Assembly: GCA_029548485.1 (NCBI GenBank) | Contig: JAKPNH010000006.1 | Coordinates: 13,937 to 77,936, forward strand | Direction: 5' to 3' | Source: a bacterium | GTDB lineage: Bacteria; Patescibacteriota; Minisyncoccia; UBA6257; Colwellbacteraceae | DNA length: 64,000 bases | Part shown: one piece after another, positions 1 to 64,000 of the stretch | Layout of the letters: each line of letters starts with the position of its first letter | Numbering within the stretch: position 1 is the stretch's first letter | Notes under the pieces: generated by a model | What the model saw: only the letters and a program-made list of their open reading frames with translations | The model's database searches: none | What the model was told of the DNA's origin: nothing | Position numbers and translations under genes: made by a program

Positions 1-1198
1 CGAAGAAGAAATCGCCGCCGAAAAATCCGAAGTCGACCACCTTAAGGAAAACATTAAAAAAGAGCTCGTCAAATTGAGCGGCCTCACTCCCCAGGAAGCC
101 AAAGAAAAGCTTATCAAGGAAGTGGAAGACCAGCATCGGATCGAGCTCAAGGATCTGCTGCAGAAATTCGAAAAAGAAAAACGCGACGAGGTCGAGAAAA
201 GAAGTCTGGAGGTGATCACCACTTCCATCCAGCGCTACGCCCGGTCGCACGTATCCGACATCACCACCACTTCCTACACCCTTCCGAACGAAGATTTGAA
301 GGGTAAGATCATCGGCCGCGAAGGCCGGAACATCAGGACGCTCGAGAGGCTGACCGGCGTCGAGCTTATCATCGACGAAGCGCCGGACACTATCATCATT
401 TCTTCCTTTGATCCGATGCGGCGCGAAATCTGCCGCATGGCTTTGGAGAAACTGATCAAGGACGGACGCATCCAGCCGGCGAAGATCGAAGAAAAAGTCG
501 AAGAAGCGAGGCTCGAGCTCGACAAGAGGATGTACGAAATCGGCGAAGCCGCCGCTTACGAAGCCGGCGTCGTCGATTTGCCGAAAGAGATCATCCAGCT
601 TTTGGGCAGATTGAATTTCCGGACGAGCTTCGGACAGAACGTGCTTTCCCATTCGATCGAGGTGGCGGCCATCGCCGGAATGATCGCCGAAGAATTGGGA
701 ATCAACGCCGACGTTACGAGAAAAGCGGCTTTGCTCCACGACATCGGCAAGGCGATCGACCACGAAGTCGCCGGCAACCACGTCGAACTCGGCATCAAGA
801 TCCTGAAAAAATACAGCGTCGACGACCGAGTGGTCACGGCCATGCAATCCCATCACGAGGATTATCCGTTTTCTTCGCCGGAATCGTTCATCGTGGCCAC
901 GGCCGACATCGTTTCGGCGGCGAGACCGGGGGCGAGAAGGGGAACTCTCGAAAACTACCTCAAGAGACTGGAGGATCTGGAAAAGATCGCCTCAACCTTC
1001 GAAGGAGTGAAGAATTCTTACGCCATTTCCGCCGGCCGGGAGCTCCGGGTCTTTGTCGTGCCGGAGAAAATCGACGATTTCGGGGCTTTACAACTCGCCA
1101 AGAATATTGCGGCGAAAATCGAAGCCGAGCTTAAATATCCGGGCGACATCAAGGTGAATATCATCAGGGAAGTCAGGGCCGTGGAATACGCGAGATAG
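1..1198 (+). CDS. rny: Ribonuclease Y (KH + HD domains). It is 5'-truncated: the reading frame is open from position 2 to the window edge.
   Basis: KH motif 'IIGREGRNIRTLE' and HD motif 'LLHDIGKA..H' are present. There is no stop codon upstream in frame 2. Confidence 0.9.
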   Translation, partial: EEEIAAEKSEVDHLKENIKKELVKLSGLTPQEAKEKLIKEVEDQHRIELKDLLQKFEKEKRDEVEKRSLEVITTSIQRYARSHVSDITTTSYTLPNEDLKGKIIGREGRNIRTLERLTGVELIIDEAPDTIIISSFDPMRREICRMALEKLIKDGRIQPAKIEEKVEEARLELDKRMYEIGEAAAYEAGVVDLPKEIIQLLGRLNFRTSFGQNVLSHSIEVAAIAGMIAEELGINADVTRKAALLHDIGKAIDHEVAGNHVELGIKILKKYSVDDRVVTAMQSHHEDYPFSSPESFIVATADIVSAARPGARRGTLENYLKRLEDLEKIASTFEGVKNSYAISAGRELRVFVVPEKIDDFGALQLAKNIAAKIEAELKYPGDIKVNIIREVRAVEYAR

Positions 1199-1284
1199 CT
1201 TTGCGCTTGGCTTTTTGCCCCTGGTTTGCTATTATTGGCTTAATAAATCGGAAAAGGTCGATTGATAAAAAGCCCAACTTATTC

Positions 1285-1560
1285 ATGAAAAAATCAGGAC
1301 TTGTCGAGGCAGTGATGAAAGCCGCCAACATCGATACGAAAAAACAGGCCGAGATGGCGGTTGAAGCTGTATTCGATACCATTGTGAAGACCATGAGCCG
1401 TGGCGAAGAAGTGGCTATCACCGGATTTGGCACTTTCAGAGTCGCCAAACGCGCAGCGCGAATGGGAATAAATCCGAAAACCGGAGAAAAGATCCATATC
1501 GCGGCCTCGGTCAAACCGAAATTCCGCGCCGGCAAAATGCTGAAAGAAGCCGTTTTGTAA
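1285..1560 (+). CDS. hup: DNA-binding protein HU
   Basis: A 91-aa protein with 'GFGTFRV..R.ARMGINPKTGEKI'. The internal ATG at 1285 was chosen over the ORF-track start at 1201. Confidence 0.9.
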   Translation: MKKSGLVEAVMKAANIDTKKQAEMAVEAVFDTIVKTMSRGEEVAITGFGTFRVAKRAARMGINPKTGEKIHIAASVKPKFRAGKMLKEAVL

Positions 1561-1580
1561 ACGCTTCCACACTTATTCCG

Positions 1581-1613
1581 AAAAAATCCTCCGGGCTACT
1601 GGAGGATTTTTTT
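1581..1613. terminator. Bidirectional intrinsic terminator between hup (+) and the secreted-protein gene (-)
   Basis: Stem atcctcc/ggaggat with an 8-nt loop, flanked by an A-run and a T-run. Confidence 0.6.
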
Positions 1614-2474
1614 GACGCTTTGGCTGATTTGCAAAAAAACGTCGTAGCTCGATTTCAGATTGGTGAGGCTGGCTTCAGCCAGTTCCTTGGGATTCACCAC
1701 TTTCGGCGTCGGCTCTTCGTTGACGGCTGTGGCCGTATTTTCAGATGGCGCAGTCGTTATCTCCGTCGTTGTCAAAGGAGCGCTTTCTTCCGTCAAAGCT
1801 TCGGTTTCGAAATCTTTGAGTATATGCTCTTTGGCGTCGGCTCCGAGGCTTATCGCGTCATTGATGTATTTTTTGGCTTTCTGCATATTGGCATCGAAAT
1901 ACCCGGGACTGACGAAAGCTCCCCGTTCGAGTTTTTTCAAGTCGGAATCGATTTTCTGCCAGCGGGTTTCGGCCGTGGCGATCAGGCCGTCGATCTGGTT
2001 CAAAAGGATGAAATTGGTAATGCGTTCGATCTTTTTATTGTAGTTCTCGTCCCGATAATCCTTGATTTTCTGGGCTAAGGCTTTTATTTCGTCCATGCTC
2101 GCGAGCTTGTCGACGATTCCGGCCTGTTCTCCGTAAAAGGCTTTGGCCGATTCCAGATATTCGAGCGAAGATTTTTGGAAAGCCGAAACGCGCTCGTCCT
2201 TGGTTTTTAGGGCCTTGAACGAAGTCTCCAGGCCCGAGATTTCTTTCAAAGAAAGGGACAGGGCGTCTTTGACCACCTGTTTCCTGGCTTCCAATTCTTT
2301 GGCCAGGCGTTCGACGTCGCTCATCGATTTGTCGTCTTTCACCTCGATCAGCTGATTGACGCTCGTCGTCAGGTTTTCGGCGTTCGCCTTGGTTTCGGCT
2401 CCCAAAACCGGCTTCGGGAAGAACGCGATGAGAGAAACGAGGCCGGCGGCGATTATAAAGTTCGTTTTTTTCAT
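1596..2474 (-). CDS. Secreted hypothetical protein (signal peptide, helical/coiled-coil), last gene of the sigma/anti-sigma operon
   Basis: N-terminus 'MKKTNFIIAAGLVSLIAFFP' looks like a signal peptide. Its start codon abuts the stop of the upstream gene. Confidence 0.6.
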   Translation of the reverse strand: MKKTNFIIAAGLVSLIAFFPKPVLGAETKANAENLTTSVNQLIEVKDDKSMSDVERLAKELEARKQVVKDALSLSLKEISGLETSFKALKTKDERVSAFQKSSLEYLESAKAFYGEQAGIVDKLASMDEIKALAQKIKDYRDENYNKKIERITNFILLNQIDGLIATAETRWQKIDSDLKKLERGAFVSPGYFDANMQKAKKYINDAISLGADAKEHILKDFETEALTEESAPLTTTEITTAPSENTATAVNEEPTPKVVNPKELAEASLTNLKSSYDVFLQISQSVKKILQ

Positions 2475-2475
2475 T

Positions 2476-2934
2476 TTAGAAAATCACTTGGTCCAAGAGA
2501 ATGTCGACGTCGCCGGTGCCGGAATCGATTTTCAGGCTTTCGGCTTCTTTCATCAAAAGGTTTTGGTTCAAATGGGACGGGCCTTCGGCCGCGGCTTCGG
2601 AAAGGGCCATCGAAGTTTTCGAAGCGAGCTCCGAATGGTAATTGATTTCGGCCAAAGTGATGTTGATTTGATCTTGGGATAAGGCGGTTTCTTCTTCGAA
2701 TTTTTCCAGGTTGGCGATGGAATAGGAAGAAACAGCCGCGTTTTGGGCCATGAATACCACGAGCATGGCGGTCAGGGCAAGCGAAAGGCTCAAACCGAGG
2801 TTCCTCCAGAGGTCGATTTTGATTGCGGGTTTGGCGGATGCCGAAGCGAGCAGATCTTCCCGGCACATCAAAGCGAAGCCTTTGTCGGGCTGTATTTTTC
2901 TAAAATTCTTCAATTGGGATTCTATCTGTTCCAT
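2476..2934 (-). CDS. Putative anti-sigma factor (single-pass membrane protein)
   Basis: A central TM segment 'LGLSLSLALTAMLVVFMA'. The gene lies 3 nt downstream of the ECF sigma gene. Confidence 0.55.
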   Translation of the reverse strand: MEQIESQLKNFRKIQPDKGFALMCREDLLASASAKPAIKIDLWRNLGLSLSLALTAMLVVFMAQNAAVSSYSIANLEKFEEETALSQDQINITLAEINYHSELASKTSMALSEAAAEGPSHLNQNLLMKEAESLKIDSGTGDVDILLDQVIF

Positions 2935-2937
2935 TGC

Positions 2938-3477
2938 TTATTTTTCTTCGGCCATCAGCTTTTTCAGTTTTTGGATGGCTCGGTGCTGGATCAATTTGAC
3001 GGCTCCTTCGCTTTTGTCGACGGCGGCCGCGGTTTCTTTGATGGAAAGTTCGTCCACGAACCTCATGATGACGACTGTCTGCTCCGTGTCTTTGAGTTCT
3101 CTCATGGCCCGAGCGAGTTTTTCCGTTTCCCGGGAAATATCGAGATCGGCTTCCGGGTCGATTCCTTCTGCGGGGAAAACACGGCAGTCTTCGAGGGAAA
3201 CATTCGGCCGCAAGCGGCGATAATAATCAACGGTGAGGTTTCTGGCTATGCGATAAAGCCAGCTCGAAAAAGGGTAGCCCCGGTCGTCGTAGTTTCGGAT
3301 GTTTCTCCAGGCTTGTAAAAAAACTTGGTGGGTAAGGTCTTCGGCCTCCTCACGATGGCCTGTTTTCAGCAGGACGAAACGATATATCTTCGGCAAGTAT
3401 TCGTCGTACAGCAGGCCAAAAGCCTCGGCCTCCCCACCTTTTGCACGGATAATTAAATTTCGCTCGTCCTCTAACAT
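2938..3477 (-). CDS. ECF-type RNA polymerase sigma-70 family factor
   Basis: A region-2-like segment 'FLQAWRNIRNYD' and a region-4 HTH 'ETAAAVDKSEGAVKLIQHRAIQKLKK'. Confidence 0.85.
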   Translation of the reverse strand: MLEDERNLIIRAKGGEAEAFGLLYDEYLPKIYRFVLLKTGHREEAEDLTHQVFLQAWRNIRNYDDRGYPFSSWLYRIARNLTVDYYRRLRPNVSLEDCRVFPAEGIDPEADLDISRETEKLARAMRELKDTEQTVVIMRFVDELSIKETAAAVDKSEGAVKLIQHRAIQKLKKLMAEEK

Positions 3478-3502
3478 AGAAAACGTTTAGACCCGTAAAG
3501 AG

Positions 3503-3754
3503 TTACAGGGTTTCCCGGAGCTCTTCAAGGGGGTTGAGTTCCGCTTCCAAGCCGCTTAGGGATTCCAAATCAAGGTCCGGCGTTGTCGGTTCTTCGACGG
3601 CCGAAAGCCCTTCGTTCGCGTTTCCGATGCGACTGGCCTGCTCGGTTTCCTGGTTTTCCGGGGCCGCGGCCGTTTGCGTATGGAGCGAATCGTAAAGATA
3701 GAACATTCCCATGAATACGGCCAAGATGACGATAATGCCCCAAGAGTTTTTCAT
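3503..3754 (-). CDS. Small membrane-anchored hypothetical protein
   Basis: N-terminal TM segment and an acidic C-terminal tail, 83 aa. Confidence 0.4.
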   Translation of the reverse strand: MKNSWGIIVILAVFMGMFYLYDSLHTQTAAAPENQETEQASRIGNANEGLSAVEEPTTPDLDLESLSGLEAELNPLEELRETL

Positions 3755-3857
3755 GGTTTGATCTTAACAGATTTTCGGCTCCGGAGGAAGATGCCTGCGA
3801 TCGGCGCGCTTTAAATAGTTTCTTTTTGGAAACCGGTTTTTTCGATATACTTAAACC

Positions 3858-4847
3858 ATGTTCGACGTGATCGCCATCGGTTCGGCCGTATACGACGGTT
3901 TTATGGAAGTGGATTTGAAAGAGATCAAGGATAAAAACACCGCTTCCGGGAAATCGTTGAGATTGCCTCTCGGCGAAAAAATATCCGGGAAGAGCGTTTC
4001 TTTCGAAATCGGCGGCAACGCCGTAAACGCCGCCGTCACTTTCAGCCGGCAGGGCTATCGCGCGGGAATCTGCGCGAGAATCGGCCGGGATATCCGGGGA
4101 GAAGAAATCCGCCGCCGATTGATTGAAGAAAAAATAAAATTCGATTTTATGGAAATAGATCCCCGGCTTCGAACCAGTTTTTCGGCCATCTTCCTTTCCC
4201 GAGGGGAACGGACGATCATTAATTTTCCGGGAAGCGGCAACGATTTGTCGCTCGCCGGGATTTTGGAAGCCAAACCCAGAACCAAATGGTTCTACGTGTC
4301 TTTGCCCGGAGATTCTTATAAGGCGCTGCCGGGCATCGTCTCTTTGGCGAAAGAACAGTCGGCTAAAATCGCTTTCAATCCGACAGCGCGCCATATCCAA
4401 AACTCCAAGCAAGCCATTCTAAAGCTTTTGCCGAAGATCGATTTTTTGGTTTTGAACGAAACCGAAGCCTCGATGCTGACCGGCATCGATTTCAAGGATC
4501 CGGAGAAGGCTTTTAAAAAACTCGACAAAGCTATGCCCGGGATCCTGGCAGTCACTTACGGCACCAAGGGCGCGGCTGTTTCCGACGGACGCTTCGTCTA
4601 CCGGACGGGAATTTTCAAAAACAAAAAGACCGTTGACCGCACCGGCGCCGGAGACGCTTTCGGGTCGGGTTTTATTTCCGGCCTGATGAGGGGAGACATC
4701 GAACTCGCCATCAGACTGGGGCTCGCGAACGCCGCTTCGGTCGTCGAAGCGGTCGGGGCGAACAAAAACAGCCTTACCAGAGGGGATTTCGAAAAATCCA
4801 GCCGTTGGTCAGAGGTCTCGATAAAAACAAAAAAGATCAATCCATAA
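3858..4847 (+). CDS. PfkB-family carbohydrate/sugar-phosphate kinase
   Basis: 'GGNAVNAAV' near the N-terminus and 'DRTGAGDAFGSGFISGL' near the C-terminus are the ribokinase-family signatures. Confidence 0.85.
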   Translation: MFDVIAIGSAVYDGFMEVDLKEIKDKNTASGKSLRLPLGEKISGKSVSFEIGGNAVNAAVTFSRQGYRAGICARIGRDIRGEEIRRRLIEEKIKFDFMEIDPRLRTSFSAIFLSRGERTIINFPGSGNDLSLAGILEAKPRTKWFYVSLPGDSYKALPGIVSLAKEQSAKIAFNPTARHIQNSKQAILKLLPKIDFLVLNETEASMLTGIDFKDPEKAFKKLDKAMPGILAVTYGTKGAAVSDGRFVYRTGIFKNKKTVDRTGAGDAFGSGFISGLMRGDIELAIRLGLANAASVVEAVGANKNSLTRGDFEKSSRWSEVSIKTKKINP

Positions 4848-4852
4848 GCATC

Positions 4853-6100
4853 ATGTCCGCTTCGGAAAAAATCGGTCAGATATTGCGAACCCCGGCCGCT
4901 GTTCTCGAAAAAGCCGACCAGGCCTTGGTCGCGGTTTCCGGTAAAACCGACGTTCTCGATAAAATCGTCGAAGAAAACGAAAAAACGATCAGAACCAGAC
5001 TCGATGACCTGGGTCTCGGAAGGAACGTCTACGCGAGCGAGGTCTACGACAGCCTTATCAGCCGCATCGAATCCGACGACAACAAGCTTTTCGAGGCTTT
5101 GGGAAGCCCTTCGTTCAAGTCGTCCGGCGATTGGCAAAAAGTACTGGACGCGGCGAAGCGGGCGGCCGGATCGCCCAGGGGATTTTTCATCAAAGAAGAA
5201 AAAGCCAAAGAATTTATTTTGAGCGAGCCGCCGCTAAACATAATGGGCCTCCTCGGCTACGATTCGGCTTCGGAGATGCTGGCCAAAGAGAATCTTTTCG
5301 AGGTTTTCGCCGCCTTGCGTTTCGTGGAGGGGAACGAATGGCTGAACAATGTTTTCTTCAGACAATACGAGTCTCTTGTCGCTTCGGATCTTGAAGAGCG
5401 TCCGGTGGAGGCGATCGCCTTGTCCGACCGCTGGCTTAAGGCGAGCGAGGGGTTCATCAAGAAGAAATACCACAACATCAGCCACTTGAAAGAACTGGGC
5501 GTGATCTTCAGCCTGCCGCTGCATCTCGTGATTTCCGGAGAGCTTTTGAGGAATTTCAGCTTGATCCTTCATTACTTCAACGAAGTCGATTTTTATTCGG
5601 ATATTTTCAGGGGCTACAAAGACGACGCTGATTTCGCGAAAAAGATAATCGTTCTCCTGAAGGGAGAAAGCGACGAACCGCGTCCGGCTTTCGACGGCCG
5701 GAATTGGCTTATTTTGCCGCGTTATCTCGCCAAAGACGACGAGAACGACCCGAGGCTTTTCGCTCCCCACGTGAACCCCGAGGCTTTTCATTGGAAGAAA
5801 GCCGAAAGAATGCTTTCCTTGATGGGGAAAAACGTCTGGAACATAGATTTTTCTTTTTGGGACGAGCTGAATTGGGTCGGCGACATGTTCCGCGACAATT
5901 CCCAAGGAGAAAAGCTCGTCAGTTTCAATTTGGTGGATACGGTCATGTCTCTCGTCAAGGAAAAGGAAATGATAAAGTACCTTTACCACCACCAGGAAGC
6001 GCTTTGGAACAGGATCATCATCGAGCATCTGGGCGAGGCTTCGGTCGAAGAAGCCGCAAGAAGCAATCTGGTTTACGGGTGGTTCGACATTGCCAAATGA
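4853..6100 (+). CDS. Conserved hypothetical protein, 415 aa, operonic between the kinase and the aldolase
   Basis: A long ORF with a start 6 nt after the pfkB stop. Its stop overlaps the aldolase start (ATGA). No family was recognised. Confidence 0.6.
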   Translation: MSASEKIGQILRTPAAVLEKADQALVAVSGKTDVLDKIVEENEKTIRTRLDDLGLGRNVYASEVYDSLISRIESDDNKLFEALGSPSFKSSGDWQKVLDAAKRAAGSPRGFFIKEEKAKEFILSEPPLNIMGLLGYDSASEMLAKENLFEVFAALRFVEGNEWLNNVFFRQYESLVASDLEERPVEAIALSDRWLKASEGFIKKKYHNISHLKELGVIFSLPLHLVISGELLRNFSLILHYFNEVDFYSDIFRGYKDDADFAKKIIVLLKGESDEPRPAFDGRNWLILPRYLAKDDENDPRLFAPHVNPEAFHWKKAERMLSLMGKNVWNIDFSFWDELNWVGDMFRDNSQGEKLVSFNLVDTVMSLVKEKEMIKYLYHHQEALWNRIIIEHLGEASVEEAARSNLVYGWFDIAK

Positions 6101-6996
6101 AAAAACTGATCGAATACATCGCTGAAGCGGAAAAAGGAGGTTATGCTCTGGGGCATTTTAATTTTTCCGATCTGGCGACCCTGAAAGGAATCGTTTCCGG
6201 TTTCGAAAAAGCGCAAAAAGAGATTTCCGGAGAAATCGCTTTGATCGTCGGGCTTTCCGGGGGCGAGAGGGATTTTATCGGATCGAGACAAGCCGTGAGT
6301 CTTGTTAAAAGCTATCGCGAGGCGGGTCTTCCGGTATTTTTGAACGCGGACCACACTAAGTCGTTGGAAAAGGCGATCGAAGCGGCCAAGGACGGATTCG
6401 ACGCCGTGCTTTTCGACGCCGGACGCGAGCCGATCGAAAAAAACATCGAACGCACCAAAGAAGCGGTCGCGGCCATCAGGGAAATCGATCAGGGGATCGT
6501 CACCGAGGGCGAACTCGGATTCTTGGGCGAAGGCTCGCGGATTTTCTCCGAAATCCCCGAAGCCGCGGATTGGTCTCCGGAAAAAATGACGACCCCCGAA
6601 GAGGCGATGAGGTTTGTCGAAGAAACCGGAGTGGATCTCGTGGCCCCGGCCGTCGGCAACATCCACGGTTTGATCGCGGAAAAAGGAGGAGTCTTCGAGA
6701 ATCCCGAACTCGATTTGGATCGGATCGGAAGAATCAAGGAAGCGGTTGTCGCGGCCATGGTTCTCCACGGTGGCTCCGGAATCAAAGACGAGGAGTTGAA
6801 AGCCGCGGTTTCCCGGGGCATGGTTGTCGTCCACATAAGTTCCGAGCTTCGGCTCGCTTGGAGAAAAGGATTGGAAAAGAGTTTTGCCGGAGATCCGGGA
6901 GAAATCGCGCCCTACAAGCTTTTGCGGCCGTCAACGGAAGCGATCGCGGATATGGTTTTCCAAAAGTTGAAATTACTGAACTCTGTGTTATACTGA
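6097..6996 (+). CDS. fba: Class II fructose/tagatose-bisphosphate aldolase
   Basis: N-terminus 'MKKLIEYIAEAEKGGYALGHFNF', then 'LNADHTKS' and 'MVLHGGSG', the metal-dependent aldolase motifs. Confidence 0.8.
   Translation: MKKLIEYIAEAEKGGYALGHFNFSDLATLKGIVSGFEKAQKEISGEIALIVGLSGGERDFIGSRQAVSLVKSYREAGLPVFLNADHTKSLEKAIEAAKDGFDAVLFDAGREPIEKNIERTKEAVAAIREIDQGIVTEGELGFLGEGSRIFSEIPEAADWSPEKMTTPEEAMRFVEETGVDLVAPAVGNIHGLIAEKGGVFENPELDLDRIGRIKEAVVAAMVLHGGSGIKDEELKAAVSRGMVVVHISSELRLAWRKGLEKSFAGDPGEIAPYKLLRPSTEAIADMVFQKLKLLNSVLY
6967..6994 (+). promoter_or_regulatory. Sigma-70-like promoter for rplY (TTGAAA-N16-TATACT)
   Basis: The hexamers were read directly. The predicted TSS is about 10 nt before the rplY ATG. 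Confidence 0.5.
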
Positions 6997-7011
6997 ACCG
7001 CGTAAAATAAT

Positions 7012-7665
7012 ATGGCTATTTTGTTGAAAGCAGAAAAAAGAGACATTTTCGGGAAAAAGACCGAAGCTTTGCGCCAAGCCGGAAAAGTGCCGGCCGAGCT
7101 TTACGGCCACGACACCGATAATCTGCATTTGGCGGTTTCGGCCAAAGATCTTCGTAAGGTTTTCCAGGAAGCCGGCGGAAACGTCGTCGTCGATTTGGAA
7201 ATCGAAGGCGCGAAACATCCGGTTTTGATCCACGACACCTCCGTCGATCCGATTAGCGACGAATTTAAGAGCGTGGATTTCTATAAGGTAAGAATGGACG
7301 AAGAGATCGTTTCTTCCGTGCCTTTGGAATTCGTGGGTGTCGCTCCGGCGGTGAAAGACCTGGGCGGCATTTTGGTGAAAGCGATGGACGAGGTGGAAGT
7401 CGAAGCTTTGCCCGCCAATCTGCCCAAAGCCCTCGAAATCGACGTCTCGGGGCTTGTCGAGCTCGGTCAGAGCCTGTTCGTGAAAGATATTCCCGCGAAG
7501 GGAGACTTTAAGATCGTCGTTGACCCGGAGACCGTGATCGCCACGATTTCCGAACCGAAAGAAGAAGTCGAAGTCGCTCCGGCGACTGTCGAGTCCGTGG
7601 TTGTCGAAACCGAAGAAAAGAAAGCCGCGCGGGAATCCGAACAAGCGGCCGAGGCTGAGGAATAA
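7012..7665 (+). CDS. rplY: 50S ribosomal protein L25 / general stress protein Ctc
   Basis: N-terminus 'LKAEKRDIFGKKTEALRQAGKVPAELYG' plus the Ctc-type acidic C-terminal extension. Confidence 0.85.
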   Translation: MAILLKAEKRDIFGKKTEALRQAGKVPAELYGHDTDNLHLAVSAKDLRKVFQEAGGNVVVDLEIEGAKHPVLIHDTSVDPISDEFKSVDFYKVRMDEEIVSSVPLEFVGVAPAVKDLGGILVKAMDEVEVEALPANLPKALEIDVSGLVELGQSLFVKDIPAKGDFKIVVDPETVIATISEPKEEVEVAPATVESVVVETEEKKAARESEQAAEAEE

Positions 7666-7806
7666 TCCGAAATCTGCTAAAATTATCTCATGAGACTTAA
7701 ACCGAAAGTCTTGGTTGACGTTAAGTGCAAAATAAACGCTTTTTCCGGTTTAAAGCCGATTCTTAATTTGTCTTTTAGGCCGGTTTTGAGGAGCGTTCCC
7801 GACATT

Positions 7807-9102
7807 TTGAAAAAAACCGCCATTTTCGGCGTTCTTCTCGGAGTTTTGATGTTTAACCTGGCGTCGGCTCCGACCGCCGAATTCACGGCCGCCGCCGTGA
7901 GCTCGGTCGAGGAGCGGGCGGCTTTGCAGGCCGAACTCGACGCCCTTGAAAGTCAGATCACCGAATACGAGAAAACCATTTCCGCTTATCAGGCCCAAGG
8001 TAAGACTTTGACGAGCGAGATCAACAAGCTTGTCGCCAAGGTCAACCAGCTGAATTTGCAGATCAAGTCGGTCAATCTCCAAATCAAGAAATTGGACGAC
8101 GACATCGTCGTTACCACCAATAGGATCGCCGAGACGTCGGAAGAGATCAAGAGTAGTCAGCAGGTGATCGCCGTCGCTCTTCAGAAAATCGCCATGAGCG
8201 AGGACCATAGCGTTCTCGAAATCCTACTCCAGAATCCCCAGCTTTCCGATTTTTTCACGAACATCAACAACCTGATGGATATGGAAGACAGCCTGCGTTT
8301 GGCGGTGAGGCAACTGAACGCCTTGAAACAGGATTACGTCGACCAGAACGAACAGCTTAAAATCGCGAAAAGCGACGCCGCCGAACTGAAACAATATCAG
8401 GAATCCCAAAGAAGCTCCTTGGAATCCTTGAAGACGGAAAAAGACAGCCTTCTCGAAGAAACCAAGGGAAAGGAAAGCGTTTATCAACAAATACTCACGG
8501 AAAAGAAAAAGACCGCGGCCCAGATCAGAAGCCGGATATTCGAGCTTTTGGGCGGAGGCGAATTGACTTTTGAGAAAGCTTACGAGTTGGCTTCGGCCGC
8601 GGAAAAAGCCACCGGAGTCAGGGCGGCCCTGATTTTGGCGGTTCTCGACCGGGAATCGGCTCTCGGTCGTAATACGGGCCGATGCAATTACAAAACCGCC
8701 ATGCATCCGACCCGGGACATTCCGGCATTTCTCAAGATCACGAGCGAATTGAATCTTGACCCGAACAGCACCCTGGTTTCTTGTCCGATTGTCGCCGACG
8801 GCGCTTACGGCGGTGCCATCGGTCCGGCACAGTTTTTGCCGTCGACCTGGATGCTCTATAAAACGCGGCTCGCGGCCCTCGTCGGCGTGGCCGTTCCCAA
8901 CCCTTGGAACAACAGCCACGCTTTCTTCGCCACGGCGCTTTATCTGAAAGACGCCGGAGCGGCCTCCAACGAAAAAATGGCGGCGGCCAAATACTATTGC
9001 GGTTCCAACTGGTCGAGATACGTCTGCACTAATGTTTACGCCGCCGCAGTCCTGAAAAAAGCGGCCGAATTCCAAGACGACATCGACGTTTTAAACAGCT
9101 GA
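7807..9102 (+). CDS. Secreted coiled-coil protein with a C-terminal lytic-transglycosylase (SLT/lysozyme-like) domain. TTG start.
   Basis: Signal peptide '(L)KKTAIFGVLLGVLMFNLASA'. Catalytic 'ES' in 'LDRESALG', then 'GPAQFLPSTW' and 'AFFATALYL'. Confidence 0.6.
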   Translation: MKKTAIFGVLLGVLMFNLASAPTAEFTAAAVSSVEERAALQAELDALESQITEYEKTISAYQAQGKTLTSEINKLVAKVNQLNLQIKSVNLQIKKLDDDIVVTTNRIAETSEEIKSSQQVIAVALQKIAMSEDHSVLEILLQNPQLSDFFTNINNLMDMEDSLRLAVRQLNALKQDYVDQNEQLKIAKSDAAELKQYQESQRSSLESLKTEKDSLLEETKGKESVYQQILTEKKKTAAQIRSRIFELLGGGELTFEKAYELASAAEKATGVRAALILAVLDRESALGRNTGRCNYKTAMHPTRDIPAFLKITSELNLDPNSTLVSCPIVADGAYGGAIGPAQFLPSTWMLYKTRLAALVGVAVPNPWNNSHAFFATALYLKDAGAASNEKMAAAKYYCGSNWSRYVCTNVYAAAVLKKAAEFQDDIDVLNS

Positions 9103-9115
9103 TTTTCCTTTTAAT

Positions 9116-9138
9116 AATCCCGCCGAAGAGGCGGGATT
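9116..9138. terminator. Palindromic hairpin between the transglycosylase gene (+) and tRNA-Gly (-)
   Basis: Stem aatcccgcc/ggcgggatt (9 bp) with loop gaaga. The flanking T-runs are weak. Confidence 0.4.
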
Positions 9139-9145
9139 ATTGATG

Positions 9146-9217
9146 AGCGAGAAACGGGAATCGAACCCGCGTATCCTGCTTGGAAGGCAGGCGCACTAGC
9201 CACTGTGCTATTCTCGC
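9146..9217 (-). tRNA. tRNA-Gly (anticodon TCC). CCA is not encoded.
   Basis: Manual cloverleaf: acceptor GCGAGAA/TTCTCGC, anticodon loop CTTCCAA, T-loop TTCGATT, discriminator U. Confidence 0.85.
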
Positions 9218-9224
9218 CTTCGGC

Positions 9225-9404
9225 TCAATAGGGAGGCGCGGTCGGGCCTTTGACCGTCGGCTGGCCGTTCGGACCGAACGTCTGCTGCGGCGTCGGGGTT
9301 TCCGGAAGTTCGGACTCGGCCATCCGCCATTTATAATAAGCGGTAAAAACCAAGATCGCAACGGCCGCGATAAGCAGAATGACTGAAGCTTTTTTGGAAT
9401 TCAT
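9225..9404 (-). CDS. Small secreted protein of 59 aa, below the ORF-track length cutoff
   Basis: 'MNSKKASVILLIAAVAILVFTAYY...' has a signal-peptide-like N-terminus and a Pro/Thr-rich tail. It runs from ATG to TGA in frame. Confidence 0.35.
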   Translation of the reverse strand: MNSKKASVILLIAAVAILVFTAYYKWRMAESELPETPTPQQTFGPNGQPTVKGPTAPPY

Positions 9405-9490
9405 ATATCTATTTTAAAACAACGGATGTTTTTTAGAAATATGCGTCAGTTAAAGAACTAGCCCACATAAGTGGGCTAGAATCGTTTGCG

Positions 9491-9898
9491 TTATTGGGTT
9501 AGGCGTTCAATGAAATGAGCGATGTTCTTTTGTTCAAGCATGATTCCTCTCGAGAGCAACATTCCTCCGCCAATGAATGCCGGAAAGGCGGCAATTCCTA
9601 AGCCGATGATTAGCGCGTTGGAAGTGCTATGAAGAAAGGGCGAATATCCGACGAGCCGTTCGATCGCTCCGACCGAATCACGGAAGAAGGCTACGATCCC
9701 TCCTGACCCGATGTGGAAAAGCGTGATTCCGCCGGCAATGAAAAGCACAGCTCCTGACCATATCAGGTTAGAAGCCGAGTTGAAGAAGCCGACGGCCCTT
9801 TCGATTCGCTCTTTGTCCTTTTCGTCCGGACGCATTTCGCGTTGGACGACAGACAAAAAGTCCTTGCTCCAGTAATCTCTAGAATCCACCTTCCTCAC
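9491..9898 (-). CDS. Hypothetical membrane protein (GTG start)
   Basis: Two or three TM segments rich in Gly. It is preceded by its own promoter. Confidence 0.5.
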   Translation of the reverse strand: MRKVDSRDYWSKDFLSVVQREMRPDEKDKERIERAVGFFNSASNLIWSGAVLFIAGGITLFHIGSGGIVAFFRDSVGAIERLVGYSPFLHSTSNALIIGLGIAAFPAFIGGGMLLSRGIMLEQKNIAHFIERLTQ

Positions 9899-9923
9899 CC
9901 CTCAAAGACCTTATTAGTTATAT

Positions 9924-9952
9924 TTAATATAACAATTTAGAGAGATTGTCAA
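9924..9952 (-). promoter_or_regulatory. Sigma-70-like promoter (TTGACA-N17-TATTAA) for the membrane-protein gene
   Basis: The hexamers were read on the minus strand immediately upstream of the GTG start. Confidence 0.5.
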
Positions 9953-9953
9953 A

Positions 9954-10403
9954 TCAAACCTCCTTGACGATCTCGATAATCTCAAACGGATGGGCCTTCA
10001 AGTAATGACCTTCTTTGCTGAATTTGATTTTCTCTTTTAACGGAACCGGAAGCATTTCCGGAATTTGGTTGATTACCTTGTCCGGAGCGAGAATATAAAC
10101 ACCATCGATGTTGGAGGCTTTCAAATTTTTATCAAAAACTTCGCCGAAGTTTTTGGCGAACTCTTTGGCGGCGATTTTTTGGTAATCGTTGTCGTATGAC
10201 AATCCTCCTCTGACGCCGGTTCCCGGAACGGCCTTCAGATAGATATTCTTTTCGTTTTCGTATTTCACTTTGTCGAATTCGAATCCGGCCGCTTTGTTTA
10301 TTTCTCCGGCCGAAGCCAGGTAGAAATCGGCTTCGAAAACACCGGCGACGATGATCAAAGCGTTTTCTTTGTTGAATTGGGGAAGCTTCGAGGATATTTT
10401 CAT
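9954..10403 (-). CDS. Hypothetical protein, 149 aa, soluble
   Basis: A clean ORF with TATAAT 8 nt upstream of the ATG. No family was recognised; a weak resemblance to Rossmann-like 'IIVAGVF' folds was not pursued. Confidence 0.5.
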   Translation of the reverse strand: MKISSKLPQFNKENALIIVAGVFEADFYLASAGEINKAAGFEFDKVKYENEKNIYLKAVPGTGVRGGLSYDNDYQKIAAKEFAKNFGEVFDKNLKASNIDGVYILAPDKVINQIPEMLPVPLKEKIKFSKEGHYLKAHPFEIIEIVKEV

Positions 10404-10423
10404 ATGCTTTTATTATACATTCT

Positions 10424-10465
10424 TGGATAAAAAATAGGACGAGGTTGCCGTTAGGCTGCTCGTCC
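10424..10465 (-). terminator. Intrinsic terminator (minus strand) after the 10478..10819 gene
   Basis: Stem ggacgag/ctcgtcc followed by TATTTTTTAT on the minus strand. Confidence 0.55.
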
Positions 10466-10477
10466 CGAAGACCTAGG

Positions 10478-10819
10478 CTAAAGAGAAAGAGCGTGGACGC
10501 CGTGGCGATAATTATCCGTAGCCAGGCGGATTTCATTGGCCGCCTTAGGGCAGTCGCGACTGGCCCTTTTCAGTGCTTCGACGATTGCCTCTTCGTCCAT
10601 CTGGCAGACCTCCTTAACGCTAACCGCCCTTTGCAAGGCATTAAGCGCCAATTGGAACTGCCGGCTGCGGGAGAGATGGGGATATCTGACGCCAATATCC
10701 TTTAGCTTTTTCAGCAGGGTTTCCTCTTTAACGTTTATCAAGGCTTTTCCCTCCTTTCTCCTTGAACGCATAATATCCAATATGCGTTGTTTTGCAAGTC
10801 GCGTTCTCCCAGGCTTCAA
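10478..10819 (-). CDS. Hypothetical small basic protein
   Basis: A 113-aa ORF. The start may be the internal Met ('MRSRRKEGK'). Confidence 0.45.
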   Translation of the reverse strand: MKPGRTRLAKQRILDIMRSRRKEGKALINVKEETLLKKLKDIGVRYPHLSRSRQFQLALNALQRAVSVKEVCQMDEEAIVEALKRASRDCPKAANEIRLATDNYRHGVHALSL

Positions 10820-10841
10820 GAAGCCTTGCTATAATGTTTAT

Positions 10842-11144
10842 ATGAAAGGTTTCATTAATTTTATCAGGGAGCAGAAGGTAGTGGGGCTCGCGGTCGGGTT
10901 TATCCTCGGCGGCGCCGTTTCAAAGGTCGTTTCCTCGTTGGTATCGGATATTATCAATCCTATTTTATCCGTGATTTTGGGAGCGGCGGACGATCTAAAA
11001 AATGCGATCTTGCAGATCGGCCCGGTTCGAATACTCTACGGCAATTTCTTGAGTGCCCTTATCGACTTCACGGTGGTCGCCGCGGTTGTCTATTTCGGGG
11101 TGAATATGATCGGCATAAACAAGCTTGACAAGAAAAAAGAATGA
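10842..11144 (+). CDS. mscL: Large-conductance mechanosensitive channel
   Basis: 'MKGFINFIREQKVVGLAVGFILGGA...NPI' is the MscL N-terminus and TM1. The protein is 100 aa. Confidence 0.85.
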   Translation: MKGFINFIREQKVVGLAVGFILGGAVSKVVSSLVSDIINPILSVILGAADDLKNAILQIGPVRILYGNFLSALIDFTVVAAVVYFGVNMIGINKLDKKKE

Positions 11145-11192
11145 TATTCTTTAAAAACAGCCTCGATTCGCGGGGCTGTTTTTTAATCTCGT

Positions 11193-11741
11193 TTACTTTA
11201 AGAACCTGAAGGACGAAACGATATTCTCCGCCGTCTCCGCGTAATCTGTGCCATAGACGGCGATGAACAGATATTCGGTCGGACTTTTTTCTATATAGTA
11301 TCCCGGTCCGTCCGGGCCGTCGCCTCCGGAATGGTCGATTTTCAATACCTGGAGTCCGTTGATTTCGGTCGCGACAAGATTGCCGCTCGGACGCATGTCT
11401 CCGTCTTCGGCGAGGCTATCCCTAATGAAAGATATGAGGTTGTTGTCTGCTGGCTTGGCGTTGAGCCCGGAGATTTCGATAACTACCCGATCGGCTTCCA
11501 TCTGATCTCCTTCGGGATAATTGGAAAGAAGGAGATCGGACTCGTCGATCGGATCCACAGGCCCCCAGGAAGAAGGGTATTTAATGGAATACCCTTGAGA
11601 AACATTTTCGTATCTGGACCAGCCAGCCGTGGGATCCAGCGACCTCCTTACGACCATTATCATGAAAACAACGACCACAACGACCAATAGAATTAAAAGC
11701 AATATATTAATGGTTCTTTGGTTCATAAGATCATTATACAA
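11193..11741 (-). CDS. Membrane-anchored hypothetical protein
   Basis: An N-terminal poly-Leu/Val TM segment followed by a soluble domain. Confidence 0.5.
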   Translation of the reverse strand: MYNDLMNQRTINILLLILLVVVVVVFMIMVVRRSLDPTAGWSRYENVSQGYSIKYPSSWGPVDPIDESDLLLSNYPEGDQMEADRVVIEISGLNAKPADNNLISFIRDSLAEDGDMRPSGNLVATEINGLQVLKIDHSGGDGPDGPGYYIEKSPTEYLFIAVYGTDYAETAENIVSSFRFLK

Positions 11742-11810
11742 TTTTCTTTTATCTTATTCCTTGTTTTCTTCAGAAAAGATCAAAAATCCCGTTAAAACGG
11801 GATTATCTAG

Positions 11811-11882
11811 TGCCCCCGGGAGGAATCGAACCCCCATTACGAGATCCGCAATCTCGCGTCCTATCCGTTGAACGACAAGGGC
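11811..11882 (-). tRNA. tRNA-Arg (anticodon GCG, an unusual isoacceptor). CCA is not encoded.
   Basis: Manual cloverleaf: anticodon loop TTGCGGA. The D-loop and T-arm are nearly identical to tRNA-Arg(TCG) at 25217. Confidence 0.7.
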
Positions 11883-11978
11883 AATGTTTAAAGATTAGGC
11901 GTTTTAAAGCCAAAAATCAACGAGTTCTATCCTCGCGTTGCGGCATTTTCCGAATTCCGATATTCTTGTTTATATATC

Positions 11979-12692
11979 ATGGCCAAGAACTACAAAAAGG
12001 ATTTTTCCTATTCATACGCCGTCGGCGTTTTTCCGGTAATCGAGCTTTTAAGAAATAAGCCTGATAAAGCCACTAAGGTCTATATCCATCCGAAAGGCGA
12101 GAGGAACACCGGCATAAAAGAAATAGTGGACATTTGCGGAAAAGCGGACATTCCGATCGAGAAAAACGGCCGCTTTATCGAAAAAGTCTCTTCAAGCGAG
12201 AATGTTTACGCGGCCGCTGTTTTCAATAAATACGAGAGCCGATTAAATCCGGACGTGAACCATGTGATCCTGGTGAATCCGAGCGATCCGGGAAACCTGG
12301 GAACGATCTGCCGGACCATGATCGGATTCGGCTTCTCCGATCTCGGGATCATCAAGCCCGGAGCCGATATTTTCGATCCGAAAACGATCCGGGCGTCCAT
12401 GGGCGCGATCTTCCAGCTGAATTTCCGATATTTTTCTTCATTCGAGGAGTATCAAAAGAACTTCAAGCAGAACGTATATGTTTTCATGACCGACGCTAAA
12501 GAAACTTTGGGCAGGTTCTCTTTCAAAAAACCCTATGTTTTCGTGTTCGGAAACGAGGGAGGAGGACTCGATCCAAAGTTCAAAAAAATAGGCGACAGCA
12601 TAAAAATCCCGCAAAGCGGCAAAGTGGATTCTTTGAATCTTTCGGCGGCCGTGGCCGTGAGCCTCTACGAAGCAGGGAAGCCGAATCTTTAG
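11979..12692 (+). CDS. SpoU/TrmH-family RNA 2'-O-methyltransferase
   Basis: 'NPSDPGNLGTICRT', 'VFGNEGGGL' and 'SLNLSAAVAVSLYE' are the SPOUT methylase motifs. Confidence 0.85.
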   Translation: MAKNYKKDFSYSYAVGVFPVIELLRNKPDKATKVYIHPKGERNTGIKEIVDICGKADIPIEKNGRFIEKVSSSENVYAAAVFNKYESRLNPDVNHVILVNPSDPGNLGTICRTMIGFGFSDLGIIKPGADIFDPKTIRASMGAIFQLNFRYFSSFEEYQKNFKQNVYVFMTDAKETLGRFSFKKPYVFVFGNEGGGLDPKFKKIGDSIKIPQSGKVDSLNLSAAVAVSLYEAGKPNL

Positions 12693-13183
12693 AGGGGCCT
12701 AAGCGGATTGTTCCGCAAGATATCTTCCACTTCTTCGAATCCTTCGGGAAAAGCGAAGTTATATCTCGCCGGCAAAGCAAAAACGTAATTTTGGTTCCGG
12801 CCGAGCTCCATCGGAGGGATCGGCGCCGCGGAAACAAAAAGATCGTCCGCCATCACCTTGGTCCATTGATCGATGGTGAAAACCATGATCGGAATATCTT
12901 GTCTCGGTTTTTCTTCGGTCCAATGCGGATGCCTGATGAAAATAAGCGGACCCTCTTCGGAAAAGATATCTCCCGTTTCTCCGGGGATATGCCCTTGCCA
13001 AACGGATTCGACGATCGTGTATCCTTGCCAGCTTAACGGTAGGTCAAAAGAGAATCCATGTTGGCTGTTTTGATATTCAAGAGAAGTCGTCGGCTGATCG
13101 ACTTTGTTTTTTAAAACGTAATAGCTCGCGAGGCCGATCGCGGCGATCAAAATGAGGATCAAAAGGACATTTTTGTTTTTCAT
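12689..13183 (-). CDS. Secreted/membrane-anchored hypothetical protein
   Basis: Signal-anchor 'MKNKNVLLILILIAAIGLA'. Its start overlaps the stop of the upstream gene (ATGA). Confidence 0.5.
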   Translation of the reverse strand: MKNKNVLLILILIAAIGLASYYVLKNKVDQPTTSLEYQNSQHGFSFDLPLSWQGYTIVESVWQGHIPGETGDIFSEEGPLIFIRHPHWTEEKPRQDIPIMVFTIDQWTKVMADDLFVSAAPIPPMELGRNQNYVFALPARYNFAFPEGFEEVEDILRNNPLRPL

Positions 13184-14229
13184 ATGCCAATTTTATCTCC
13201 GAAAGGTCGGATCTCCAAATCCACGAAATCGACCAGATAGCCGTCTACTTCGTCTTTTTTCTTGTACTCGAAAACCGGCCGGCTGTCTTTGAAAATAACG
13301 ATTCTGTCTTTTTCCGCCACAAGACTGTCTCCGAGAGACAGATTTTGTTTTACCCGGTTTTCTACAAAGGTAAACGGCGGCACAGTTCCAGTATATTTCA
13401 AGATTCCATTTTCCACTTTTCCGTCGAAGGCGATCCAGTCGAAAGTATTAAAAATCAAGAAAGGCCTTTGTAAGGCATTCTTAAAGAAATCGAACAACTC
13501 GGGAATATTCTCCTTCATCCATTTGGCTACCAGGCGTCCGATTTCGACGCTTTTTTCGCAATCATAGCGGCAAGGAAGATGGGTGATGAAAGAGACATTC
13601 AACAAATTTATTTCTTTTTCTTCATTGCCTGCGGCCATAAGGAATTTTAGATGATTGCTTTCGCTGTTTTTTCTCCAATACTCATCAGCGTTTTTAAAAT
13701 CTTCGGGAGTGTCGAGCCTGGTCGGGAAATTCAGAAGGTTATTGATGACAAACGGAGCAGATTGATTCGGAGGAAAAATATCGAATATCAGTTGGCGTCC
13801 GCGGATATAAGGGGCTTGGGTCACTCTTTTAACATGTCTTTTGACGCAGCATTCGGGATACCCGAGAAACTTTCCGAGTTCGTAGTTATTCGAGACGTTC
13901 TCGGCTGCCTGCTCCGCCAGACGTCGATCTCGAGAAATCAAGGCGATTTCTTTTCGTTCTCCTAAAATATTTTTATTTGTTTTGACGATATGCGCTTCCG
14001 GAAAAACGGAACGAAAATTCTCGATTTCGGCTTCCTTGTAAGCCGCGTAAATTACCGGTTTTATACCGATGATGAAACTTATCAGTTCGGAGATGTAAAT
14101 ATCAGAAGTATATTCGGCGCCGAAATAGGAGGCGATAATGTCCCGGTAGTTCATAGGTTTATCGTGTCGCTGCCACATTCGTTTTGTGGCTTGCGGTATT
14201 TTTCTTCGACAAAATCCCTGCTTTTCCAA
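13180..14229 (-). CDS. Hypothetical Cys-motif protein ('GYPECC..H', 'HLPCRYDC')
   Basis: A long ORF with possible metal-binding or thiol-active motifs. No family was recognised, and the true start may be an internal Met. Confidence 0.5.
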   Translation of the reverse strand: MEKQGFCRRKIPQATKRMWQRHDKPMNYRDIIASYFGAEYTSDIYISELISFIIGIKPVIYAAYKEAEIENFRSVFPEAHIVKTNKNILGERKEIALISRDRRLAEQAAENVSNNYELGKFLGYPECCVKRHVKRVTQAPYIRGRQLIFDIFPPNQSAPFVINNLLNFPTRLDTPEDFKNADEYWRKNSESNHLKFLMAAGNEEKEINLLNVSFITHLPCRYDCEKSVEIGRLVAKWMKENIPELFDFFKNALQRPFLIFNTFDWIAFDGKVENGILKYTGTVPPFTFVENRVKQNLSLGDSLVAEKDRIVIFKDSRPVFEYKKKDEVDGYLVDFVDLEIRPFGDKIGI

Positions 14230-14315
14230 CGATATCCATTAAGTAAGACATAATCTACATAGATAAATTACACGAGAAAGCCTTTTTCGACAACAAAAAA
14301 GCCCATACGATATCA

Positions 14316-14567
14316 TCATCGTATGGCCGCAGCCCGCTTTATCGGGCCAAGATTTCGGCCGCCAGCCTTTCTATCAAACAAAAGTTCTGTCCAGCCTTCC
14401 GGGATATAGTCTCCGGAGGCGATAAGCCGTTCGTATTCGTCGATCCATCCCTCGACGTTTTAGTCTCCTTTGATTTCGACGGAGACACCTGACTCGGCGT
14501 GGATAATACGGATTTTATTGTAGGGTAAATCGGGTGACGCGGCAATGAGTCCGAATCTCGGTTTCAT
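14316..14567 (-). pseudogene. Small ORF interrupted by an in-frame TAA at codon 36. This is either a pseudogene or a readthrough candidate.
   Basis: Manual translation gives 'MKPRFGLIAASPDLPYNKIRIIHAESGVSVEIKGD*NVEGWIDEYERLIASGDYIPEGW...'. It is protein-like on both sides of the stop in the same frame. Confidence 0.5.
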
Positions 14568-14616
14568 GGTATGATTACAATAATTGTTGAAGAACAAATA
14601 AGGTAAGAATCATTTC

Positions 14617-15039
14617 ATGCAACCCTGGATTATTTATTCTTTGCTGTCGGCGATTTTCGCGGCTTTGGTTGCGATTTTGGGAAAGATCGGAGTCCAAAAT
14701 ATCGACAGCACCTTGGCCACAACGGTCCGCGCCTTTATTATGGCCGGATTTTTGTTTTTGACTGTCTGGTTTTCGGGAAAATTGCCGTTATTGGGCACCA
14801 TTCAAAGCGGCCCCTTATTGTTTATTGTGCTGTCGGGCATCGCCGGCGCCGTATCCTGGCTATTTTATTTTCTGGCCCTCAAACAAGGAACAGCCACCGG
14901 CGTGGCTGCTTTAGATCGATTGAGCATCGTCTTTGTGTTGATTTTTTCATTATTGTTTTTGGGCCAAAAGCTCACTTGGAAAGCGGGCATCGGAGCGATT
15001 CTCATGGTTTTCGGCGCGATTTTGATGACCCTTCAGTGA
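14617..15039 (+). CDS. Small DMT-superfamily (EamA/SMR-like) 4-TM transporter
   Basis: 140 aa with four hydrophobic helices ('ILGKIGVQ', 'LALKQGTATGVAAL'). Confidence 0.65.
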   Translation: MQPWIIYSLLSAIFAALVAILGKIGVQNIDSTLATTVRAFIMAGFLFLTVWFSGKLPLLGTIQSGPLLFIVLSGIAGAVSWLFYFLALKQGTATGVAALDRLSIVFVLIFSLLFLGQKLTWKAGIGAILMVFGAILMTLQ

Positions 15040-15102
15040 GAAATCCGTATTTATCCTTCGAAGCCATCGGGATTCCGACCGTGAATTATTAAAACAAAGA
15101 AT

Positions 15103-15750
15103 ATGATTGTTCAGATCTACGAAATAAACAGCCCCGAATTGGCTAAAGAAGTTTCGGAAATAGGGGTGGATCACATCGGCGTATTGGTCGGGAGCGGAAA
15201 ATATCCGAGAGAAATACCGATCGAAGAGGCGAAAGAAATCTTTTCCGCGGTTTCCGGCAACTCGAGGGGAGTCGCCTTGACCCTATCCGACAACCTCGAG
15301 GAGATATTTAAAATCGTCGACGAATTAAACCCTGACATTTTGCACGTGGGCGCAGACGAGGAGGCGCTGCCGTTAAGTAAGGTGGGGCTAATTCGCGAGG
15401 GGTATCCGGCGCTTAAAATAATGAGAGCCGTCGCAGTCAGCGGAAAAGAAAGCATCGCTATCGCTAAGAGTTACGAGAAAATCGCGGATTATCTGCTTCT
15501 AGACACTTATAAATCCCAATTGGGAGCGACCGGCCAAGTTCACGACTGGAACATAAGCAAGGATATCGTCGAGGCCGTGAAAATACCCGTTATTTTGGCC
15601 GGAGGGTTGGGCCCTGATAATGTCGCCGAAGCCATTCAGAAGGTTAATCCGGCGGGAGTGGACTCGAAAACAAAGACGGACAAAGCCGGCAGCGACGAAA
15701 AAGACATAGGAAAAATAAAAGAATTCGTCGCCATCGCTAAATCTTCTTGA
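15103..15750 (+). CDS. trpF: N-(5'-phosphoribosyl)anthranilate isomerase
   Basis: 'HDWNISKDI...PVILAGGLGPDNVAEAI' is the TIM-barrel PRAI signature. The protein is 215 aa. Confidence 0.75.
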   Translation: MIVQIYEINSPELAKEVSEIGVDHIGVLVGSGKYPREIPIEEAKEIFSAVSGNSRGVALTLSDNLEEIFKIVDELNPDILHVGADEEALPLSKVGLIREGYPALKIMRAVAVSGKESIAIAKSYEKIADYLLLDTYKSQLGATGQVHDWNISKDIVEAVKIPVILAGGLGPDNVAEAIQKVNPAGVDSKTKTDKAGSDEKDIGKIKEFVAIAKSS

Positions 15751-15798
15751 ATGAAGATCCGATAAGTCGCGCGAGTCACCGGTTTTGGGCGCGAAACT

Positions 15799-15888
15799 TG
15801 GCGGAGAGGCAGGGATTCGAACCCTGGAAGCCCTTGCGAGCTTAACACGTTAGCACCGTGTCCCATTAGACCGCTCTGGCACCTCTCC
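15799..15888 (-). tRNA. tRNA-Ser (anticodon GCT), with a long variable arm. CCA is encoded.
   Basis: Manual fold: anticodon loop GTGCTAA, variable arm AAGCTC-GCAA-GGGCTT, T-loop TTCGAAT. Confidence 0.85.
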
Positions 15889-15966
15889 TTGAACGCAAAA
15901 GCAAAACGCGATTTTGCTTTATTTTCGCTTGTTTTTATACCATTTTTCTGCTAATTTTACAAAGCG

Positions 15967-17385
15967 ATGCCGGAAAATAAAGAAAATTTGGAAAAGCGTT
16001 CTCCCGTAGTCGTGGTCTTGGGACACGTCGACCACGGCAAAACCACGCTTCTGGACTGGATCCGCAAAACCAAGACCGCCGAAAAAGAAGCCGGCGGCAT
16101 TACCCAATCGATCGGCGCCTATGAAATCATCCATAACGGCGAAAGAATCACTTTTTTGGACACCCCGGGACATGAAGCTTTCAAGGCGATGCGGCTTCGG
16201 GGCGCGACCGTGGCCGATATGGCTATTTTGGTCGTGGCTGCCGACGAAGGGCTGAAGCCCCAGACCGAGGAATCGATCAGGATTTTGAAAGAAACGGAAA
16301 CGCCTTACGTCATCGCTTTCACCAAAACCGACCTTCCGACCGCCAATATCGAAAAGATACAAAATGATCTGGCGGCCAAAGAGGTTTTGCTCGAGGGCCG
16401 GGGTGGAGACGTGAGTTGGCAGGCGGTTTCCGGCAAGACCGGCGAAGGCGTGAATGAACTTTTGGACTTGGTATTACTCCTGGCCGAGTTTTTGGATTTG
16501 ACTTTCGATCCCGGGATCGAAACCCGAGGGTTTGTTATCGAGTGCCGCAAAGATCCGAGGCAGGGAAATATCGCAACGCTCATCGTCAAAGACGGCCTTT
16601 TGGAACCGGGAATCGCCATCAAAACCCTGACAGCCGACGGAAAAATAAAAATACTGCAAGATTATGCCGGCCGGCCGGCGGAAAGCCTCAGGCCTTCGAG
16701 TCCGGCTTTGGTGATTGGTTTCAACAACCTTCCGCAGATCGGCGAAGAGTTTATTGTCGGGGACGGAAAGCTGACAGCTCCGATCGTTGAAGGAATCAAA
16801 GCGGCGGAAAAAGAAAAACAGGAATTGAGGCCGGCGGTGCTCAAGGCCGACGTGGCCGGATCGCTCGAGGTCTTGAAAGATATTTTCAGCGATAAGGTGA
16901 ATATTCTTGAGGCTTCGGCCGGGGAAATCACCGACGGCGATATCAAAACCGCCATTTCCGGGAAGGCTTTCATCATCGCCTTCAGGACGAAAATGAACCG
17001 TTTGGCCGAAGGATACGCCAAGAATCAGCAGGTGAGGATTCTTAGCTCGGAAATCATTTACGATCTGATCGAGCAGGTCGACGATTATCTGAACACTTTC
17101 AAAGAAGAGGAGGCGAGCGGCAAGCTGAAAGTCCTGAAAATCTTCGGCAAAAGCGGCAGCGAACAAACTGTCGGCGGAGAAGTCGTCGAAGGCGCGATCC
17201 AGAACAACCGTCGCATCACTATTTACAGGAACAATATCGAATTGGGCGAAGGCCGGATCATCAATCTTCAGGAAAACAAAGTCGATGTCCAGGAAGTGAA
17301 AGCCGGCAGTCAAGGCGGGCTTCTCGTCGAGTCGTCGATCATCATCAAACCCGGAGATGAAATTTCGCAAAGAGCGGTTAAATAG
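15967..17385 (+). CDS. infB: Translation initiation factor IF-2, a minimal form beginning at the G-domain
   Basis: '[12 protein letters not shown]', 'DTPGHEAF' and the domain layout G / beta-barrel / C2. The protein is 472 aa. Confidence 0.9.
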
Positions 17386-17686
17386 CGTCCTTCGGGACGA
17401 ACTCTCGAAAACAATCCAGAAAGAAATCGAATTTCCAGCCGGGGTTTTGGCGACGATCACCGAAGTCGACACCGCGCCCGACTTTAGCGAAGCCAAAGTC
17501 GGCGTGGCCGTTCTCCCTTCGAACAGATCAGTCGAAGTTCTGAAGATATTGAACGGACAAGCCAGCCATTTTTACAGCTTTGTTTTCAAGAAACTCAAGA
17601 TTTACAGCGTTCCGAAAATAAAGTTTGTTTACGACCCCGGCTCGGAAAACGCCGCCAGGGTTGAGGAAATCTCTTTAAAACAATAG
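17357..17686 (+). CDS. rbfA: Ribosome-binding factor A
   Basis: '[18 protein letters not shown]...KVGVAVLP', overlapping the infB 3' end. Confidence 0.8.
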   Translation: MKFRKERLNSVLRDELSKTIQKEIEFPAGVLATITEVDTAPDFSEAKVGVAVLPSNRSVEVLKILNGQASHFYSFVFKKLKIYSVPKIKFVYDPGSENAARVEEISLKQ

Positions 17687-17701
17687 AATAAAATCAGTTT
17701 C

Positions 17702-17776
<75 letters not shown>

Positions 17777-17777
17777 G

Positions 17778-17863
17778 GCCCAGGTGGCGGAATGGTATAC
17801 GCGAAGGACTTAAAATCCTTTGTTCGCAAGGACTTGTGGGTTCGAGTCCCACCCTGGGCACCA
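17778..17863 (+). tRNA. tRNA-Leu (anticodon TAA), with a long variable arm. CCA is encoded.
   Basis: Manual fold: anticodon loop CTTAAAA. It starts 1 nt after tRNA-Cys. Confidence 0.85.
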
Positions 17864-17940
17864 GTAAGAATTTGCAAGTATTTTGGCGTCGCCTCGCTCG
17901 GCGACTAAATTATAGGGAACCTTGGGCGAAAAAATCAGTT

Positions 17941-17961
17941 GGCGGTTTTGCCGCCTTTTTT
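17941..17961 (+). terminator. Intrinsic terminator after the tRNA pair
   Basis: GGCGG-TTTTG-CCGCC followed by TTTTTT. Confidence 0.6.
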
Positions 17962-18115
17962 ATAAGAAAAATGATTGATTTTATTATATTTATCTTACAT
18001 AAATTCTGTCCACCAACCCGCTGATTGACTAGGGGCGGGTTTATGTTATAGAGAAAGTGACCCAAGCGGTCGGCAGCCGGCGGACTTTGAAAACTTAATG
18101 AAAGGAGGGTCGAAA

Positions 18116-18478
18116 ATGGATTTTCTCGAAGATCTGCGTTCAAGAGCCCTGAAGGAGGGAGTCGATGCGATTGTTGTCAGAAACGTCGTTGAGCGATTAG
18201 AAAAAAGCGACGTCGGCGGTCGCTTGAAATTCCTGGTGGCTATCAACAGTCACGGACCTCCTCTCATCGAATATGCCATCGGCGTTATGAATTTTCGTCG
18301 CGGCATAGTCTCGAGTAAGGAGATCGCTAAGAGAATGGAAGAAATGATGGAGCGCGGCTTCAGAGAGGATCTTCTCAAGAATCTGAATAGGGAGATCACT
18401 TTGGCCACTGCTTCTCCTAGTTCCTCCAAGAGTCACCTTCGGTCGCCCCGAGGAGTCCCTAGATCCAGAGGAGGGTAG
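18116..18478 (+). CDS. Hypothetical protein, 120 aa
   Basis: An AAAGGAGG Shine-Dalgarno 6 nt upstream of the ATG at 18116. The N-terminal half is helical. Confidence 0.5.
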   Translation: MDFLEDLRSRALKEGVDAIVVRNVVERLEKSDVGGRLKFLVAINSHGPPLIEYAIGVMNFRRGIVSSKEIAKRMEEMMERGFREDLLKNLNREITLATASPSSSKSHLRSPRGVPRSRGG

Positions 18479-18511
18479 TCATGGAAGAACCACATCCGCA
18501 ACAAAATTCTT

Positions 18512-18546
18512 AAAAGGCTCTTTTCGCCAATGGCGGGAAGAGCCTT
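18512..18546. terminator. Bidirectional hairpin terminator between the hypothetical gene (+) and hsp20 (-)
   Basis: aaggctctt...aagagcctt, a 9-bp outer stem with a nested inner stem. A T-run follows on the minus strand. Confidence 0.5.
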
Positions 18547-18573
18547 GTTATCTCCAGAGTTTATATACAAATA

Positions 18574-18954
18574 TTATTCCTCGGGTTTTATTTTCAGTTT
18601 TTTGACCCGGCCGCGGTTGAGCTTCGGCAGTCTGATTTTCAGGATGCCGTTTTTGAAATCCGCCCGGGCTTTGTCCGGATCGATTTCCTGGGGAAGGATG
18701 ACCGATCTCGAAAACCTTCCCCAATAGCATTCCTGATGGAGATAGTCTTCGTCGGCGATCACTTCTTCTTTCCGGCGTTCGCCTTTGATGGTGACGGATT
18801 CGTTCGTGATGTCGATGTCGAGATCTTCGGGTTCGACGCCGGCGATGGTCGATTCGACGAAAATATCATCGGGCGTCTGATAAACGTCGATGGTGAGCTG
18901 CCCTTCGCTTTCTTCGGCGATCTTCGCTAAATCGAAATTATTTTCTTCGTTCAT
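18574..18954 (-). CDS. Hsp20/alpha-crystallin family small heat-shock protein
   Basis: 'GVEPEDLDIDITNESVTIKGER' and 'GRFSRSVILP...ADFKNGILKIRLPK'. Confidence 0.85.
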   Translation of the reverse strand: MNEENNFDLAKIAEESEGQLTIDVYQTPDDIFVESTIAGVEPEDLDIDITNESVTIKGERRKEEVIADEDYLHQECYWGRFSRSVILPQEIDPDKARADFKNGILKIRLPKLNRGRVKKLKIKPEE

Positions 18955-19610
18955 GTGGTTTCTCTAAGCTTATCAAAATAGCCGAACAATAAAAAGGCCA
19001 GGACGACCAGAAAGATCGTCGGCATAAGCGCCGGCCCGGATTTGAGTATCATTTCGTTGAATCCGGCGTGTATCAGAATGGCTCCGGCGACGCCCCAGAC
19101 GATTTTTTTGCGCGACCAGAAATACCCCAGGAATCCCGAAGCGATGGCGTGCATCAGGGTGGCTCCGATGAACCGGAGCAGGGCCAGATTGACGAGTTCG
19201 TTCATGTTCATCGCGGCCGAAAGGAAAAAGAGCAAGTTTTCCATGGTGGCGAATCCGAGGCTAGCGGTGATCATGTAGATCATGCGGTCGATGAGTTCGT
19301 CGAAAAACCGCGATTTGCGGATGAATATCCAGATCACGCCAAACTTGATCGATTCCTCGATCAGGCTATTGACGACGAGCGAAATCCGCGAGTAATCCGC
19401 GATTCCCCAGGCCGGCGAGTTCATGGCGAAGATCTGTTCGCAGGCTATGGCCACCCAGGCCGAAGCGAGGCCGAGAACAAAGGTGGCGAAAAGCAGGCTT
19501 TTCGGTTCCGGGTGTTCGTCGTCTTCCAAAAGAAAGAAGGAAAGCCAAACGATTCCGAGAATAAGGCCGATGCCTCCGGAAATCAAAAGTTTGAGAAAAG
19601 TCAGTTCCAT
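18951..19610 (-). CDS. PrsW-family intramembrane metalloprotease
   Basis: Multi-TM with 'EESIK', 'FATMEN', 'HAIASGFLG' and 'HAGFNE' motifs. Confidence 0.65.
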   Translation of the reverse strand: MELTFLKLLISGGIGLILGIVWLSFFLLEDDEHPEPKSLLFATFVLGLASAWVAIACEQIFAMNSPAWGIADYSRISLVVNSLIEESIKFGVIWIFIRKSRFFDELIDRMIYMITASLGFATMENLLFFLSAAMNMNELVNLALLRFIGATLMHAIASGFLGYFWSRKKIVWGVAGAILIHAGFNEMILKSGPALMPTIFLVVLAFLLFGYFDKLRETT

Positions 19611-21709
19611 GATTCCGCCATCAAGCAGGTTTGTTTTTTGCCCGGAAGGGATTGATAGATTTCTTCGGTCGTGAAAGGCATGAACGGATGGAGCATTTTG
19701 ACGAGTTCCCGGAGAAGGCGGAGAAGGGTTTCTCCGGCCGCGGCCTTGTCCGCCGCGTCTTCGTTGTCCTTCAGCCTCGGTTTGGATTCTTCGATTATTT
19801 TGTCGGCGAAAACGTGCCAGAAATAGTGGTAGAGCTTGTTCGACGCTTCGTGGAGCCGGAAATTCTCGATGTCGCGCTCAATCTCTTTTTTAAAGATCTT
19901 CAATTCCCTCAAGTTGTCCAGATCTTTCCTGGAAAACCGGGGTTTGATTTTAGAGTCGGATCCGGCGTAGGCGAGGACGAATTTGGCCGCGTTCCTGATC
20001 TTGGTCGCGAAGTTGCGGTAGGCCCGAATTTTGTCTTCGGAAACGACCGGATCGAGCCCCGGGGTGTTGCCGACGATAAGAGCCATTCTCACGGCGTCGG
20101 CTCCGTAGATTTCGGCCACGCCCAAAGGATCGATGACGTTGCCTTTGGACTTCGACATTTTCTGGCGGTCTTTGTCGCGGACCATTCCGTGGAAATAAAC
20201 GTTCCGGAACGGAGCTTTCTTGGTCCGCCAGAGCCCCAGCATGATCATGCGGCTCACCCAGAAGAAAACGAGGTCGTATCCGGTTTCCATGAGGTCGGTC
20301 GGGTAATAGGTTTTGAAGTCGCGGGACTTGGGGAATCCCAAGGCAAGGAAAGGCCATTGCCCGGAAGAAAACCAGGTATCCAGAACGTCGGGATCTTGTT
20401 CGAGGATCGAGCCGTCGCATTTTGAACAGCGATCCGGGGTTTTTTCAGAGACGACGGCTTCTCCACATTTGGCGCAGAACCAGGCGGGGATTCTGATGCC
20501 CCAGACGATCTGCCTCGAAATGTTCCAGTCGTGGATATTCTCGAGCCAGTGGATGTAGATCTTTTCGAAATGTTCGGTGACGAATTTTATTTTCCCCGAT
20601 CTCACCGCCTCCAATCCTTTTTCGGCAAGAGGCTTCATTTTGACATACCACTGGGGCATGATCATGGGTTCGATCAAACTGCCGCATTTGTAGCAGGTGG
20701 CGACGCTGTGGCGGTAATCCTCTTCGATCTTTTCGAGACGGCCGGCTTTTTCGAGGTCAACGGCCACGGCCGCTCTCGCTTCGGCGGCTTTCATTCCTTT
20801 GTAGGGTCCGGCGAATTCGTTCATTTTTCCGTAGCGATCGATGACGGATTTCACGGGAAGATCGTGCTTCAGCCCGGTTTCGAAATCGGTCATGTCGTGC
20901 GCCGGCGTCACTTTGACGACGCCGGTCCCGAAATCCGGATCGACCGATTCGTCGGCCACGACCGGCAGTTTGATTTTGCCGAGCAGGCCGTCGAATTCGA
21001 TATCCTGGCCGATGTAACTCTTATAGCGATCGTCTTTGGGATTGACTGCCAGCCCTGTGTCTCCGAAAATCGTCTCCGGCCGCGCCGTGGCGACGCTAAG
21101 CGGGCCGTATTTTATGTAATAGAGCGGATCGGCGCGCTCGACGTATTTCACTTCCAGTTCCGAAAAAGCGGTCTGGTGCTTAGGGCACCAGTTTACCAGC
21201 CGGCTGCCGCGGTAGATCAATCCTTGTTTGTGGAGTTCGACGAAAGACTTTTGCGTTTCCCGGATGATGTCCTCGTCGAGGGTGAATTTTTTACGGGACC
21301 AGTCGCAAGAAGCGCCGAGCTTGCGAAGCTGGTTTTCCATGGTTTTCCTGTTTTCTTGGGTGAAGGCGTACATTTCCCGCCAAAGCTCTTCGCGGGGAAT
21401 CTCGAAGCGGTTCCTTCCTTCTTTCTCCAGTTTTTTCTCGAAAACCACCTGGGTTTCGAATCCGGCGTGGTCCGCGCCCGGAACCCAGAGGGCTTTACGG
21501 CCCATCAGGCGGTAAAAACGGATAAAAGCGTCTTCGATGGCGATGCCCAGGGCGTGACCGAGGTGCAGGGCGCCGTTCGCGTTCGGCGGCGGCATGATAA
21601 TCGTGTAAGGCTTGCGGTTTTTCCGGGGAAGGTTATCCGGGTTGAAATACCCGGATCTTTCCCAAAGTTCGTAGATTTCGTCCTCTTTCAGGGGTTTGAG
21701 CTCGATCAT
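19601..21709 (-). CDS. valS: Valyl-tRNA synthetase (compact, 702 aa)
   Basis: 'PPPNANGALHLGHA...LWVPGADHAGFETQ' and 'KMSKSKGNVIDP'. Confidence 0.85.
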   Translation of the reverse strand: MIELKPLKEDEIYELWERSGYFNPDNLPRKNRKPYTIIMPPPNANGALHLGHALGIAIEDAFIRFYRLMGRKALWVPGADHAGFETQVVFEKKLEKEGRNRFEIPREELWREMYAFTQENRKTMENQLRKLGASCDWSRKKFTLDEDIIRETQKSFVELHKQGLIYRGSRLVNWCPKHQTAFSELEVKYVERADPLYYIKYGPLSVATARPETIFGDTGLAVNPKDDRYKSYIGQDIEFDGLLGKIKLPVVADESVDPDFGTGVVKVTPAHDMTDFETGLKHDLPVKSVIDRYGKMNEFAGPYKGMKAAEARAAVAVDLEKAGRLEKIEEDYRHSVATCYKCGSLIEPMIMPQWYVKMKPLAEKGLEAVRSGKIKFVTEHFEKIYIHWLENIHDWNISRQIVWGIRIPAWFCAKCGEAVVSEKTPDRCSKCDGSILEQDPDVLDTWFSSGQWPFLALGFPKSRDFKTYYPTDLMETGYDLVFFWVSRMIMLGLWRTKKAPFRNVYFHGMVRDKDRQKMSKSKGNVIDPLGVAEIYGADAVRMALIVGNTPGLDPVVSEDKIRAYRNFATKIRNAAKFVLAYAGSDSKIKPRFSRKDLDNLRELKIFKKEIERDIENFRLHEASNKLYHYFWHVFADKIIEESKPRLKDNEDAADKAAAGETLLRLLRELVKMLHPFMPFTTEEIYQSLPGKKQTCLMAESWN

Positions 21710-21719
21710 ATACGTTCAA

Positions 21720-22787
21720 TTATAATCCGAGATTGGGTTGGGCTTCAATTTTGAGTCGTTTTTTGTTTAAAAAATTGACATAGCCGGCGACGGCAATCAT
21801 GGCGGCGTTGTCCGTGTTCCATTTCTTGCCTGCCGAAAGAAAAGCGATGCCGAGTTTCTTGGCTTCTTTTTTCAACGAATTCCTCAAAAGGCTGTTGGCG
21901 GCCACGCCTCCGGAAACGCCGATGGATTTTGTTTGGAATTCTCTGGCCGCCCTAGTGGTTTTGTAAACCAGGGAATCGACTAGGGCTTGTTGGAAGCTCG
22001 CGGCCACATCGTCTGTGTTTTCCAGCTTTATTCCGTTTTGGCTATAGTTCTTGTTGAATTCTTTCCAATCTGCCTTAAAGCTTTGTTTGATATGGTAGAG
22101 CAGGCTGGTTTTCAGTCCCGAGAAACTGAAATCGTAATTTTTTTCGTAAATCATCGGCCGCGGAAAAGCAACGGCTTCGGAATTTCCTTTTTTGGCGGCT
22201 TTTTCTATTTCCGGTCCGCCGGGATAGGGAAGCCGGAGCAGCCTTGCGGCTTTGTCAAAGGCTTCGCCCGCGGCGTCGTCCCTGGTTTCTCCGAGCTTCT
22301 TGTATTTAACTAGGCTCTGGAGGATAAGGAGGATGGTGTGGCCGCCGCTCACAACCAAAGACGCGGACGGAAAAACATCTTCGAGACTTTCTTTTCTTTC
22401 GAGAAGAAAGCTGTAAAGATGGCCTTGCAGGTGACTCGCTCCGATCAAAGGCTTTTTCCAGCGCTTGGCCAAACCCTTGGCGAATTCGATGCCGGTCCAT
22501 AAGGCCGGCTCGAGTCCCGGGCCGACGGTGACGACCACGGCGTCGGTTATGTCTTTGAGGGATTCGCCTCCGATCTTCTCGAAAATCAACGGCAGGTTCT
22601 TTAAATGTTCCCGCTTGGCCAGGTTCGGCACCACGCCTCCGAATCGCCGATGGAGCGGTATCTGCGAAGCGACGACGCTTTCCAGAACTTTGAAGCGCGG
22701 ATTTTCCAAATCTCCCGAGCATTCTACGAGCGCCAGGGCTGTTTCGTCGCAGCTTGTTTCGATGGCTAATAATCTCATGCCTTTCAA
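21720..22787 (-). CDS. tsaD: tRNA N6-adenosine threonylcarbamoyltransferase TsaD
   Basis: 'RLLAIETSCDETALALV' and 'ASLVVSGGHT' are the Kae1/TsaD motifs. Confidence 0.9.
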   Translation of the reverse strand: MKGMRLLAIETSCDETALALVECSGDLENPRFKVLESVVASQIPLHRRFGGVVPNLAKREHLKNLPLIFEKIGGESLKDITDAVVVTVGPGLEPALWTGIEFAKGLAKRWKKPLIGASHLQGHLYSFLLERKESLEDVFPSASLVVSGGHTILLILQSLVKYKKLGETRDDAAGEAFDKAARLLRLPYPGGPEIEKAAKKGNSEAVAFPRPMIYEKNYDFSFSGLKTSLLYHIKQSFKADWKEFNKNYSQNGIKLENTDDVAASFQQALVDSLVYKTTRAAREFQTKSIGVSGGVAANSLLRNSLKKEAKKLGIAFLSAGKKWNTDNAAMIAVAGYVNFLNKKRLKIEAQPNLGL

Positions 22788-22801
22788 TATATAATATAGT
22801 C

Positions 22802-23443
22802 ATGAACAAAGAAGCAATAATCGTAGCGGTGGTGGTGCTGTATTCTTTCATCCTCGCGGGGATCGTCTGGGGAATAATGCCTCCGATGATGGCAAGCCAT
22901 TGGAATATCGCGGGCGAAGTCGACGGATTCGCGCCGAGGCCTTTGGCTTTGCTTACGATGCCGGTTATCGGCCTCGTTCTTACTGGATTGTTCTGGCTTT
23001 TGCCGCGACTCGATCCTTTCAAAGAGAACATCGCCAAGTTCGGAGACGTTTACAAAAGAACCGTCGTCGCGATTTTCGCTTTTCTTTTCTACGTCTACAT
23101 CTTGACCATAGCCTGGAATCTCGGCTATTCCTTCAGCCTGCCGAAATTTCTAGTTCCGGCTTTCGCGATCCTTTTCTTCATACTCGGCCAAGCCTTGAGA
23201 AAAACGAAAAGGAATTGGGTAATGGGGATAAGGACGCCCTGGACTCTCTCGAGCGACCGGGTGTGGAAAAAGACCCACGATGCCGCCTCGAAAATTTTCA
23301 CTTGGCTCGGAGCCCTGGCTCTCGTTAGTTTGTTTTTCCGGCCGGAAACCGTTTTCGCGGTGGTTATCATTGGATCATTGGCCGCGGCCCTATATCTTTT
23401 CGCTTATTCTTATCTCGAGTTCCGGAAAGAAAATCGGGAATAA
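22802..23443 (+). CDS. DUF1648/SdpI-like integral membrane protein
   Basis: Four to five TM helices in the DUF1648 + SdpI/YhfL pattern. TATAAT sits 6 nt upstream of the ATG. Confidence 0.6.
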   Translation: MNKEAIIVAVVVLYSFILAGIVWGIMPPMMASHWNIAGEVDGFAPRPLALLTMPVIGLVLTGLFWLLPRLDPFKENIAKFGDVYKRTVVAIFAFLFYVYILTIAWNLGYSFSLPKFLVPAFAILFFILGQALRKTKRNWVMGIRTPWTLSSDRVWKKTHDAASKIFTWLGALALVSLFFRPETVFAVVIIGSLAAALYLFAYSYLEFRKENRE

Positions 23444-23500
23444 CTTCGTCGCCTCGTAATCTCGTAGGCGCGCCGGCCGGAGCGTGCTAAAATATCCAAT

Positions 23501-23716
23501 ATGGACATGGACGTAAAGCCGGGGAAATACAAACATTTCAAAGGATTCGACGTCGAGGTCATCGGTTGTGGCAAGCACACCGAAACTCTGGAGGAATTCG
23601 TGATTTATCGCGATCATCTTTGCGGCGATCTCTGGATCAGGCCGAAAGCGATGTTCACGGATATCGTGGAACGGAACGGAGAAACAAAACCGAGGTTCAG
23701 ATATTTGGACAATTAG
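23501..23716 (+). CDS. DUF1653 domain protein
   Basis: 'PGKYKHFKG..V.VIG..KHTETLEEFVIYR....LWIRPKAMF...V...GE.KPRFRYL' matches the DUF1653 pattern. Confidence 0.65.
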   Translation: MDMDVKPGKYKHFKGFDVEVIGCGKHTETLEEFVIYRDHLCGDLWIRPKAMFTDIVERNGETKPRFRYLDN

Positions 23717-23807
23717 GCGTCATGCGGAGAATAACGACTGCGGTTGCTTAAACCGCGGCCGTTAAGTTATAAGTAGGGGAAGAAGATCTTTAAGAGGAGG
23801 GATTCCG

Positions 23808-24170
23808 ATGTCCTGGCGGATTGCTTTCGCGATTTGCAAGAGAAGGATTTCCGCGATATTCAAAAAGTCCGCCGGAATATTTAGGCGGAAGCCCGACATC
23901 GTCATGATAGGCAGACTGCCCAACGCTATGAGAGAAAGCGCTTGGAATGAGCTGTTCGGAGGATTGAAAAGCGGAATTTGGATTCAAGAGCCCGGAATCC
24001 GGATGGAGTTAGAGGCGGAGCTCTTTCCCAAACTGCAATTTAAAGCGATGGTTGTTTTCTCGCGAAGACAGCCTAAAGCGAAGATGGAAGAGATCTGCCG
24101 TTTGTATGTTGAGGAGATCAAGGAGCTAGAACCGAGATTTATCGAGCAGCAGCCGTTTCTATGGCTTTAA
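23808..24170 (+). CDS. Hypothetical basic protein
   Basis: A GAGGAGG Shine-Dalgarno 7 nt upstream. The protein is 120 aa. Confidence 0.45.
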   Translation: MSWRIAFAICKRRISAIFKKSAGIFRRKPDIVMIGRLPNAMRESAWNELFGGLKSGIWIQEPGIRMELEAELFPKLQFKAMVVFSRRQPKAKMEEICRLYVEEIKELEPRFIEQQPFLWL

Positions 24171-24208
24171 AGACCCCGTCGTAAGGCGGGGATTTGTTTA
24201 ATCATCTC

Positions 24209-24237
24209 TTGACAAGACAACATAATTATGTTATAAT
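24209..24237 (+). promoter_or_regulatory. Perfect consensus sigma-70 promoter (TTGACA-N17-TATAAT)
   Basis: The hexamers and 17-nt spacer were read directly in an AT-rich stretch about 65 nt upstream of the 24305 gene. Confidence 0.7.
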
Positions 24238-24304
24238 TATAATATAAGATTAGTTCTTCGATAGGGTCCGCGACCCTTGAAACGCGGAGAAAGAAGGAAG
24301 AAAG

Positions 24305-24670
24305 GTGGATAAGACGACCGGTTGGAAAGTAGTAGCGGTATTGAGCGCCATTCTGCTCATTCTCGTCATTCTTGTATCGATATTGCCTTACAAGAATGAG
24401 ATCAAGCGACTAAGGACAGAGCTAGATGAGTCTCAAGCAAAGATCGTCGCACTTGAGACGGAGCTTGACGAATCCCATGAGCTTATCTCGCGGGCCGAGG
24501 AAACTCACATCTGGGGTCAAGCTCTGCAGAAGGAGCTTGTCCATAGAGTGCGACAGTTCCAAGATCTCTCTCTTTTGTTAGGGGAAGAAGGAATCACAAT
24601 TATCGAGGGAATCGGCGGGACTCTTGTTGTGAAAACTTCCAATAACACAATAGAGATTCCGTCTCATTAG
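24305..24670 (+). CDS. Membrane-anchored coiled-coil hypothetical protein (GTG start)
   Basis: TM segment 'VVAVLSAILLILVILVSIL' followed by heptad-rich 'LRTELDESQAKIVALETELDES'. Confidence 0.5.
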   Translation: MDKTTGWKVVAVLSAILLILVILVSILPYKNEIKRLRTELDESQAKIVALETELDESHELISRAEETHIWGQALQKELVHRVRQFQDLSLLLGEEGITIIEGIGGTLVVKTSNNTIEIPSH

Positions 24671-24682
24671 AGGAAAAGGTCC

Positions 24683-24713
24683 GGCTAGAACCTGAAATCT
24701 AGCCTTTATCTTT
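24683..24713 (+). terminator. Intrinsic terminator
   Basis: ggctaga-N8-tctagcc followed by TTTATCTTT. Confidence 0.6.
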
Positions 24714-24757
24714 AAATTCAGGATATTGATCGTGGATTTAAACAATAAAGAATTCAG

Positions 24758-24784
24758 AGCCCCTCTTATAAAGAGGGGCTTTCC
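24758..24784 (+). terminator. GC-rich hairpin, possibly a terminator
   Basis: agcccctct-tataa-agaggggct followed by TT. Confidence 0.45.
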
Positions 24785-24872
24785 GATATCGTCAACGTGA
24801 ATTGACAATCTTTACCGTTGTTTTAGGTTGGAATCATACGAGAACCTTGAAAATTTGAAGGAGGCGAGATCG

Positions 24873-25187
24873 ATGCAGCCGGCAAAAACGATACGAATAG
24901 AAGTCAAGCTTTGGGTGCTGATCGTTGCTGCGGCAACCATTCTCGCGTGTATCGCGTATTTCGTTATGGAGAACGATCACCAGGCAGAAGAAATAGATTG
25001 GTGGCGGAAGGCGGCCCTGTCCCGGAGGACGATCCTCATAGACGAAGACACCGTTCCCGGATCCGGGATCGTCTATTTCGAAGGCGGAGACAAAGCCCTG
25101 GTGTTTTCCAAAAGAACCGGCGATTCGTTTTTTATCGACTTCGAATTGCGCCGGCTAGATAACGGAAAGATCGTCGATACAAGATAA
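24873..25187 (+). CDS. Hypothetical membrane-anchored protein
   Basis: A GAAGGAGG Shine-Dalgarno 7 nt upstream of the ATG at 24873, and the TM segment 'VKLWVLIVAAATILACIAYFV'. Confidence 0.5.
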   Translation: MQPAKTIRIEVKLWVLIVAAATILACIAYFVMENDHQAEEIDWWRKAALSRRTILIDEDTVPGSGIVYFEGGDKALVFSKRTGDSFFIDFELRRLDNGKIVDTR

Positions 25188-25216
25188 GGACCTTTTTAAG
25201 GCCCTTATTTTCTTTG

Positions 25217-25288
25217 TGCTCCCGGGAGGAATCGAACCCCCAACAGCTGGTTCGAAGCCAGCCGTGATATCCGTTTCACCACAGGAGC
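25217..25288 (-). tRNA. tRNA-Arg (anticodon TCG). CCA is not encoded.
   Basis: Manual fold: anticodon loop CTTCGAA, acceptor GCTCCTG/CGGGAGC. Confidence 0.8.
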
Positions 25289-25328
25289 GTCATCCAATTC
25301 TAACAACAGGATTACCGATTTAATAGTG

Positions 25329-25401
25329 TCCCCCCACTAGGACTCGAACCTAGGACCTTCTCCTTAAGAGGGAGCAGCTCTACCAACTGAGCTATGGGGG
25401 G
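25329..25401 (-). tRNA. tRNA-Lys (anticodon CTT) with an unusual C1:G72 pair. CCA is not encoded.
   Basis: Manual fold: acceptor CCCCCCA/TGGGGGG, anticodon loop CTCTTAA with a G27/A43 mismatch, T-loop TTCGAGT, discriminator A. Confidence 0.65.
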
Positions 25402-25503
25402 ATATGAAAAATATAATCCGTTTTTTTGTTTTTTTCAATCGTCTTTACATTAAAATCCGACCGTGATATGACCTTACCAAGATTCTAGAAAGGAGGACGG
25501 CGA

Positions 25504-25737
25504 ATGTCTGAAAATCTCCTTCGCGGAATCAAGAAGATCGTAAAAACTATCGGTCTTTGGGGTCGTTTGCCGGAAACGCCGCTTGTCATCGGGCCCATGG
25601 CTTTAATGGATCCGTTCGGCCGGCCATTTTATGAGCAAGCGATCGGTGAAGGCATGAGGCTGCGTTCCGATCTTTCCGCTCGCGGGGAATATATCCCTTT
25701 CGGGGATTTATTCCCTCCGAAACGCGAGAAAAAATAG
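25504..25737 (+). CDS. Small hypothetical protein (77 aa)
   Basis: An AAAGGAGG Shine-Dalgarno 5 nt upstream. The stop is 2 nt before the first possible recG start. Confidence 0.45.
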   Translation: MSENLLRGIKKIVKTIGLWGRLPETPLVIGPMALMDPFGRPFYEQAIGEGMRLRSDLSARGEYIPFGDLFPPKREKK

Positions 25738-25823
25738 TTATGAAGCGCAGGCTCGCCCGTCAAGCCGCTCGAAAGAGCGGCTTTGTTTTATGTTTTGCCC
25801 GGCGGGGCTTATCATTAAAGCAA

Positions 25824-28004
25824 ATGAATTCGGTTTCCCTCAAAACTCCGCTTTCGGCCGTCAAAGGCATCGGGCCGAAGTTCCTCGATAAACTCGAAAA
25901 AATCGATATCAAAACCGCCGGAGACCTTTTATGGCATTTTCCGGTGCGGTACGACGACTGGAGCCATGTCACCGACGTCAAAGATCTGCGTCCGGGCGAA
26001 TACGCGGTCATCCGCGCCGAAGTTAAAAAAATCGGCTTCCGCAAAAGCTGGATCCAAAAGCTCGCCATTGTCGAGGCGGTTCTCGAAGACGAGTCGGGAA
26101 GCGTTCGGACGATCTGGTTCGGCCAGCCGTTCATCAAAAAAGTTCTTGGCGAAGGAAAGCAGGCTTTTTTCTCCGGAAAGGTCCTCGCCGGAAAAAAGGG
26201 AATCTTCCTTTCCAACCCCGCTTACGAAACCGTTTCCGACGAAGAAAATATCGACGAGCTTTTTCCGAAGCGTGAACTTCTCGCCATTTATCCGGAAACA
26301 AAAGGCCTTACTTCCAAAGGCATCAGGTTCGTGATCAATAAAGTCTTACCGAACCTCGAAAGAATTCCGGATTTCATTCCGGGAGAGATCCTGAAAAAAA
26401 ACGGTTTTCCGGAAATAAACCAAGCTTTGCGGGACGTCCATATTCCCAAAAGCTCGGCCGAGGCGAACGCCGCCAAAGAACGTTTCGCTTTCGAGGAGCT
26501 GTTTTTGCTCCAGCTTGGCCACCTGCTCGAGAAAAAAAGGCTGGCGAGAACCAAGGCGCCGTCGATCGAATTCAATCTCGATTTCGTGAAGTGGGCGTTG
26601 GGAGAGCTTCCTTACGGTCTGACCTTTTCCCAAAAAAGGAGCCTTTACGAAGTTTTGAAGGATATCGAACGCCACCAGCCGATGAATCGTTTGCTCCAGG
26701 GAGACGTCGGTTCCGGGAAAACGGTCATCGCTTTGATCGCCGCCATGGAAACGGCGGAGAGCGGGTATCAGGCGGTTTTCATGGCGCCGACGGAGATCCT
26801 GGCCAGTCAGCATTATCAGACTTTCAAGAAGCTTTTCTCCGATTTCGGACACCCGATCGGGCTCATGACCGCCAAATCGAAGCTGGCCTTTTACGGCGAC
26901 AACTTGGAATCGGAAATGAAGAAAAAAGACTTGCTTCAGGAAGTGGAAAACGGAAGGATCAAAATATTGATCGGCACTCACGCCTTGATCGCCAAATCCT
27001 CCGGAGAAAACAAAGCTAGATTCAACAATTTGGGGCTGATCGTCGTCGACGAGCAGCACCGTTTCGGCGTCCGCCAGAGGGCCGAGCTTGTCCAAAATCA
27101 GGCGCGGAAATCTCCCGGCCTCACCCCGCACTTTTTGAGCATGTCGGCGACGCCCATTCCTCGCACTTTGGCGATCACCATTTTCGGGGATTTGGATCTG
27201 TCGACGATCGACGAACTGCCCCAGGGCAGAAAACCGATAATCACCAAAGTGGTCGATCCCCTGAACCGGGACAAAGCCTACGCTTTCATCCGGGGCGAGA
27301 TCAGGAAAGGGCGCCAGGCTTTTGTCGTCTGCCCGCGGATAGAATCCCGCGAAGACGATTACGAATACGATTTTTCCGAAGACGGGAAAACAGACGCCCG
27401 GAAATCCGGATGGTCTGAGACGAAGACCGTCAAAAAAGAATACGAAAGACTTTCCAAGAAAGTTTTCCCCGATCTCAAGGTGGCCATGATCCACGGGAAA
27501 ATGAAAGCCGAAGAAAAACAAAAAACGATGGAAGATTTTAAAACGAGGAAATCGGACATTTTGGTTTCCACGTCGGTCATCGAGGTCGGCGTGGACATCC
27601 CGAACGCCACGATCATGATGATCGAGGGCGCGGAAAGATTCGGCTTGGCCCAGCTCTACCAATTCCGGGGAAGGGTCGGCCGCGGTGAACACCAGTCTTT
27701 CTGTGTTCTTTTCACGGAGTCCTCTAACGAAACGACCCGCCAAAGGCTGAAAGCCCTGCTTGAAGCCAAAAACGGATTCGAATTGGCGGAAAAAGACTTG
27801 GAGATCAGGGGCCCGGGCGCTTTGCTCGGCTCGGAGCAGACCGGGCTTCCGGATACGACCATGAGGGCTCTGCGGAATCCCGCGATGATCAAGCTCGGCC
27901 GGCAATCGGCGGAAGAGATCATCGTGAAAGACCCGACTTTGAGATCTTACCCGGCGCTCAAAGAGCGTTTGGAAAAATTCAAAGAAAACATCCATTTGGA
28001 ATGA
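25824..28004 (+). CDS. recG: ATP-dependent DNA helicase RecG. An alternative upstream start lies at 25740.
   Basis: 'GDVGSGKTVIA', 'DEQHRFGV' and the wedge-domain N-terminus. The first 28 codons of the 25740 ORF are Arg-rich and atypical. Confidence 0.85.
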   Translation: MNSVSLKTPLSAVKGIGPKFLDKLEKIDIKTAGDLLWHFPVRYDDWSHVTDVKDLRPGEYAVIRAEVKKIGFRKSWIQKLAIVEAVLEDESGSVRTIWFGQPFIKKVLGEGKQAFFSGKVLAGKKGIFLSNPAYETVSDEENIDELFPKRELLAIYPETKGLTSKGIRFVINKVLPNLERIPDFIPGEILKKNGFPEINQALRDVHIPKSSAEANAAKERFAFEELFLLQLGHLLEKKRLARTKAPSIEFNLDFVKWALGELPYGLTFSQKRSLYEVLKDIERHQPMNRLLQGDVGSGKTVIALIAAMETAESGYQAVFMAPTEILASQHYQTFKKLFSDFGHPIGLMTAKSKLAFYGDNLESEMKKKDLLQEVENGRIKILIGTHALIAKSSGENKARFNNLGLIVVDEQHRFGVRQRAELVQNQARKSPGLTPHFLSMSATPIPRTLAITIFGDLDLSTIDELPQGRKPIITKVVDPLNRDKAYAFIRGEIRKGRQAFVVCPRIESREDDYEYDFSEDGKTDARKSGWSETKTVKKEYERLSKKVFPDLKVAMIHGKMKAEEKQKTMEDFKTRKSDILVSTSVIEVGVDIPNATIMMIEGAERFGLAQLYQFRGRVGRGEHQSFCVLFTESSNETTRQRLKALLEAKNGFELAEKDLEIRGPGALLGSEQTGLPDTTMRALRNPAMIKLGRQSAEEIIVKDPTLRSYPALKERLEKFKENIHLE

Positions 28005-28049
28005 CGGATTTATTGCCAACCATCGTTTTTTTTGGCAGTATGAAATCAC

Positions 28050-28122
28050 GCTCCTATCGTCTAGTGGCCTAGGACATCAGGTTTTCATCCTGGAAACCCG
28101 GGTTCGATTCCCGGTGGGAGCG
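28050..28122 (+). tRNA. tRNA-Glu (anticodon TTC). CCA is not encoded.
   Basis: Manual fold: anticodon loop TTTTCAT, acceptor GCTCCTA/TGGGAGC. Confidence 0.85.
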
Positions 28123-28181
28123 CTCTCTTAAAGAAACTCGTTTTTTATCGTCCTCGTCGGGAATAGGGTATTATTAATAAT

Positions 28182-29642
28182 ATGAATATACCGGTGGAAG
28201 TCAGCGCCATCATCGAAAGGCTCGAAAAATCCGGATTCAAGGCTTATGTCGTCGGCGGTTCGGTCCGCGATTTTCTGCTCGGCAAAAAACCGAAAGACTG
28301 GGACGTGGCGACTGACGCCGCGCCCGAAGAGACCCAGGAAATATTCAAGGACAGCGTTTACGAAAACGCTTTCGGCACCGTCGGCGTCAAAACCGGATCC
28401 GAAGATCCGGATTTGAAAGTCGTCGAAGCGACCACTTTCCGGATAGAGGGGAAATATTCGGACAAAAGGCATCCGGACAAAGTCAGATTCGCCAAAACCA
28501 TCGAGGAAGATCTCTCGCGCCGCGATTTCACCATTAATGCCATGGCCATGTCCGCGGTCAAAGGCAAGGCGGACGACATCATCGATCCTTTCGAGGGGCA
28601 AACCGATCTGAAAAAGAAAATCATTCGGACCGTGGGCGATCCGGACAAGCGTTTCGAGGAAGACGCATTGCGTCTGATGCGGGCCGTCAGGTTTTCCGCT
28701 GAGCTCGGCTTCGAAATCGAAGAAAAGACCTTCTCCGCCATTAAAAAGAATGCTGATCTGTTGAAATCGGTTTCGGAAGAGAGGATCCGCGACGAATTCG
28801 AGAAAATCATCATGTCCGAACGAGCGGCCGATGGCGTGGAGCTGCTAGAGGCGGCCGGCCTTCTCGAATATATTCTTCCGGAGCTGAGGGAGGGCATCGG
28901 CGTCGGACAAAACAAGCACCACATCTATTCCATCTGGGAGCATTCAATAAAGGCGCTCGATTACGCCGCCAAGAAAAATTATTCTTTGGAGGTTCGGCTG
29001 GCGGCCTTGCTCCACGACATCGGCAAGCCGGACACCAAAAAAGGCGACGGACCGGATTCGACTTTTTACAATCACGAAATGGTCGGCGCGAAAATCGCCA
29101 AAAAGATCATGGAGCGGCTGAAATTCTCGAAAAAAACCGGCGACAAAGTGGTCCATCTGGTGCGGCACCATCTTTTTTATTATAACGTCGACGAAGTGAC
29201 TCCGGCCGGAGTGAGGAGGTTTATCGCCCGCGTCGGCGAAGAGCACATCGACGATCTTTTAAAGCTCCGCGAAGCCGACCGCATCGGTTCGGGAGTGCCC
29301 AAGGCGGTGCCTTACAAGACGAGGCATCTGCTTTTCATGATCGACAAGGTGAAGCGGGATCCGATTTCTCCGAAGATGATCAAATTGAACGGAAGCGATC
29401 TGATGGACTTGCTTGAGATCGAACCCGGGCCGCGGATCGGATGGATCTTGAATGTGCTTTTGGAAGAAGTTTTGGATGATCCGGAATTGAACGTCGAATC
29501 GAAACTCGAAAAGCGCGCCCGAGAATTGAACGATCTGTCCGACAAGGAGCTTGCGGCCATGGCCGACAAAGCCAAAGAAACCAAGCAGGAATTCGAAGAG
29601 GGAATCGAAACGGAAATGAAGAAAAAACACTACGTCAAATAA
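28182..29642 (+). CDS. cca: CCA-adding tRNA nucleotidyltransferase (PolA head + HD domain)
   Basis: 'YVVGGSVRDFLLGK..KDWDVAT', 'RRDFTINAMA' and the HD motif 'LLHDIGKP'. Confidence 0.85.
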   Translation: MNIPVEVSAIIERLEKSGFKAYVVGGSVRDFLLGKKPKDWDVATDAAPEETQEIFKDSVYENAFGTVGVKTGSEDPDLKVVEATTFRIEGKYSDKRHPDKVRFAKTIEEDLSRRDFTINAMAMSAVKGKADDIIDPFEGQTDLKKKIIRTVGDPDKRFEEDALRLMRAVRFSAELGFEIEEKTFSAIKKNADLLKSVSEERIRDEFEKIIMSERAADGVELLEAAGLLEYILPELREGIGVGQNKHHIYSIWEHSIKALDYAAKKNYSLEVRLAALLHDIGKPDTKKGDGPDSTFYNHEMVGAKIAKKIMERLKFSKKTGDKVVHLVRHHLFYYNVDEVTPAGVRRFIARVGEEHIDDLLKLREADRIGSGVPKAVPYKTRHLLFMIDKVKRDPISPKMIKLNGSDLMDLLEIEPGPRIGWILNVLLEEVLDDPELNVESKLEKRARELNDLSDKELAAMADKAKETKQEFEEGIETEMKKKHYVK

Positions 29643-30073
29643 TGAAGATCCGCGTCAAAAGATTCGACAAAAGCCTGTTGCTTCCGGAATACAAAACGGC
29701 CGGCGCCGGAGCTTTTGACCTCACGAGCCGCGAACGCGTGGAGATAGATCCCGGAGAGATCGGCTATGTCCCTTTGAACGTCGCGATAGAAACACCCGAA
29801 GGGTTCGTCACTCTTCTTGTCGCGAGAAGCTCGCTCCACAAAAAGGGATTGTGGCTCGCGAACGGATTGGGCGTCATCGATTCGGATTTTTGCGGGGACG
29901 AAGACGAATTGAAGGCGGTTTGTTTCAACTTCACGGATAAACCGATCGCGGTCGAAAAAGGCGACCGTGTTTGCCAGGCGGTCGTTTTGAAGCGCGAAAA
30001 AGCCGAATGGGAAGAAATCGATCGCATGGAGAAGAAAACCAGGGGAGGATTCGGGACTACCGGCGAAAAGTAG
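29642..30073 (+). CDS. dut: dUTP diphosphatase
   Basis: 'AGAGAFDL', 'GVIDSDFCG' and the C-terminal 'RGGFGTTG'. There is a 1-nt overlap with the cca stop. Confidence 0.8.
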   Translation: MKIRVKRFDKSLLLPEYKTAGAGAFDLTSRERVEIDPGEIGYVPLNVAIETPEGFVTLLVARSSLHKKGLWLANGLGVIDSDFCGDEDELKAVCFNFTDKPIAVEKGDRVCQAVVLKREKAEWEEIDRMEKKTRGGFGTTGEK

Positions 30074-30110
30074 ACGAAAAGCGCTTTTTGCGATTAAATA
30101 GGATAGTCGA

Positions 30111-30181
30111 CGGGCTGTAGTATACCGGTAGTACGTGCGCTTCGGGTGCGTAAAGACCGAGTTCGATTCTCGGCAGCCCGA
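30111..30181 (+). tRNA. tRNA-Pro (anticodon CGG). C1:G72 and A73 are the bacterial Pro identity elements.
   Basis: Manual fold: acceptor CGGGCTG/CAGCCCG, anticodon loop TTCGGGT. Confidence 0.7.
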
Positions 30182-30257
30182 CAATAAATGATCTGGGACG
30201 CGGTTCATCCACAATTTCTTTTCGACAAGGCAAGAATGGAATATAATAATAAGCACT

Positions 30258-31178
30258 ATGCCAAGGAAGCCTAAAAAAGAAGACAAAAAAGAAGGCGGAT
30301 TGAATGTCCGCGTAATCAAAGGCGAGTCCGAAGACGAAAAGATCGAAGAACCGGCTGTTTCCGCCGAGGAAACGGTCCTGTTCCTCAAAAAACACGCTGT
30401 CAGCGCTTGCCCCGAACCGGAAACGAACGATAAGCCGGAGGATGGCTATGAAGATTGGGAAGACGACGAGCCAGGGAGCCGCAAGAAGAGAAAGCTGTCG
30501 ATAATGTTGAGGACCGTCGTTTTCCTTTTGATGGTCGCGGCCGTATGGTTCGGATTGAAACTGGCGAACAAAAGCGGATACAGCGCCTGCCTTTCGGACA
30601 ACGGAGTTAACGCCGGGAATTGCGGCGTCGCTTTGCAAAAACTGGAAGACGATTTGGTCATCGATAAAACGAGGCTGGCCGACGCCGGAAGCATCATCGC
30701 CGGACTCCAGAAATACAGCGTCGAAAAAAGAGCTTTGCCGGAAAACCTGTCCGGGCTTTTGTCCGGCGGATACATTCCCAAGGCTTACAGCGATCCCGAA
30801 TTCGACAAACCATATTTTTATAAGAAACAGAACAATACTTCTTACAGCTTTTGCGTTTATCTTTCTTCCGGAGCCTGGGGCGTGAATCCCGCCGGGTGTC
30901 CGAGCAAGGAAAGCTATTTGAGCGGAATCTCCGAAGAAGAGACGACGCCGACGCCGGAGACGAGGACCGTCACCGTCCAGGAAACGTCTATCGGCTGGCT
31001 GAACGTGCGGCAATCTCCGACTACGGATTCGACGATCATCACCAAGGCTTACGCCGGAGAACAATACCGGGTGCTCGAGGAAAAAGGAGATTGGCTCCGC
31101 ATTCCGCTTAAATCTTCGGTTCTCATAAACGGCGAACAGGTGATCGAGGGCTGGGTTTACAAGAGCTACGTCAAATAG
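30258..31178 (+). CDS. Membrane protein with a C-terminal SH3b domain
   Basis: An acidic N-terminal tail, a TM segment 'TVVFLLMVAAVWFGL', and a C-terminal 'GWLNVRQSPT...GEQYRVLEEKGDWLRI...GWVYKSYV'. Confidence 0.55.
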   Translation: MPRKPKKEDKKEGGLNVRVIKGESEDEKIEEPAVSAEETVLFLKKHAVSACPEPETNDKPEDGYEDWEDDEPGSRKKRKLSIMLRTVVFLLMVAAVWFGLKLANKSGYSACLSDNGVNAGNCGVALQKLEDDLVIDKTRLADAGSIIAGLQKYSVEKRALPENLSGLLSGGYIPKAYSDPEFDKPYFYKKQNNTSYSFCVYLSSGAWGVNPAGCPSKESYLSGISEEETTPTPETRTVTVQETSIGWLNVRQSPTTDSTIITKAYAGEQYRVLEEKGDWLRIPLKSSVLINGEQVIEGWVYKSYVK

Positions 31179-31208
31179 AGCCGAATTTGTGTTATAATTC
31201 GTGAAAGG

Positions 31209-31583
31209 TTGAAAGCCGTCGCCGCGGACGACGCATGGGGTTCTTTATCTTTGTCCGCAGAGGCGGAAAAATATAAAAAAATGTCATTTATCGCCCTAAT
31301 CCATTTAACGGGATCTGTTCTCGGAGCGGTGATGGCTGTTTTCAATTATCGACAGAGCCGTACTTTGATCGGATCTTTTTTCCCAAAATACTACCAACTG
31401 ACAGTTCTGGCTTCGACTTTACTGGCCATCGGTTTCGCCGGAAAGTGTTTTGTTTTAGACAAGCCCGGAAGCGTCGCTGATGGCTTGGTGCAGTTTATCC
31501 TTTTGGCCGCCGCCGGCGTTTATGCTTCGGCGATCATCGTCTGGCCGAAAGAAGCCAATAGATATTTGAGCTGTAAGCTTTAA
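31209..31583 (+). CDS. Hypothetical integral membrane protein
   Basis: Three predicted TM helices. The start is uncertain; an alternative Met lies at 31281. Confidence 0.4.
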   Translation: MKAVAADDAWGSLSLSAEAEKYKKMSFIALIHLTGSVLGAVMAVFNYRQSRTLIGSFFPKYYQLTVLASTLLAIGFAGKCFVLDKPGSVADGLVQFILLAAAGVYASAIIVWPKEANRYLSCKL

Positions 31584-31648
31584 ACGCATCCTCGGAGCGC
31601 TTTATCGGAGCCTTGGTAAAAGGCGCGTTTTCGCCTAAACTTAAGCTT

Positions 31649-32653
31649 ATGAAGATTTCTTTTTTCGAGATCGAAGATTGGGAAGCGGAATATCTGAAAT
31701 CCAAGCTTCCCGGACACGAGCTTTTTTTCTCTCCGAAACGGATCGATAAAAACAATCTCGCGGAGGCCGGGGATTTCGACGCCGTTTCGGTTTTCACCGG
31801 CTCCAAAATCGACCAGCCGGTTATAGAGGCTCTGCCGAACTTGAAATTTATCGCCACCCGGACCACGGGATTCGACCATATCGATCTTGTCGCCACCGCG
31901 GGGAAAAACATCGTCGTCAGTAATGTCCCTTCATACGGGGAAAATACGGTCGCCGAGCACGCCTTCGCGCTTCTGCTTTCCATTTCGAGGAAGATTTTCC
32001 AGTCCTTCGACCGCATCAAGGAAACCGGATCGTTCAATCAGGAAGGGCTCCAAGGATTTGATCTGAAAGGCAAGGTTATCGGCGTTATCGGTGTCGGCCG
32101 CATCGGAGAATACGCGATCCGCATCGCCAAGGGGTTCGGAATGGAGGTTATCGCTTACGACGCTTTCCCCAAAGCCGGTTTGGAGGCGGAACTAGGGTTC
32201 AAATACGTGACTTTCGAGGAACTTTTGAAGAATTCGGACGTGATCACCTTGCATGTGCCGCTTTTGCCGGAGACGACGCATATGATCAACAAAGAAACTT
32301 TGAAGCTCGTTAAGAAAGACTGCGTTTTGATCAATACCGCGAGGGGAGCGGTCGTCGATACGACCGCCTTGATCGAAGCTTTGCATGAAGGCCGGCTCGG
32401 CGGCGCCGGGCTCGATGTCTTGGAAGAAGAAGTGCCGACCCAGGACGAAAGGCAGTTTTTGCTTTACGGACGTCCGGAAGAGCACGATTTGAAAAAAATC
32501 CTGGAGAACCACGTTTTGATCGACATGGAAAACGTCGTCATCACGCCGCACAACGCCTTCAACACCAAAGAGGCGCTCAAGAGGATTCTCGATACGACCG
32601 CGGATAATATCGAAAAATTCGTCGCCGGAGCCCCGCAGAATCTGGTGAAATAA
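31649..32653 (+). CDS. D-isomer-specific 2-hydroxyacid dehydrogenase (D-lactate/glycerate dehydrogenase family)
   Basis: 'GVIGVGRIGEYAIRIAKGFGMEVIAYD' (NAD-binding GxGxxG) and the 'TARGAVVD' catalytic region. Confidence 0.8.
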   Translation: MKISFFEIEDWEAEYLKSKLPGHELFFSPKRIDKNNLAEAGDFDAVSVFTGSKIDQPVIEALPNLKFIATRTTGFDHIDLVATAGKNIVVSNVPSYGENTVAEHAFALLLSISRKIFQSFDRIKETGSFNQEGLQGFDLKGKVIGVIGVGRIGEYAIRIAKGFGMEVIAYDAFPKAGLEAELGFKYVTFEELLKNSDVITLHVPLLPETTHMINKETLKLVKKDCVLINTARGAVVDTTALIEALHEGRLGGAGLDVLEEEVPTQDERQFLLYGRPEEHDLKKILENHVLIDMENVVITPHNAFNTKEALKRILDTTADNIEKFVAGAPQNLVK

Positions 32654-32660
32654 TTCGGCC

Positions 32661-33227
32661 ATGGATTACAAGGAGGCGGGGATAAAACTCCTTCGGGAGA
32701 ACATCAAAAACGAGAATCTCGTCAAGCACAATCTGGCGGCCGGAGCTTTGATGAAGAGCCTCGCGGATTATTTCGGTGAGTCCGACCAAAAAGATCTTTG
32801 GGAGCTTGCCGGATTGCTCCACGATATCGATTGGGAGAAAACGAGCGAGCGGCCGGAAGAGCACGGTAAAGTCGGTGAAGCGATTATCCGCGAAGCCGGA
32901 TTGCCGGAAGAAGTCGCCTTGGCCGTCCGCCGGCACAATTTCATGTCCGGAGTGGAAGCGCCGGAAACTTTGATGGAAAAAGCGCTTTACTATTGCGAAG
33001 AGATTACCGGCCTCGTGGTCGCCGCCGCTTTGGTCTTGCCGAGCAGAAAACTCATGGACGTCACTCCGGAAACGGTTCTGAAAAGATTCAAGGAAAAGGC
33101 TTTCGCCCGCGGCGTGAACCGGGAATTGCTGCTCGAGGCGCCGAAGCACCTTGAAATCACTTTGGAGAAAATGGCAGAATTGGCCGTGCGGTCGATGCAG
33201 AATATCCACGAAGAATTGGGATTGTAG
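32661..33227 (+). CDS. HD/HDIG-domain phosphohydrolase
   Basis: 'LLHDIDWE' and 'RRHNF'. Confidence 0.65.
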   Translation: MDYKEAGIKLLRENIKNENLVKHNLAAGALMKSLADYFGESDQKDLWELAGLLHDIDWEKTSERPEEHGKVGEAIIREAGLPEEVALAVRRHNFMSGVEAPETLMEKALYYCEEITGLVVAAALVLPSRKLMDVTPETVLKRFKEKAFARGVNRELLLEAPKHLEITLEKMAELAVRSMQNIHEELGL

Positions 33228-33229
33228 CC

Positions 33230-33436
33230 ATGGGAATATTCGATCAGATGAAGGCGGCGCAGGAAATGATGAAAAACATGTCTCCGGACGATTTGCGGAA
33301 CATGATGAAACAGGCCGAAGACAGCAAGAAGATGCTCGAAGAAATGGTGAAGAAGGCGGTTGAAGAGGAAATTGTGAAGAGGGATTTGATTTCCCGGAGC
33401 GAAGCCGAAAAACTCCTCCGGGGTTTTGAAAAATAG
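33230..33436 (+). CDS. Small helical hypothetical protein (68 aa)
   Basis: A Met/Lys/Glu-rich ORF immediately after the HD gene. Confidence 0.4.
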   Translation: MGIFDQMKAAQEMMKNMSPDDLRNMMKQAEDSKKMLEEMVKKAVEEEIVKRDLISRSEAEKLLRGFEK

Positions 33437-33467
33437 CTTGAGGACTGCTAATCTGAATTGGCAGTTC

Positions 33468-33538
33468 GGGCCTATGGTCTAGTGGCAGAACACGGCATTC
33501 GCATTGCCGGGACGGCGGTTCGATTCCGCCTAGGTCCA
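33468..33538 (+). tRNA. tRNA-Ala (anticodon CGC), with the G3:U70 identity pair
   Basis: Manual fold: acceptor GGGCCTA/TAGGTCC, anticodon loop TTCGCAT. Confidence 0.8.
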
Positions 33539-33669
33539 CAGAATATTTTTTCGCGGCCGATGTTTTTATTGATAAATGATTCGGCTTCGTTCTTGACATT
33601 CACTCAAGAATATGTTCTCTTAAGAGAGTTTTAGAGAGCTCTTTTAAATCCGGAAAGGAGTGAAACTTC

Positions 33670-34323
33670 TTGAGTTTGGACTGGTGGATTGTCGTAACCG
33701 GACTTTTGTTTTGGTTACTCATCTCGCGGCTCAGCAGGCATCAGCCGGAACGCGCCGTAGAATGGCTGTCGGCCATTCTAACGAAAAGTCCTCACGATGG
33801 CGGGCCTTGGCTTTCGAGGCGTATCGGCCCCCTGGAATGGCAAGATTGGTGGCGAAGCATTGGGAAAATGGCACGGATTATCCGCGTCAAGTGTATCCCG
33901 GACAACGACGTGTTGTTGATCGGGGCTTTTCAGGCCACGGACAATGCCGCCGAAGTCGATATCTACCAGGAAGTATTCCGACATCGCCTGGGTCGCCCGG
34001 TCTTTCTTCCTCGCGTTTTCCGACGGGGACTGGAGACTACGGTTCAGGTCGATATAGCTTTCGGCGTCGCGTTACAAGAAGGAAAAGGAATCGTTTTCCT
34101 CGCGACCTGGCTGCATTACTTGAGGGTACTATGGATTATCCGTCGTCACCCGGATTCGAGAACAGTTCCATGGGAACTCTATGGAGCTTTCGGCATTCCA
34201 AGGCCGAAAGAAGCTATCACCGACGTCTTTCTGACGGTCGGATATCCGGTTCTTGACTTACTCGGTCTAAAACAATGGTTTGTAGACTTGACCGATGTTC
34301 GTCGAGCCCAGGGAAAGCACTAG
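33670..34323 (+). CDS. Hypothetical Trp-rich membrane-anchored protein (TTG start)
   Basis: AAAGGAG lies 9 nt upstream of the TTG. The N-terminal TM is 'LDWWIVVTGLLFWLLI'. The stop is followed directly by an intrinsic terminator. Coding status is not certain. Confidence 0.5.
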   Translation: MSLDWWIVVTGLLFWLLISRLSRHQPERAVEWLSAILTKSPHDGGPWLSRRIGPLEWQDWWRSIGKMARIIRVKCIPDNDVLLIGAFQATDNAAEVDIYQEVFRHRLGRPVFLPRVFRRGLETTVQVDIAFGVALQEGKGIVFLATWLHYLRVLWIIRRHPDSRTVPWELYGAFGIPRPKEAITDVFLTVGYPVLDLLGLKQWFVDLTDVRRAQGKH

Positions 34324-34337
34324 CCGTCGAAGAATAA

Positions 34338-34376
34338 GGCCCCGATCGGTATATTACCGAAAGGGGCTTTTTTGTT
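34338..34376 (+). terminator. Intrinsic terminator
   Basis: aggcccc...ggggctt stem with a nested inner stem, followed by TTTTTTG. Confidence 0.65.
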
Positions 34377-34408
34377 TCCAGTCTTTGTTTTTGTGCTAAA
34401 GTATTCTT

Positions 34409-35434
34409 ATGAATCTGGTCGAAATAACGTCGGAAAAAGAATTCGATCCGCTGGCCGTGAATCAAGGCGCGCCTTTTACTCAGAGCTGGTTTTACGGGGA
34501 TTGGCGGGCCGAAGAGAAAAGGGAAGTGAGGCGTTTTTTGATCGAAGACGGAGGCGAAGCTGCGGGCAGCATCCAGGCGATCCGTTATCCGCTTACTTTC
34601 AACAAAAGCTACATATATATACCTTACGGTCCGGTATTGAAGAATAACCTGACGGAAAAAACCGCTTCTTTTTTAAAAAAATCCCTGAAAGAAGTTTTCA
34701 ACGACGGAAAAACGGTTTTTATCCGTTTGGATTTCTGGCCGGCGATAAAAGACCGTTTGGAAAAAACCGCCGGAAAGTTTTTTACAAAATCTCCCAGAAG
34801 CTCTTATCGCGGGTCGAATTTCCAGCCGCGGGCCGAACGGGTGATCGACCTGAAGCAGCCGGAAAACGAAATCTTTCTCGCTATGGAACCGAAGGCGAGG
34901 TACAACGCCAGGCTGGCCTTGAAAAAAGGCGTAATCGTCAAAACCATTACCAAGAATTTTCTGGATTATTTCGAGGATTTTTATTCTTTGATGACGGAAA
35001 CCGCCAGCCGGGACGGCTTCAGCCTTCATCCCCGGAGCTATTACGAAGAAATCTTCAACAGCTTAGAAAAGCGTAAGAATGCTTTTTTGGCCCTGGCGTT
35101 TTACGGAGACACGCTCCTCGTGGCGAACCTCGTCGTTCTTTACGGAGAAACCGCTTTTTTTCTTTTTGGGTCTTCTTCGTCCGAACACCGCGAGCTGATG
35201 CCTTCTTATCTCTGCCAGTGGCAAAGCATGAGAAAGGCGAAAGAGTTCGGGTTTTCCTATTACAGCTTCGGCGGAATAAGCCATAAAGGATTGAACAGAA
35301 GCTGGGAAGGGATCTCCGTTTATAAAAAGAAGTTCGGCGGGTTTATCAAGGAATACTCTCCTTTTTACGATCTGGCCATCCAGCCGTTTTGGTATTATCT
35401 TTATATCCTGAAGAAAGTTTTTTCCGGCCGATAA
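34409..35434 (+). CDS. FemAB-family peptidyltransferase (peptidoglycan interpeptide bridge formation)
   Basis: The FemX-like layout and 'LVVLYGETAFFLFGSSSSEHRELMPSYLCQW'. Confidence 0.75.
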   Translation: MNLVEITSEKEFDPLAVNQGAPFTQSWFYGDWRAEEKREVRRFLIEDGGEAAGSIQAIRYPLTFNKSYIYIPYGPVLKNNLTEKTASFLKKSLKEVFNDGKTVFIRLDFWPAIKDRLEKTAGKFFTKSPRSSYRGSNFQPRAERVIDLKQPENEIFLAMEPKARYNARLALKKGVIVKTITKNFLDYFEDFYSLMTETASRDGFSLHPRSYYEEIFNSLEKRKNAFLALAFYGDTLLVANLVVLYGETAFFLFGSSSSEHRELMPSYLCQWQSMRKAKEFGFSYYSFGGISHKGLNRSWEGISVYKKKFGGFIKEYSPFYDLAIQPFWYYLYILKKVFSGR

Positions 35435-35437
35435 ACC

Positions 35438-36748
35438 ATGAAATCTTTTTTGAGAAAACTCACGCCGCAGCCGATACTCAAGGCTTATCATTATTCGATG
35501 GCCAAACTCGGCGCTTTGGTTTACGGATTTCCGTCGAGGAAAATGCTCATTATCGGCATCACCGGCACCAAGGGAAAAACTTCGACCGCCAATTTCATCT
35601 GGAGCCTCCTCAATTTTTCAGGCTGGAAGACCGGAATCGTCAGCACGGCCAATATCAGGATCGGAGACGAGGAATATCCGAACGCCTACCATATGACCAT
35701 GCCGGGAAGATTCGAGATCCAGAAGTGGCTGAAAAAAATGCTCGACGCCGGCTGCCGGGCGGCGATTGTCGAGACCACCTCCGAAGGGATCAACCAGTAT
35801 CGGCACAAGGGCATCGAATACGATTTTCTGGTTTTCACCAATTTGACTCCGGAACATTTGCCTTCGCACGGCGGCAGCTTCGAAAAATACAAGGAAACCA
35901 AGGGCAGAATTTTCGCCGATCTTGAGAAAACCAGGAGAAAAACCCTCCAGGGCAGAGCCATTAAAAAAATCTTTGTCGTCAATGGCGACAGCGAACACAA
36001 AGATTATTTTTTGGGTTTTAAGGCGGACAAAAAAATCACTTTCGGAATCAGGGAAAAAGCGGATTACCGGGCGGAAAACATCAAGACTTTGAACGAAGAA
36101 ACGAGCTTCGATCTCGGATCCGATCATTACGCCGTTTCCATCCCGGGAAATTTCAACGTCTATAACGCCTTGCCCGGAATTATTATCGCCAAAGGACTCG
36201 GCATTCCGGCCGCGGACATAGCCGCCGGATTGAAACGGCTGAAAACCATTCCCGGCCGGATGGAAAAGATCGACGAAGGCCAGGATTTCGCGGTTTTCGT
36301 CGATTACGCCCATGAGAAAGAAAGCCTGACCGCGGTTTTGGAAACGGCCGAATCCATGTCCCCGAACCGCATCATTATTCTCCTCGGAGCCGAAGGCGGG
36401 GGCCGGGACAAATCCAAACGGCCGGTGATGGGAAAGTTGGCCGGAGAAAAAGCGGATTATGTGATCATCTCGAACGTCGACCCTTACGAGGACGAGCCCG
36501 GACCGATCATCGAAGATATCGCCAAGGCGGCCGAAGAAGCGGGTAAGACCAAAGATAAGAATCTTTTCCTGATCGAAGACCGCCGGACGGGCATCCGGAA
36601 GGCGCTTTCTCTTGCGGAAAAAGGAGATGTGGTTTTGATCACCGGCAAAGGAGCGGAACAGTCGATCATCATCGGCGGCAAAAAACGCTCCTGGGACGAC
36701 AGAAAGGTCGTCAGAGAAGAATTGAAAAAGATTTTAAATAAAAATTAA
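35438..36748 (+). CDS. Mur ligase family protein (MurE-like; it lacks the N-terminal UDP-MurNAc-binding domain)
   Basis: 'IIGITGTKGKTST', 'DYAHEKESL' and 'GAEGGGRDKSKRP'. Confidence 0.75.
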   Translation: MKSFLRKLTPQPILKAYHYSMAKLGALVYGFPSRKMLIIGITGTKGKTSTANFIWSLLNFSGWKTGIVSTANIRIGDEEYPNAYHMTMPGRFEIQKWLKKMLDAGCRAAIVETTSEGINQYRHKGIEYDFLVFTNLTPEHLPSHGGSFEKYKETKGRIFADLEKTRRKTLQGRAIKKIFVVNGDSEHKDYFLGFKADKKITFGIREKADYRAENIKTLNEETSFDLGSDHYAVSIPGNFNVYNALPGIIIAKGLGIPAADIAAGLKRLKTIPGRMEKIDEGQDFAVFVDYAHEKESLTAVLETAESMSPNRIIILLGAEGGGRDKSKRPVMGKLAGEKADYVIISNVDPYEDEPGPIIEDIAKAAEEAGKTKDKNLFLIEDRRTGIRKALSLAEKGDVVLITGKGAEQSIIIGGKKRSWDDRKVVREELKKILNKN

Positions 36749-36750
36749 AC

Positions 36751-37857
36751 ATGAATAAAATCAAAAAAATATTGTTCGTTATTCTGCTCATAGGAATTTT
36801 TTGGTGGATTCTTTACGACTGGAGCGATTGGAAAATAGAAATGAACCAGGAACAGGTTTTGTCGGACGAGAAAAATTATTCGGAACCGATCGGCGGAGAG
36901 ACAGCAAGTCCGGCTATCGACCCTCGGACCCTTGTCTGGAAAAAAGCTTCTTCAAACGCTCCCTGGGCGCCGAGGGATTCGCAGGGAGGGATCGTCTTTG
37001 ACGGGAAAATGTGGATCTTCGGAGGGCTTCGCGGATTTCCCGAAGCCGAAAACAATTACGGCGTGGCGTCGCACTTCAACGACATCTGGAGTTCGGAAGA
37101 CGGCGTAAACTGGACTCTCGAAAAAGAACACGCCGCCTGGTCTCCGCGAAGATCGATGTCCGTCGAATATTTCAAAGGCAAGCTTTGGATGTTCGGCGGT
37201 TGGAGCACGACCACCGGATACCGCACCGGCGTCTGGGTCTCGGATGACGCCATCAATTGGAAACAGGTTCTGAAAGACGCGCCTTGGGGCGGACGCGAAG
37301 GCCAGACCTCGGCCGTGTTCCAGGGGAAGCTCTGGATGTTCGGCGGATTGAGTTTCGGCGCCAGGCTCGGGGACCAGAATCTCAAAAACGACGTGTGGAA
37401 TTCCGAAGACGGCATCCATTGGAACCTGGTGAACGAGAATGCCGGATGGGCTCCGCGCTACGATCAGGGCGCAACGGTCTTCCAAGACAAGCTCTGGGTG
37501 GCCGGAGGCGTGAGCCACGGCGAGGCCATGAACGATGTCTGGAGTTCGAGCGACGGAATAAACTGGGTTTTGGAAAACGGGAACGCTCCCTGGGAGAAAA
37601 GGCACGGCGTGCCTTTGGTGAATTACAAGAATCGCTTGTGGATTGTAAGCGGCTGGGGAAGCGTGAACGATAAGGGAACGCAAGACGCCTGGTACTCGGA
37701 AAACGGGAAAGATTGGCAAAAAGCCGGAGATTTGGAATGGCCCGGCCGGGAAGACCACGAGGTGATGGTTTTCCAAGACAAGCTTTGGGTGATGGCGGGC
37801 ATGGGGCCTTTCTGGGTTTGGAACAGCGATGTCTGGTATTCGGACTTCGGAAGATAG
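36751..37857 (+). CDS. Secreted beta-propeller repeat protein (Asp-box-like 'SxDGxxW' / 'KLWxFGG' repeats)
   Basis: A signal-anchor followed by six to seven ~47-aa repeats. Confidence 0.65.
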   Translation: MNKIKKILFVILLIGIFWWILYDWSDWKIEMNQEQVLSDEKNYSEPIGGETASPAIDPRTLVWKKASSNAPWAPRDSQGGIVFDGKMWIFGGLRGFPEAENNYGVASHFNDIWSSEDGVNWTLEKEHAAWSPRRSMSVEYFKGKLWMFGGWSTTTGYRTGVWVSDDAINWKQVLKDAPWGGREGQTSAVFQGKLWMFGGLSFGARLGDQNLKNDVWNSEDGIHWNLVNENAGWAPRYDQGATVFQDKLWVAGGVSHGEAMNDVWSSSDGINWVLENGNAPWEKRHGVPLVNYKNRLWIVSGWGSVNDKGTQDAWYSENGKDWQKAGDLEWPGREDHEVMVFQDKLWVMAGMGPFWVWNSDVWYSDFGR

Positions 37858-37877
37858 CATTCGGCTATAATGAATGT

Positions 37878-38420
37878 ATGCCCCGGATAGAATGCGAGAT
37901 ACGCAGTTTTATCGACAAACCGAAATACGAAGAGCTGATCCAAAGGCTTAAAAAAGAAGCGGAGTTTTTGGGCGAGCGGGACGAGGTCACTTATTACCTC
38001 GACGTGCCGCAAGACTTGCGGATCCAGCGGAACGACGATTACGCCAAGATTTGGCTTAAAAAGGGTAAGCTTCACGACGAGGCGAGAGAGGAAATCGAGA
38101 TCCGTTTTTTCAAAGACGATTTCGGGAAAATGGAGAATATGTTGTCCGTCATCGGCATCAATCCGGAAATAAAATGGTTCCGCAAACGGAACGAGTTCTC
38201 ATGGAAGGGAATCCGCGTTTTCGTCGATCATACCAAAGGATACGGATACATTTTGGAATTCGAGCGGATCGTCTCTCCCGAAAAGCAGGAAGCCGCGATT
38301 TCGGATTTGAGAAACAAAATGGCCGAACTCGGCGTGGAAGAGACGCCGAAAGAGGTTTTCGACAAGGCGTTCCGGGATTACAAGGAGTCCTGGCCTTCGC
38401 TTGTGGAGAAAGAACAATAG
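37878..38420 (+). CDS. CYTH-domain (triphosphate tunnel metalloenzyme) protein
   Basis: N-terminus 'IECEIRSF' (ExExK-like), 181 aa. Confidence 0.6.
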   Translation: MPRIECEIRSFIDKPKYEELIQRLKKEAEFLGERDEVTYYLDVPQDLRIQRNDDYAKIWLKKGKLHDEAREEIEIRFFKDDFGKMENMLSVIGINPEIKWFRKRNEFSWKGIRVFVDHTKGYGYILEFERIVSPEKQEAAISDLRNKMAELGVEETPKEVFDKAFRDYKESWPSLVEKEQ

Positions 38421-38497
38421 TCCGGACGGACGTTCTTTGATATACTGAATGAGTACACAGCAAAGGTCGATTCACTTTAAATTAAAGACAAATATAA

Positions 38498-39184
38498 ATG
38501 ACTGTTTTAAATTGGTTGGAGCCATTCGGATGGGCGATCCAGAGATTCTGGTATGAATATCTGTCGCAGCCGTTTATGACTTTGCTCGGTGCGGCGGTCC
38601 TGTTCATCATCGGACTTTTCATCGCGCGCCTTATCGAAAGGTTGGTCGCCCAGGCGGTCAGAGCCTTGAGAATAGATTCGCTTTTGAAGAAAGCCGGAAT
38701 CGAGCCGTATCTCGATCGGGCGAACATCAAACTCGACAGCGGAAAGTTCTTCGGAAAGCTCATCTATTGGTTCATCGTCGGCGCTTTGCTTTTGGTGATC
38801 GCCGACAAGTTCGGCCTTCCGGTGGTGTCGCAATTCATCAGCACCATTTTGAGCCAGGCGACCAGTTTCGTCGGCGCCATCGTCATATTGGTGCTCGCGG
38901 TCATCGTGGCGAATTTCGTCCGGAGCGTCATCCGGGCGGCGGCCATGGGCGCGAAAATGCAGTCGGCGAAACTCATCAGCGTTTTGAGCTGGTGGATCAT
39001 CGTCTACTTCGGCTTGGAGAACGCCTTGAGCAAATTGGGCATCGATATCAGCTTGCTCAAGAATCTGATCTACATTCTCGGAGTGGGACTGAGCTTCGCG
39101 GTCGCCATCGCTTTCGGCATGGCCGGCAAGGATTACGCCAATTCTTTGATCGAGAAATGGCGGGATCAGGTGGACAGGGATTAA
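38498..39184 (+). CDS. Integral membrane protein with an internally duplicated TM module (MscS-associated 'conserved TM helix' type)
   Basis: Two similar halves, 'LIYWFIVGALLLVIADKFGLP' and 'WWIIVYFGLENALSKLGIDI'. Confidence 0.5.
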   Translation: MTVLNWLEPFGWAIQRFWYEYLSQPFMTLLGAAVLFIIGLFIARLIERLVAQAVRALRIDSLLKKAGIEPYLDRANIKLDSGKFFGKLIYWFIVGALLLVIADKFGLPVVSQFISTILSQATSFVGAIVILVLAVIVANFVRSVIRAAAMGAKMQSAKLISVLSWWIIVYFGLENALSKLGIDISLLKNLIYILGVGLSFAVAIAFGMAGKDYANSLIEKWRDQVDRD

Positions 39185-39214
39185 TCCCCGAAAAAGCTTG
39201 ATTTTGAAGGAAAA

Positions 39215-39245
39215 CAGCCCCGCAAGCGCGGGGCTGTTCCTGTTC
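39215..39245 (+). terminator. Intrinsic terminator
   Basis: cagccccgc-aagc-gcggggctg followed by TTCCTGTT. Confidence 0.6.
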
Positions 39246-40061
39246 TCGGCGGGCCAGGCCGGGGGTTGACACGGCCAAAGGCCTGCCTGTATAATTCCTC
39301 TCAGATGATGATGCGAAAGATTCACATAAAACGCGGCTCATGAAGTCTTAGTTTTGGTGACTGAATGAACCGCGAAAGCGGTTTTTTTGTTGAGACGACC
39401 GGTATTTCAAAAAATGAATATAATTTGCGCCGACAAACACGGCGCAAAGCAGGAGTCCGCAAGTTCAAACTGGCGGACTTAATTGGCATTTAAATGACCG
39501 GTTTATTTTTTTAAGGGCGCATGGAGGATGCCTTGACACAAAGTGACGATGAAGGACGCGGCGTAGCGGCGATACGCCTCGGGGAGGCGCGTAGCAGCCT
39601 TCGATCCGGGGATTTCCGAATGGGGAAACCCAATCCCGCAATCCGGGATTGATTCCGCACGTAAGTTGCGGAATAGTCGACCCGCTGAAGTGAAACATCT
39701 TAGTAAGCGGAGGAATAAAGAACAATTGTTATTCCCTTAGTAGCGGCGAGTGAAAAGGGAAGAGCCCAAACTTGTTTGAAGTTTACGGCGCAAGCCGGAA
39801 ACGGAAAGCGAGGGTAGTAAGATAGAGACATTCTATTTATGAAGCCGCTCGATGAGAAATCGGAGAGCGACTTTATAAATAGAGGAAAGTTACAAAATGG
39901 TTCGTTAGCCGAATGGACTGGAAAGTCCGGCCAAAGGGAGTGAAAGCCTCGTAGGCGAAAACGAATCATCTTTCTTGTTTTTAATCTTGAGTACTTCGAT
40001 GACAGGAAGCTTCGAAGGAATCATCCCGAACTATCGGGAAAGGCTAAATACACTTTGTGAT

Positions 40062-40098
<37 letters not shown>

Positions 40099-42075
40099 CA
40101 GCCCGGTGAGGGCGGTGAAATAGAACTGAAACCATGTGCTTACAAGGACTCGGAGCCCCGCTTCGGCGGGGTGACGTGGTGCCTATTGAAGAATGAGCCA
40201 ACGACTTTATATTGACTGCTCGGTTAATCCCGCTTTGCGGGAGCAGCCACAGGGAAACCTAGTGTTAAAAGCGCGAACGTCCGCAAGGACAAGGTAGTCA
40301 ATATAAGACCCGAAGCCAAGCGAGCTTACCTTGGTCAGGATGAACTTCCGCGAAAGCGGGAGGGAGGTCCGCACCAGTTGATTGTGCAAAATCTTTGGAT
40401 GAACTGAGGTAAGTAGTGAAAAGCTAATCGAGCTTGGTAATAGCTGGTTCTCTCCGAAATAGTTTTAGGACTAGCGCCAAGAACCGCTTTAGCGGGGGTA
40501 GAGCTACTGGTTTGGTGGTAAAGGGCGAAAGCTCGGCCACCGAGTCAAACTCCGAATACCGCTTTAGAAAAACTTGGTAGTCAGACTGCGGAGGCTAAGC
40601 CCCGTGGTCGAAAGGGAAACAGCCCTGACCGTCATCTAAGGTCCCCAAATTCTTGCTAAGTGTTAAAGGCAGTGCCATGCCATCGACAGATAGGAGGTTG
40701 GCTCAGAGGTAGCCATCCTTTAAAGAGTGTGTAACAACTCACTATTCGAATCCCGCTTTGCGGGAGTGGCGTGACGCGCCGAAAATGTACCGGGGCTAAG
40801 CAAGATACCGAAGATACGGATGTTTCGCGCAAGCGAAGCATGGTAGGAGAGCATTTGGAGCGCGCCGAAGGTCGACCCGCGAGAGCGACTGGAGTGCTCT
40901 GAAGAGAGAATGTTGGCATGAGTAACCCACTTAACCGGTGGGAAACCGGTTCCCCGAAAATCCTAGGTTTCCGTGGCAATGGCAATCATCCACGGGTTAG
41001 GCGGCCCTAAGGCAATGGCGAAAGCCGCAGCCGATGGACTGTTGGTTAATATTCCAACCCTTCCATTTCTTTCGACGGGAGGACGAAGCGCAGTAGGCCA
41101 GGCATCTCAATGGTTTGGTGTCCGTGGTCTAAGGATGGCATTCTGGCAAATCCAGGTGCCTGTCTTTGATGGCGAATCCAAGGACAGCGGCGAATCAAAG
41201 CATTTACTTTGGTGAGTTGGTTGAGCGCGTTTCCGCGAAAAATCTCTAAGGTTAAAGGAATGGAATCCGTACCGGAAACCGACACAGGTGGATAGGGCGA
41301 GTAGCCCAAGGGGTACGAGTGATTTCTCTTTAAGGAACTCGGCAAACAAGCGACCGTAAGTTAGCGATATGGTCTTCCCGCCGCAAGGCGGGACGCAGCG
41401 AAAGTCTCTCTGGCGACTGTTTACTAAAAACACAGCTTCCTGCGAACTCGTAAGAGGATGTATAGGAGGTGACGCCTGACCGATGCGAGAAGGTTAACGG
41501 CGGGGGTGAATTCGGAGCAATCCGGATTTGCTCGCTGCCCGAAGCCCTCGTCAATGTCCGCGGTAACTATAACCGTGTTAAAGTAGCGCAATTCCTTTTC
41601 AGGTAAGTTCTGAAGCGCATGAATGGCGTAACGATCAGAGAACTGTCTCAAAGAGAAGCTCGGTGAAAATGCGATTCCCGTGAAGACGCGGGATACCTGC
41701 AGCTAGACAAGAAGACCCCGGGAGCTTTACTGCAACTTGGTATTGGCTTTAGGGTTTGGATGCGTAGCGTAGTGGTGAGGCTTTGAAGTCTTGTTTTCGG
41801 ATGAGACGGAGCCGACGATGAAACAGCCATCTTTCAAACTTTAAACTCTAACCTTAAGGGCAAAAACCTTAGGGAACAGTGCCTGGCGGGCAGTTTTTCT
41901 GGGGCGGAATCCTCCCAAAGAGTAACGGAGGAGTTTATTAAGGTCAGCTTGGCTCGGATGGAAATCGAGCCTGAAGTGTAAAGGCATAAGCTGGCTTAAC
42001 TGCGAGACCCACAAGTCGAGCAGATGCGAAAGCAGAACTTAGTGACCCGACGAATCTTTATAGAAAGGTCGGAGA

Positions 42076-42109
<34 letters not shown>

Positions 42110-42245
42110 GGTGTTGTCCGAGAGTCCCTATCGACGACAACGCTCGGCACCTCGATGTCGGCCCACCCTAGCGCGGGGCTGGAGAAGGTCCCAAGCGTGT
42201 GGCTGTTCGCCACTTAAAAGGGTACGCGAGCTGGGTTTAAACCGT

Positions 42246-42502
42246 CAGTTTGGCGGCTTTCCCGAGCAATCGGGATTGAAAAAGCTTACTCATATCGGTG
42301 AAGTCCTAAACTTATAATTGCGATATAACCTGTCAATATTTAGGATAATACCGAGGGAAGTTTGCTTTATTGAAATAAAGCATAACCCCGTAGAGACTTG
42401 TTCCTGAGGGAACGGATGGAAGAAATCTTCCATAAGACGTAGGCCTCCATTGAAAAATGGATGATGGTATAGTCCACACATTTGGTAACAGATGATTCAA
42501 TG
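42246..42502 (+). other. Intervening sequence in 23S at the L2593 site (a classic group I intron site). 257 nt, no ORF.
   Basis: By alignment to E. coli, the 5' exon ends at U2593 and the element ends in G. It has GNRA hairpins (CCCGA-GCAA-UCGGG; CUUUAUU-GAAA-AAUAAAG). Confidence 0.6.
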
Positions 42503-42565
42503 CGTGAGACAGGTTGGTTTTTATCTGCTGCAGGCGTGAAGTGTTTGAGGGAAGTCGACCCTAGT

Positions 42566-42969
42566 GGGCGCGAAAGCGCCTTGCTACTTTGCGGAGTAAT
42601 CCGTAATGACAATGTGGCTTATAACGGTGAAGCCTTCCTTGTTTCTGAAACCAAAATGGATTGTTCCAAAGCATCGGTCCGCTTCGGAACATGTTAATTG
42701 CTTGAGGACCAGAAATAAAAAGGTAATACCGTGGGAAGTCGACCCAAAAACATTGATTTAGCTCATATCGCCGGATTTTTGATGGCGATGGCGTTTTATC
42801 AATTATTGGGTTTGACCCCGTAACGACTTGATCGAAGAGATCGGACTTATATGGATCCAAAGCCTTAAAGGCGGGTCTACATAGGTAATATGCCGCCACC
42901 CCACTATTTCTTTATAGGAATAAGGGTGAAGATATAGTCTACGCTCCTAGAAATAGGGGAATGTACGTG
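42566..42969 (+). other. Intervening sequence inside the sarcin-ricin loop (after U2656). 404 nt, no credible ORF.
   Basis: The exon 'GACCCUAGU' | 'ACGAGAGGACCGGGUU' is split. The element ends in G and has GNRA hairpins (GGCGC-GAAA-GCGCC; CUCCUA-GAAA-UAGGGG). Confidence 0.55.
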
Positions 42970-43048
42970 ACGAGAGGACCGGGTTGAACGAACCTCTGGT
43001 CTATCGGCTTTGCCACCAGGCGAATCGCCGAGTAGCTATGTTCGGAAG

Positions 43049-43081
<33 letters not shown>

Positions 43082-43259
43082 CATCCCAAGATTAGACACT
43101 AGACCCCCGGAAGACTACCGGGTTGATAGGCTCAAGGTGTAAGACAGGCAACTGTTTCAGCCGAAGAGTACTAATAGGTCGTTTATAGACCGGTCATTTA
43201 AGCGCCAATTATATTTAATTCATACTATTGAAATTAGGAACGAAAACGATTAGTATTAT

Positions 43260-43374
43260 CCTGCTCGGTGATTAATCGCATGGTGCACCACCCGATCCCA
43301 TTCCGAACTCGGAAGTGAAAGCCGTGCGGGTCGATGATAGTCCTTTGGGCGAAAGTAGATTTTGCCGGGCATTT
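43260..43374 (+). rRNA. rrf: 5S rRNA
   Basis: 'CCCATTCCGAACTCGGAAGTGAAA'. Helix I is GCUCGGU/GCCGGGC. Confidence 0.85.
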
Positions 43375-43377
43375 GTC

Positions 43378-43416
43378 AAAAGGCCTCCGCCAAACCGGGG
43401 GCCTTTTGTTTCTCTT
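43378..43416 (+). terminator. Intrinsic terminator of the rRNA operon
   Basis: AAAAGGCCTCC-N8-GGGGGCCTTTT followed by a T-rich tract. Confidence 0.7.
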
Positions 43417-43442
43417 TCCGCTTTTGATTAATATTTACCTAA

Positions 43443-43538
43443 ATGCAAAGATTGACCAAACAAATCGTCTACGGGTTGTTTTTCCTGGCCTTGATCGGGG
43501 CCCTAGCCGCGGCCCTGCGATTTTTGGCGAGCCGATAA
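43443..43538 (+). CDS. Possible 31-aa single-TM micro-protein abutting rodA
   Basis: 'MQRLTKQIVYGLFFLALIGALAAALRFLASR', ATG to TAA in frame, 6 nt before rodA. Confidence 0.3.
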   Translation: MQRLTKQIVYGLFFLALIGALAAALRFLASR

Positions 43539-43544
43539 CGCACC

Positions 43545-44615
43545 ATGGGATTCCTGAAAAAACTTGATTGGCAGTTGAACCTGAGCGTCGGCCTGCTTTT
43601 GCTTTTTGGTATCTTGACGCTCGCTTCGAGCACCGAAGTCTTGATTTGGCGCCAAACGCTTTGGATTCTGGTCGGCGCGGCCATCATCTTTTCCGTTTCT
43701 TTCATCAACCTCAAGAGGCTGATGAGCTACCGGTGGGTGGTGATCGTCATCTATCTGGTGAGCGTCGGCCTTTTGATTCTCACCTTATTGATCGGCAGCG
43801 AAGCGGGCGGAAACAAAAGCTGGATCAACATCGGAAGTTTCAAATTCCAGGCTTCGGAATTCGCGAAGATCGGACTGATCGTCATCCTTTCGAAGTTTTT
43901 CAGCCGCAGCCACATCGGCATCAAAAGATTCGGCGTGATCTTCACTTCTTTCGTCTATCTCCTGGTGCCGGTTTTCCTGATTCTGCTTCAACCGGATCTG
44001 GGAACGGCCCTTATTTTCGGAAGCATCTGGGCGGGATTCCTTTTGGTCTCCGGGCTGCCGATGAAATACGTAGCCGTGGCTTTGCCGATCCTCCTTTTCT
44101 GCGGGCTGATCATCTGGAATTTCGGGCTCCAGGGCTATCAAAGGAACCGCATCATCGGCCTTTTGAAGCCGGATGCAGATCCGCTGGGAGTGAATTACAA
44201 CGCCATCCAGTCGAAAATCGCCATCGGCTCCGCCGGCTGGTTCGGCAAGGGATTTAGCCAGGGAGCCCAGGTGAGGCTCGGATTCTTGCCGGCGGCGCAG
44301 ACCGACTTTGTCTACGCGGCTTTTACCGAAGAATGGGGTTTTGTCGGCGCCATGGTTCTGGTTATCGTTTTCCTTTGGATGATATGGCGGATCCTCCAGA
44401 TCGGAATGAAAAGCCACGGGAATTTCGACAAATTCATCTGCATCGGAAGCGCTTTGCTTTTCATTTTCCAGTTCGCCATCAACGTCGGCTCCACCCTCGG
44501 TTTTCTGCCGGTCATCGGCGTCGGGCTGCCTTTCGTGAGCTACGGCGGCTCGAGCCTGTTGACCTCGTTTATTTTGATCGGTATCATTCAAAACATTGCC
44601 GCGACCACGATTTAA
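43545..44615 (+). CDS. rodA: SEDS-family peptidoglycan glycosyltransferase (RodA/FtsW)
   Basis: Ten TM helices, 'LDWQLNLSVGLLLLFGILTL' and 'KIAIGSAGWFGKGF'. Confidence 0.85.
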   Translation: MGFLKKLDWQLNLSVGLLLLFGILTLASSTEVLIWRQTLWILVGAAIIFSVSFINLKRLMSYRWVVIVIYLVSVGLLILTLLIGSEAGGNKSWINIGSFKFQASEFAKIGLIVILSKFFSRSHIGIKRFGVIFTSFVYLLVPVFLILLQPDLGTALIFGSIWAGFLLVSGLPMKYVAVALPILLFCGLIIWNFGLQGYQRNRIIGLLKPDADPLGVNYNAIQSKIAIGSAGWFGKGFSQGAQVRLGFLPAAQTDFVYAAFTEEWGFVGAMVLVIVFLWMIWRILQIGMKSHGNFDKFICIGSALLFIFQFAINVGSTLGFLPVIGVGLPFVSYGGSSLLTSFILIGIIQNIAATTI

Positions 44616-45357
44616 AACGATAGCGATTGTATTCGTAGCCTTGGCCGCGATTTTTTATGGACGGCGCTGGCTTTTTCCGAAAACTTGGCCGAAAACCACG
44701 ATCACCATTCCCGAGGGCTACACCGTTGCCCAGATCGACGAGACCTTAACCGTGGCCGGAGTTTTGAACGGCGGCAAGCTCGCCAATCTGAAGCCCGCGG
44801 ATTTCGACTATCCTTTCCTGGAGCAGGCGACCGGAGACAGCCTGGAAGGATTCCTTTTTCCGGACACTTACGAGTTTTTCCTGAATTCGCCTTCGTGGGT
44901 GGTGGCGGGAAAAATGCTCGACAATTTCGCTTCCAAAGCCGCTCCGATTCTCGATCCGGAGACCGCTTACGAAACCGTGATCATCGCCTCGATGATCGAG
45001 AAAGAAGTGCCTGACCAAGGGAAAGACCGCGAGCTTGTTGCCGGCATCCTGGAGAGCCGGCTTCGGATCGGAATGCCCTTGAACGTTGACGCCGCGGTTT
45101 GCTACGCCGAAAGCCCGTTCGGCTGCGCCGGGGTCGAAGATATTGATTTCGAGATTGATTCGCGCTACAATACCTACAAATATCGGGGATTGCCTCCGGG
45201 TCCGATCTCCAACCCGGGGCTGTCGGCAATCGAGGCGGCCCTGAATCCGCAAGACTCCGACTATCTTTATTACCTTTCCCGTCCCGGCACCAAAGAGACA
45301 ATATTTTCGAAGACACTTGACGAACACACCAAAAATATTGTTAAATATCTAAAATAA
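44596..45357 (+). CDS. mltG: Endolytic murein transglycosylase MltG (YceG-like)
   Basis: An N-terminal TM segment, 'LASMIEKE' and 'YNTYKYRGLPPGPISNPG'. Confidence 0.8.
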   Translation: MPRPRFKTIAIVFVALAAIFYGRRWLFPKTWPKTTITIPEGYTVAQIDETLTVAGVLNGGKLANLKPADFDYPFLEQATGDSLEGFLFPDTYEFFLNSPSWVVAGKMLDNFASKAAPILDPETAYETVIIASMIEKEVPDQGKDRELVAGILESRLRIGMPLNVDAAVCYAESPFGCAGVEDIDFEIDSRYNTYKYRGLPPGPISNPGLSAIEAALNPQDSDYLYYLSRPGTKETIFSKTLDEHTKNIVKYLK

Positions 45358-45395
45358 ATCGAGACGAAGCCGATTTTTTAAAGGCGGTTTTTTAT

Positions 45396-48300
45396 ATGTC
45401 GTCAGCAAAAACCAAAAACTTTTCATCCCATCCGAGTTCGTTCGTGAAGGAACCGGACCTGATCGCCGTCCAAATCGATTCCTTCGAGTGGTTCAAGAAA
45501 ACCGGATTGCGGAACCTCTTCGACGAAATCTCTCCCATCCGCGACCATTCCGCAAAGGAAATGGAGCTTTATTTTCGCGATTATTATTTTGACGAACCGA
45601 AGTTTTCGACCGACGAATGCCGCGAGCGGGCTTTGACTTACGAAGCTCCGCTCCGTGTCAATATGGAATTAATCCATCTCGTATCCGGCCGGAAAGAGAC
45701 CCAAAAAGTCTATTTCGGAGATTTTCCGATCATGACCGAGAAAGGGACCTTCATCATCAACGGTGTGGAGAGGGTGGTCATTTCCCAGCTCGTCAGATCG
45801 CCCGGAGTTTATTTCATTTCCGATTCCTGGAGGGGCCGGAAGCTTTTCGGCGCCAAAATCATTCCGAACCGCGGCGCCTGGATAGAATTCGAAACCGATT
45901 CGAACGGCGTCATCGACGTCAAGATAGACCGCCACCGCAAAATGCCGGCCACGTCTTTCCTCCGCATCTTCGGATTGGAAACCGAAGAAGAGATCAGGGC
46001 CGCTTTTCCGAACGACAACGGCCCGGTTAAACATATAGAAAGTACTTTAAAGAAAGATCCGGCGAAAACCGCTTCCGAAAGCTATCTCGAACTTTACAAG
46101 AGGCTTCGCCCCGGAGATCTTGCCACCGCCGAAAACGCCAAGAACCTGATCGACGCCATGTTCGTGCGTTCCGACCGCTACGACCTTTCTGAAATAGGCC
46201 GCTTCAAAGTGAATCAGCGTTTGGAAGCGAACGATTCCAAAGATAAACTGCTTTCAAAAAAAGACATCGTGCGGATAATGGCGGAGATCATCAGGCTGAA
46301 CAACGATCCGCACGCCAAAGACGACGATATCGACCATCTGGGAAACCGCCGGCTCCGTTCGGTCGGAGAACTTTTGGAAGCGCGGATGCGCTTGGGATTC
46401 GGAAGGATCAGGAGGATCGTCCAAGACAGGATGTCGACGATCTCGGGAGAAGAGCGGCAGGCGCTCACTCCGATCCAGCTCGTGAACACCAGACCATTGA
46501 TCGGCGTGGTCCGCGATTTCTTCGCCACTTCTTCCATGTCGCAGTTCATGGATCAGGTTAATCCTTTGACCGAGCTCGAACACAAAAGAAGGATTTCGGC
46601 TTTGGGGCCGGGCGGACTGACCAAAGAACGCGCCGGATTCGAGGTAAGGGACGTCCATCCTTCGCACTACGGGCGGCTTTGCCCGATCCAGACTCCGGAA
46701 GGGCAGAACATCGGACTCATCAATCATCTGGCAAACTATACCCGCGTCAACAAATACGGATTTTTGGAAGCGCCTTACGTCAAAATGGAAAAAGGAAAGA
46801 TCACCGGCGAAATCGTCTGGTTCGACGCGATCGAAGAGGAAAAGCACAAGATCGTCCACGCCGGAGAAAAACTGACCGAAGACAACAAGCTGGCGGACAA
46901 GATCGTCGAAGTCCGTTTCCAAGGAAAGCCGATGAACGTTCAGCGCGACGACGTCGAATACATGGACGTGTCGCCTTCGGAGATCCTTTCGATCGGAGCC
47001 TCTTTGATCCCGTTTTTGGAAAACGACGACGCCAAGAGGGCTTTGATGGGATCGAACATGCAGAAGCAGGCCGTGCCTTCGATCAGGCCGGAGTCGCCCT
47101 ATGTCGGCACCGGCGTCGAGAAAACCGCCGCTTACAATTCCGGGCAGGTGATCGTGGCCGACGAAGCGGGCGAAGTGACCTATGTCGACGGATCGAAAAT
47201 CATCATTGAAGACGCAGACCATCACAAACGGATTTATCCGGTCGAAAAGTTCCGGATGACGAACCAATACATCGCTTTTTCCCACAAGCCGATCGTCAAA
47301 ATCGGCGACAAAGTCAAAAAAGGAGAAGTCATCGCCGACGGCACGGCCATCAAGGACGGCGTCCTGGCCTTGGGGCAGAACTTACTCGTGGCTTTCGTGT
47401 CCTGGGAGGGAGCGAATTTCGAGGACGCCATCATCCTTTCGGAAAGGGTGGCCCAGATGGACCGCTACACTTCCATCAATATCGAAGATTTTGTCTGCGA
47501 TGTCCGCGACACGAAATTGGGGCCTGAGATCACCACTCCGGACATCCCGAACGTTTCCGAGGAAAAACTGAAGAATTTGGACGAAGAAGGAATCATCAGG
47601 ATCGGCGCCGAAGTGACGGCCGGAGACATCCTGGTCGGCAAGATTTCCCCGAAGGGCGAATCCGAATTGACTTCGGAAGAAAGGCTGCTTCGGGCGATCT
47701 TCGGAGAAAAAGCGAGGGACGTCAAAGATTCTTCTTTGGAAGTGCCGCACGGAAAAGGCGGCCGCGTGGTCGGAGTGAAGATTTTCGACCGCGAAAAAGG
47801 AGACAAACTTGAAGCCGGAGTCATCAGGAGGATCCAGATCCAGGTGGCTTCGCTTAGAAACATCCAGGCCGGAGACAAAATGGCCGGCCGGCACGGAAAC
47901 AAGGGCGTCATTTCGCAGATCAGGCCGATCGAGGATATGCCTTACCTCGAAGACGGCACGCCGGTCGACATTATTCTGAATCCATTGGGAGTCGTTTCCC
48001 GCATGAACCTCGGCCAGATTTTGGAAACGCATTTGGGCTGGGCCGCGGAAAAGTTGGGATACCGGGCGACCACTCCGGCTTTGTCCGGCGCCACCGAAAA
48101 AGAAATCCGGGAAGAATTGAAGGCGGCCGGGCTCCCCGAGACCGGACAGGTGACGGTCTACGACGGACGCACGGGCGAGGATTTCAGCCGGCCGGTGACC
48201 GTCGGCAGGATTTACATGATGAAACTGAATCATTTGGTTTTGGACAAGGTGCACATGCGTTCCATCGGTCCTTATTCTTTGATCACCCAGCAGCCTTTGG

Positions 48301-48593
48301 GAGGCCGCGCCCAGTTCGGCGGACAGCGTTTCGGAGAAATGGAGGTCTGGGCTTTGGAAGGCCACGGAGCGGCCCACACCCTCCAGGAAATGCTTACCAT
48401 CAAATCCGACGACGTCATGGGTCGGTCCGCGGCTTACGAATCGATCGTGAGGGGCGAAAAGATCAAAAAACCCAACATTCCGGCGACTTTCAACGTGATG
48501 GTGAACGAATTGAAAGCTTTGAACCTGAACGTCGAACTCATGGGAGCCGTCGAAGAAAAAGAAAAACCGGCCGAAGAAACGAAGGAAAACTAA
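45396..48593 (+). CDS. rpoB: DNA-directed RNA polymerase subunit beta (compact, 1065 aa)
   Basis: 'GDKMAGRHGNKGV' and 'NMQKQAVP'. Confidence 0.95.
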   Translation: MSSAKTKNFSSHPSSFVKEPDLIAVQIDSFEWFKKTGLRNLFDEISPIRDHSAKEMELYFRDYYFDEPKFSTDECRERALTYEAPLRVNMELIHLVSGRKETQKVYFGDFPIMTEKGTFIINGVERVVISQLVRSPGVYFISDSWRGRKLFGAKIIPNRGAWIEFETDSNGVIDVKIDRHRKMPATSFLRIFGLETEEEIRAAFPNDNGPVKHIESTLKKDPAKTASESYLELYKRLRPGDLATAENAKNLIDAMFVRSDRYDLSEIGRFKVNQRLEANDSKDKLLSKKDIVRIMAEIIRLNNDPHAKDDDIDHLGNRRLRSVGELLEARMRLGFGRIRRIVQDRMSTISGEERQALTPIQLVNTRPLIGVVRDFFATSSMSQFMDQVNPLTELEHKRRISALGPGGLTKERAGFEVRDVHPSHYGRLCPIQTPEGQNIGLINHLANYTRVNKYGFLEAPYVKMEKGKITGEIVWFDAIEEEKHKIVHAGEKLTEDNKLADKIVEVRFQGKPMNVQRDDVEYMDVSPSEILSIGASLIPFLENDDAKRALMGSNMQKQAVPSIRPESPYVGTGVEKTAAYNSGQVIVADEAGEVTYVDGSKIIIEDADHHKRIYPVEKFRMTNQYIAFSHKPIVKIGDKVKKGEVIADGTAIKDGVLALGQNLLVAFVSWEGANFEDAIILSERVAQMDRYTSINIEDFVCDVRDTKLGPEITTPDIPNVSEEKLKNLDEEGIIRIGAEVTAGDILVGKISPKGESELTSEERLLRAIFGEKARDVKDSSLEVPHGKGGRVVGVKIFDREKGDKLEAGVIRRIQIQVASLRNIQAGDKMAGRHGNKGVISQIRPIEDMPYLEDGTPVDIILNPLGVVSRMNLGQILETHLGWAAEKLGYRATTPALSGATEKEIREELKAAGLPETGQVTVYDGRTGEDFSRPVTVGRIYMMKLNHLVLDKVHMRSIGPYSLITQQPLGGRAQFGGQRFGEMEVWALEGHGAAHTLQEMLTIKSDDVMGRSAAYESIVRGEKIKKPNIPATFNVMVNELKALNLNVELMGAVEEKEKPAEETKEN

Positions 48594-48596
48594 AAA

Positions 48597-51500
48597 ATGG
48601 ACGACTTCAAATCTTTAAAACTGAAAATCGCCTCTCCGGAAGAAGTGCTCAAATGGTCTTACGGCGAGGTCACCAAGCCGGAAACCATCAATTACCGGAC
48701 GCAGCGTCCGGAAAAAGACGGGCTTTTTTCCGAACGGATTTTCGGACCGACCAAGGATTACGAATGCTATTGCGGCAAATACAAGAAGATCCGTTACAAA
48801 GGAGTGGTTTGCGACAAGTGCGGCGTCGAAGTGACGCGTTCTTCGGTGAGGAGAGAGAGAATGGGCCACATCAAGCTGGCGGCGCCGGTCGCCCACATCT
48901 GGTTTTTGAGAAGCGTTCCGTCGAGGATCGGTCTGGCTTTGGACGCGCCGGTCGCCAAGCTCGAGAAAGTCATCTATTACGCCGCCTACATCATCACTTC
49001 GGTCGACGAAGAAGCGAGAAAAGCGGCCATCGAAGAAGTCGACCGGGAATTCAAATCGAGGAAAAAGCTCGAAGAGATCGACGAGCTCGGAATGGCCGCC
49101 GAAGTCGCCAAGCAGACTTTGAAGGAACTGCGCCCGGGAACGATCCTTTCCGAGGCGGAATTCTACAATCTTTCCCGCAGATTCGGGAATGTTTTCCAGG
49201 CGAGAGCCGGGGCCGAAGGCGTGCGCAAGGTTTTGGAGGACCTCGACGCGGAAAAGGAAATCAAGGTTGTCGAGAAAGAATTGGAAAAAACCGACGACAC
49301 GAGCCGCAGGCAAAGGTTGGCGAGGAGATTGAAGTTCTTCATCGCCATGAAGAGGAACGCCATCAGACCGGAATGGATGGTCATGACCGAGCTTCCGGTT
49401 TTGCCGCCGGACCTCCGGCCGATGGTCGCTTTGGACGGAGGCCGCTACGCCACCTCGGATTTGAACGACCTTTATCGCCGCGTCATCAACCGCAACAACC
49501 GCTTGAAAAAGCTTTTGGAGCTCAAGGCTCCGGAAATAATCGTCGTTAACGAAAAACGCATGCTCCAGGAGGCGGTCGACGCCTTAATCGACAACACCGC
49601 CCGCATGGGCCGGGCCCAGCTTTCGGCGAGACGCCGGCCGCTTCGGTCCTTGGCCGACATGCTCAAGGGAAAACAGGGCAGGTTCAGACAGAACTTGCTC
49701 GGAAAGCGCGTCGACTATTCGGGCCGATCGGTCATCGTCGTCGGGCCAAACCTCAAATACGACGAATGCGGTCTGCCGAAAAAAATGGCTTTGGAGCTTT
49801 TCAGGCCGTTCGTCATTTCCAAAATCATCGAAAGGGGTCTGGCGTACAATATCAAAAACGCCAACCGTCTGATCGAATCCGCTCCGACGGAAATATGGGA
49901 GATCCTCGAAGAAGTCATCAAAAACCGCTACGTGCTTTTGAACCGCGCCCCGACTTTGCATAGGCTCGGCATCCAGGCTTTCAAGCCGATTTTGATCGAA
50001 GACCTGGCCATTCAAATTCCGCCGTTAGTCTGTTCGGGATTCAACGCCGATTTCGACGGCGACCAGATGGCCGTGCATCTTCCTTTGACCGACGAAGCCC
50101 AGAAGGAAAGCGAGTTTCTGATGCTTTCGAGCCGCAATATTTTGAAACCGGCTTCGGGCGACCCCATTCCCGGTCCCTGGAACGACATTGTCTTGGGAGT
50201 TTTCTATCTGACCGAAGCCGATCCCGAAGCCAAAGGCAGCGGCAAAGTCTTCGGCAGCAAGGAAGAGGCGGTCTTGGCTTACGATAGCGACGTTGTCGAT
50301 CTTCGGGCCGTGATCAAAATCAACAAGGAATTGGAAACCACTTGCGGCCGGATTATTTTCAACCGCGCCCTGCCCGAAGAAATCGGCTACGTTAACGATC
50401 CCATAAACAAGAAAACGATGAACCAGCTTTTCGCGAGGATCCTGAACGAATGCGGACTCGAGAAAGGCAAAACGGCGCTCGACGCCATCCAGGAACTCGG
50501 ATTCGAATACGCCACCAAATCGGGAATCACCTGGGGCATGTCCGACCTGGTGGTGCCCGAAGAAAAGAAGGGAATCATCGAGGCGGCGAACGCCAGAGTA
50601 GCGACGATCGACGAACAATACGAAAGCGGACTTTTGACCGAAAGCGAAAGAAAATCCCGCGTCATCGAAATCTGGGACAACGTCAAAACCGAAATAGAAA
50701 AAGTGGCCAAGGCGGCTTTGCCCAAATCGAGCCCGGTCTCGACCATCATCGCTTCCGGCGCGAGAGGCAGCTGGGAGCAGGTGAACCAGATGATGGGCAT
50801 GAGGGGGCTTGTCAAAAATCCGCAGGGAGAGATCATCGATCTGCCCGTCACTTCCTGTTACAAAGAGGGATTCTCGCCGCTCGAATATTTCATTTCCGTC
50901 CACGGAAACAGGAAAGGATTGGTGGATACCGCTTTGAAAACAGCCGAAGCCGGATACCTCACCCGCCGCATGATCGACGTCAGCCAAAGCCTGGTGATCA
51001 AAGAAGAGGATTGCCACACCAAGGAAGGAATCGAAATTAGGCGCGCCGAAGGACTTGAGTTCGGACACAAGTTTTCCGACAGGCTTTTTTCGCGCACCAG
51101 CTTGGAAGAAATAAAATCCAAAGGCAAGATTATCGTCAAAGCGAACGAGATCATCGCGATCGAAGCGGCCAAAGCGATCGAAGCCGATCCGGCGATCGAG
51201 GTCGTCAAAGTCCGGTCTCCGATGACCTGTAAAACCCTCTACGGCATTTGCGCCAAATGCTACGGATACGATCTGGGGCACAACGAACCGATCAATCTCG
51301 GCGAAGCGGTCGGCGTCATCGCCGCCCAGTCGATCGGCGAGCCGGGAACCCAGCTCACCCTTCGGACCACCCATTCCGGCGGCGTCGCCCGCGCGGACAT
51401 CACTTCGGGACTGCCGAGGATCGAGGAGCTTTTCGAAGTGCGCGTTCCGAAGGGCAAGGCTTTGCTTTCCGAATACGACGGCGTTGTCGACAAAATAGAG

Positions 51501-52184
51501 GACAAAGGTAATCTGCGTTCGGTTTTCGTCAAAGTGAACAAGAAAGCCGGCGCCAAGAAAGACAAAATCGTCGAATACCAGATGCCGAGAAATACCTTGT
51601 TGCTTATCGAATCCGGACAGGTGGTCTCGAAAGGAGACGCCCTTTCCGAAGGCAGCATCGATTTGAAAGAACTTTACGTTTATAAAGGCAAAGAAGAGGT
51701 CTATCGTTATTTGATCCGCGAAGCCCAGAAAATTTACGTTTCCGAAGGAGCGGCCATCAACAACAAGCACTTGGAAGTGGTTTTGAGGCAGATGTTCTCC
51801 AGAGTGCGCATTTCCGACCCGGGTCAGAGCCAATTCGTCATCGGGGAGGTGATCGACAAGTCGAGATTCTTCGAGGTGAACCGCGATTTGAAGAAAGCCG
51901 GGAAAGAACCGGCGCGAGCCGAGGAATTGCTTTTGGGTATCGATAAGGTGGCGCTGTCGGCTGAGGGATTCTTGTCCGCCGCTTCGTTCCAGGAAACGGC
52001 GAGAGTTTTGGTTTCGGCCGCTTCCGAAGGCAAGGAAGATCCGCTCGTCGGCCTCAAAGAGAACGTCATCATCGGCCGATTGCTGCCGATAGGCACGAGC
52101 TTCAGGGGCGAATTCGAGAATATCGAAGAAAAAGAAGAACCGACCGCTCCGAATGCGGAAAGCGAGCCGGTTTCGGGAGAGTAA
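48597..52184 (+). CDS. rpoC: DNA-directed RNA polymerase subunit beta'
   Basis: 'NADFDGDQMAVH', the zinc-finger 'CYCGKYKK..C.KCG', and the trigger loop. Confidence 0.95.
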   Translation: MDDFKSLKLKIASPEEVLKWSYGEVTKPETINYRTQRPEKDGLFSERIFGPTKDYECYCGKYKKIRYKGVVCDKCGVEVTRSSVRRERMGHIKLAAPVAHIWFLRSVPSRIGLALDAPVAKLEKVIYYAAYIITSVDEEARKAAIEEVDREFKSRKKLEEIDELGMAAEVAKQTLKELRPGTILSEAEFYNLSRRFGNVFQARAGAEGVRKVLEDLDAEKEIKVVEKELEKTDDTSRRQRLARRLKFFIAMKRNAIRPEWMVMTELPVLPPDLRPMVALDGGRYATSDLNDLYRRVINRNNRLKKLLELKAPEIIVVNEKRMLQEAVDALIDNTARMGRAQLSARRRPLRSLADMLKGKQGRFRQNLLGKRVDYSGRSVIVVGPNLKYDECGLPKKMALELFRPFVISKIIERGLAYNIKNANRLIESAPTEIWEILEEVIKNRYVLLNRAPTLHRLGIQAFKPILIEDLAIQIPPLVCSGFNADFDGDQMAVHLPLTDEAQKESEFLMLSSRNILKPASGDPIPGPWNDIVLGVFYLTEADPEAKGSGKVFGSKEEAVLAYDSDVVDLRAVIKINKELETTCGRIIFNRALPEEIGYVNDPINKKTMNQLFARILNECGLEKGKTALDAIQELGFEYATKSGITWGMSDLVVPEEKKGIIEAANARVATIDEQYESGLLTESERKSRVIEIWDNVKTEIEKVAKAALPKSSPVSTIIASGARGSWEQVNQMMGMRGLVKNPQGEIIDLPVTSCYKEGFSPLEYFISVHGNRKGLVDTALKTAEAGYLTRRMIDVSQSLVIKEEDCHTKEGIEIRRAEGLEFGHKFSDRLFSRTSLEEIKSKGKIIVKANEIIAIEAAKAIEADPAIEVVKVRSPMTCKTLYGICAKCYGYDLGHNEPINLGEAVGVIAAQSIGEPGTQLTLRTTHSGGVARADITSGLPRIEELFEVRVPKGKALLSEYDGVVDKIEDKGNLRSVFVKVNKKAGAKKDKIVEYQMPRNTLLLIESGQVVSKGDALSEGSIDLKELYVYKGKEEVYRYLIREAQKIYVSEGAAINNKHLEVVLRQMFSRVRISDPGQSQFVIGEVIDKSRFFEVNRDLKKAGKEPARAEELLLGIDKVALSAEGFLSAASFQETARVLVSAASEGKEDPLVGLKENVIIGRLLPIGTSFRGEFENIEEKEEPTAPNAESEPVSGE

Positions 52185-52219
52185 ATTGACAATACCGGAG
52201 CCGATAAGTTAGGCTATCA

Positions 52220-52645
52220 ATGTTTCCGATGGATACCGAAGAAAAGAGAAAATACGAAATAGCGCTTTTGACGAGAGACGAGCAAACCGCCCTGAAGGCG
52301 GCTGATTTGCTTTCCGGCGAAGGCGCGGAAATCATCGTCGGCCCCAGGCCCGGCCTCATCAAATTGGCTTACAAGATCGACAAGGAAGAATCGGCTTTTT
52401 TCTCTTTCATCGATTTCGAATCGCTGCCCGAGAAGATCGCTTCTTTGGAAAAAGCGCTCAAGCTCGACAAATCGATCTTGAGGTTCTTGATCGTCACTCC
52501 GCCTCCGGCCAAGGCGGTGGCGAAATCGTTCGGCAAAAAACCAACGGCCGATTCCGCTCCCAAACCGGAGGCGGCCGACGACACCGTCAAAGAGTCGCTG
52601 AGCAACGAGGCTCTGGAACAAAAACTCGAAGAAATTTTGTCTTAA
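52220..52645 (+). CDS. rpsF: 30S ribosomal protein S6
   Basis: 'KYEIALLTRDEQ'. Confidence 0.8.
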   Translation: MFPMDTEEKRKYEIALLTRDEQTALKAADLLSGEGAEIIVGPRPGLIKLAYKIDKEESAFFSFIDFESLPEKIASLEKALKLDKSILRFLIVTPPPAKAVAKSFGKKPTADSAPKPEAADDTVKESLSNEALEQKLEEILS

Positions 52646-53094
52646 TGAACCTCAATAAAGTTTTTTTGATAGGCAGGCTGACGATCGATCCGGAGATCAG
52701 GACTATTCCTTCCGGAGACAAAGTGACTTCTTTCGGCGTCGCCACCAATCGGACCTGGACCGACAAATCCGGAAACCGGAAAGAGGCGACGGAATTCCAC
52801 AACGTGGTTCTTTGGGGCAGGCAGGCGGAAATCGTCAGCCAGTTCCTGAAGAAGGGAAGCGTCATTTTCGTCGAAGGCCGGCTGCAGACGAGGAGCTGGC
52901 AGGGCAAGGACGGAGTTTCCCGGAGGACGACCGAAATCATCGGCGAAAGGGTCCAGCTGGGACCCCGGGCCGGAAACCAAGGATCGTCGGAAGAAACTCC
53001 CGAGGCGGCCCCGGAAGCGGTCGAAAAACCCGAAGAAATGCCGGTGATCGATTTAGACGAAGAAGGCATCAAACCGGAAGACTTACCATTTTAA
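52645..53094 (+). CDS. ssb: Single-stranded DNA-binding protein
   Basis: 'NKVFLIGRLTIDPEIRT' OB-fold and a C-terminal acidic tail ending '...DLPF'. Confidence 0.9.
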   Translation: MNLNKVFLIGRLTIDPEIRTIPSGDKVTSFGVATNRTWTDKSGNRKEATEFHNVVLWGRQAEIVSQFLKKGSVIFVEGRLQTRSWQGKDGVSRRTTEIIGERVQLGPRAGNQGSSEETPEAAPEAVEKPEEMPVIDLDEEGIKPEDLPF

Positions 53095-53106
53095 CTTTTT
53101 AACACC

Positions 53107-53310
53107 ATGGAAAGGCAATGTTTTTTTTGTTCCCAGAATATGACCGACGTCGATTATAAAGACGTCGAGCTTTTGAGAAGGTTTGTCTCGGGCCAGGCGA
53201 AAATCATCGATCCGAAACATACCGGAACCTGCGCCAAGCACCAGAGGATTTTGGCGCAAGCCGTGAAAAGAGCGAGATTCATGGGCCTTTTGCCCTTTGT
53301 CAGGCAATAA
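53107..53310 (+). CDS. rpsR: 30S ribosomal protein S18
   Basis: 'CFFCSQNMTDVDYKDVELLRRFVSGQAKI'. Confidence 0.9.
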   Translation: MERQCFFCSQNMTDVDYKDVELLRRFVSGQAKIIDPKHTGTCAKHQRILAQAVKRARFMGLLPFVRQ

Positions 53311-53855
53311 TGTTCGCTTTCGACAAACCGGTTTTCAACTGGCTCTACGGGCTCGCCGGACGCTTTTGGCTTTTGGATTACGCCGTGGTTTTTTCGGCCA
53401 AGTGGCTTATTTGGCTCGCGCTCGGAGTTTTCGCGATCGCGGTTTGGCGTTCGCAAAGCTTGAGAACCCGGGCTTATTTCTTTTCCTTGGCCGCTTTGGG
53501 AGCGATCCTCTCGAGAGGAATCCTCGCCGAGATCATCCGCTACGCGAGATACAATCCGCGGCCGTTCGAAGAATTGGGAATCGATCCGCTTTTCGAGCAA
53601 TACGCCACGGCCAGTTTTCCTTCGGGACACGTCGCTTTTCTTTTCCCGATAGCGCTCGCGGCCTGGAAGTACAATAAAAAATTGGGTATTTGGATTATCG
53701 CGGCCACGGTCCTCATGGGCCTTTCGAGGGTAATCGCCGGAGTCCATTGGCTGACCGATATCGCCGCCGGATTTCTGGTCGGCGCCATCGGATTTTTCGT
53801 TGCCCAAGCGCTTTTACCCCGTCTTGAAAAGAAGGCAGAAGAGAAGCTATCATAG
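53310..53855 (+). CDS. PAP2-family membrane phosphatase (undecaprenyl-diphosphatase / PgpB-like)
   Basis: 'RYNPRPF', 'PSGH' and 'SRVIAGVHWLTD'. Confidence 0.8.
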   Translation: MFAFDKPVFNWLYGLAGRFWLLDYAVVFSAKWLIWLALGVFAIAVWRSQSLRTRAYFFSLAALGAILSRGILAEIIRYARYNPRPFEELGIDPLFEQYATASFPSGHVAFLFPIALAAWKYNKKLGIWIIAATVLMGLSRVIAGVHWLTDIAAGFLVGAIGFFVAQALLPRLEKKAEEKLS

Positions 53856-53886
53856 ATAAGGCCGAAGAAAAACATTAAATAAAAAA

Positions 53887-54582
53887 ATGAACGAGAAAAC
53901 AAAGATATTCTTGGTTCCGGGAGCGATTGTTGTCGCGGGAATCATCATCGCCGTTGCTGTTCTTTATTCCGGAGGAGCAATCGACATGAAAAGCCAAACG
54001 GCCCAGGTAGGAGAAGGGTTTGCGGCCTTGAAAAGCCTGAAAGCGGTAAACAGCGAGGACCACATTTTGGGGAACGCTTCTGCCAAGGTTAAAATCGTCA
54101 CTTTTTCCGACATGGATTGTCCGTATTGCCAGCGGTTCAACGCGACCATCAAGGAAATCCTTGATGTTTACGGAGATAAGATCGCCGTGGTCTACCGGCA
54201 TTTTCCTTTGACCATGCTTCATCCAAACGCGGAAAAAGAAGCCGAGGCGACCGAATGCGCGGCCAAGCTCGGAGGCAACGGAGGATTCTGGAATTACTTC
54301 GATGAATATGAGGCGGAGATCGTGGCCGGAAAAGCTTTCAGCGAAGATCTGCTTCTTGATGTTGCCGCATCGGTTGGACTCGACAGGGGAAGCTTCACGG
54401 CTTGCCTTCAAAGCGACGAACCGGGAAAACTCGTGAAAGAGGACGCGGATAACGCCGAGGAAATCGGCATCACCGGAACGCCTTTCAGCGTCATTCTTTC
54501 GAACAACAAGCCCGTGGACACGATCGAAGGCGCTTATCCGATCGAAGCCGTCAAAGAGAAACTGGATCAGTATATAAAGTAA
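53887..54582 (+). CDS. DsbA-family thiol:disulfide oxidoreductase (membrane-anchored)
   Basis: The 'CPYC' active site in a thioredoxin fold, and an N-terminal TM segment. Confidence 0.8.
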   Translation: MNEKTKIFLVPGAIVVAGIIIAVAVLYSGGAIDMKSQTAQVGEGFAALKSLKAVNSEDHILGNASAKVKIVTFSDMDCPYCQRFNATIKEILDVYGDKIAVVYRHFPLTMLHPNAEKEAEATECAAKLGGNGGFWNYFDEYEAEIVAGKAFSEDLLLDVAASVGLDRGSFTACLQSDEPGKLVKEDADNAEEIGITGTPFSVILSNNKPVDTIEGAYPIEAVKEKLDQYIK

Positions 54583-54595
54583 ATCGGATAAAGAT

Positions 54596-54628
54596 AAAAA
54601 ACTCCGCCCGACAAAGGCGGAGTTTTTA
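54596..54628. terminator. Bidirectional intrinsic terminator
   Basis: aactccgcc-cgacaaa-ggcggagtt with a flanking A-run and T-run. Confidence 0.7.
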
Positions 54629-54644
54629 CATTAAGTAGTTTATG

Positions 54645-54727
54645 TGCCCAGGGGGAGAGTTGAACTCCCACGTCCTTGCGAACAAAGGTTTTTGAGACCT
54701 TCGCGTATACCATTCCGCCACCTGGGC
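54645..54727 (-). tRNA. tRNA-Leu (anticodon CAA). CCA is not encoded.
   Basis: Manual fold. The 5' 30 nt are identical to tRNA-Leu(TAA) at 17778, and the anticodon loop is CTCAAAA. Confidence 0.8.
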
Positions 54728-54806
54728 AAAAACTTCAATAAAAATAACAAGATTTCCGCTTCAAGTCAAAATGGCCGCGGCCGTAAAAATATCGTAAAAT
54801 AAAGAT

Positions 54807-55610
54807 ATGGCGCGCGTGATCGCGATTTGCAACCAAAAAGGCGGAGTCGGCAAGACGACGACCGCCGTCAACCTGGGTTCGTATCTGGCCGCCTTCGGAC
54901 GTAAGGTTTTGCTTATCGATTTCGATCCGCAGGCGAACGCGAGTTCGGCTTTAGGATATTCTGCGAACGACGGCGGAACCATTTACCAAGGGCTGATCGG
55001 AGAAGCGGAGCCGCAAAGACTCATCCGGCCGACAATGATTCTGAATTGCCATTTCATTCCTTCGGCCAGCCATTTGTCCGGCGCCCTGGTGGAATTCGTG
55101 AATCTGCCGGAACGGGAATATTTTTTGAAGAAATTCATCGACAAGGTAAGGAACGCTTACGATTATATATTGATCGACCTTCCGCCGACCTTGAGCCTAC
55201 TCATGCTGAACGGCTTGCTCGCTTCGGGCGAGGTGATCATCCCGGTCCAGGCGGAATATTACGGGCTCGAGGGATTGAGCCAGCTTCTTTCGACGCTCGA
55301 TCTCGTGAGGTCGAATTTGAATCACGATCTCAAAGTGGCGGGAGCTTTGATTACCATGTATGATAAATGGGAACATCTTTCCCAGGAAGTGGCCAAAAAC
55401 ATCAGGCGGAATTTCCCGTATTACGTTTTCGGGGTGGAGATACCGCGGTCGGTGAGTTTGGCCGAGGCGCCGAGCTTCGGCAAGCCGATACTGCTTTACG
55501 CGCCGTATTCCCAGGGGGCTTTGGCTTACCGCAGGTTCGCCTCCGAAGTGATGCAGCAGGAAAATCCGGCCGCAACCGAAACGGGAGAACAAACCGAAAA
55601 CAATACGTGA
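54807..55610 (+). CDS. parA: Chromosome partitioning ATPase ParA/Soj
   Basis: 'AICNQKGGVGKTTTAVNL' (deviant Walker A). Confidence 0.9.
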   Translation: MARVIAICNQKGGVGKTTTAVNLGSYLAAFGRKVLLIDFDPQANASSALGYSANDGGTIYQGLIGEAEPQRLIRPTMILNCHFIPSASHLSGALVEFVNLPEREYFLKKFIDKVRNAYDYILIDLPPTLSLLMLNGLLASGEVIIPVQAEYYGLEGLSQLLSTLDLVRSNLNHDLKVAGALITMYDKWEHLSQEVAKNIRRNFPYYVFGVEIPRSVSLAEAPSFGKPILLYAPYSQGALAYRRFASEVMQQENPAATETGEQTENNT

Positions 55611-55611
55611 A

Positions 55612-56814
55612 ATGTTGGGTAAAGGACTTGAATCTTTGATCCCGCCGAAAGCGGGAAACGGGCAAGAAAACAACGGAAACGCGGTTCCGGTTTTTCCGGT
55701 GCAGTCGAATCCGGCGCCGGCCTTTATGAATCCGAACAGTCACGTCGATCCGTTCGCTTCGAGCGCCGACGCCGACCCGATGTCCGCGGCGAGAAACGTG
55801 GCCCCGGAAGCGTTTACGGCAAGCCCGGCTGTTTTGCCGATAAACAATCCGGTTCCGGAACCGATGACGCCGCGGCCCGAAAGCCCCGAACCTGTTTTCT
55901 CCGCCGGAAGCCAGGCGATGATCCCGGAAATAAAAACTTCGCCGATCTTGCGAGAAATAAAAAGTCCGGTTTACGACGATGATCCGGCCGAGAAAAAATC
56001 CGAAGCGGTTTTCCAAATCGAAGTCGAGAAAATCGTCCCGAACCCCGAGCAGCCGAGGAGGCATTTCGACGAAGAATCTTTGAGGGAGCTCGCGAGTTCC
56101 ATCAGGGAATTCGGGATCATCCAGCCGCTCATCGTTTCCAAAGTTTCCGAAGAAACAGAAAGCGGCACCGAAGTCCATTACGAGCTCATCGCCGGAGAAA
56201 GACGGCTGATGGCCGCCAAAATGGTGGGGCTCCGGACCGTTCCGGCGATCGTCAAACACGTTTCCGTGGGCCGGGAAAAACTGGAATTGGCCATAATCGA
56301 GAACATCCAGCGATCGGATTTAAATCCGATCGAGGAAGCGCGGGCTTACGCCAGGCTCCAGGACGAATTCCGGATGACCCAGCGGGAAATCGCCAGCCGT
56401 CTAGGCAAGAGCCGCGAGACCGTGGCGAACGCCATGAGGCTTTTGAATCTGCCTTCGGAAATTCAGACGGCTTTGGAAACCGGACAGTTGAACGAAAGTC
56501 AGGGGCGGCTGCTGCTCCAGATAGGCGACATCAAGCGCCAGATGGAAATATTTTATTCCATCCTGACGGACAAGCCGAGCGTCCGCGCTTTGAAGCAGCG
56601 CATCCGGGAAGAAGTGGCTCCCAAATCGGAAGCCCGTTCGATCGACCCGACGCTCGAGGCCATCAAAAACAGGCTCGAAGAGATCCTGGGAACCAAGGTG
56701 GATATCAGGACCGAAGGCGATAAAGGAAAAATCACCATCAATTTTTATTCGTCCGAAGAGCTGTCGTCTTTGATCGACAAGCTCGTCAGACAAAACGATA
56801 GTCGATCTCTTTAA
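55612..56814 (+). CDS. parB: Chromosome partitioning protein ParB/Spo0J (long Pro/Ala-rich N-terminal linker)
   Basis: 'LGKGLESLIP', 'IVPNPEQPRRHFDEESL' and 'LIAGERRLMAAK'. Confidence 0.85.
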   Translation: MLGKGLESLIPPKAGNGQENNGNAVPVFPVQSNPAPAFMNPNSHVDPFASSADADPMSAARNVAPEAFTASPAVLPINNPVPEPMTPRPESPEPVFSAGSQAMIPEIKTSPILREIKSPVYDDDPAEKKSEAVFQIEVEKIVPNPEQPRRHFDEESLRELASSIREFGIIQPLIVSKVSEETESGTEVHYELIAGERRLMAAKMVGLRTVPAIVKHVSVGREKLELAIIENIQRSDLNPIEEARAYARLQDEFRMTQREIASRLGKSRETVANAMRLLNLPSEIQTALETGQLNESQGRLLLQIGDIKRQMEIFYSILTDKPSVRALKQRIREEVAPKSEARSIDPTLEAIKNRLEEILGTKVDIRTEGDKGKITINFYSSEELSSLIDKLVRQNDSRSL

Positions 56815-58471
56815 TCCCTTTAAGGGATTTGATTTTGACGATAAGCTGGGAGATTTTCCGGCGGTCGGAAGAGTCGCATCTTATTTTGACCGTCTGGAAT
56901 CCGCTGCCGGTCGGGTTGGCCGAGAGGTTGACCAGGCTTAAATGGTTGCGGCCGACGACGTTCGACAAGTCTTTGATCAAATCCGGCCGAGCTTGGGCGA
57001 CGATGTGAAGCTCCGTCTGTTTCGGCTCGAAAAGCGGCCCTTTGTCTTTGAGGGCTTTTTTGATGCGGCTCACGGCCGACGAGGTTTTGACGAATTCGAG
57101 CCAGGAAATCGAGGGCTTTTTCCCTTTATGGACGACGATCTCCACGATGTCGCTCGATCGGAGTTCGTGGTTCAAAGGTACTATCTTGCCGTTAACTTTG
57201 GCGCCGACGCACTGGTTTCCGAGATCGGTGTGGATCTGGTAGGCGAAATCGATCGGGGTGGCTCCGGCCGGCAAGTCGACCACCTGGCCTTTGGGCGTGA
57301 TCGCGAAAATGCGGTCTTTGAAAAAATCCATTTTAAGGGCGTCGATGAAATCCGCGGAATCGGTTTCTTCTTCCTGCCAGGCGCGGAGCCGCTCCACCCA
57401 GGAGATATCCTGGTTCTTGGCGAAGGAGACGCGTTTTTTACCTCCGGATTTCGCTTCTTCGTAAGCCCAGTGGGCGGCCACGCCGTTTTCCGCCTCTTCG
57501 TGCATCTCCATGGTCCTGATCTGGAACTCGACTATTTTCTGTCCGACGCAGAAGACGACGGTGTGCAAACTCCGGTAGCCGTTCGGCTTGGGCATAGCGA
57601 TATAATCTTTGATCCGTCCGGGTAAGGGCGGCCAAAGCTTGTGGACGACGCCGAGCGCGGCGTAGCAATCCTGAATGTTCTCGACGATGATGCGGAAAGC
57701 GACCAGATCGTGGATCTTGTCGATATCCATGTCGTACCGCAGGAGTTTTTTATAGAGGCTCGAATACCGCTTGGCCCGGAAATCGACTTTGAGCGGTTTG
57801 ATGTTCGCGAGCGTCAGTTCCTTGATAACGATCGGTTTGATCCTTTTCAGGTATTTTTCCCGTTCGGCATATCGGGTTTTCATGTTGGAGATTAGCCATT
57901 TGTATTCCTCCGGATAGAGATAAGGGAAGGCGAGGTCTTCGAGTTCTCCGGCGAGCCTTTGCATGCCGAGCCGGTAGGCAAGCGAGGAATATATTTCGTA
58001 GGTTTCGAGGCTGATCCTTTTTTGCTTGTCCGAAGGAAGGGATCTCAAAGTCTGCATGTTGTGCAGCCTGTCGGCGAGCTTCACGAAAATCACCCGGAGA
58101 TCTTTCGAGGTGGCGAGTATCAGTTTTTTGATGTTGTCTTTCTGCTTCTCGTCTCCGCGGTATTTGATGCGTCCGAGCTTGGTCGTGCCGTCGACCAAGT
58201 TCGCAATTTGAGGCCCGAAATTCTTGTCGATTTCCTCCAGGCGGCAGCCGGTGTCTTCGACGACGTCGTGCAAAAGCCCGGCGGCAATGGTCGTTTCGTC
58301 GAGATTCCAATCCGCCAGGTTCTGGGCGGTCTTGAGGCAGTGATTGATATAAGGCTCTCCCGAAGCCCTTTTTTGGTTTTTGTGGCAAGATTCCGCGAAA
58401 AAATAAGCCCGGGAAACAAGGGAGGCCCGGTTTTCCAAGGCTTCTTTTTTGACGTCTCTTCTAGTCTCCAT
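56786..58471 (-). CDS. rel: RelA/SpoT-family (p)ppGpp synthetase/hydrolase (short form, 561 aa)
   Basis: The HD hydrolase motif 'HD..ED' in 'LLHDVVEDT', the synthetase motif 'RIKDYIA..NGYRSLHTVV', and a TGS region. Confidence 0.85.
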   Translation of the reverse strand: METRRDVKKEALENRASLVSRAYFFAESCHKNQKRASGEPYINHCLKTAQNLADWNLDETTIAAGLLHDVVEDTGCRLEEIDKNFGPQIANLVDGTTKLGRIKYRGDEKQKDNIKKLILATSKDLRVIFVKLADRLHNMQTLRSLPSDKQKRISLETYEIYSSLAYRLGMQRLAGELEDLAFPYLYPEEYKWLISNMKTRYAEREKYLKRIKPIVIKELTLANIKPLKVDFRAKRYSSLYKKLLRYDMDIDKIHDLVAFRIIVENIQDCYAALGVVHKLWPPLPGRIKDYIAMPKPNGYRSLHTVVFCVGQKIVEFQIRTMEMHEEAENGVAAHWAYEEAKSGGKKRVSFAKNQDISWVERLRAWQEEETDSADFIDALKMDFFKDRIFAITPKGQVVDLPAGATPIDFAYQIHTDLGNQCVGAKVNGKIVPLNHELRSSDIVEIVVHKGKKPSISWLEFVKTSSAVSRIKKALKDKGPLFEPKQTELHIVAQARPDLIKDLSNVVGRNHLSLVNLSANPTGSGFQTVKIRCDSSDRRKISQLIVKIKSLKGIKEIDYRFV

Positions 58472-58523
58472 GGGCTTATATTAAGCTTCCCAAGCTTTAT
58501 TTGTCCATTTTTTCCGAATGTCT

Positions 58524-58552
58524 TTGACAAATCAGCCAATTTATGTTGTAAT
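58524..58552 (+). promoter_or_regulatory. Sigma-70-like promoter (TTGACA-N17-TGTAAT) for the GGDEF gene
   Basis: The hexamers were read directly, about 30 nt upstream of the ATG at 58584. Confidence 0.5.
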
Positions 58553-58583
58553 AATATACAGTATCTTTGACAAAAACCCGGAC

Positions 58584-59396
58584 ATGAAGGCCGGGAATAC
58601 GGATTTCAAGGAGGAAGAAGACGTGTTGGCGAAAGAAGACCTTAGTGTTTTGTTAGACGGCCTCGATGAAGGAATCGTCCTTATCGATGGCCGAGGTAGA
58701 GTCTTTTTTATGAACGACTCTGCGATCAGTATAGCTTCCGGTGATTTCTCCGGGCGGTCCTATCGGGAGATTTTCTCCGAATGGACGTCGGCATCTGGGA
58801 GCAAACAAGGCACGATGTACGAAGTCCCGCCCTTTATGTTTTCTCCGGGCGGGAGATTGGTTAGTATCCGATGCGATAAGAGGCCGGACGATTATTATCG
58901 TTTGCTTCTTACCTCCGAGGATCATACCTGTAAAGACGCCTTGACCGGCGTTTTCAACAGGCGGTTTCTCCAAACCGAAGTGGAATGGCTGGAAGCGCTC
59001 CGTAATCGACAACGCAAGCACAAAGATCCGAGAGATCCGGTGTTTGAAGTTGGTATTGTCTTCGGAGACATCGACGGTTTGAAAAAAGCCAACGATGTCG
59101 AAGGATACGCCGCCGGCGACGCCTTGATCCGGGAAATCGCCGATGTCTTCAAAAAGACGTTGCGCGAAAGCGATCTTGTCTTCCGCTACGGCGGGGACGA
59201 GTTCGTCTTGATCCTTCCCAACCAGACCAAAGGAGAAACGGAAATAGTTCTCCAGCGTCTTCAAACGGCGGCTGAGGGTCTGCCGCTTTCCCTCGGGGTT
59301 TTCTTCGTCGGTAAAGAGATGTTTATCAACGAAGGAATCCAAAGGGCGGCCGAAGAAATGAAAAAGACCAAGGCCGCCAGAAAATCAGTTCTTTAA
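58584..59396 (+). CDS. PAS-like sensor diguanylate cyclase (GGDEF)
   Basis: 'RYGGDEF' and 'GDIDGLKKANDVEGYAAGD', with an N-terminal PAS-like segment. Confidence 0.8.
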   Translation: MKAGNTDFKEEEDVLAKEDLSVLLDGLDEGIVLIDGRGRVFFMNDSAISIASGDFSGRSYREIFSEWTSASGSKQGTMYEVPPFMFSPGGRLVSIRCDKRPDDYYRLLLTSEDHTCKDALTGVFNRRFLQTEVEWLEALRNRQRKHKDPRDPVFEVGIVFGDIDGLKKANDVEGYAAGDALIREIADVFKKTLRESDLVFRYGGDEFVLILPNQTKGETEIVLQRLQTAAEGLPLSLGVFFVGKEMFINEGIQRAAEEMKKTKAARKSVL

Positions 59397-59433
59397 GCAA
59401 CAAGCGCCGCGACGAAAGCCGCGGCGTTTTTAT

Positions 59434-61401
59434 TTATTCTTCCGTTTTCGGTTTGGTCCAGGAAGCGAATTTACAATCCGGATAACGGCTGCATCCGTAA
59501 AAGAATCTTCCTTTTTTGGTGCGGCGGCGGACCACATTGCCTTCTTTGCATTCGGGACATTTTATTTCCAGACCCTCCTTATTTTTGACAGAATCCGACC
59601 CGGGGATCTTTTTGGTGCTTTTGCATTCGGGATATCCGGAGCAGGCGAGGAATTTTCCGAAACGGCCGTATTTGACGACCATCGGACGTCCGCATTTTTC
59701 GCAGATTTCGTCGGTCGTTTCCGTTGGCTTTTGCTTTTCCACGGATTCGTATTTTTCCTCGAGAGTCTTGGAAAAAGGATCGTAAAAATTCTTGACCACT
59801 TTTTGCCATGAGGTTTTTCCTTCGGCGATCTCGTCGAGGTCGTTTTCCATTTTGGCGGTGAAATCGATATCGACGATCTGGGGGAAATGCTCGGTGAGCA
59901 CGGAGTTCACCAGTTCGCCGATCTCCGTCGGCTCGAACCGGCGGTCGGGGTTTTTCGTCACGTAGTTCCTTTCCTGGATGACCGAAATGATCGGCGCATA
60001 GGTCGACGGCCGGCCGATGCCCGCTTCTTCCAAAGTCTTGATCAAACTCGCTTCGTTGTATCGGGCCGGCGGTTCGGTGAAGTGCTCCGCAGATTTGGCT
60101 TCGACGAGGTCGAGCTTCTCGTTTTCTTTTACTTTCGGCAATTCTTTTTCGGTGAACTGGCTCGGCCAGATTTTCAGAAAACCGTCGAATTTCAAAACGC
60201 TGCCGTTTGAAGCGAGAAGATAGGAATTGTTTTTCGATTTGGCTTCGATGTCGATCCGGCCCTGGTTCCAGATGGCCGCCGGCATCTGGGAAGCGATGAA
60301 TCTCCTCCAGATCAATTCGTAGAGTTTTTGTTCGCGGCCTTCGACCTTGATCTGGTCGGGCGCAAGCAGGGGATTGGTCGGCCTCACGGCTTCGTGCGCT
60401 TCCTGGGCCATTCTCGATTTGGTTTTGAAAAATCGCGGCGCGTCTTTGGCGTATTCCTCGCCCAGGTTGGCGCGGAGCCATTTGGCGGCCGCAGCCACCG
60501 AATATGCGGAAAGATTCACCGAATCGGTCCGCATGTAAGTGATGTGGCCGTTTTCGTAAAGGGATTGGGCGAGCATCATCGTCTGTTTGGCCGAAAGCCG
60601 CATTCTTTTAGAGGCTTCCTGCTGGAGCGTGCTTGTGGTAAAAGGCGGAAGCGGAGAGCGTTTCAAGGTTTTTTCCTCGATTTTTTCCACGTGGAAATCT
60701 GACTTCTCGAGGTCGGAAACGATTTTTTCGGATTCGGCCTTGGCTTTTATCCCGGGAGCGAGTATCGGCTCTCCGTTTACCTTCACGAGGTTCGCGGAAA
60801 AATTCGGATTGCCTTTGAAGATAGCTTCGATCGTATAGTAGGCTTCGGACTTGAAAGCCCTTATTTCTTTTTCCCGTTCGACGATCAGTCGGACGGCCAC
60901 CGATTGCACCCGGCCGGCGGAAAGACGGCTCATCACTTTTTTCCAAAGAAACGGCGAAAGTTTGTAGCCGACCAGCCGGTCGAGGACGCGCCTGGCTTGC
61001 TGGCTGTTCACCAGATTCATGTCGATGACGCGCGGCTGCTTGAGCGCCTCTTTGATGGCTTCGTCGGTGATCTCGTGGAAAACGATCCTTTCGGTTTTTT
61101 GCGAGTCAAGTCCGAGCGCGGTCGCGAGATGCCAGGCGATGGCTTCTCCTTCGCGGTCCTCGTCGGTCGCGAGAATGACGCTATCGGTTTTGCCGGAGAG
61201 TTTTTTTAATTCATTGACTCGCTTCCGATTCTTGGTAGGAATGACGTATTGCGGTTCGAAATCGCGTTCGAGATCGATGCCGAGTTTGCTTTTGGGCAAA
61301 TCGCGGATATGGCCGAAAGAAGACTCCACTTTGTATTTGGAGCCCAGGAATTTTCCGATGGTTTTCGCCTTGGTCGGCGATTCGACTATTACCAGGTTCA
61401 T
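59434..61401 (-). CDS. topA: DNA topoisomerase I
   Basis: A Toprim N-terminus 'MNLVIVESPTKAKTI', a catalytic Tyr region, and C-terminal Zn ribbons 'CEKCGRPM...CSGYPEC'. Confidence 0.9.
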   Translation of the reverse strand: MNLVIVESPTKAKTIGKFLGSKYKVESSFGHIRDLPKSKLGIDLERDFEPQYVIPTKNRKRVNELKKLSGKTDSVILATDEDREGEAIAWHLATALGLDSQKTERIVFHEITDEAIKEALKQPRVIDMNLVNSQQARRVLDRLVGYKLSPFLWKKVMSRLSAGRVQSVAVRLIVEREKEIRAFKSEAYYTIEAIFKGNPNFSANLVKVNGEPILAPGIKAKAESEKIVSDLEKSDFHVEKIEEKTLKRSPLPPFTTSTLQQEASKRMRLSAKQTMMLAQSLYENGHITYMRTDSVNLSAYSVAAAAKWLRANLGEEYAKDAPRFFKTKSRMAQEAHEAVRPTNPLLAPDQIKVEGREQKLYELIWRRFIASQMPAAIWNQGRIDIEAKSKNNSYLLASNGSVLKFDGFLKIWPSQFTEKELPKVKENEKLDLVEAKSAEHFTEPPARYNEASLIKTLEEAGIGRPSTYAPIISVIQERNYVTKNPDRRFEPTEIGELVNSVLTEHFPQIVDIDFTAKMENDLDEIAEGKTSWQKVVKNFYDPFSKTLEEKYESVEKQKPTETTDEICEKCGRPMVVKYGRFGKFLACSGYPECKSTKKIPGSDSVKNKEGLEIKCPECKEGNVVRRRTKKGRFFYGCSRYPDCKFASWTKPKTEE

Positions 61402-61445
61402 TGAAGTATTCTATTATTGTAAGCCATAGGCGCTTTCCGAAGAAA

Positions 61446-62261
61446 TCATCGATTCAAAATATAACCTTCGTCCGATTCCCGGATGATCTTTTTAAGGACG
61501 AGTCCGGCAATTACGGGGAGCGCTTTTGACGGCTCAAGTTTAGTGATTTCCATGATCTTGTCAATTTTGGCGCTGCAGCCGCTATACCGGATGGCTTCGA
61601 TGATCGCTTTTTCCAAATCCATTGTTTCTTCTCGGTTGCAACCGGGAATTTCGATACCCAGATCTTCCAAGATGTCTTTGGCCGAAGTGACGAGCCTCGC
61701 TCCGTCGCGGATCAGCCTATGCGATCCCGCGTAATTAGGGTGGCTTACGGGACCGGGGACGACAAAGACCTCCCGGCCTTGTTCGGCCGCGAAATTGGCG
61801 GTCGAGAGGCTGCCGGATCTCGTCGGCGCTTCAACGACAACAATGGCTTCGCAAAGCCCGCTGATGATCCGATTCCTTCTCAAAAAATTATCTTTGTATC
61901 CCGGGGTGGTTTCGGGATATTCGGAGACGATGGCGCCGCCGCCGGCGATGATCCTCTCCGCCAGCCGTTCGTTTTGCTTGGGATAGATATTGTCGATGCC
62001 CGTTCCCAAAACGGCGATGGTTTTGCCTCCGTATTCGAGGCAGCCTTCGTGGCTCGCCGTGTCGATGCCCATGGCGAGGCCGCTGACGACCGTGATATCC
62101 GTCCTGGCTAGTTCGGCGGCGATGGTTCTCGCGATCAGCCGGCCTTCGGACGTCGATCTTCTCGTGCCGACAACGGCGATCTTAAAATCATCGGAAAGAT
62201 TTCCTTTAACGAACAATTCGGACGGAGGATCGGGGATGTTTTGCAATAGTTTCGGAATCAC
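61446..62261 (-). CDS. dprA: DNA processing protein DprA (Smf)
   Basis: 'VVSGLAMGIDTASHEG' Rossmann-like DprA core. Confidence 0.8.
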   Translation of the reverse strand: MIPKLLQNIPDPPSELFVKGNLSDDFKIAVVGTRRSTSEGRLIARTIAAELARTDITVVSGLAMGIDTASHEGCLEYGGKTIAVLGTGIDNIYPKQNERLAERIIAGGGAIVSEYPETTPGYKDNFLRRNRIISGLCEAIVVVEAPTRSGSLSTANFAAEQGREVFVVPGPVSHPNYAGSHRLIRDGARLVTSAKDILEDLGIEIPGCNREETMDLEKAIIEAIRYSGCSAKIDKIMEITKLEPSKALPVIAGLVLKKIIRESDEGYILNR

Positions 62262-62287
62262 TTTGGTTTATTATATAATAGTACGAG

Positions 62288-62815
62288 ATGCTTAAGGATT
62301 TCAGGGTAAAAATGGCCGTCGTCATCGGCGTCACTTTGATCGCCGGCGCCGGCCTGACATTCGCGGTTTTCCAACTGAGAAAGAGCATCGCCGCTTCGAG
62401 TTCGGAAATCAAGCTCATGAGGGTGGACTTTTTATCGCGTTCAAGGGCGATCACATCTTTGGCCGAGCTCAAGGAAGACGCGGAAGAGGCGCGCGTTTAC
62501 ACCGATGTCCTGAATTTCAGCCTTCCGACCAAGGAGGACCTCCCTGAATTCAACGCCGATGTCTTTGAACTGGAAAGGAGGCACAATCTGCCGACCAGTT
62601 TCAAATTCAGCGGCAGCGAAATAGCTCCGACTTCGGGGACGCCCGGAGAAATCGCCTTCGAACTCAATCTGACCGGGACGTACGACGATATCGTCAATTT
62701 TCTGAAAGACCTCGAAGATTCTTCTTATGTCACCGATATCAGGAATTTCGATCTGGTCGGCGGAGCCGAAAACCAATACCGGGCCATTATCCAGGGAGTG
62801 GTCTTTTTCCATTAA
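62288..62815 (+). CDS. PilO-like type IV pilus assembly protein
   Basis: An N-terminal TM segment, a coiled coil, and the C-terminal 'LNLTGTYDDIVNFLKDLEDSSYVTDIRNF' ferredoxin-like PilO signature. Confidence 0.55.
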   Translation: MLKDFRVKMAVVIGVTLIAGAGLTFAVFQLRKSIAASSSEIKLMRVDFLSRSRAITSLAELKEDAEEARVYTDVLNFSLPTKEDLPEFNADVFELERRHNLPTSFKFSGSEIAPTSGTPGEIAFELNLTGTYDDIVNFLKDLEDSSYVTDIRNFDLVGGAENQYRAIIQGVVFFH

Positions 62816-62821
62816 AACAGC

Positions 62822-63031
62822 ATGCCCAAGCTTTCCCAAAGCCAAAAAGAAGTCATATTGATCGCGGTCAACGTGATGCTGCTCGTCGTTTTGCTGCTCG
62901 GCGCCTTCTGGGGCATCGGCATTCTCGGCGGACTGCTTGTCCAGGCTTTCGAGGCGCCGACCATGGTCGGCGGTACGGGCATTTTCTTCAATTTCGAGGG
63001 CTACCAAGCCTTAAATTTACAAACCAGGTAA
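62822..63031 (+). CDS. Small membrane hypothetical protein (69 aa)
   Basis: One TM segment, 'VILIAVNVMLLVVLLLGAFWGIGILGGLLV'. Confidence 0.4.
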   Translation: MPKLSQSQKEVILIAVNVMLLVVLLLGAFWGIGILGGLLVQAFEAPTMVGGTGIFFNFEGYQALNLQTR

Positions 63032-63057
63032 AAGATAGTAGTATATTTTTACCGGTC

Positions 63058-63129
63058 GGGCGCATAGTTCAGTGGTAGAACGCTGTCCTGATAAGACAGA
63101 GGTCCTAAGTCCGATTCTTAGTGCGCCCA
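63058..63129 (+). tRNA. tRNA-Ile (anticodon GAT)
   Basis: Manual fold: acceptor GGGCGCA/TGCGCCC, anticodon loop CTGATAA. Confidence 0.85.
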
Positions 63130-63151
63130 CAGTTTCACTTCGTGAAACGCC

Positions 63152-63225
63152 GGGCGGTTAGCTCAGTTGGTTAGAGCGTCACATTGACATTGTGAAGGTC
63201 ACTGGTTCGAGTCCAGTATCGCCCA
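63152..63225 (+). tRNA. tRNA-Val (anticodon GAC)
   Basis: Manual fold: acceptor GGGCGGT/ATCGCCC, anticodon loop TTGACAT. Confidence 0.85.
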
Positions 63226-63240
63226 CACCAAACTCGCGCC

Positions 63241-63936
63241 ATGAAGCAGGATATCCCGGTGGTTTACGAAGACAGAGATCTTTTGGCGGTCGTAAAACCC
63301 GCCGGGATTTTGATGCATCGGACCGCGGCCAAGGAAAAAGAAGAGACGCTGGCCGATTGGATCTTGGAGAATCGTCCGAAGATAAAAAACGTCGGCGACG
63401 ATCCCCGAGTCCGTCCGGGAATAGTCCACCGGCTCGACAAAGACACCTCGGGCATAATCTTGATCGCCAAAAATCAGAATACCTTCGAATATCTGAAGAG
63501 TCTTTTCCAAGCCGGCGAGGTCCAAAAAACTTATCTCGCCCTCGTTTACGGGAATATCGAACCGCAGGAAGGTGCGATCGACAAGCCGATCGGCCTGAAG
63601 TCCGGATCTGTGAAGCGCACGATCCACGGCGGGAAAATGGCAAAACAAGCGATCACCGAATACAAGGTTCTTAAAAACTACGACGGATTCTCTTTGATCG
63701 AAGCGAGGCCGAGAACCGGACGGACGCACCAGATCAGGGTTCATCTCGCTTCGATCAATCACCCGATCGTGGCTGACGCTTTATACGCCGGAAAGAAAGC
63801 CAAGAAAGATTCTTTGGGCCTTTCGCGGCAATTCCTGCACGCTTCGTCGATCGAATTTGTCGGACCGGACAAAACCCGTTTCCGGTTCGAAGCCAAGATG
63901 CCGGATGATTTGACAAGAGCCTTGAAATCCATTTAA
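63241..63936 (+). CDS. RluA-family pseudouridine synthase
   Basis: 'VHRLDKDTSGIILIAK' is the catalytic Asp motif. Confidence 0.85.
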   Translation: MKQDIPVVYEDRDLLAVVKPAGILMHRTAAKEKEETLADWILENRPKIKNVGDDPRVRPGIVHRLDKDTSGIILIAKNQNTFEYLKSLFQAGEVQKTYLALVYGNIEPQEGAIDKPIGLKSGSVKRTIHGGKMAKQAITEYKVLKNYDGFSLIEARPRTGRTHQIRVHLASINHPIVADALYAGKKAKKDSLGLSRQFLHASSIEFVGPDKTRFRFEAKMPDDLTRALKSI

Positions 63937-64000
63937 ATAGTTCCGTGATTAACGAGGAATACAAAGGAAAAATAAAGACCGGAGCCAGAGTCAAGGTCTG

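Follow-up and report, generated by a model that had tools for sequence, protein, structure and literature searches.

A short minus-strand reading frame at positions 14316–14567 of the window, the whole 64,000-nucleotide stretch of DNA analysed here, raises the question of whether a protein-like frame split by one in-frame stop codon is a decayed gene, an error of sequencing or assembly, or a gene that is read through its stop. The frame opens with ATG at 14565–14567, runs for 35 codons (MKPRFGLIAASPDLPYNKIRIIHAESGVSVEIKGD) to TAA at 14460–14462 and continues for 47 codons to TGA at 14316–14318, exactly the coordinates and translation that an earlier note had given on reading the sequence. That note saw no frameshift, only a stop, and offered a nonsense pseudogene, an artefact and programmed readthrough as explanations for an 83-aa protein cut in two. 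Here we place the frame in its genomic setting, trace its homology and compare it with an intact orthologue.

A stop-split frame in a gene-free gap

The arrangement is not unusual in itself. The pattern of ATG, at least 35 codons, a stop, at least 47 further codons and a second stop occurs 88 times across the window's six frames, so that the bare pattern carries no significance on its own. What distinguishes 14316–14567 is its homology, described below, together with its location between a divergent EamA-family gene and a DUF483-like gene, ~460 nt apart with no gene in between (Table 1). By codon-usage log-odds, with 26 long genes of the window as the training set, the 83-codon frame scores +0.19 bits per codon, the sole positive value among the six frames, and its two halves score alike; the value lies at the 5th percentile of real in-frame windows and above 98% of off-frame windows. 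Gene callers predicted a 35-aa peptide at 14460–14567 in three of four assemblies, a call that is no evidence of expression.

The window as a whole is of Patescibacteria type, uses the standard genetic code and carries 23S and 5S rRNA genes and 13 tRNAs. The 23S rRNA match at 39501–42561 spans 3061 nt against a 2925-position model, and the ~136 extra nucleotides may be present as insertions or expansions. The 5S rRNA gene follows at 43264–43370, ~700 nt downstream of the 23S, and because no 16S rRNA was found within the 64-kb window, the rRNA genes appear to be unlinked. ARAGORN reported a tRNA-Arg with anticodon GCG at 11810–11882 (−); bacteria normally read CGU, CGC and CGA with an inosine-modified ACG tRNA, and a GCG anticodon is unusual. 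The IF-2 gene at 15967–17385 (+) encodes 472 aa, far shorter than typical bacterial IF-2, and appears to be without the long N-terminal region.

Translation starts in the window have features of their own. A Shine–Dalgarno-like motif lies within 20 nt of the start in 4 of 24 sampled genes, and A/T-rich boxes similar to a −10 element stand just before many starts, a hint that initiation may be leaderless or independent of a Shine–Dalgarno sequence. The start of the DUF483-like gene, whose Pfam DUF483 match is marginal (27.1 bits), is uncertain among three candidates: TTG at 14229, which opens the longest ORF (349 aa), ATG at 14154 (324 aa) and the public call (332 aa).

The stop codon recurs in independent assemblies

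We looked up the neighbouring EamA protein and found contigs spanning the locus in four samples assembled by two pipelines (JGI 3300009720 and 3300025682; Logan SRR22315506 and SRR12762322). Over 14100–14700 each of them matches the window at 100% identity. Outside this interval two of the four differ from it, by 5 and 29 SNPs, and therefore the assemblies represent independent strains and reads. An error in the stop, or in the truncated arrangement as a whole, has in its favour only the prior plausibility of such errors in metagenome assemblies; four identical assemblies from four samples and two pipelines reduce it to a negligible prospect, and we reject the sequencing or assembly error that the earlier note had considered.

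The spanning contigs of the window's lineage (L001–L004) also share an identical 438-nt gap between the flanking genes, and for this reason the large deletion described below looks fixed in the window's population.

Strain variation is concentrated elsewhere. Of 29 SNPs that separate the window from the SRR22315506 contig (L003), 26 cluster in a ~750-nt tract at window 12437–13179, which spans the 3′ end of a SpoU methylase gene and a 164-aa gene, and the other ~3.2 kb hold three; the tract looks like the product of inter-strain recombination. Because the SNPs are clustered there and all available strains are identical at 14316–14567, they give no signal of selection on the stub, and none either way on a 35-aa gene.

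The frame matches the C-terminal end of a Nudix-like family

Pfam scans of the whole 83-aa product and of its two halves separately gave nothing meaningful, and a word-index protein search with the readthrough product returned no match. An exhaustive phmmer search of 1.84 billion representatives recovered the 35-aa ORF itself and one protein, P0002, whose residues 137–179 match ORF residues 27–66 across the stop (library-wide E 8e-7; 59% identity and pairwise E 2e-15 by BLASTP). In this alignment VAVPQKGDENVEGW...EEYETLVTTGNYVPEGWTALLID of P0002 is set against VSVEIKGD*NVEGW...DEYERLIASGDYIPEGWTELLFD of the stub, with KGDENVEGW directly opposite KGD*NVEGW. Further phmmer matches (P0003–P0009), long repeat proteins with several weak stretches, were treated as spurious.

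The P0002 family consists of 222–248-aa Patescibacteria proteins, whose source names include Colwellbacteria and Shapirobacteria and which JGI labels 'predicted NUDIX family phosphoesterase'; neither Pfam nor NCBIfam holds a model that matches it. A profile built from 24 members (alignment A3) matches PDB 3E57, the 'uncharacterized protein Tm1382' (TM1382) of Thermotoga maritima, with E 3.7e-14 over profile positions 36–133 and a second weak stretch at 155–212, and this match suggests that the parental family is distantly related to TM1382. A literature search on TM1382 returned nothing relevant, and we know of no biochemical function for the TM1382-like family.

By tblastn, 20 of 25 family members match window 14322–14516 across the stop (best E 3.5e-12), and these matches involve only family residues from ~165 onward. 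The same search over the 64-kb window gave no further credible family fragment or paralogue. A candidate second Nudix-like copy at 63356–63598, suggested by weak matches, proved spurious: on the opposite strand lies an RluA-type pseudouridine synthase gene, and the candidate itself has no hits to the family.

P0002 is itself unusual. At 186 aa (L007 548–1108), it resembles the 222-aa member P0010 minus an internal 36-residue segment, the segment that holds the family's invariant His and Gly. It appears to be a further Nudix-like family copy, from a different lineage, that is either damaged or a deletion variant.

An intact orthologue occupies the same locus in a related genome

P0015, which of all family members most resembles the stub, is encoded on a short contig (L008) directly beside a divergent 140-aa EamA gene, and a metagenome scan gave the full locus (L011, 2204 bp) on a related Patescibacteria contig. 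As L008 and L011 encode the same protein they are not independent, and they represent one independent orthologous lineage only. The order in L011 is a partial PRAI gene, EamA, a 113-nt intergenic region, an intact 222-codon gene (1072–1740), a terminator and a DUF483-like gene.

Three blocks of L011 align with the window in the same order. L011 3–959 aligns with window 15590–14616 at 82.8% identity, L011 1002–1042 (equivalent to L008 469–509) with 14548–14508, and L011 1587–2198 with 14487–13834. In place of the ~545 nt between the last two blocks (L011 1043–1586), the window has ~20 nt. For the EamA coding sequence, identity with L011 is 86.3% in nucleotides and 95% in amino acids, and the flanks overall are 83–87% identical to the window. 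Because the three blocks keep their order, we take the 14316–14567 locus to be orthologous to the L011/L008 locus. The 222-codon gene of L011 is unlikely to be a fusion artefact, since 23 other full-length family members, on other contigs, align end to end.

Other loci were not useful for this comparison. More distant family members (P0010 and P0013) have a gene context that is not syntenic with the window. The one relative that a scan of a genome collection with the window's DUF483-like protein gave (L006, Patescibacteria UR.bin13) is uninformative on the small ORF, its gene order being rearranged before the contig ends; where L006 1–2337 aligns with window 11979–14229, the 164-aa and DUF483-like genes are in swapped order with SpoU still adjacent, a local rearrangement between related genomes.

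Table 1. Features in and around the stop-split frame, in window coordinates (*, stop codon)
Feature	Position	Strand	Detail or basis
EamA-family gene, 140 aa	14617–15039	+	Synteny anchor; 86–87% nucleotide and 95% amino acid identity
Promoter block	14508–14548	−	−35 TTGCCG 14545–14540, 17-nt spacer, −10 TACAAT 14522–14517
Composite 83-codon frame, mosaic	14316–14567	−	Orthologue comparison
Deletion junction, ~520–545 nt lost	14488–14508	−	L011 alignment
Surviving 3′ coding remnant of TM1382-like Nudix-family gene	14339–14507	−	IIHAESGVSVEIKGD*NVEGWIDEYERLIASGDYIPEGWTELL, then LIERLAAEILAR*, in the ancestral frames
TAA nonsense codon from GAA	14460–14462	−	GAC GAA AGC (orthologue), GAC TAA AAC (window)
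9-nt in-frame deletion	14443–14444	−	Three residues after VEGW (MIT in the orthologue, MTT in P0002)
4-nt insertion, TTTG duplicated	14375–14383	−	ACTTTTGTTTGATAG (window), ACTTTTGATAG (orthologue)
Ancestral stop position, shifted frame	14339–14341	−	TAA (window), TGA (L011)
Intrinsic-terminator-like hairpin and T-run	14296–14326 (hairpin 14326–14303)	−	CCATACGAT-GATGAT-ATCGTATGG
DUF483-like gene	13180–14154	−	Second synteny anchor; downstream of the intact gene in L011 too

Four lesions separate the stub from its orthologue

We read the lesions from DNA alignments and took the direction of change from the 24-member family alignment (Table 1). The largest is a deletion that took the 5′ UTR with its AAGGAGG Shine–Dalgarno sequence, the ATG and the first ~165–172 codons. 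Among the codons lost are the invariant W-Q-Q, G-G-H-I-E and R-E-x-x-E-E residues (the Nudix-like GGHIE...RELDEE core). The breakpoints possibly share a CGT microhomology, and the right-hand one is placed only to within ~20 nt. The window keeps the last ~57 of ~222 ancestral codons, whereas a full-length member has ~220–250 aa with the core W68-Q-Q, G-x-G-G-H-I-E and R-E-x-x-E-E (L011 numbering). The strong AAGGAGG of the intact L011 orthologue is itself a feature that most genes in the window do not share.

The TAA stands in place of Glu181 (L011 numbering) of the K-G-D-E-N-V-E-G motif. The codon is GAA in the syntenic orthologue, and the residue is Glu in 24 of 24 family sequences, which answers in the affirmative the earlier note's check on whether orthologues carry a sense codon at this position. 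Glu in both orthologue and family therefore supports a nonsense mutation and leads us to reject programmed readthrough. The nonsense pseudogene of the earlier note was correct in that the stop replaces GAA, and too narrow in that this stop is one of four lesions in a ~222-codon gene.

The two remaining lesions lie downstream of the stop and, with the large 5′ deletion, contradict the view that there was no frameshift and only a stop. A 9-nt deletion removed three residues after VEGW that are present in every intact aligned family member. Farther on, the TTTG insertion changes the frame of the 12 codons that ended the ancestral gene to that of the ORF at 14339–14545, where the ancestral C-terminus reads LIERLAAEILAR in the window and LIEKLAAEILAQ in L011; the C-terminus in the family alignment is in agreement with L011. 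That ORF had been set aside as junk, a description that holds except for these last 12 codons, which are the true ancestral C-terminus.

Taken together, homology to an intact gene, its place in the shared order PRAI–EamA–222-aa gene–DUF483, several disabling lesions and the identity of those lesions in four assemblies make it highly probable that 14316–14567 holds the 3′ stub of a ~222-codon TM1382-like Nudix-family gene, a pseudogene of the ordinary kind, disabled several times over. One point on the other side is the mildly positive codon log-odds over the whole frame, its promoter-derived part included. As evidence against a pseudogene, the positive score of the 35-codon half is weak, because it comes from 35 codons of which the last ~15 (from codon ~21) are genuine former coding sequence.

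The 83-codon frame is a mosaic

Comparison with L011 divides the 83-codon frame into four parts of different origin. Codons 1–6, including the ATG, belong to a window-specific intergenic stretch that has no counterpart in L011 and lies upstream of the −35 hexamer. Codons 7–20 (LIAASPDLPYNKIR) match the orthologue's promoter and intergenic DNA. Codons 21–64 follow the ancestral frame and contain the nonsense codon and the three-codon deletion, and codons 65–83 are frameshifted relative to the ancestral gene, with the closing TGA inside the terminator hairpin.

The sequences that flank the coding stub are recognisable in both genomes. The promoter block, which lies downstream of the ATG at 14567, is 83% identical to L011 1002–1042, and a promoter scan of the window flagged the same TTGCCG-17-TACAAT hexamers at 14545–14517. 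The orthologue's terminator has an equivalent hairpin, GGCCATAC-AATT-GTATGGCC, followed by Ts. The equivalent frame in L011 ('...FRFF*KNGVVAATSALPYNKTRSD...') is interrupted by a TAG, has no ATG and differs in phase from the real start. This composition indicates that the 83-codon frame was never a gene and that no 83-aa protein ever existed; the premise of such a protein cut by a single stop fails on the promoter-derived codons 7–20, the frameshifted codons 65–83 and an ATG without counterpart.

The same anatomy bears on programmed readthrough or recoding of the TAA into a functional 83-aa protein. Two points speak for it: the frame does stay open after the stop, and the codon scores of the two halves are similar. 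The family, however, has no conserved stop at this position; of the frame itself, the upstream third comes from promoter DNA, the downstream half contains a frameshift with respect to the ancestral protein, and the catalytic domain is gone. In addition, ordinary genes of the window end in TAA (11 of 26), TGA (9) and TAG (6), and no suppressor-type tRNA was found there. We give this explanation virtually no weight. Its likeness to known programmed readthrough or stop reassignment is confined to an in-frame stop with an open frame behind it; unlike in those systems, the stop is not conserved (relatives have Glu), a frameshift follows it and the genetic code is standard.

Alternatively, the 35-codon ORF at 14460–14567 could be a de novo small-protein gene, in which case the sequence after the TAA would be its 3′ UTR up to the terminator. 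Its call in three assemblies, its positive codon score and the terminator downstream all fit such a gene. Nor does a missing Shine–Dalgarno sequence disqualify it, as most genes here have none; we dropped that argument against translation of the 35 codons, given that only 4 of 24 window genes have the motif. What makes a 35-aa gene very unlikely is that the exhaustive phmmer search found no homologue but the ORF itself, that its ATG lies in a window-specific stretch absent from the orthologue, where the start codon is not conserved and the frame holds a TAG, and that the only conserved promoter (14545–14517) is downstream of the ATG, so that a transcript from it would be without the start codon.

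The decay is probably recent

The core of the remnant, 14487–14339, is 90.3% identical in nucleotides to L011 1587–1740, with 1, 5 and 8 mismatches at codon positions 1, 2 and 3, respectively. The mismatches look as though they keep a pattern of purifying selection, as expected of a fairly recent pseudogene. The remnant core is slightly more similar to its orthologue than the EamA gene is (90.3% versus 86.3% overall, 84% versus 67% at third positions), which is not expected of sequence that has long been neutral. From this comparison we infer that inactivation was recent relative to the split of the window's and L011's lineages. The high identity could alternatively reflect local variation in rate or a degree of constraint on the nucleotide sequence.

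With the promoter and the terminator both retained, an untranslated transcript of ~215 nt may still be made, and the remnant might have been co-opted as a non-coding unit, either as a regulatory RNA of this length or by insulating the neighbouring genes. Several observations fit such a role: neither promoter hexamer has changed from that of the orthologue, the terminator is kept with its stem remodelled but intact, identity between remnant and orthologue stands at 90%, and the folding z-scores of the remnant are −2.2 alone and −2.9 together with the terminator. The coding counterpart in the intact gene of L011, however, folds equally well (z-score −2.3), and because of this the structure of the remnant RNA appears inherited; we saw no sign of new structure. 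An Rfam search of the remnant gave no match even at E up to 1. At ~17% divergence, all 12 hexamer positions would be kept by chance with a probability of ~0.1, and recent inactivation accounts for the conservation without any function. We judge the non-coding unit very improbable.

Co-option in a wider sense, through the ~215-nt transcript or a translated 35-codon ORF, would make the stub a new small RNA or micro-protein. The odds of this are small; if true, it could explain both the 90% identity and the persistence of the stub in a compact Patescibacteria (CPR) genome.

A proposed history of the locus

Decay of a Nudix-like gene, the explanation that we prefer, can be laid out as follows. The ancestral gene would have stood between the divergent EamA gene and the DUF483-like gene, on the strand of the latter, with a sigma-70-like promoter, a Shine–Dalgarno sequence and a terminator of its own. 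A deletion of ~520–545 nt would have joined the promoter region to codon ~166 and taken away the ribosome-binding site together with the start codon and the catalytic Nudix-like core. GAA would have become TAA at the invariant Glu, three codons would have been lost through the 9-nt in-frame deletion, and the 4-nt insertion would have put the last 12 codons out of frame. What appears as an 83-codon ORF would then be a coincidence, in which a window-specific ATG happens to be in frame with promoter-derived DNA and the coding stub, and the frameshifted tail, again by chance, meets no stop before a TGA in the terminator hairpin. The stub probably has no protein function left.

Discussion

Ordinary gene decay in bacteria proceeds by deletion, nonsense mutation and frameshift, with a known deletional bias of bacterial genomes. 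The stub resembles ordinary bacterial pseudogenes in having a syntenic intact orthologue, several independent disabling lesions, intact flanking genes and a partial signature of purifying selection. Nothing essential sets it apart from them, and the feature is a further instance of a well-known kind; its one curiosity is the long, nearly open frame that arises from a fortuitous ATG. Relative to TM1382 (PDB 3E57), the stub corresponds to the C-terminal part of a related family and, unlike members of the TM1382-like family, consists of ~57 C-terminal codons without a GGHIE...RELDEE core.

For annotation, the locus illustrates how promoter-derived DNA fused to a coding stub can mimic a near-intact ORF with one stop and so invite over-interpretation as readthrough. 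The public call of a 35-aa 'protein' here is most likely not a gene.

For the organism, the finding means that one uncultured Patescibacteria-type lineage appears to have lost a Nudix-like gene that a close relative has kept. The loss carries little biological weight by itself, and it fits the ongoing gene loss that is typical of reduced Patescibacteria genomes.

Follow-up and report, generated by a model that had tools for sequence, protein, structure and literature searches.

A MurE-type ligase without the N-terminal domain, and its pairing with a FemX-like gene, in Patescibacteria

Introduction

MurE, an antibiotic target, is known from textbooks as an enzyme of three domains. In the canonical protein, the central ATPase and C-terminal domains, with their P-loop, the DYAH and GGGRD motifs and the Glu of GKGxE, are preceded by a domain 1 of about 85-110 residues that has a uridine-binding, Rossmann-like fold. 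In solved MurE structures, domain 1 recognizes the uridine (PMC3829189; PMC3133487) and the central domain holds most of the MurNAc-peptide (PMC3829189). The roles of the DNPR motif, Asp406 and Glu460 have also been described; mDAP-type MurE proteins have DNPR where the Staphylococcus aureus enzyme has DNPA, and the latter itself has little intrinsic specificity for Lys (PMC3829189). We found no report of a MurE without domain 1 in the searchable literature.

Two other systems are relevant to the locus described below. MurT is a known Mur-family enzyme that lacks the N-terminal, nucleotide-sugar-binding domain (PMC6113224); in the GatD/MurT systems of S. aureus and S. pneumoniae, it depends on GatD, works on lipid II and carries DUF1727 as its C-terminal domain. 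In the FemAB family, FemX of Weissella viridescens (1NE9, 4II9; 335 aa) is a cytoplasmic UDP-MurNAc-pentapeptide:L-Ala transferase made of two GNAT-like lobes with no coiled-coil arm, while FemX/FmhB of S. aureus (6SNR), a lipid II:glycine glycyltransferase, carries a helical arm some 75 residues long (chain 230-306).

Here, we analyze a cluster of genes in a 64-kb stretch of DNA (the window) from a Parcubacteria-type genome. Our overall reading, to which we give a probability of roughly 0.7, is that the locus contains a femX-like/murE pair, that the ligase is an ordinary MurE without domain 1 which would add a Lys- or Orn-type residue, and that the neighboring genes are passengers.

Organization of the locus

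A first-pass annotation had called five tightly spaced, co-directional genes at 33670-38420, and all five ORFs were confirmed there on the + strand. The features of the region are as follows.

33468-33539, + strand: tRNA-Ala(CGC), called by ARAGORN and Rfam
33670-34323, + strand: membrane protein, 217 aa, with an N-terminal TM helix and a putative, divergent DUF218 (ElyC/SanA/YdcF-like) domain
34336-34373, + strand: hairpin plus U-run resembling an intrinsic terminator, downstream of the DUF218-like gene and ahead of FemAB
34409-35434, + strand: FemAB-family (FemX-like) protein, 341 aa, PF02388 at 6.9e-34; core part
35438-36748, + strand: MurE-type Mur ligase without domain 1, 436 aa, TIGR01085; core part
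36751-37857, + strand: membrane-anchored six-blade Kelch propeller, 368 aa, PF24681; lineage-specific neighbor
37878-38420, + strand: CYTH / triphosphate-tunnel metalloenzyme (TTM), 180 aa, PF01928; lineage-specific neighbor
38498-39184, + strand: MscS-like membrane protein, 228 aa, PF05552 at 8.2e-9

The CYTH ORF as a whole spans 37713-38420, with the ATG at 37878 as the likely real start that gives 180 aa. Spacers of 3, 2 and 20 nt separate FemAB from MurE, MurE from Kelch and Kelch from CYTH, respectively. Genes for FtsW/RodA and MltG lie 7-8 kb downstream in the window, past rRNA genes.

The short ligase as a MurE

By profile and by modeled fold, the ligase is a MurE, with the enzyme activity predicted. 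A Pfam search found Mur_ligase_M (1e-35) and, as the C-terminal domain, Mur_ligase_C (PF02875; 1.8e-24). TIGR01085 gave 345.8 bits (cutoff 257.3) and covered profile positions 63-471 of 472; the equivalog NF001126 gave 361.3 bits, just under its cutoff of 373. The ATPase motif GITGTKGKTST and the C-terminal DYAHE and GGGRDK motifs, which the first-pass annotation had read from the sequence, are all present, and the P-loop (G40-T48) begins at nt 35555. Residues that are invariant in a 32-sequence alignment of the family include G40-T48 (GITGTKGKT), E112, the N135/H140 region, K155, D289-Y-A-H292 and G320-GGRD324. The family-invariant Lys (Y151/K155 region) aligns with what we take to be the position of the carbamylated lysine.

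An AF2 model of the ligase (pLDDT 89.7) was compared to known structures with Foldseek. The best matches were all MurE (TMq 0.83), and among the 50 best the order was MurE, then MurC, cyanophycin synthetase and MurF. Canonical MurE proteins are 26-33% identical to the short ligase and match it with a TM of 0.81-0.83 across the whole query. The differences are that domain 1 is missing, that only the helix preceding the P-loop is kept from the canonical N-terminal part, that GKGHE has become GKG[A/S]E, and that one extra residue sits within G-GGxRD.

Loss of domain 1

The earlier claim that the UDP-MurNAc-binding N-domain is absent held up. In the Pfam search, PF01225 had no match in the ligase, and in PDB alignments its residue 20 is the counterpart of residue 105 in the MurE of M. 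thermoresistibile and of residue 131 in that of M. tuberculosis. The reading frame is closed by a stop 40 codons ahead of the P-loop, immediately behind the stop of FemAB. Could the missing domain be encoded just upstream in another frame, a case that the first-pass annotation had raised? Six-frame translations of the whole 64-kb window and of 45 related loci gave no match at E<=10 to a canonical MurE N-domain profile; in non-CPR loci, this profile recovers 54 proteins.

The short form is not peculiar to this genome. An in-frame stop occurs 40-85 codons before the P-loop in 46/46 Patescibacteria MurE loci, a sample biased towards the short form because the loci were retrieved with peptide patterns from the short family; they include code-25 lineages, a Peregrinibacteria chromosome and Nomurabacteria. 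In all of the non-CPR loci, at least 99 residues precede the P-loop. The best 120 homologues of the ligase are 430-470 aa long and consist of the M and C domains only, and some 145 clusters (50% identity) consist of short proteins that are nearer to the query than is any canonical MurE, the nearest of which comes from a non-CPR soil contig. Domain 1 was thus most likely lost throughout the CPR clade of MurE, as judged from these sequences. A CPR MurC that adjoins short MurE retains its N-domain (PF01225), and therefore the loss is specific to MurE. The truncation had been taken as the mark of an unusual module, a view that does not fit its presence in every one of the Patescibacteria loci recovered.

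Gene context suggests that the short ligase is most likely the normal housekeeping MurE of the Patescibacteria/CPR, since in some lineages its gene occupies the usual place of murE. Two loci (L017 and L018) have the order S11 carboxypeptidase (DD-carboxypeptidase)-MurE-MraY-FtsW-MurG, another (L027) has MurE-TruB-MraY, and a fourth (L016) has FtsW-MurG-...-FemAB-MurE-...-MurC. Patescibacterium genomes are reported to carry exactly one murE (K01928) each (PMC11809585 Table S6). Paralogues do exist, as one locus (L044) has two short genes of the MurE type. What had been called an unusual module is then most likely the lineage's normal murE plus neighboring genes.

The FemAB protein and its pairing with MurE

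The product of the gene upstream of murE is a PF02388 family member, as the first-pass annotation had proposed; it matches that profile in two stretches (117.8 bits, cutoff 24) and also matches Acetyltransf_6 (47.8 bits). Orthology to Weissella FemX fails the equivalog cutoff, with 56.4 bits for NF047883 (UDP-MurNAc-pentapeptide-lysine N6-alanyltransferase) against a cutoff of 500, and the Weissella FemX PDB sequences score only 36-37 bits. The two proteins nonetheless share the two-lobed architecture without an arm and agree in overall length (341 and 335 aa); the alignment covers Weissella FemX residues 40-309, and near the C-terminus a YK in the CPR protein aligns with FK, with the Lys kept. 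The best PDB match is S. aureus FemX (4.1e-19), a member of the same family whose helical arm, a region of 76 residues that separates the two stretches of the match, is absent from the CPR protein. Like the Weissella enzyme, CPR FemAB is probably cytoplasmic.

FemAB homologues of about 340-350 aa are widespread in Patescibacteria. When MurE sequences were clustered at 70% identity into 37 lineages, FemAB was directly upstream of the short MurE in 10 of them, always on the same strand and either overlapping or at most 53 nt away. It was non-adjacent to MurE in about 73% of the lineages, and FemAB-centered look-ups found FemAB alone in 3/4. The pairing of FemAB with the ligase, which had been proposed from the window alone, is therefore real and recurs well beyond close relatives. 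This recurrence makes the suggested link to branching of the stem peptide reasonable; the companion suggestion, amidation of peptidoglycan, found no support.

Predicted stem-peptide residue and pathway

Where DNPR would be expected, the ligase has V-D-P-Y (aa 347-350, nt 36476-36487). The motif reads [V/E/D/T]-D-P-[Y/F] in all Patescibacteria loci with sequence across it, and DNPR in most non-CPR loci. In CPR MurE, the Asn and Arg of DNPR, which hold the distal carboxylate of meso-DAP, would become Asp and Tyr, while the Glu responsible for binding the side-chain amine would be kept, as it is in the GKG[A/S]E of the short proteins. With the carboxylate-holding residues changed and the Glu kept, the substrate may be a diamino acid that lacks this additional carboxylate. 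The residue added is thus most likely of the L-Lys or L-Orn type, a prediction from motifs, which are an unreliable guide to MurE amino-acid specificity.

The conserved unit would consist of the femX-like gene followed by murE, acting in cytoplasmic peptidoglycan precursor synthesis. Substrate binding by the short MurE would rest on the central domain, and the short, Weissella-FemX-like FemAB is predicted to use aminoacyl-tRNA and to put a branch residue on the side-chain amine. If FemAB branches the amine of the residue that MurE has added, this would account for the frequent adjacency and translational coupling of the pair.

Neighboring genes

The gene downstream of murE had been described as an Asp-box/Kelch-like propeller, and it indeed encodes a membrane-anchored propeller of six blades (PF24681, 78.4 bits, cutoff 50; Kelch_1, 4.3e-13). 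The sequence shows KIKK and a hydrophobic stretch at the N-terminus as well as six GKLW.FGG repeats, and the blades carry an SxDGxxW (Asp-box-like) motif. The gene is probably co-transcribed. The CYTH protein matches PF01928 (32 bits, cutoff 23.2; 1.4e-7) and has an N-terminal E-C-E-I-R motif (E-x-E-x-R), in which Arg replaces the Lys of ExExK; TIGR00318 cyaB (class IV adenylate cyclase) scores 33 bits, under its 57.95 cutoff, and the Saci_0718 TTM is a weak PDB match (1.5e-4). The MscS-like gene (NF033912, 45 bits, under cutoff) is the last of the syntenic block, ahead of the 23S rRNA.

Beside MurE, all three genes occur together only in close relatives. Kelch adjoins MurE only in L004, L005/6 and L007, and CYTH follows Kelch only in L004 and L007. 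The order FemAB-MurE-Kelch-CYTH-MscS is found in L004 and L007, where the MscS-like gene is syntenic at 97% and 85% identity; in L005 it is kept up to Kelch, at which point the contig stops. We propose that Kelch, CYTH and MscS are co-oriented passengers of this genus- or family-level group. The five genes do not, then, make up a single conserved unit.

At the other end of the cluster, the DUF218-like gene is a transcription unit separate from FemAB, because the hairpin and U-run stand between them; the hairpin folds at -24 kcal/mol (z = -3.51), and 0/200 shuffles fold as well. No direct Pfam or NCBIfam match was found for this gene, with no PF02698 hit even at E<=1, and only 5 homologues turned up in 5.8 billion proteins. 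Homologues of the gene at 8e-25 to 8e-28 carry PF02698, a link to DUF218 that is transitive only; in an alignment of the first ORF with four homologues (A2), 3/5 members match DUF218, the best at 3.8e-8. The gene and its counterpart in L004 share 53% identity, compared to 82-97% for the neighboring genes, and L005 and L007 lack it. The tRNA-Ala(CGC) opens a variable stretch upstream of FemAB, and the interval from the HD gene to FemAB holds different cargo in relatives. The first gene is thus a predicted fast-evolving DUF218 relative in a unit of its own.

Alternative readings

The first-pass annotation favored a MurT or a stem-peptide ligase over a canonical MurE. A MurT-like enzyme, amidating the D-iso-glutamate of lipid II, would share the absence of the N-terminal domain, but several results argue against it: the MurT profiles NF045635 and NF052464 score 37.4 and 34.1 bits (cutoff 800 each), the C-terminal domain is Mur_ligase_C rather than DUF1727, no MurT chain is among the 50 best structural matches, and there is no gatD or other glutamine amidotransferase gene in the neighborhood. 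The neighbors in the window are FemAB, Kelch, CYTH and MscS, and gene-context tables of relatives contain no amidotransferase. MurT identity is contradicted by these profile scores, domain type and absent gatD, and we give it hardly any credence. An accessory stem-peptide ligase, working beside a full-length, canonical MurE whose gene lies elsewhere, has somewhat more in its favor. The UDP-binding domain is missing, as in other non-canonical Mur-family ligases, the specificity motif is unusual, and two short paralogues coexist in L044. Considering, however, that the protein scores above the MurE cutoff, that its gene takes the place of murE by mraY, ftsW and murG in several lineages, that none of the 46 Patescibacteria loci contains a canonical MurE, that a single murE per Patescibacterium genome is reported, and that the closest canonical MurE is from a non-CPR soil contig, an accessory role seems quite improbable.

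The substrate might be altered, or a partner protein might be involved. Perhaps domain 1 was lost because the precursor is lipid-linked or otherwise not UDP-linked, or because a partner such as the FemX-like protein holds the nucleotide. The clade-wide loss of the uridine-recognizing domain, the analogy to MurT acting on lipid II, the frequent coupling of FemAB with MurE and the binding of UDP-MurNAc-pentapeptide by the Weissella relative are all consistent with this idea. Against it, known structures have most of the MurNAc-peptide bound by the central domain (PMC3829189), FemAB is missing from the neighborhood in most lineages, and the neighboring CPR MurC keeps its UDP-binding domain and mraY adjoins short murE, which implies an ordinary UDP-linked pathway; we regard it as unlikely. 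A bolder version, in which Patescibacteria MurE is blind to uridine, acts on a lipid-linked or other non-UDP MurNAc-dipeptide or only in complex with a nucleotide-binding partner such as the FemX-like protein, and adds a non-DAP residue via the x-D-P-Y pocket, is similarly doubtful. So is the view, implied by the first-pass annotation, that all five (or six) genes form one cell-envelope module in which Kelch and CYTH act with FemX and MurE. The genes are co-oriented with gaps of 2-20 nt, and their order is kept in L004 and L007 and partly in L005. However, Kelch and CYTH stand beside MurE only in loci with 76-87% MurE identity, where common descent would by itself account for the synteny, and not in any of the 40-plus remaining loci; the first gene is separately terminated; and the propeller would be extracellular or membrane-anchored, whereas MurE and FemX would be cytoplasmic.

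Implications

The reading that we prefer, an ordinary MurE without domain 1 paired with a FemX-like protein, has several consequences. If a two-domain MurE does serve a very large bacterial radiation, then the uridine-binding domain would be dispensable, and the short MurE would be a natural minimal scaffold for studies of substrate recognition. The loss of the domain would also provide a simple sequence marker of this MurE clade. Finally, the specificity motif and the FemX partner together predict that stem peptides in Parcubacteria may be of the Lys/Orn type and branched, as in Gram-positive bacteria.

Gene layout

The first-pass annotation described a run of five co-directional genes, a description of the sequence that the coordinates and domain matches bear out. 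The features of the region are as follows.

33468-33539, +, tRNA-Ala(CGC)
33670-34323, +, first ORF, 217 aa, hydrophobic helix at the N-terminus, unmatched in Pfam and NCBIfam
34409-35434, +, FemAB, 341 aa (PF02388, 6.9e-34)
35438-36748, +, Mur ligase, 436 aa, with the domains Mur_ligase_M and Mur_ligase_C only
36751-37857, +, Kelch propeller, 368 aa
37878-38420, +, CYTH protein, 180 aa
38498-39184, +, MscS-like protein

The layout is thus as described, but the first ORF is separately terminated and forms its own transcription unit, because a strong hairpin with a U-run behind it (34336-34373; -24 kcal/mol, z = -3.5, with none of 200 shuffles equally stable in RNA folding) separates it from FemAB. 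An alternative TTG start for CYTH at 37713, which overlaps the Kelch gene, is unlikely. The window resembles a Patescibacteria genome of the Parcubacteria type: its genes are small, and the closest relatives of their products bear the names Patescibacteria, Colwellbacteria, Minisyncoccales, Kaiserbacteria and Azambacteria. The rRNA genes described below, a 23S gene with no 16S gene in the window and with the 5S gene 700 nt away, fit this too.

A MurE ligase that lacks domain 1

The truncated ligase had been read as a MurT or a stem-peptide ligase rather than canonical MurE. It is a MurE: the NCBIfam model of the murE subfamily (TIGR01085) scores 345.8 bits against a cutoff of 257.3, while the MurT models reach only 34-37 bits against cutoffs of 800, and the domain content likewise rules out MurT. 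The TIGR01085 match begins at profile position 63 of 472. An AF2 model of the ligase, built from a 32-sequence alignment, is confident (pLDDT 89.7, pTM 0.89), and its best structural matches are all MurE, with a TM-score of 0.83 when normalised to the query and about 0.72 when normalised to the targets, a difference expected from a protein that lacks one domain of the target.

The missing domain is the UDP-MurNAc-binding N-domain, and on this point the first-pass annotation was correct. In S. aureus MurE, domain 1 spans residues 1-98 and binds the uridine nucleoside. In alignments to solved MurE structures, residue 20 of the window ligase pairs with residue 105 in the M. thermoresistibile enzyme and with residue 131 in the M. 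tuberculosis one. Could the domain be encoded upstream, in another frame or as a split-off gene? An in-frame stop lies right behind the FemAB stop codon, 40 codons 5' of the P-loop, and FemAB ends 3 nt before the MurE start. Moreover, an HMM built from 39 canonical MurE N-domains and run on six-frame translations found no such domain at E<=10 in the whole window and 45 related loci (723 kb); the same HMM matched 54 proteins in control loci from outside the Patescibacteria radiation (CPR). The stop positions and the empty search together rule out an upstream or split-off N-domain within these loci; the protein truly lacks the domain, and it keeps an intact MurE-type ATPase and ligase core.

The short form across the clade

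The best 120 homologues, at 59-95% identity to the query, carry the M and C domains only, and many are already annotated as MurE. All are 430-470 aa long save one of 510 aa, in which Pfam likewise detects no N-domain. A scan of one genome per species, with patterns drawn from the short family, returned 80 loci. In every Patescibacteria locus recovered, a stop codon lies 40-85 codons before the MurE P-loop; in Firmicutes, Elusimicrobia and other non-CPR groups, 99-179 residues precede it. The short-MurE loci include records labelled Peregrinibacteria (a 1.44-Mb chromosome), Peribacteria, Nomurabacteria, Liptonbacteria, Campbellbacteria, Paceibacterota and Saccharibacteria, and two code-25 lineages. 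Since the scan patterns favour the short family, the statement applies to all loci recovered and not to all CPR.

In an exhaustive search of 1.84 billion 50%-identity representatives, about 145 clusters of short proteins outrank the first canonical MurE, a 516-aa protein with PF01225 (P0260). It lies on a contig from soil, alongside CHAT/TPR and Ser/Thr-kinase genes, and this contig appears not to be CPR. The short form is therefore the normal state of the recovered Patescibacteria MurE clade.

Two of the representatives, P0261 and P0166, are fusions of the short MurE, with an N-terminal riboflavin kinase (575 aa) and a C-terminal DUF192 (613 aa), and in several members of 480-500 aa the central domain is interrupted by an insertion. 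Fusions as proof of a link between FemAB and MurE were considered and rejected, since the longer representatives are one or other of these forms and none is a FemAB fusion.

Genomic contexts of the short ligase

The short ligase is most likely the housekeeping MurE of its lineage. At two related loci (L017 and L018) it stands in the order DD-carboxypeptidase (S11), short MurE, MraY, FtsW, MurG, and on the Peregrinibacteria chromosome (L027) MurE is followed by TruB and then MraY. KEGG counts give one murE in each Patescibacterium genome (PMC11809585, Table S6), and a second, long MurE in a genome of the window's lineage is unlikely. Short-form paralogues do exist in at least one genome, because one locus (L044) holds a second short Mur-ligase gene at 20511-21329, 10 kb downstream of the short MurE on the same contig; its P-loop is at residue 38-40, it matches Mur_ligase_M at 2e-38, and it runs off the end of the locus.

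In a further Patescibacteria MAG, a compact cluster of cell-wall genes (L016, 3975-15046) encodes, in order, FtsW, MurG, GluRS, an M23 peptidase, FemAB, the short MurE, a DDAH/arginine-deiminase-like protein, a fusion of YkuD L,D-transpeptidase with S11, and a Mur ligase. This last ligase (480 aa) retains an intact PF01225 N-domain, so it is MurE in particular, rather than CPR Mur ligases as a whole, that has lost the domain. The aminoacyl-tRNA synthetase and the amidino-group enzyme that accompany FemAB-MurE here may be relevant to the choice of residues in the stem peptide.

A second recurrent context has no obvious cell-wall link. In 13 CPR loci, ruvA lies directly upstream of the short MurE, often preceded by an opposite-strand gene for ribosomal protein S20 (L021, L023-L026, L028, L031, L033, L036, L044, L048, L058 and L070).

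Pairing with FemAB

The transferase encoded next to the window MurE is a clear member of the FemAB family, and scores far below the cutoff of the Weissella FemX equivalog (56 bits of 500). The helical arm of S. aureus FemX and FemA is missing from it, as it is from Weissella FemX (335 aa); residues 230-306 of the 6SNR chain (S. aureus FemX) lie between two matched stretches, and nothing in the window protein corresponds to them. Close to the C-terminus, the Lys of the F/Y-K pair does align. Homologues of 340-350 aa, annotated as FemA/FemB-family, occur in Paceibacteria and Peregrinibacteria.

Among 44 CPR MurE loci, grouped at 70% identity into 37 clusters, FemAB directly precedes the short MurE on the same strand in 15 loci and 10 clusters, with spacings from a 4-nt overlap to 53 nt. 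The pairing extends to loci whose MurE shares only 37-41% identity with the query, and none of 41 non-CPR loci has it. When look-ups were centred on FemAB instead, a short MurE overlapped the FemAB stop codon in one of four cases (L093), and the other three FemAB genes stood alone. These locus counts indicate that the pairing is recurrent and probably functional, yet not obligatory.

The predicted specificity pocket

MurE enzymes that add mDAP bind its distal carboxylate through the Asn and Arg of a DNPR motif; S. aureus MurE has DNPA at this site, and Asp406 and Glu460 serve the lysine amine (PMC3829189). The window MurE has N-V-D-P-Y, invariant in its close family, and all Patescibacteria sequences that cover the motif read [V/E/D/T]-D-P-[Y/F], while most control sequences read DNPR. 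The CPR clade keeps the Glu of GKGxE, which its place in the GKGHE motif would equate with Glu460 of S. aureus and Glu468 of E. coli, and the preceding His is replaced by Ala, Ser or Gly. There is also a one-residue insertion in G-GGxRD. With the carboxylate-binding Arg and Asn gone, an acidic residue added and the amine-binding Glu retained, we infer that the predicted pocket is suited to L-Lys, L-Orn or a comparable diamino acid and not to mDAP. This alteration of the residue-3 pocket is clade-wide; x-D-P-Y is common to all CPR sequences, and the motif shows no correlation with FemAB adjacency.

Flanking genes

Conservation of the neighbourhood is divided: FemAB-MurE recurs well outside the close relatives, but Kelch, CYTH and MscS stand behind MurE in the three closest relatives alone. 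At 76-87% MurE identity, synteny among these carries no functional weight. The Kelch propeller is extracytoplasmic, given its signal anchor (KIKK plus a hydrophobic stretch), six GKLW.FGG blades and Asp-box-like SxDGxxW motifs (WSSEDGVNW, WVSDDAINW, WNSEDGIHW, WSSSDGINW, WYSENGKDW). A 302-aa ORF antisense to it (36952-37860) is probably a composition artefact. The CYTH N-terminus, MPRIECEIR (37878-37910), has ExExR for the family signature ExExK, and the related locus L004 has two CYTH genes (6940-7488 and 12442-12981). Against the PDB, Kelch and CYTH gave only generic Kelch and TTM matches and no lead on function.

Among 5.8 billion proteins, only five are homologues of the first ORF. DUF218 (ElyC/SanA/YdcF) is matched by three of the five members of its aligned family A2 (best E-value 3.8e-8). 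Its AF2 model reaches a pLDDT of only 63.9, and Foldseek found no PDB match below E = 0.1. The L004 counterpart is 53% identical, against 82-97% for the flanking genes, and no counterpart is present in the related loci L005 and L007. The interval from the conserved HD gene and tRNA-Ala to FemAB varies (33228-34408 in the window; 6522-8964 in L004; 2059-8981 in L005; 4047-8978 in L007). It holds an extra CYTH, an HD protein and the DUF218-like gene in L004; a serine recombinase, an HTH protein, a DNA methylase, an R.HinP1I-like endonuclease (restriction-modification), Vsr and an OLD-family nuclease in L005; and a PGA_cap protein with two unknown proteins in L007. It looks like an integration hotspot beside a tRNA gene.

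Further downstream lies a 23S rRNA gene (39501-42561), whose match exceeds the Rfam model by about 136 nt, with a 5S rRNA gene about 700 nt beyond it (region 39501-43370) and no ORF of at least 150 aa between the two. No 16S rRNA gene was found anywhere in the window. Just upstream of the 23S gene are a perfect sigma-70 consensus (TTGACA, 18 nt, TATAAT; 39266-39295) and, 3' of that, a terminator-like hairpin (39367-39384).

Implications

As an unusual five-gene module the region is ordinary, with Kelch, CYTH and MscS limited to close relatives and the first ORF a separate unit. The gene identities are not new either, because both proteins are already annotated publicly as MurE and FemA/FemB family. 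As a pointer to a MurE clade without domain 1, the region is moderately interesting. The searchable literature yielded no description of a MurE without domain 1 or of CPR stem-peptide chemistry, nor of a Patescibacteria MurE that lacks the uridine-binding domain and has x-D-P-Y for DNPR. In the mechanism that we propose, MurE would add a Lys/Orn-type diamino acid to the stem, and the FemX-like protein would then transfer a branch residue from aminoacyl-tRNA to the side-chain amine of that diamino acid. The outcome would be a Gram-positive-like, bridged peptidoglycan.

What the first reader, a model, noticed from the sequence alone, without database searches (positions are those of the whole stretch)
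42246..42502. ORF-less 257-nt intron-like element at the classic L2593 group I site of 23S rRNA
The window has 'GGGUUUAAACCGU' | 257 nt | 'CGUGAGACAG', which by E. coli numbering places the insert exactly after U2593. This is the I-CreI/I-CeuI-type LSU intron site.

The insert ends in G, follows a U, and carries GNRA tetraloop hairpins. It is small for a group I intron and lacks a homing endonuclease. It may be a minimal self-splicing intron typical of CPR rRNA.
Basis: partly seen in the sequence, partly recalled or inferred. Interest (0 to 1): 0.55.

Follow-up and report, generated by a model that had tools for sequence, protein, structure and literature searches.

The report
ORF-less group I intron in 23S rRNA
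The 257-base insert is a compact group I (subgroup IA-like) intron at position 2593 of the 23S rRNA gene that has lost its homing-endonuclease gene, a kind of element already described as common in CPR/Patescibacteria, so it is real but ordinary.

Summary
Window 42246-42502 (257 nt) interrupts the 23S rRNA gene exactly after E. coli U2593. It follows a U, ends in G, and carries GCAA, GAAA and GUAA tetraloops.

- The insert folds into P1-P9 with the P3/P7 pseudoknot, a bulged-A/G-C guanosine-binding motif in P7, and P7.1/P7.2 hairpins typical of subgroup IA.
- Rfam's group I model matches it at 42.6 bits (E 3e-9), below the curated cut-off of 50.
- In 16 homologous introns at the same site, 83% of base-pair cells pair, against 35-44% when partners are slid. 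Compensatory changes occur in 45 of 73 pairs.
- The guide sequence co-varies with the host exon.

A metagenome contig about 90-96% identical to the window carries the same intron. There, a 473-nt block in loop L6 encodes an intact I-CreI-type LAGLIDADG endonuclease. The window copy is therefore the ORF-less form of a mobile I-CreI-family intron.

ORF-less and ORF-containing group I introns at 2593 in CPR 23S genes were catalogued in 2024 (PMC11270868). Splicing itself was not testable here.

The parts
42242..42256 (+). P1. The 5' exon CCGU (42242-42245) plus intron C42246 pair with the internal guide sequence GGCGG (42252-42256). U42245 (= U2593) forms the U-G wobble with G42253. L1 is AGUUU.
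   Evidence: Hand fold mapped. In 16 homologues P1 is 100% paired, and pair col 7/47 switches C-G to A-U together with the host exon (ACCGU vs AACGU).
42246..42502 (+). The whole intron, 257 nt and 40% G+C, with no protein-coding capacity.
   Evidence: Gap in the LSU rRNA alignment and RF00028 hit at 42236-42495, 42.6 bits, E 3.3e-9. E. coli numbering. MFE z-score -4.35.
42261..42274 (+). P2 hairpin CCCGA/UCGGG with GNRA loop GCAA.
   Evidence: All 4 stem pairs show compensatory changes and 95% of cells pair. The GNRA loop is kept in nearly all homologues.
42284..42289 (+). P3 5' strand GCUUAC, which pairs with 42439-42444.
   Evidence: 5 of 6 pairs have compensatory changes and 94% of cells pair.
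42295..42354 (+). P4 (UCGGUG 42295-42300 / UACCGA 42349-42354) enclosing P5 (UCCUAAA 42304-42310 / UUUAGGA 42339-42345) and a 28-nt L5.
   Evidence: P4 is 100% paired, with 2 compensatory pairs. The base of P5 is conserved and its distal part covaries.
42355..42389 (+). P6 (GGG..GUU / AAC CCC) and P6a (UGCUUUAU / AUAAAGCA, loop UGAA). This short L6 hairpin occupies the place where relatives carry the endonuclease ORF.
   Evidence: Pairwise alignment with L124. A 473-nt ORF block sits between P6a strands UGCUUC/GAAGCA in L124 and is absent here. The P6a stem is kept through a C-G to U-A change.
42393..42398 (+). P7 5' strand G(A)GACU, with bulged A42394. G42395-C42474 is the predicted guanosine-binding pair.
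   Evidence: P7 is 100% paired in 16 sequences. The outer pair varies G-C, A-U and U-A. The function of the G-site is inferred from the group I consensus.
42400..42433 (+). P7.1 (GUUCC-UGAG-GGAAC, 42400-42413) and P7.2 (AUGGAAG...CUUCCAU, 42416-42433), the peripheral hairpins characteristic of subgroup IA.
   Evidence: Two hairpins are predicted at this position in all 21 homologues despite unrelated sequences. The same feature is described for cyanobacterial L2593 introns (PMC1995217).
42439..42444 (+). P3 3' strand GUAGGC. It closes the P3/P7 pseudoknot.
42446..42461 (+). P8 hairpin UCCAUU/AAUGGA with GNRA loop GAAA.
   Evidence: A hairpin is present in all 21 homologues. It also appears in the MFE fold.
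42462..42475 (+). J8/7 (UGAUGGUAU) and P7 3' strand AGUCC.
   Evidence: 'GGTATAGTC' is nearly invariant across the family and matches the RF00028 consensus 'GAUAUAGUC'.
42479..42494 (+). P9 hairpin CAUUUG/CAGAUG with GNRA loop GUAA.
   Evidence: 5 of 6 pairs have compensatory changes and 91% of cells pair.
42495..42502 (+). 3' tail AUUCAAUG, ending in the terminal guanosine (omega-G, G42502).
   Evidence: Sequence. This stretch is identical in the close relative L124.
42503..42565 (+). 63-nt 23S exon (E. coli 2594-2656) lying between this intron and the second intron.

Best explanation
The insert is a compact group I intron of the IA type, with P7.1/P7.2, sitting in the 23S rRNA gene after U2593.

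Proposed mechanism (inferred):
- In the primary transcript, the guide sequence GGCGG pairs with the exon end CCGU to form P1, with a U-G wobble at the cleavage site.
- The P3-P8 core docks P1.
- A free guanosine, bound at the G42395-C42474 pair of P7 next to bulged A42394, attacks after U2593.
- The terminal G42502 then replaces it in the pocket.
- The freed exon end attacks the 3' splice site, religating helix 93 of the peptidyl-transferase region.

The intron belongs to the mobile I-CreI intron family. It once carried, or descends from a form carrying, a single-motif LAGLIDADG homing endonuclease gene in loop L6. That gene is cleanly absent here, leaving a short P6a hairpin. The intron can therefore persist only by vertical inheritance and accurate splicing.

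Shown here: the position, the fold, the covariation, and homology to ORF-containing copies. Inferred: catalysis and splicing in vivo.
For: Position: the insert lies after E. coli U2593.

Family match: RF00028 covers its full length, model positions 1-253, at 42.6 bits and E 3.3e-9.

Fold: the MFE structure reproduces P1, P2, P4, P5, P6/6a, P7.1, P7.2, P8 and P9, with z = -4.35.

Comparative support:
- A scan of 185,579 species genomes for 'G + 3' exon' returned 120 loci. Of these, 88 have an insert at this exact site, mostly in Patescibacteria.
- nhmmer links them to the window intron. The best is L063, 256 nt, E 1.7e-25.
- On a structure-blind MAFFT alignment of 16 homologues, RNAalifold recovers P1, P2, P3, P4, P5, P6 and P9.
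- The full hand-drawn fold, including the P7 pseudoknot, has 83.2% of cells paired against 35-44% when partners are slid.
- 45 of 73 pairs show compensatory changes, and 0 of 500 shuffles reach the observed values.
- P7.1, P7.2 and P8 hairpins are present in all 21 homologues.

Endonuclease link:
- The ~700-nt members carry 143-206 aa LAGLIDADG ORFs in L6.
- The L076 ORF matches I-CreI over its full length (E 2.3e-22), as well as I-MsoI and I-CvuI.
- Contig L124, 89-96% identical to the window across 23S-5S, has the same intron at about 95% identity in the ribozyme parts. It also has a 473-nt L6 block encoding an intact 165-aa LAGLIDADG_1 protein.
- Differences between the two copies in P6a and P7.1 are compensatory.

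[quoted passage not shown] Cyanobacterial L2593 introns have the same short P2, short P5 and P7.1/P7.2 layout (PMC1995217).
Against: - The RF00028 score (42.6) is below Rfam's gathering score (50), so the default scan of the window did not report it.
- P10 is weak here, with C-G and G-U only, whereas most relatives can form CGUG/CACG (read from the sequences).
- No transcript data were available, so excision and exon ligation are not shown.
- At least one bacterial 23S group I intron (Simkania) is titled 'unspliced' in the literature (reference list seen).
- The terminal G of the homologues was imposed by my search pattern, so it is not independent evidence.
Confidence: 0.9

Rival explanations
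1. The insert has group I architecture but is not autocatalytic in vivo. It would need a protein cofactor, such as a maturase-type LAGLIDADG protein supplied in trans or a host factor, or it would splice only slowly.
For: P10 is reduced to about 2 pairs and L1 to 5 nt, compared with relatives. Many organellar IA introns depend on proteins (general knowledge). No intron-encoded protein is left here.
Against: The core is complete, and sequence differences from the HEG-containing sibling are compensatory. Three GNRA loops for tertiary docking are kept. ORF-less copies are widespread at this site (PMC11270868).
Confidence: 0.15
2. The insert is an intervening sequence or expansion segment. It would either be cut out by RNase III without religation, giving a fragmented 23S rRNA, or be retained in the mature ribosome.
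For: Bacterial 23S genes do carry RNase III-processed IVSs. CPR 23S genes have short non-intron inserts at other sites (PMC11270868). One chlamydial 23S group I intron was reported as unspliced (title cited).
Against: The insert splits helix 93 next to the peptidyl-transferase centre. It has no long terminal stem joining its two ends. Instead, the covariation pattern is that of the P1-P9 ribozyme fold, including the P3/P7 pseudoknot. The same paper (PMC11270868) summarises Brown et al., who found these CPR rRNA insertions to be removed from their transcripts.
Confidence: 0.04
3. The insert is a decaying, splicing-dead intron in a non-functional rRNA gene copy.
For: The endonuclease gene has been lost, and the neighbouring intron holds a frameshifted endonuclease remnant.
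Against: The 23S exons score 2050 bits against the bacterial LSU model over its full length. No second 23S copy occurs in the 64 kb window. Substitutions relative to L124 preserve pairing, which indicates selection on the ribozyme.
Confidence: 0.02

Closest known systems
ORF-less and LAGLIDADG-encoding group I introns at position 2593 of CPR/Patescibacteria 23S rRNA genes (2593 is the fourth of the six LAGLIDADG_1 positions listed for 23IS6-8 and 12-14, so presumably 23IS12) (Tsurumaki et al. 2024, PMC11270868; first noted by Brown et al. 2015)
   Same: Same gene, same insertion position and same host clade. Same co-existence of ORF-containing and shorter ORF-less forms with highly similar ribozyme parts. 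My own survey reproduces this pattern.
   Different: Nothing essential. This particular copy is simply one more ORF-less member. At 257 nt it lies at the compact end of the range.
Cyanobacterial L2593 introns (Synechococcus C1/C9, Thermosynechococcus elongatus; Haugen et al. 2007, PMC1995217)
   Same: Same L2593 site, a short P2, a short P5 and a P7.1/P7.2 extension. In HEG-containing relatives of the window intron the ORF is a single-motif LAGLIDADG, as in these introns.
   Different: Those introns are 744-748 nt and all carry a full-length endonuclease gene. The window copy has none.
Chlamydomonas reinhardtii chloroplast 23S intron (Cr.LSU) encoding I-CreI, and the I-MsoI and I-CvuI introns
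   Same: Same target site, LSU n.2593 (PMC3315327). Endonucleases of sibling introns are full-length homologues of I-CreI (E 2.3e-22), I-MsoI and I-CvuI.
   Different: Those are organellar and HEG-containing. The window copy is bacterial and ORF-less. Their RNA sequences were not compared here. From memory only, Cr.LSU is classed IA3.
Rfam RF00028 Intron_gpI
   Same: Full-length alignment to model positions 1-253, with P1-P9 in register and the conserved J8/7-P7 'AUAGUC'.
   Different: The score of 42.6 bits is below the gathering score of 50. The 34-nt P7.1/P7.2 block and the long L5 are treated as insertions.

Membership tests
Group I intron | The 5' splice site follows a U that forms a U-G wobble in P1 with an internal guide sequence. 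| tested here: met
   U42245 pairs with G42253. P1 is 100% paired in 16 homologues. The guide changes from GGCGG to GCGU(U/C) where the exon is AACGU instead of ACCGU.
Group I intron | The intron ends in a guanosine (omega-G). | tested here: met
   G42502. In the homologues the G was required by my search pattern, so only the window and L124 count as independent.
Group I intron | Conserved core of P3-P4-P5-P6-P7-P8 with a P3/P7 pseudoknot. | tested here: met
   All helices were located. Cells paired: P3 94%, P4 100%, P6 94%, P7 100%. Compensatory changes occur in P3, P4, P5, P6 and P7. P8 is present in 21 of 21 homologues.
Group I intron | Guanosine-binding site: a G-C pair in P7 next to a bulged nucleotide. 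| tested here: met
   G42393-C42475, bulged A42394, then G42395-C42474. The G-C is invariant in 16 sequences, and the bulge is kept as A or C. Actual binding is not testable with these tools.
Group I intron | Reaches the curated score of Rfam RF00028. | tested here: not met
   42.6 bits against a gathering score of 50. E is 3.3e-9 in a 1.3-kb search. The hit is absent from the gathering-threshold scan.
Group I intron | GTP-dependent two-step transesterification that yields ligated exons. | not testable with these tools
   No transcript data and no biochemistry were available.
Subgroup IA (P7.1/P7.2-bearing) introns | Extra hairpins P7.1 and P7.2 between the P7 5' strand and the P3 3' strand. 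| tested here: met
   Hairpins lie at 42400-42413 and 42416-42433. Two hairpins are predicted at this position in all 21 homologues. The feature is described for L2593 introns in PMC1995217. Finer assignment (IA1/2/3) was not tested.
Mobile I-CreI-type homing intron | Encodes a LAGLIDADG homing endonuclease specific for the intron-less 2593 site. | tested here: not met
   The window copy has no ORF with any Pfam match. The ORF is present in the sibling L124 (LAGLIDADG_1, E 1.5e-12) and in at least 20 other family members.
RNase III-processed 23S intervening sequence (IVS) | A long stem formed by the two ends of the insert, which replaces a helix tip. | tested here: not met
   Neither the MFE fold nor the comparative fold pairs the two ends. 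The insert splits a helix strand in domain V rather than capping a hairpin.

The most novel reading that the evidence does not exclude
The ORF-less intron might be kept in this reduced genome because splicing at the peptidyl-transferase centre serves the host, not merely because it is harmless. It could act as a checkpoint or throttle on large-subunit assembly, or the excised RNA could have a role of its own. My data show selection on the fold, but they cannot separate 'must splice to avoid harm' from 'splicing is used'.
Probability: 0.05. Interest if true: 0.55.

Novelty: new member of a known kind. Interest (0 to 1): 0.15.

Why it matters
It matters mainly for annotation. At Rfam's default threshold the intron goes unreported, so the 23S gene of this organism would be called truncated or over-long. 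The same problem would bias rRNA-based surveys of CPR bacteria.

The window copy (no ORF) and contig L124 (same intron with an intact I-CreI-type ORF, and no intron at 2656) form a clean natural pair. They illustrate the gain, decay and loss cycle of homing endonuclease genes. The L124 enzyme would be a candidate new I-CreI-family meganuclease. None of this changes current understanding.

Tried and rejected
- A global MAFFT alignment of the whole 23S region against E. coli rrlH misplaced the 3' end because of the two introns. I replaced it with anchoring on exact exon strings and a partial alignment.
- My first coordinates for the second intron (42556) were a miscount. They were corrected to 42566-42969 from the sequence ruler and the BLAST break points.
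- RNAalifold cannot draw P7 because it crosses P3, and it proposed a spurious 4-bp helix instead. P7 was tested separately with pseudoknot brackets.
- MAFFT misaligns the length-variable P7.1, P7.2, P8 and distal P5, which pair in only 32-59% of cells. I assessed P7.1, P7.2 and P8 by folding the anchored segment of each homologue.
- I did not build a covariance model. The ~275-position model would probably exceed the calibration limit, and the ORF-containing loci would split.
- The metagenome scan used a window-specific 23-mer and returned a single contig. That contig was informative, but it gives no population-level count of intron-plus and intron-minus alleles.
- ORFs on both strands of the insert were checked against Pfam and rejected as coding.
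- The IVS/RNase III and pseudogene readings were considered and rejected, for the reasons given under the rival explanations.
- The host taxon was not confirmed with protein markers. The CPR assignment rests on 23S identity and on the exon signature ACCGU.

Full report
**1. The observation**

The window carries a bacterial 23S rRNA gene at 39501-43181 on the + strand, followed by 5S at 43264-43370. No 16S gene or other family of note lies nearby. The Rfam LSU alignment has a gap of about 261 columns after 'GGGUUUAAACCGUC'.

In E. coli rrlH (fetched), 'CGTGAGACAG' starts at 2594. A one-base shift is formally possible because both the insert and the downstream exon start with C. Only 42246-42502 places the cut after a U and ends the insert in G.

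The three GNRA hairpins are real: GCAA at 42266-69, GAAA at 42452-55 and GUAA at 42485-88. The small ORFs that overlap the insert on either strand match no Pfam family.

**2. What it is**

Rfam's group I model RF00028 aligns end to end (model positions 1-253) to 42236-42495. The score is 42.6 bits and E is 3.3e-9 for the 1.3-kb search. This is below the curated 50 bits, so the default scan is silent.

Guided by that alignment I drew the fold (coordinates):

| Element | 5' strand | 3' strand | Notes |
|---|---|---|---|
| P1 | 42242-46 | 42252-56 | U2593-G wobble |
| P2 | 42261-65 | 42270-74 | loop GCAA |
| P3 | 42284-89 | 42439-44 | |
| P4 | 42295-300 | 42349-54 | |
| P5 | 42304-10 | 42339-45 | |
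| P6/P6a | 42355-70 | 42375-89 | |
| P7 | 42393-98 | 42471-75 | bulged A42394 next to G42395-C42474 |
| P7.1 and P7.2 | 42400-42433 (both hairpins) | | |
| P8 | 42446-51 | 42456-61 | loop GAAA |
| P9 | 42479-84 | 42489-94 | loop GUAA |
| omega-G | 42502 | | |

The thermodynamic fold independently reproduces every nested helix, with z = -4.35 and 0 of 200 shuffles folding as well.

**3. Comparative test**

I scanned one genome per species (185,579 species) for 'G' directly followed by the 3' exon (GCGTGAGACAGNTNGGT). An intron-less gene cannot match this pattern. Of these, 88 carry an insert of 213-1034 nt exactly after U2593.

Most are Patescibacteria (Saccharibacteria, Paceibacterota/Parcubacteria lineages). 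A minority are Acidimicrobiaceae, other Actinomycetota, Eremiobacterota, Omnitrophica, and MAGs labelled Anaerolineae or Deltaproteobacteria. nhmmer with the window intron finds most of them; the best is L063 (Ca. Paceibacter, 256 nt) at E 1.7e-25.

I aligned 16 members with MAFFT, which uses no structural information, after trimming their ORFs.
- RNAalifold recovered P1, P2, P3, P4, P5, P6 and P9, with 25 of its 48 predicted pairs showing compensatory changes.
- The complete hand fold, including the P3/P7 pseudoknot, has 83.2% of cells paired against 35-44% when the 3' partners are slid by 1-3 columns.
- 45 of 73 pairs have changes on both sides.
- None of 500 column shuffles reaches the observed pairing or covariation score.

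Two details are telling.
- The P1 pair at exon position 2590 switches from C-G to A-U together with the host exon (ACCGU in CPR, AACGU elsewhere).
- The outer P7 pair varies G-C, A-U and U-A, while the neighbouring G-C pair and the bulge stay fixed.

The length-variable P7.1, P7.2 and P8 align poorly in MAFFT. Folded segment by segment, they form two hairpins plus one hairpin in all 21 homologues examined.

**4. The missing gene**

Family members of about 700 nt carry a 143-206 aa ORF with 'AYIAGFLDGDGS' in loop L6. In the members shown its stop codon is the TAG or TAA of the conserved J6/7 'CCCCGUAGAGACU'. The L076 protein matches I-CreI over its full length (1bp7, E 2.3e-22), and also I-MsoI and I-CvuI. 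I-CreI and I-MsoI are the endonucleases of the green-algal chloroplast site LSU n.2593 (PMC3315327).

A metagenome scan for a window-specific 23-mer returned one contig, L124. It is 89-96% identical to the window across the 3' part of 23S, the 5S gene and the downstream DNA. L124 has the same intron but at 730 nt, and its ribozyme parts are about 95% identical to the window copy. A 473-nt block between the P6a strands encodes an intact 165-aa LAGLIDADG_1 protein (Pfam E 1.5e-12).

In the window that block is gone. P6a is retained as UGCUUUAU/AUAAAGCA, against UGCUUC/GAAGCA in L124, which is a C-G to U-A change. P7.1 also differs by a compensatory C-G to U-A change. The window intron is therefore the ORF-less state of a recently mobile I-CreI-type intron. 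Its RNA fold has remained under selection.

**5. Mechanism**

This part is inferred from the established group I pathway.
- P1 presents the U2593-G wobble to the P3-P8 core.
- Exogenous guanosine bound at the P7 G-C pair cleaves the 5' splice site.
- G42502 then enters the same pocket, and the 5' exon attacks the 3' splice site.

The result restores helix 93 beside the peptidyl-transferase centre. A 257-nt insert at that location could hardly be tolerated unspliced. P10 is weak in this copy, with only C-G and G-U. In many relatives the guide can pair CACG with exon CGUG. Catalysis and in vivo splicing were not testable here.

**6. Comparison with what is known**

Tsurumaki et al. 2024 (PMC11270868) surveyed CPR rRNA genes. 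They list 23S positions 1917, 1931, 1952, 2593, 2604 and 2657 as group I intron sites that predominantly encode LAGLIDADG_1. They note that at these sites some inserts are shorter and lack ORFs, yet are highly similar outside the ORF, and that some hold degenerate ORFs.

Haugen et al. 2007 (PMC1995217) describe cyanobacterial L2593 introns with a short P2, a short P5 and a ~65-nt P7.1/P7.2 extension. That is the same layout as here. The host 23S is 78-84% identical to CPR MAG 23S genes and 68% identical to E. coli, and its exon carries the CPR-type ACCGU.

The element is thus a new member of a documented kind.

**7. Verdict**

Novelty is low (new member of a known kind) and interest is about 0.15.

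Noticed in passing
window 42566-42969: A second ORF-less group I intron of 404 nt sits 63 nt downstream, inserted after E. coli U2656 in the sarcin-ricin loop. This is the '2657' hot spot of PMC11270868. RF00028 scores 29.1 bits (E 3.7e-5) on 42803-42960. The MFE fold shows the same IA-like layout, with P7.1/P7.2 and an enlarged P5 (z = -5.09). The close relative L124 has no insert at this site (CCCTAGT|ACGAGAGGACC is contiguous).
   Followed up: partly
window 42761-42823: Loop L6 of the second intron holds a decayed endonuclease remnant. It reads 'AHIAGFL', then a 1-nt frameshift into 'DGDG' (42761-42792, 88% identical to the LAGLIDADG-motif DNA of L124). A short tail '...GLTP' plus stop follows, running into J6/7. 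This looks like an internally deleted homing endonuclease gene.
   Followed up: partly
window 42550-42562 and 42733-42745: The 13-mer GGGAAGTCGACCC occurs both in the 23S exon (helix 95 stem, just upstream of the second intron) and inside that intron (P6). Part of it (GGGAAGU) is a conserved intron motif. Whether the rest is chance was not resolved.
   Followed up: no
L124 (Ga0265297_10116292) 106-835: This is a close relative of the window organism. It carries the same L2593 intron with an intact 165-aa I-CreI-family LAGLIDADG ORF, which is a candidate active homing endonuclease.
   Followed up: partly
loci L002-L121 (genome contigs): The L2593 introns fall into at least two layouts. 27 have the P7.1/P7.2 extension and a short 5' region, like the window copy. 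25 lack the extension and usually have a much longer 5' region and a long P1 (guide 'CAGUCUGAAC'). 36 did not match my strict motif set. L013 resembles L040 but has lost P7.1/P7.2.
   Followed up: partly
L008, L009, L022, L030, L032, L037, L039, L041, L049, L053, L064, L078, L107, L116: The same intron family, often with the endonuclease gene, occurs at L2593 in MAGs whose exon reads AACGU rather than the CPR-type ACCGU. Most are labelled non-CPR (Acidimicrobiaceae, other Actinomycetota, Eremiobacterota, Omnitrophica). L008, L009 and L053 are labelled Saccharibacteria or Patescibacteria group. The guide sequence is adapted to the AACGU exon. Several Acidimicrobiaceae copies have interrupted ORFs.
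   Followed up: no
window about 39782-39801 and 39830-39888: Domain I of the 23S gene has two extra segments, of about 20 nt and 59 nt, relative to the bacterial LSU model. Neither matches a group I model. They may be expansion hairpins or short IVS-type inserts.
   Followed up: no
window 1-39500: No 16S rRNA gene lies within 39 kb upstream of the 23S-5S pair. The rRNA genes are flanked by murE/femX-like genes upstream and by rodA, mltG, rpoB and rpoC downstream.
   Followed up: no

Follow-up and report, generated by a model that had tools for sequence, protein, structure and literature searches.

A group I intron in the sarcin-ricin loop of a Patescibacteria 23S rRNA gene, with a relic of its homing endonuclease gene

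A 23S rRNA gene interrupted twice

The window studied here, a stretch of 64 kb taken as a whole, carries a 23S rRNA gene followed by a normal 5S gene, a pair with no adjacent 16S gene within the window. The 23S gene is interrupted by two inserts, the second of which lies in the sarcin-ricin loop (SRL). The features are as follows.

39501-43181, + strand: 23S rRNA host gene with two introns (RF02541, 2050 bits; 3' part aligned through both inserts to model position 2912)
42246-42502, + strand: group I intron of 257 nt at L2593 (exon ending CCGU, intron ending AAUG, exon resuming CGUGAGACAG; RF00028, 42.6 bits; boundaries read from the sequence)
42555-42565, + strand: end of the 5' exon, with the helix 95 5' strand UCGACCC and UAGU, four bases that form P1 and close with U2656
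42566-42969, + strand: group I intron of 404 nt at site L2656 (= '2657', 23IS14), identified by structure, covariation and homology
42970-42987, + strand: start of the 3' exon, ACGAGAGGACC (from A2657 on, including the GAGA loop), with the helix 95 3' strand GGGUUGA (LSU alignment)

Along the rRNA, CCCUAGU ends at 42565, 404 nt follow at 42566-42969, and ACGAGAGGACC begins at 42970. The upstream flank reads ...GGGAAGTCGACCCTAGT (T at 42565), the insert opens with GGGCGCGAAAGCGCC and closes with GAATGTACGTG, and the downstream flank is ACGAGAGGACCGGGTTGAAC. A U precedes the insert and G is its final base, as the initial annotation had recorded. When both junctions are read, a split after U, with the insert ending in G and the exon resuming at A, is the only one that restores AGUACGAGAGGACC, so that the boundary is unambiguous. 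The site lies in the bulged-G motif of the SRL, between bases that we take, from the GAGA loop at G2659-A2662, to be U2656 and A2657 of E. coli. This numbering agrees with the 'position 2657' of a survey of CPR insertions (PMC11270868). The bacterial LSU model of Rfam aligns the flanks as ...cccUAGU, a 414-nt insert and ...ggg, with the helix 95 stem intact and no non-canonical pair flagged. Thus the SRL is indeed split at U2656 and A2657 by an insert of 404 nt, as first proposed, and the two exon halves do still pair (ACCC with GGGU). Furthermore, because positions 40175-44000 of the window, insert included, recur with 100% identity in a JGI metagenome contig (L123) that was assembled independently, an assembly artefact is discounted. 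Among metagenomic samples, JGI 3300025682 and ENA ERZ795030 contain this organism.

It had been supposed that L2656 was not a known intron site. This has to be abandoned: in its available text, the survey of Tsurumaki et al. (2024, J Bacteriol, PMC11270868) lists 14 sites at which insertions recur in the 23S genes of CPR, including 23IS14, at position 2657, a recurrent group-I-type site that belongs to those rich in LAGLIDADG_1. According to the same text, a single 23S gene is the rule in CPR genomes, insertions are present in 82% of these genes, and the one endonuclease characterised, I-ShaI, belongs to another site, 23IS7. For site 2657 the text offers neither a secondary structure nor an analysis of covariation nor a splicing test. 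Our literature searches turned up no further account of an intron in the SRL, and L2656 is not listed by Nawrocki et al. (2018, PMC6125680).

Routine annotation misses the L2656 intron because RF00028, the group I model, gives it 29 bits against a threshold of 50. At the gathering threshold Rfam returns no intron match in the insert, and its LSU match ends at 42561. In E-value mode, RF00028 matches 42803-42960, the 3' half of the intron only (29.1 bits, E=4e-5), taking in the J8/7-P7 consensus GAAGAUAUAGUC and the terminal GNRA hairpin; the gathering threshold of 50 bits serves as a cut-off for detection with a very broad model and is no criterion of structure. The RF00028 scan initially suggested as a check is therefore a false negative at the curated threshold and a partial match below it, while the group II scan suggested alongside found no family even at E<=10 in 42000-43400. 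The L2593 intron, with its 42.6 bits, likewise falls under the RF00028 threshold. The consequence is that standard pipelines will truncate or mis-annotate this 23S gene, and a survey built on Rfam, as the available text of PMC11270868 describes, would probably leave the window intron unclassified.

Family and fold of the intron at L2656

One genome per species was scanned for GATATAGTC-N15-45-ACGAGAGGACC, a pattern that is impossible in an uninterrupted 23S gene. In this comparison with CPR 23S genes, of the kind proposed in the initial annotation, a same-site intron is present in at least 120 species-level genomes, nearly all of them CPR/Patescibacteria, with Parcubacteria groups, Microgenomates, WWE3 and many MAGs labelled Saccharibacteria among the matches listed. 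The base before ACGAGAGG is G in all of these loci, at least 120 in number. From the matches listed, the introns with a located 5' junction were extracted (103, or 104 with the window); all 103 follow U (...AGU), their lengths range from 279 to 889 nt among those matches, and the guide sequence UUGCUAC occurs within the first ~40 nt of 101 of the 104. Across 26 sequences, window included, 77 columns are invariant. A leave-one-out nhmmer profile of the family (98 members, window excluded) matches the window at 42559-42759 (E=1.4e-36) and at 42800-42979 (E=3.3e-35). The insert thus has more than 100 homologues among the introns of this site.

Helices were assigned from an alignment of short family members. 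They come in the canonical order P1-P2-P3-P4-P5-P6-P7-P3'-P8-P7'-P9, with P3-P8 and P4-P6 domains and the P3/P7 pseudoknot.

42566-42581, + strand: P1 extension hairpin GGGCGC-GAAA-GCGCCU (MFE fold; in a minority of family members only)
42583-42586, + strand: internal guide sequence GCUA, whose G pairs with U2656 as the U·G wobble of the 5' splice site (P1 cells 99% paired)
42589-42606, + strand: P2 hairpin with a GUAA loop (compensatory changes in 7/7 pairs)
42614-42618, + strand: P3 5' strand GUGGC, pairing with 42892-42896 (4/5 pairs compensatory, 99% paired)
42624-42628, + strand: P4 5' strand ACGGU, pairing with ACCGU at 42728-42732 (100% paired; one pair with G-C to A-U changes)
42632-42724, + strand: P5 (GCCUU at 42632-42636 with AAGGU at 42720-42724) and its variable extension (alignment, MFE fold)
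42738-42816, + strand: P6 (GUCGACCC at 42738-42745 with GGGUUUGAC at 42808-42816, one bulged U; 7/8 pairs compensatory; MFE fold)
42817-42828, + strand: J6/7 (CCCGUAAC) and P7 5' strand GACU at 42825-42828 (nearly invariant in 99 introns)
42830-42885, + strand: predicted helices P7.1 (42830-42842) and P7.2 (42846-42885), between P7 and P3' (MFE fold)
42892-42896, + strand: P3 3' strand GCCGC (covariation in the 26-sequence alignment)
42898-42927, + strand: P8 hairpin (stem base covaries; MFE fold)
42928-42939, + strand: J8/7 and P7 3' strand, GAAGAUAUAGUC (RF00028 consensus match; invariant in the family)
42941-42968, + strand: P9.0 (ACG at 42941-42943 with CGU at 42966-42968) enclosing P9 (CUCCUA-GAAA-UAGGGG, 42944-42959); compensatory changes in 9/9 pairs
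42969, + strand: terminal guanosine (omega-G) and 3' splice site (G before ACGAGAGGACC at all loci, at least 120)

The exon sequence UAGU pairs with the guide sequence in 98-99 of 99 introns, and the U·G pair is present in 99/99 of them and in 26/26 of the diverse sequences. The two GNRA hairpins that had been singled out early on find their place here, GGCGC-GAAA-GCGCC (42567-42580) in the P1 extension and CUCCUA-GAAA-UAGGGG in P9; similar GNRA-capped P1 extensions occur in family members L019, L049, L036, L079 and L009. The variable extension of P5 includes a conserved GGUCC / CUUGAGGACC helix. At the heart of the pseudoknot with P3, AGUC (42936-42939) pairs with 42825-42828, and a putative guanosine-binding site is formed by A-(C bulge)-GACU facing AGUC-U; J8/7 GAAGAUAU matches the RF00028 consensus and P7 never varies. 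Several pair types are seen in P7.1 and P7.2 among alignable members, in a region that aligns poorly. Two such helices, lying between P7 and P3', are a hallmark of subgroup IA, and judged from this pair the intron is probably IA-like. As for P10, the pairing with the 3' exon, none was convincing by eye, the sole pair being A+1 with U17.

Folded by itself, the window intron has an MFE structure (-140.6 kcal/mol, z=-7.29 against shuffles) that recovers the P1 extension, P2, P3, P4, P5, P6, P7.1, P7.2, P8 and P9. Covariation was scored on 26 diverse sequences including the window: 94.5% of the cells are paired, versus 34-43% in slid controls, compensatory changes affect 35 of the 51 pairs, and the covariation score is 0.521 versus at most 0.121 for every slid control, while 0/500 shuffles reach the observed values. 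When counted over 99 introns, nearly every pair is kept, with many pair types in P2, P3, P5, P6, P8, P9 and P9.0. P1, P4 and P7 are essentially invariant, so that covariation neither supports nor contradicts them. That compensatory change has kept the helices in more than 100 species implies selection for folding. The view that the insert is a group I intron whose removal would rebuild the SRL is in this way supported by structure, by covariation and by homology.

A relic of an endonuclease gene and a related intron

The initial annotation saw in the insert no credible open reading frame, hence no homing endonuclease. There is no functional gene, to be sure, but the loop of P6 keeps a recognizable in-frame relic of one.

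42731-42823, + strand: remnant of a LAGLIDADG homing endonuclease gene, 30 codons in frame (MGSRPKNIDLAHIAGFLMAMAFYQLLGLTP*), with a GTG start in the P4 3' strand and a TAA stop in J6/7

The relic is best understood from the relatives. In 64 of them an ORF in the range of 150-170 aa, measuring about 157-170 codons, starts at the GTG of ACC-GUG-GGA (P4 3' strand) and stops at the UAA of CCCCG-UAA-CGACU (J6/7). The intact homologue L015 is a LAGLIDADG_1 protein (Pfam, E=8.6e-10), and its nearest solved structures are I-MsoI, I-CvuI and I-CreI, with E-values of 1e-15 to 1e-10 against native chains of ~160-170 aa and 3e-28 against a fused, single-chain I-MsoI of 373 aa. I-MsoI, I-CvuI and I-CreI are homodimeric single-domain enzymes of L2593 introns. 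Overall, about two thirds of the relatives have in their P6 loop the gene of such an I-CreI/I-MsoI-like LAGLIDADG endonuclease, some 160 aa long. Where intact relatives read MGSRSKIDLAYIAGFLDGDGS...LYQLLGLTP*, the window remnant reads MGSRPKNIDLAHIAGFL-MAMAF-YQLLGLTP*: the N-terminal 17 and the C-terminal ~8 residues are kept, while the GFLDGDG catalytic motif is deleted, the DGDG acidic residues and the body of the protein being gone. The 30-codon remnant has no Pfam match. It is the relic that fills the 62-nt P6 loop (42746-42807), folding as an extended hairpin that prolongs P6 (MFE), and the family HMM match breaks inside it, at 42760-42799.

Between the conserved AAUACCGUGGGAAGU and CCCCGUAACGACU lies the P6-loop segment, which measures 76 nt in the window. 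It reaches at least 431 nt, a full-length insert, in 71 of the 103 relatives, and the full ORF is missing in the other 32: 18 have at most 45 nt and no trace of an ORF, and 14 are intermediate, with partial relics. From intact gene to partial relics to clean loop, the decay cycle of a homing endonuclease is seen at a single site. Taken together, these remains indicate plainly enough that the L2656 intron would once have carried a homing endonuclease. A metagenome scan for exact matches to the window-specific P1-extension junction returned nothing, and thus gave no close relative in which more of the endonuclease gene survives.

As to reading frames, the longest lying wholly within the insert, of 51 and 30 aa, are on the + strand; a + strand ORF of 71 aa (42482..42697) enters from the upstream exon, and a - strand ORF of 112 aa (42561-42899) spans most of the insert, reaching to 5 nt upstream of it. 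Neither the 51-aa sense ORF nor the 112-aa antisense ORF matches Pfam, and both were dropped as genes, the latter also because most of the ribozyme lies under it.

The other intron of the same gene, at L2593, is matched by the L2656-family HMM at E=3.2e-17 and is detectably homologous to the SRL intron, a relationship mirrored by the affinity of the family endonuclease for I-CreI and I-MsoI. The Cr.LSU intron belongs to subgroup IA3 and carries its ORF in L6. The green algal chloroplast LSU introns at L2593 (I-CreI, I-MsoI, I-CvuI) resemble the SRL family in having a similar single-domain endonuclease of ~160 aa encoded in the P6 loop and, as predicted for the SRL family, two helices between P7 and P3'; they differ in insertion site (2593 versus 2656), in guide sequence and in hosts, organelles on one side and bacteria on the other. 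Because the insertion site differs, the DNA target must differ too. On a speculative and unlikely reading, the SRL family would have arisen by a jump of an L2593 intron, with its I-CreI-type endonuclease, to the SRL, followed by retargeting. If so, with the start (P4 3' strand) and stop (J6/7) codons of the endonuclease gene buried in the core, translation and folding may be mutually exclusive.

The closest published counterparts are the 23IS14 insertions, which share with the window intron the insertion point, the CPR hosts and the intron type, and which, according to the available text, mostly encode a single-domain LAGLIDADG_1 protein as the relatives studied here do (PMC11270868). The window copy differs from them in keeping only its 30-codon relic and in having the minority P1 extension; it is a degenerate member of a published intron family. 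Group I introns of other bacterial 23S genes, at L1917, L1931 and L1951 in Thermotoga, Coxiella and Simkania (Nesbo and Doolittle, 2003, as cited in the available text of PMC13011429), are set apart by location, being in domain IV (helix 69-71 region) and not in the SRL of domain VI. Within the host phylum itself, tRNA genes of Patescibacteria have group I introns at anticodon position 35/36, mostly of type IA and mostly without an endonuclease gene, two of which self-splice in vitro (PMC13011429). Compared by description, these share the phylum of the window intron and differ by their host genes and guide sequences and by being much smaller.

Splicing, its alternatives and its consequences

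It is highly probable, in our view, that we are dealing with a group I intron whose splicing rebuilds the SRL and which, having lost its endonuclease, no longer homes. The pathway would be the usual one. In the pre-rRNA, the exon UAGU and the guide GCUA would form P1, with the U·G wobble at the splice site. Free guanosine, bound in the core at P7, would attack after U2656; the terminal G42969, placed by P9.0, would then take the site of the guanosine, and the freed 3'-OH of U2656 would attack before A2657, joining CCCUAGU to ACGAGAGGACC and recreating a normal SRL. The helix 95 stem (UCGACCC / GGGUUGA) may form across the intron, holding the exons together. The ancestor would have been a mobile intron with a single-domain LAGLIDADG endonuclease of the I-CreI/I-MsoI kind in its P6 loop, and an in-frame deletion would have shrunk that gene to 30 codons devoid of the catalytic acidic residues. 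Because what is left of the endonuclease has no catalytic residues, the window copy could still splice and could not home. With a dead endonuclease an immobile copy would persist only by splicing, which is consistent with its intact core and with the many relatives that have no ORF.

Some LAGLIDADG proteins act also as maturases, I-AniI being an example. It might be, then, that the insert is a true group I intron whose splicing in vivo needs a protein cofactor, either a LAGLIDADG maturase acting in trans or an RNA chaperone of the host, so that the ORF-less copy splices poorly or conditionally. An evident P10 is missing, RF00028 aligns just part of the intron, and most members of the family keep the ORF, all of which would suit such a dependence. 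The relatives with no trace of an ORF or with partial relics argue against it, as do the single 23S gene usual in CPR (from the available text of PMC11270868) and the core helices of the window copy, which are all intact and thermodynamically strong. Moreover, within the 64-kb window no further LAGLIDADG gene was seen, nor any group I intron beyond the two ORF-less ones. On balance we find a requirement for a cofactor unlikely.

A decaying or dead 23S gene, from which the insert is never removed while a functional 23S gene stands elsewhere, is an extremely improbable explanation. The view taken here extends over 64 kb of the genome, and the 23S-5S pair adjoins no 16S gene, two facts that leave room for another copy. 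The exons, however, reach 2050 bits with the bacterial LSU model, their conserved helices are intact and a normal 5S gene follows; both inserts occupy precisely the positions of recurrent intron sites, preceded by U and ending in G, and the helices of the intron are under compensatory change in more than 100 species. The usual presence of one 23S gene in CPR, most often with insertions, also speaks against a pseudogene, as far as the available text of PMC11270868 goes.

A third alternative is an intervening sequence of the kind cut by RNase III. Such sequences are simple extended stem-loops at the tip of a helix (helix 25 or 45), excised without ligation; and it is by breaking the SRL backbone that alpha-sarcin inactivates ribosomes. 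That RNase III excises the insert with no religation, fragmenting the 23S rRNA within the SRL, can practically be dismissed: fragmenting sequences do exist in bacterial 23S genes, and probably also in CPR at sites 23IS2 and 23IS4 in the available text of PMC11270868, but a break here would inactivate the ribosomes, and the insert, placed inside the SRL, is a multi-domain pseudoknotted fold in which the group I architecture is complete, with a U·G pair at the splice site and G as the last base.

As the literature has known both the site and this type of intron since 2024, current understanding is left unchanged. What is added is a covariation-supported secondary structure for the introns at site 2656, the location of the start and stop codons of the endonuclease ORF inside core elements of the ribozyme together with a series of stages in the decay of that ORF, and the homology of the SRL intron family with the L2593 intron of the same gene. 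The alignment and structure of the family could also seed a specific covariance model. More generally, the highly conserved and functionally critical SRL is routinely interrupted, at the gene level, across a large bacterial radiation, so that correct ribosome function in these organisms would depend on RNA splicing. It is tempting to go one step further. As EF-G and EF-Tu cannot be activated by a 23S rRNA that is still unspliced, the speed of splicing at the SRL might, in CPR with a single rRNA gene, switch the supply of active ribosomes, the intron being then more than a tolerated parasite. We deem this very unlikely; if true, the switch could operate through the dependence of the first splicing step on GTP or guanosine, and it would explain why ORF-less copies are retained with intact cores and not deleted.

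Finally, two stretches of the intron look like its exons. The exon-like GCUCCUAG that the initial annotation pointed out just before the 3' end is there, and it is merely the P9 5' strand with the first G of its GNRA loop. As a functional mimic of the 5' exon it was rejected: over 99 loci GCUCCUAG is no closer to the exon of its own host than to those of other hosts and does not co-vary with it (permutation p=0.39), so that the resemblance is incidental. Likewise, the 13-nt GGGAAGTCGACCC at 42735-42747 is identical to exon positions 42549-42561. A duplication or nested element was considered and rejected; the match is coincidental, because GGGAAGUC is an invariant core motif of the family and GACCC a covarying stem of P6.

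A second intron in the same 23S rRNA gene

Besides the intron that interrupts its sarcin-ricin loop (SRL), the 23S rRNA gene carries another group I intron, recovered with both the Rfam group I model (RF00028) and the profile of 98 SRL-intron family members (window left out):

42246-42502, + strand: ORF-less group I intron of 257 nt at L2593

Its boundaries, at the I-CreI site, read CCGU|CAGUUUGG...UUCAAUG|CGUGAGACAG. As with the SRL intron, the RF00028 score falls under the 50-bit threshold (42.6 bits). The family profile matches the L2593 intron with E=3.2e-17, so that the two introns of this gene are homologous.

Reading frames and motifs of the intron family

In a large part of the family (L015, L005, L094 and about 60 other loci bearing the intron at the SRL site), the endonuclease ORF starts with a GTG located in the 3' strand of P4 and stops at a UAA in J6/7, so that its translation signals belong to the ribozyme core. 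At the same loci the 3' strand of P5 provides, 6 nt upstream of the GTG, the sequence AAGGU, a possible Shine-Dalgarno sequence for this ORF. Such embedding suggests that folding of the intron and translation of the endonuclease are mutually exclusive. The corresponding regions of the window, together with a motif also present in most family loci, are:

42720-42733: region corresponding to the ORF start
42817-42823: region corresponding to the ORF stop
42701-42713: CUUGAGGACCAGA, a conserved motif of the P5 extension

This motif pairs with an upstream GGUCC within the P5 extension, and the GAGGACC it contains also occurs in the SRL, in its 3' half (GAGAGGACC); the likeness may be due to chance, or the motif may be a tertiary-contact element. 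In a Nomurabacteria MAG (L029), it is the P5 extension (638 nt, intron positions ~58-696) and not the P6 loop that houses an ORF of about 160 aa, the P6 segment being a mere 27 nt, which suggests relocation or independent invasion by an ORF.

Host range and rRNA gene context

Among the matches listed, dozens of intron-bearing MAGs (within L002-L118) are labelled 'uncultured Candidatus Saccharibacteria', and a few 'Gammaproteobacteria', 'Mycoplasmatales', 'Nanoarchaeota' or 'Elusimicrobiota'. Group I introns are reported to be essentially absent from Saccharibacteria rRNA genes (PMC11270868). Either these taxon labels from bulk submissions are unreliable (some 23S flanks from these MAGs share 81-86% identity with the Parcubacteria-like window), or the range of the SRL intron is wider than published.

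Elsewhere in the window, a weak match to RF04351 (plastid psbI-rps4 3'UTR; 15799-15888, 36.7 bits, under threshold) lies antisense to a tRNA-Ser(GCU) gene; almost certainly it reflects no more than a chance resemblance to the complement of this tRNA. A 5S gene follows the 23S gene, which has a minus-strand ORF of 272 aa directly upstream of it (regions 38507-39500 and 43264-43370). No 16S gene lies upstream of the 23S gene and no SSU match was found anywhere within the 64-kb window; 16S therefore appears unlinked from 23S-5S. Compared with the bacterial model, domain I of the 23S rRNA shows two short expansions:

~39780-39799: about 20 nt
~39830-39888: about 59 nt

Too short to be introns, they are probably lineage-specific helix extensions.
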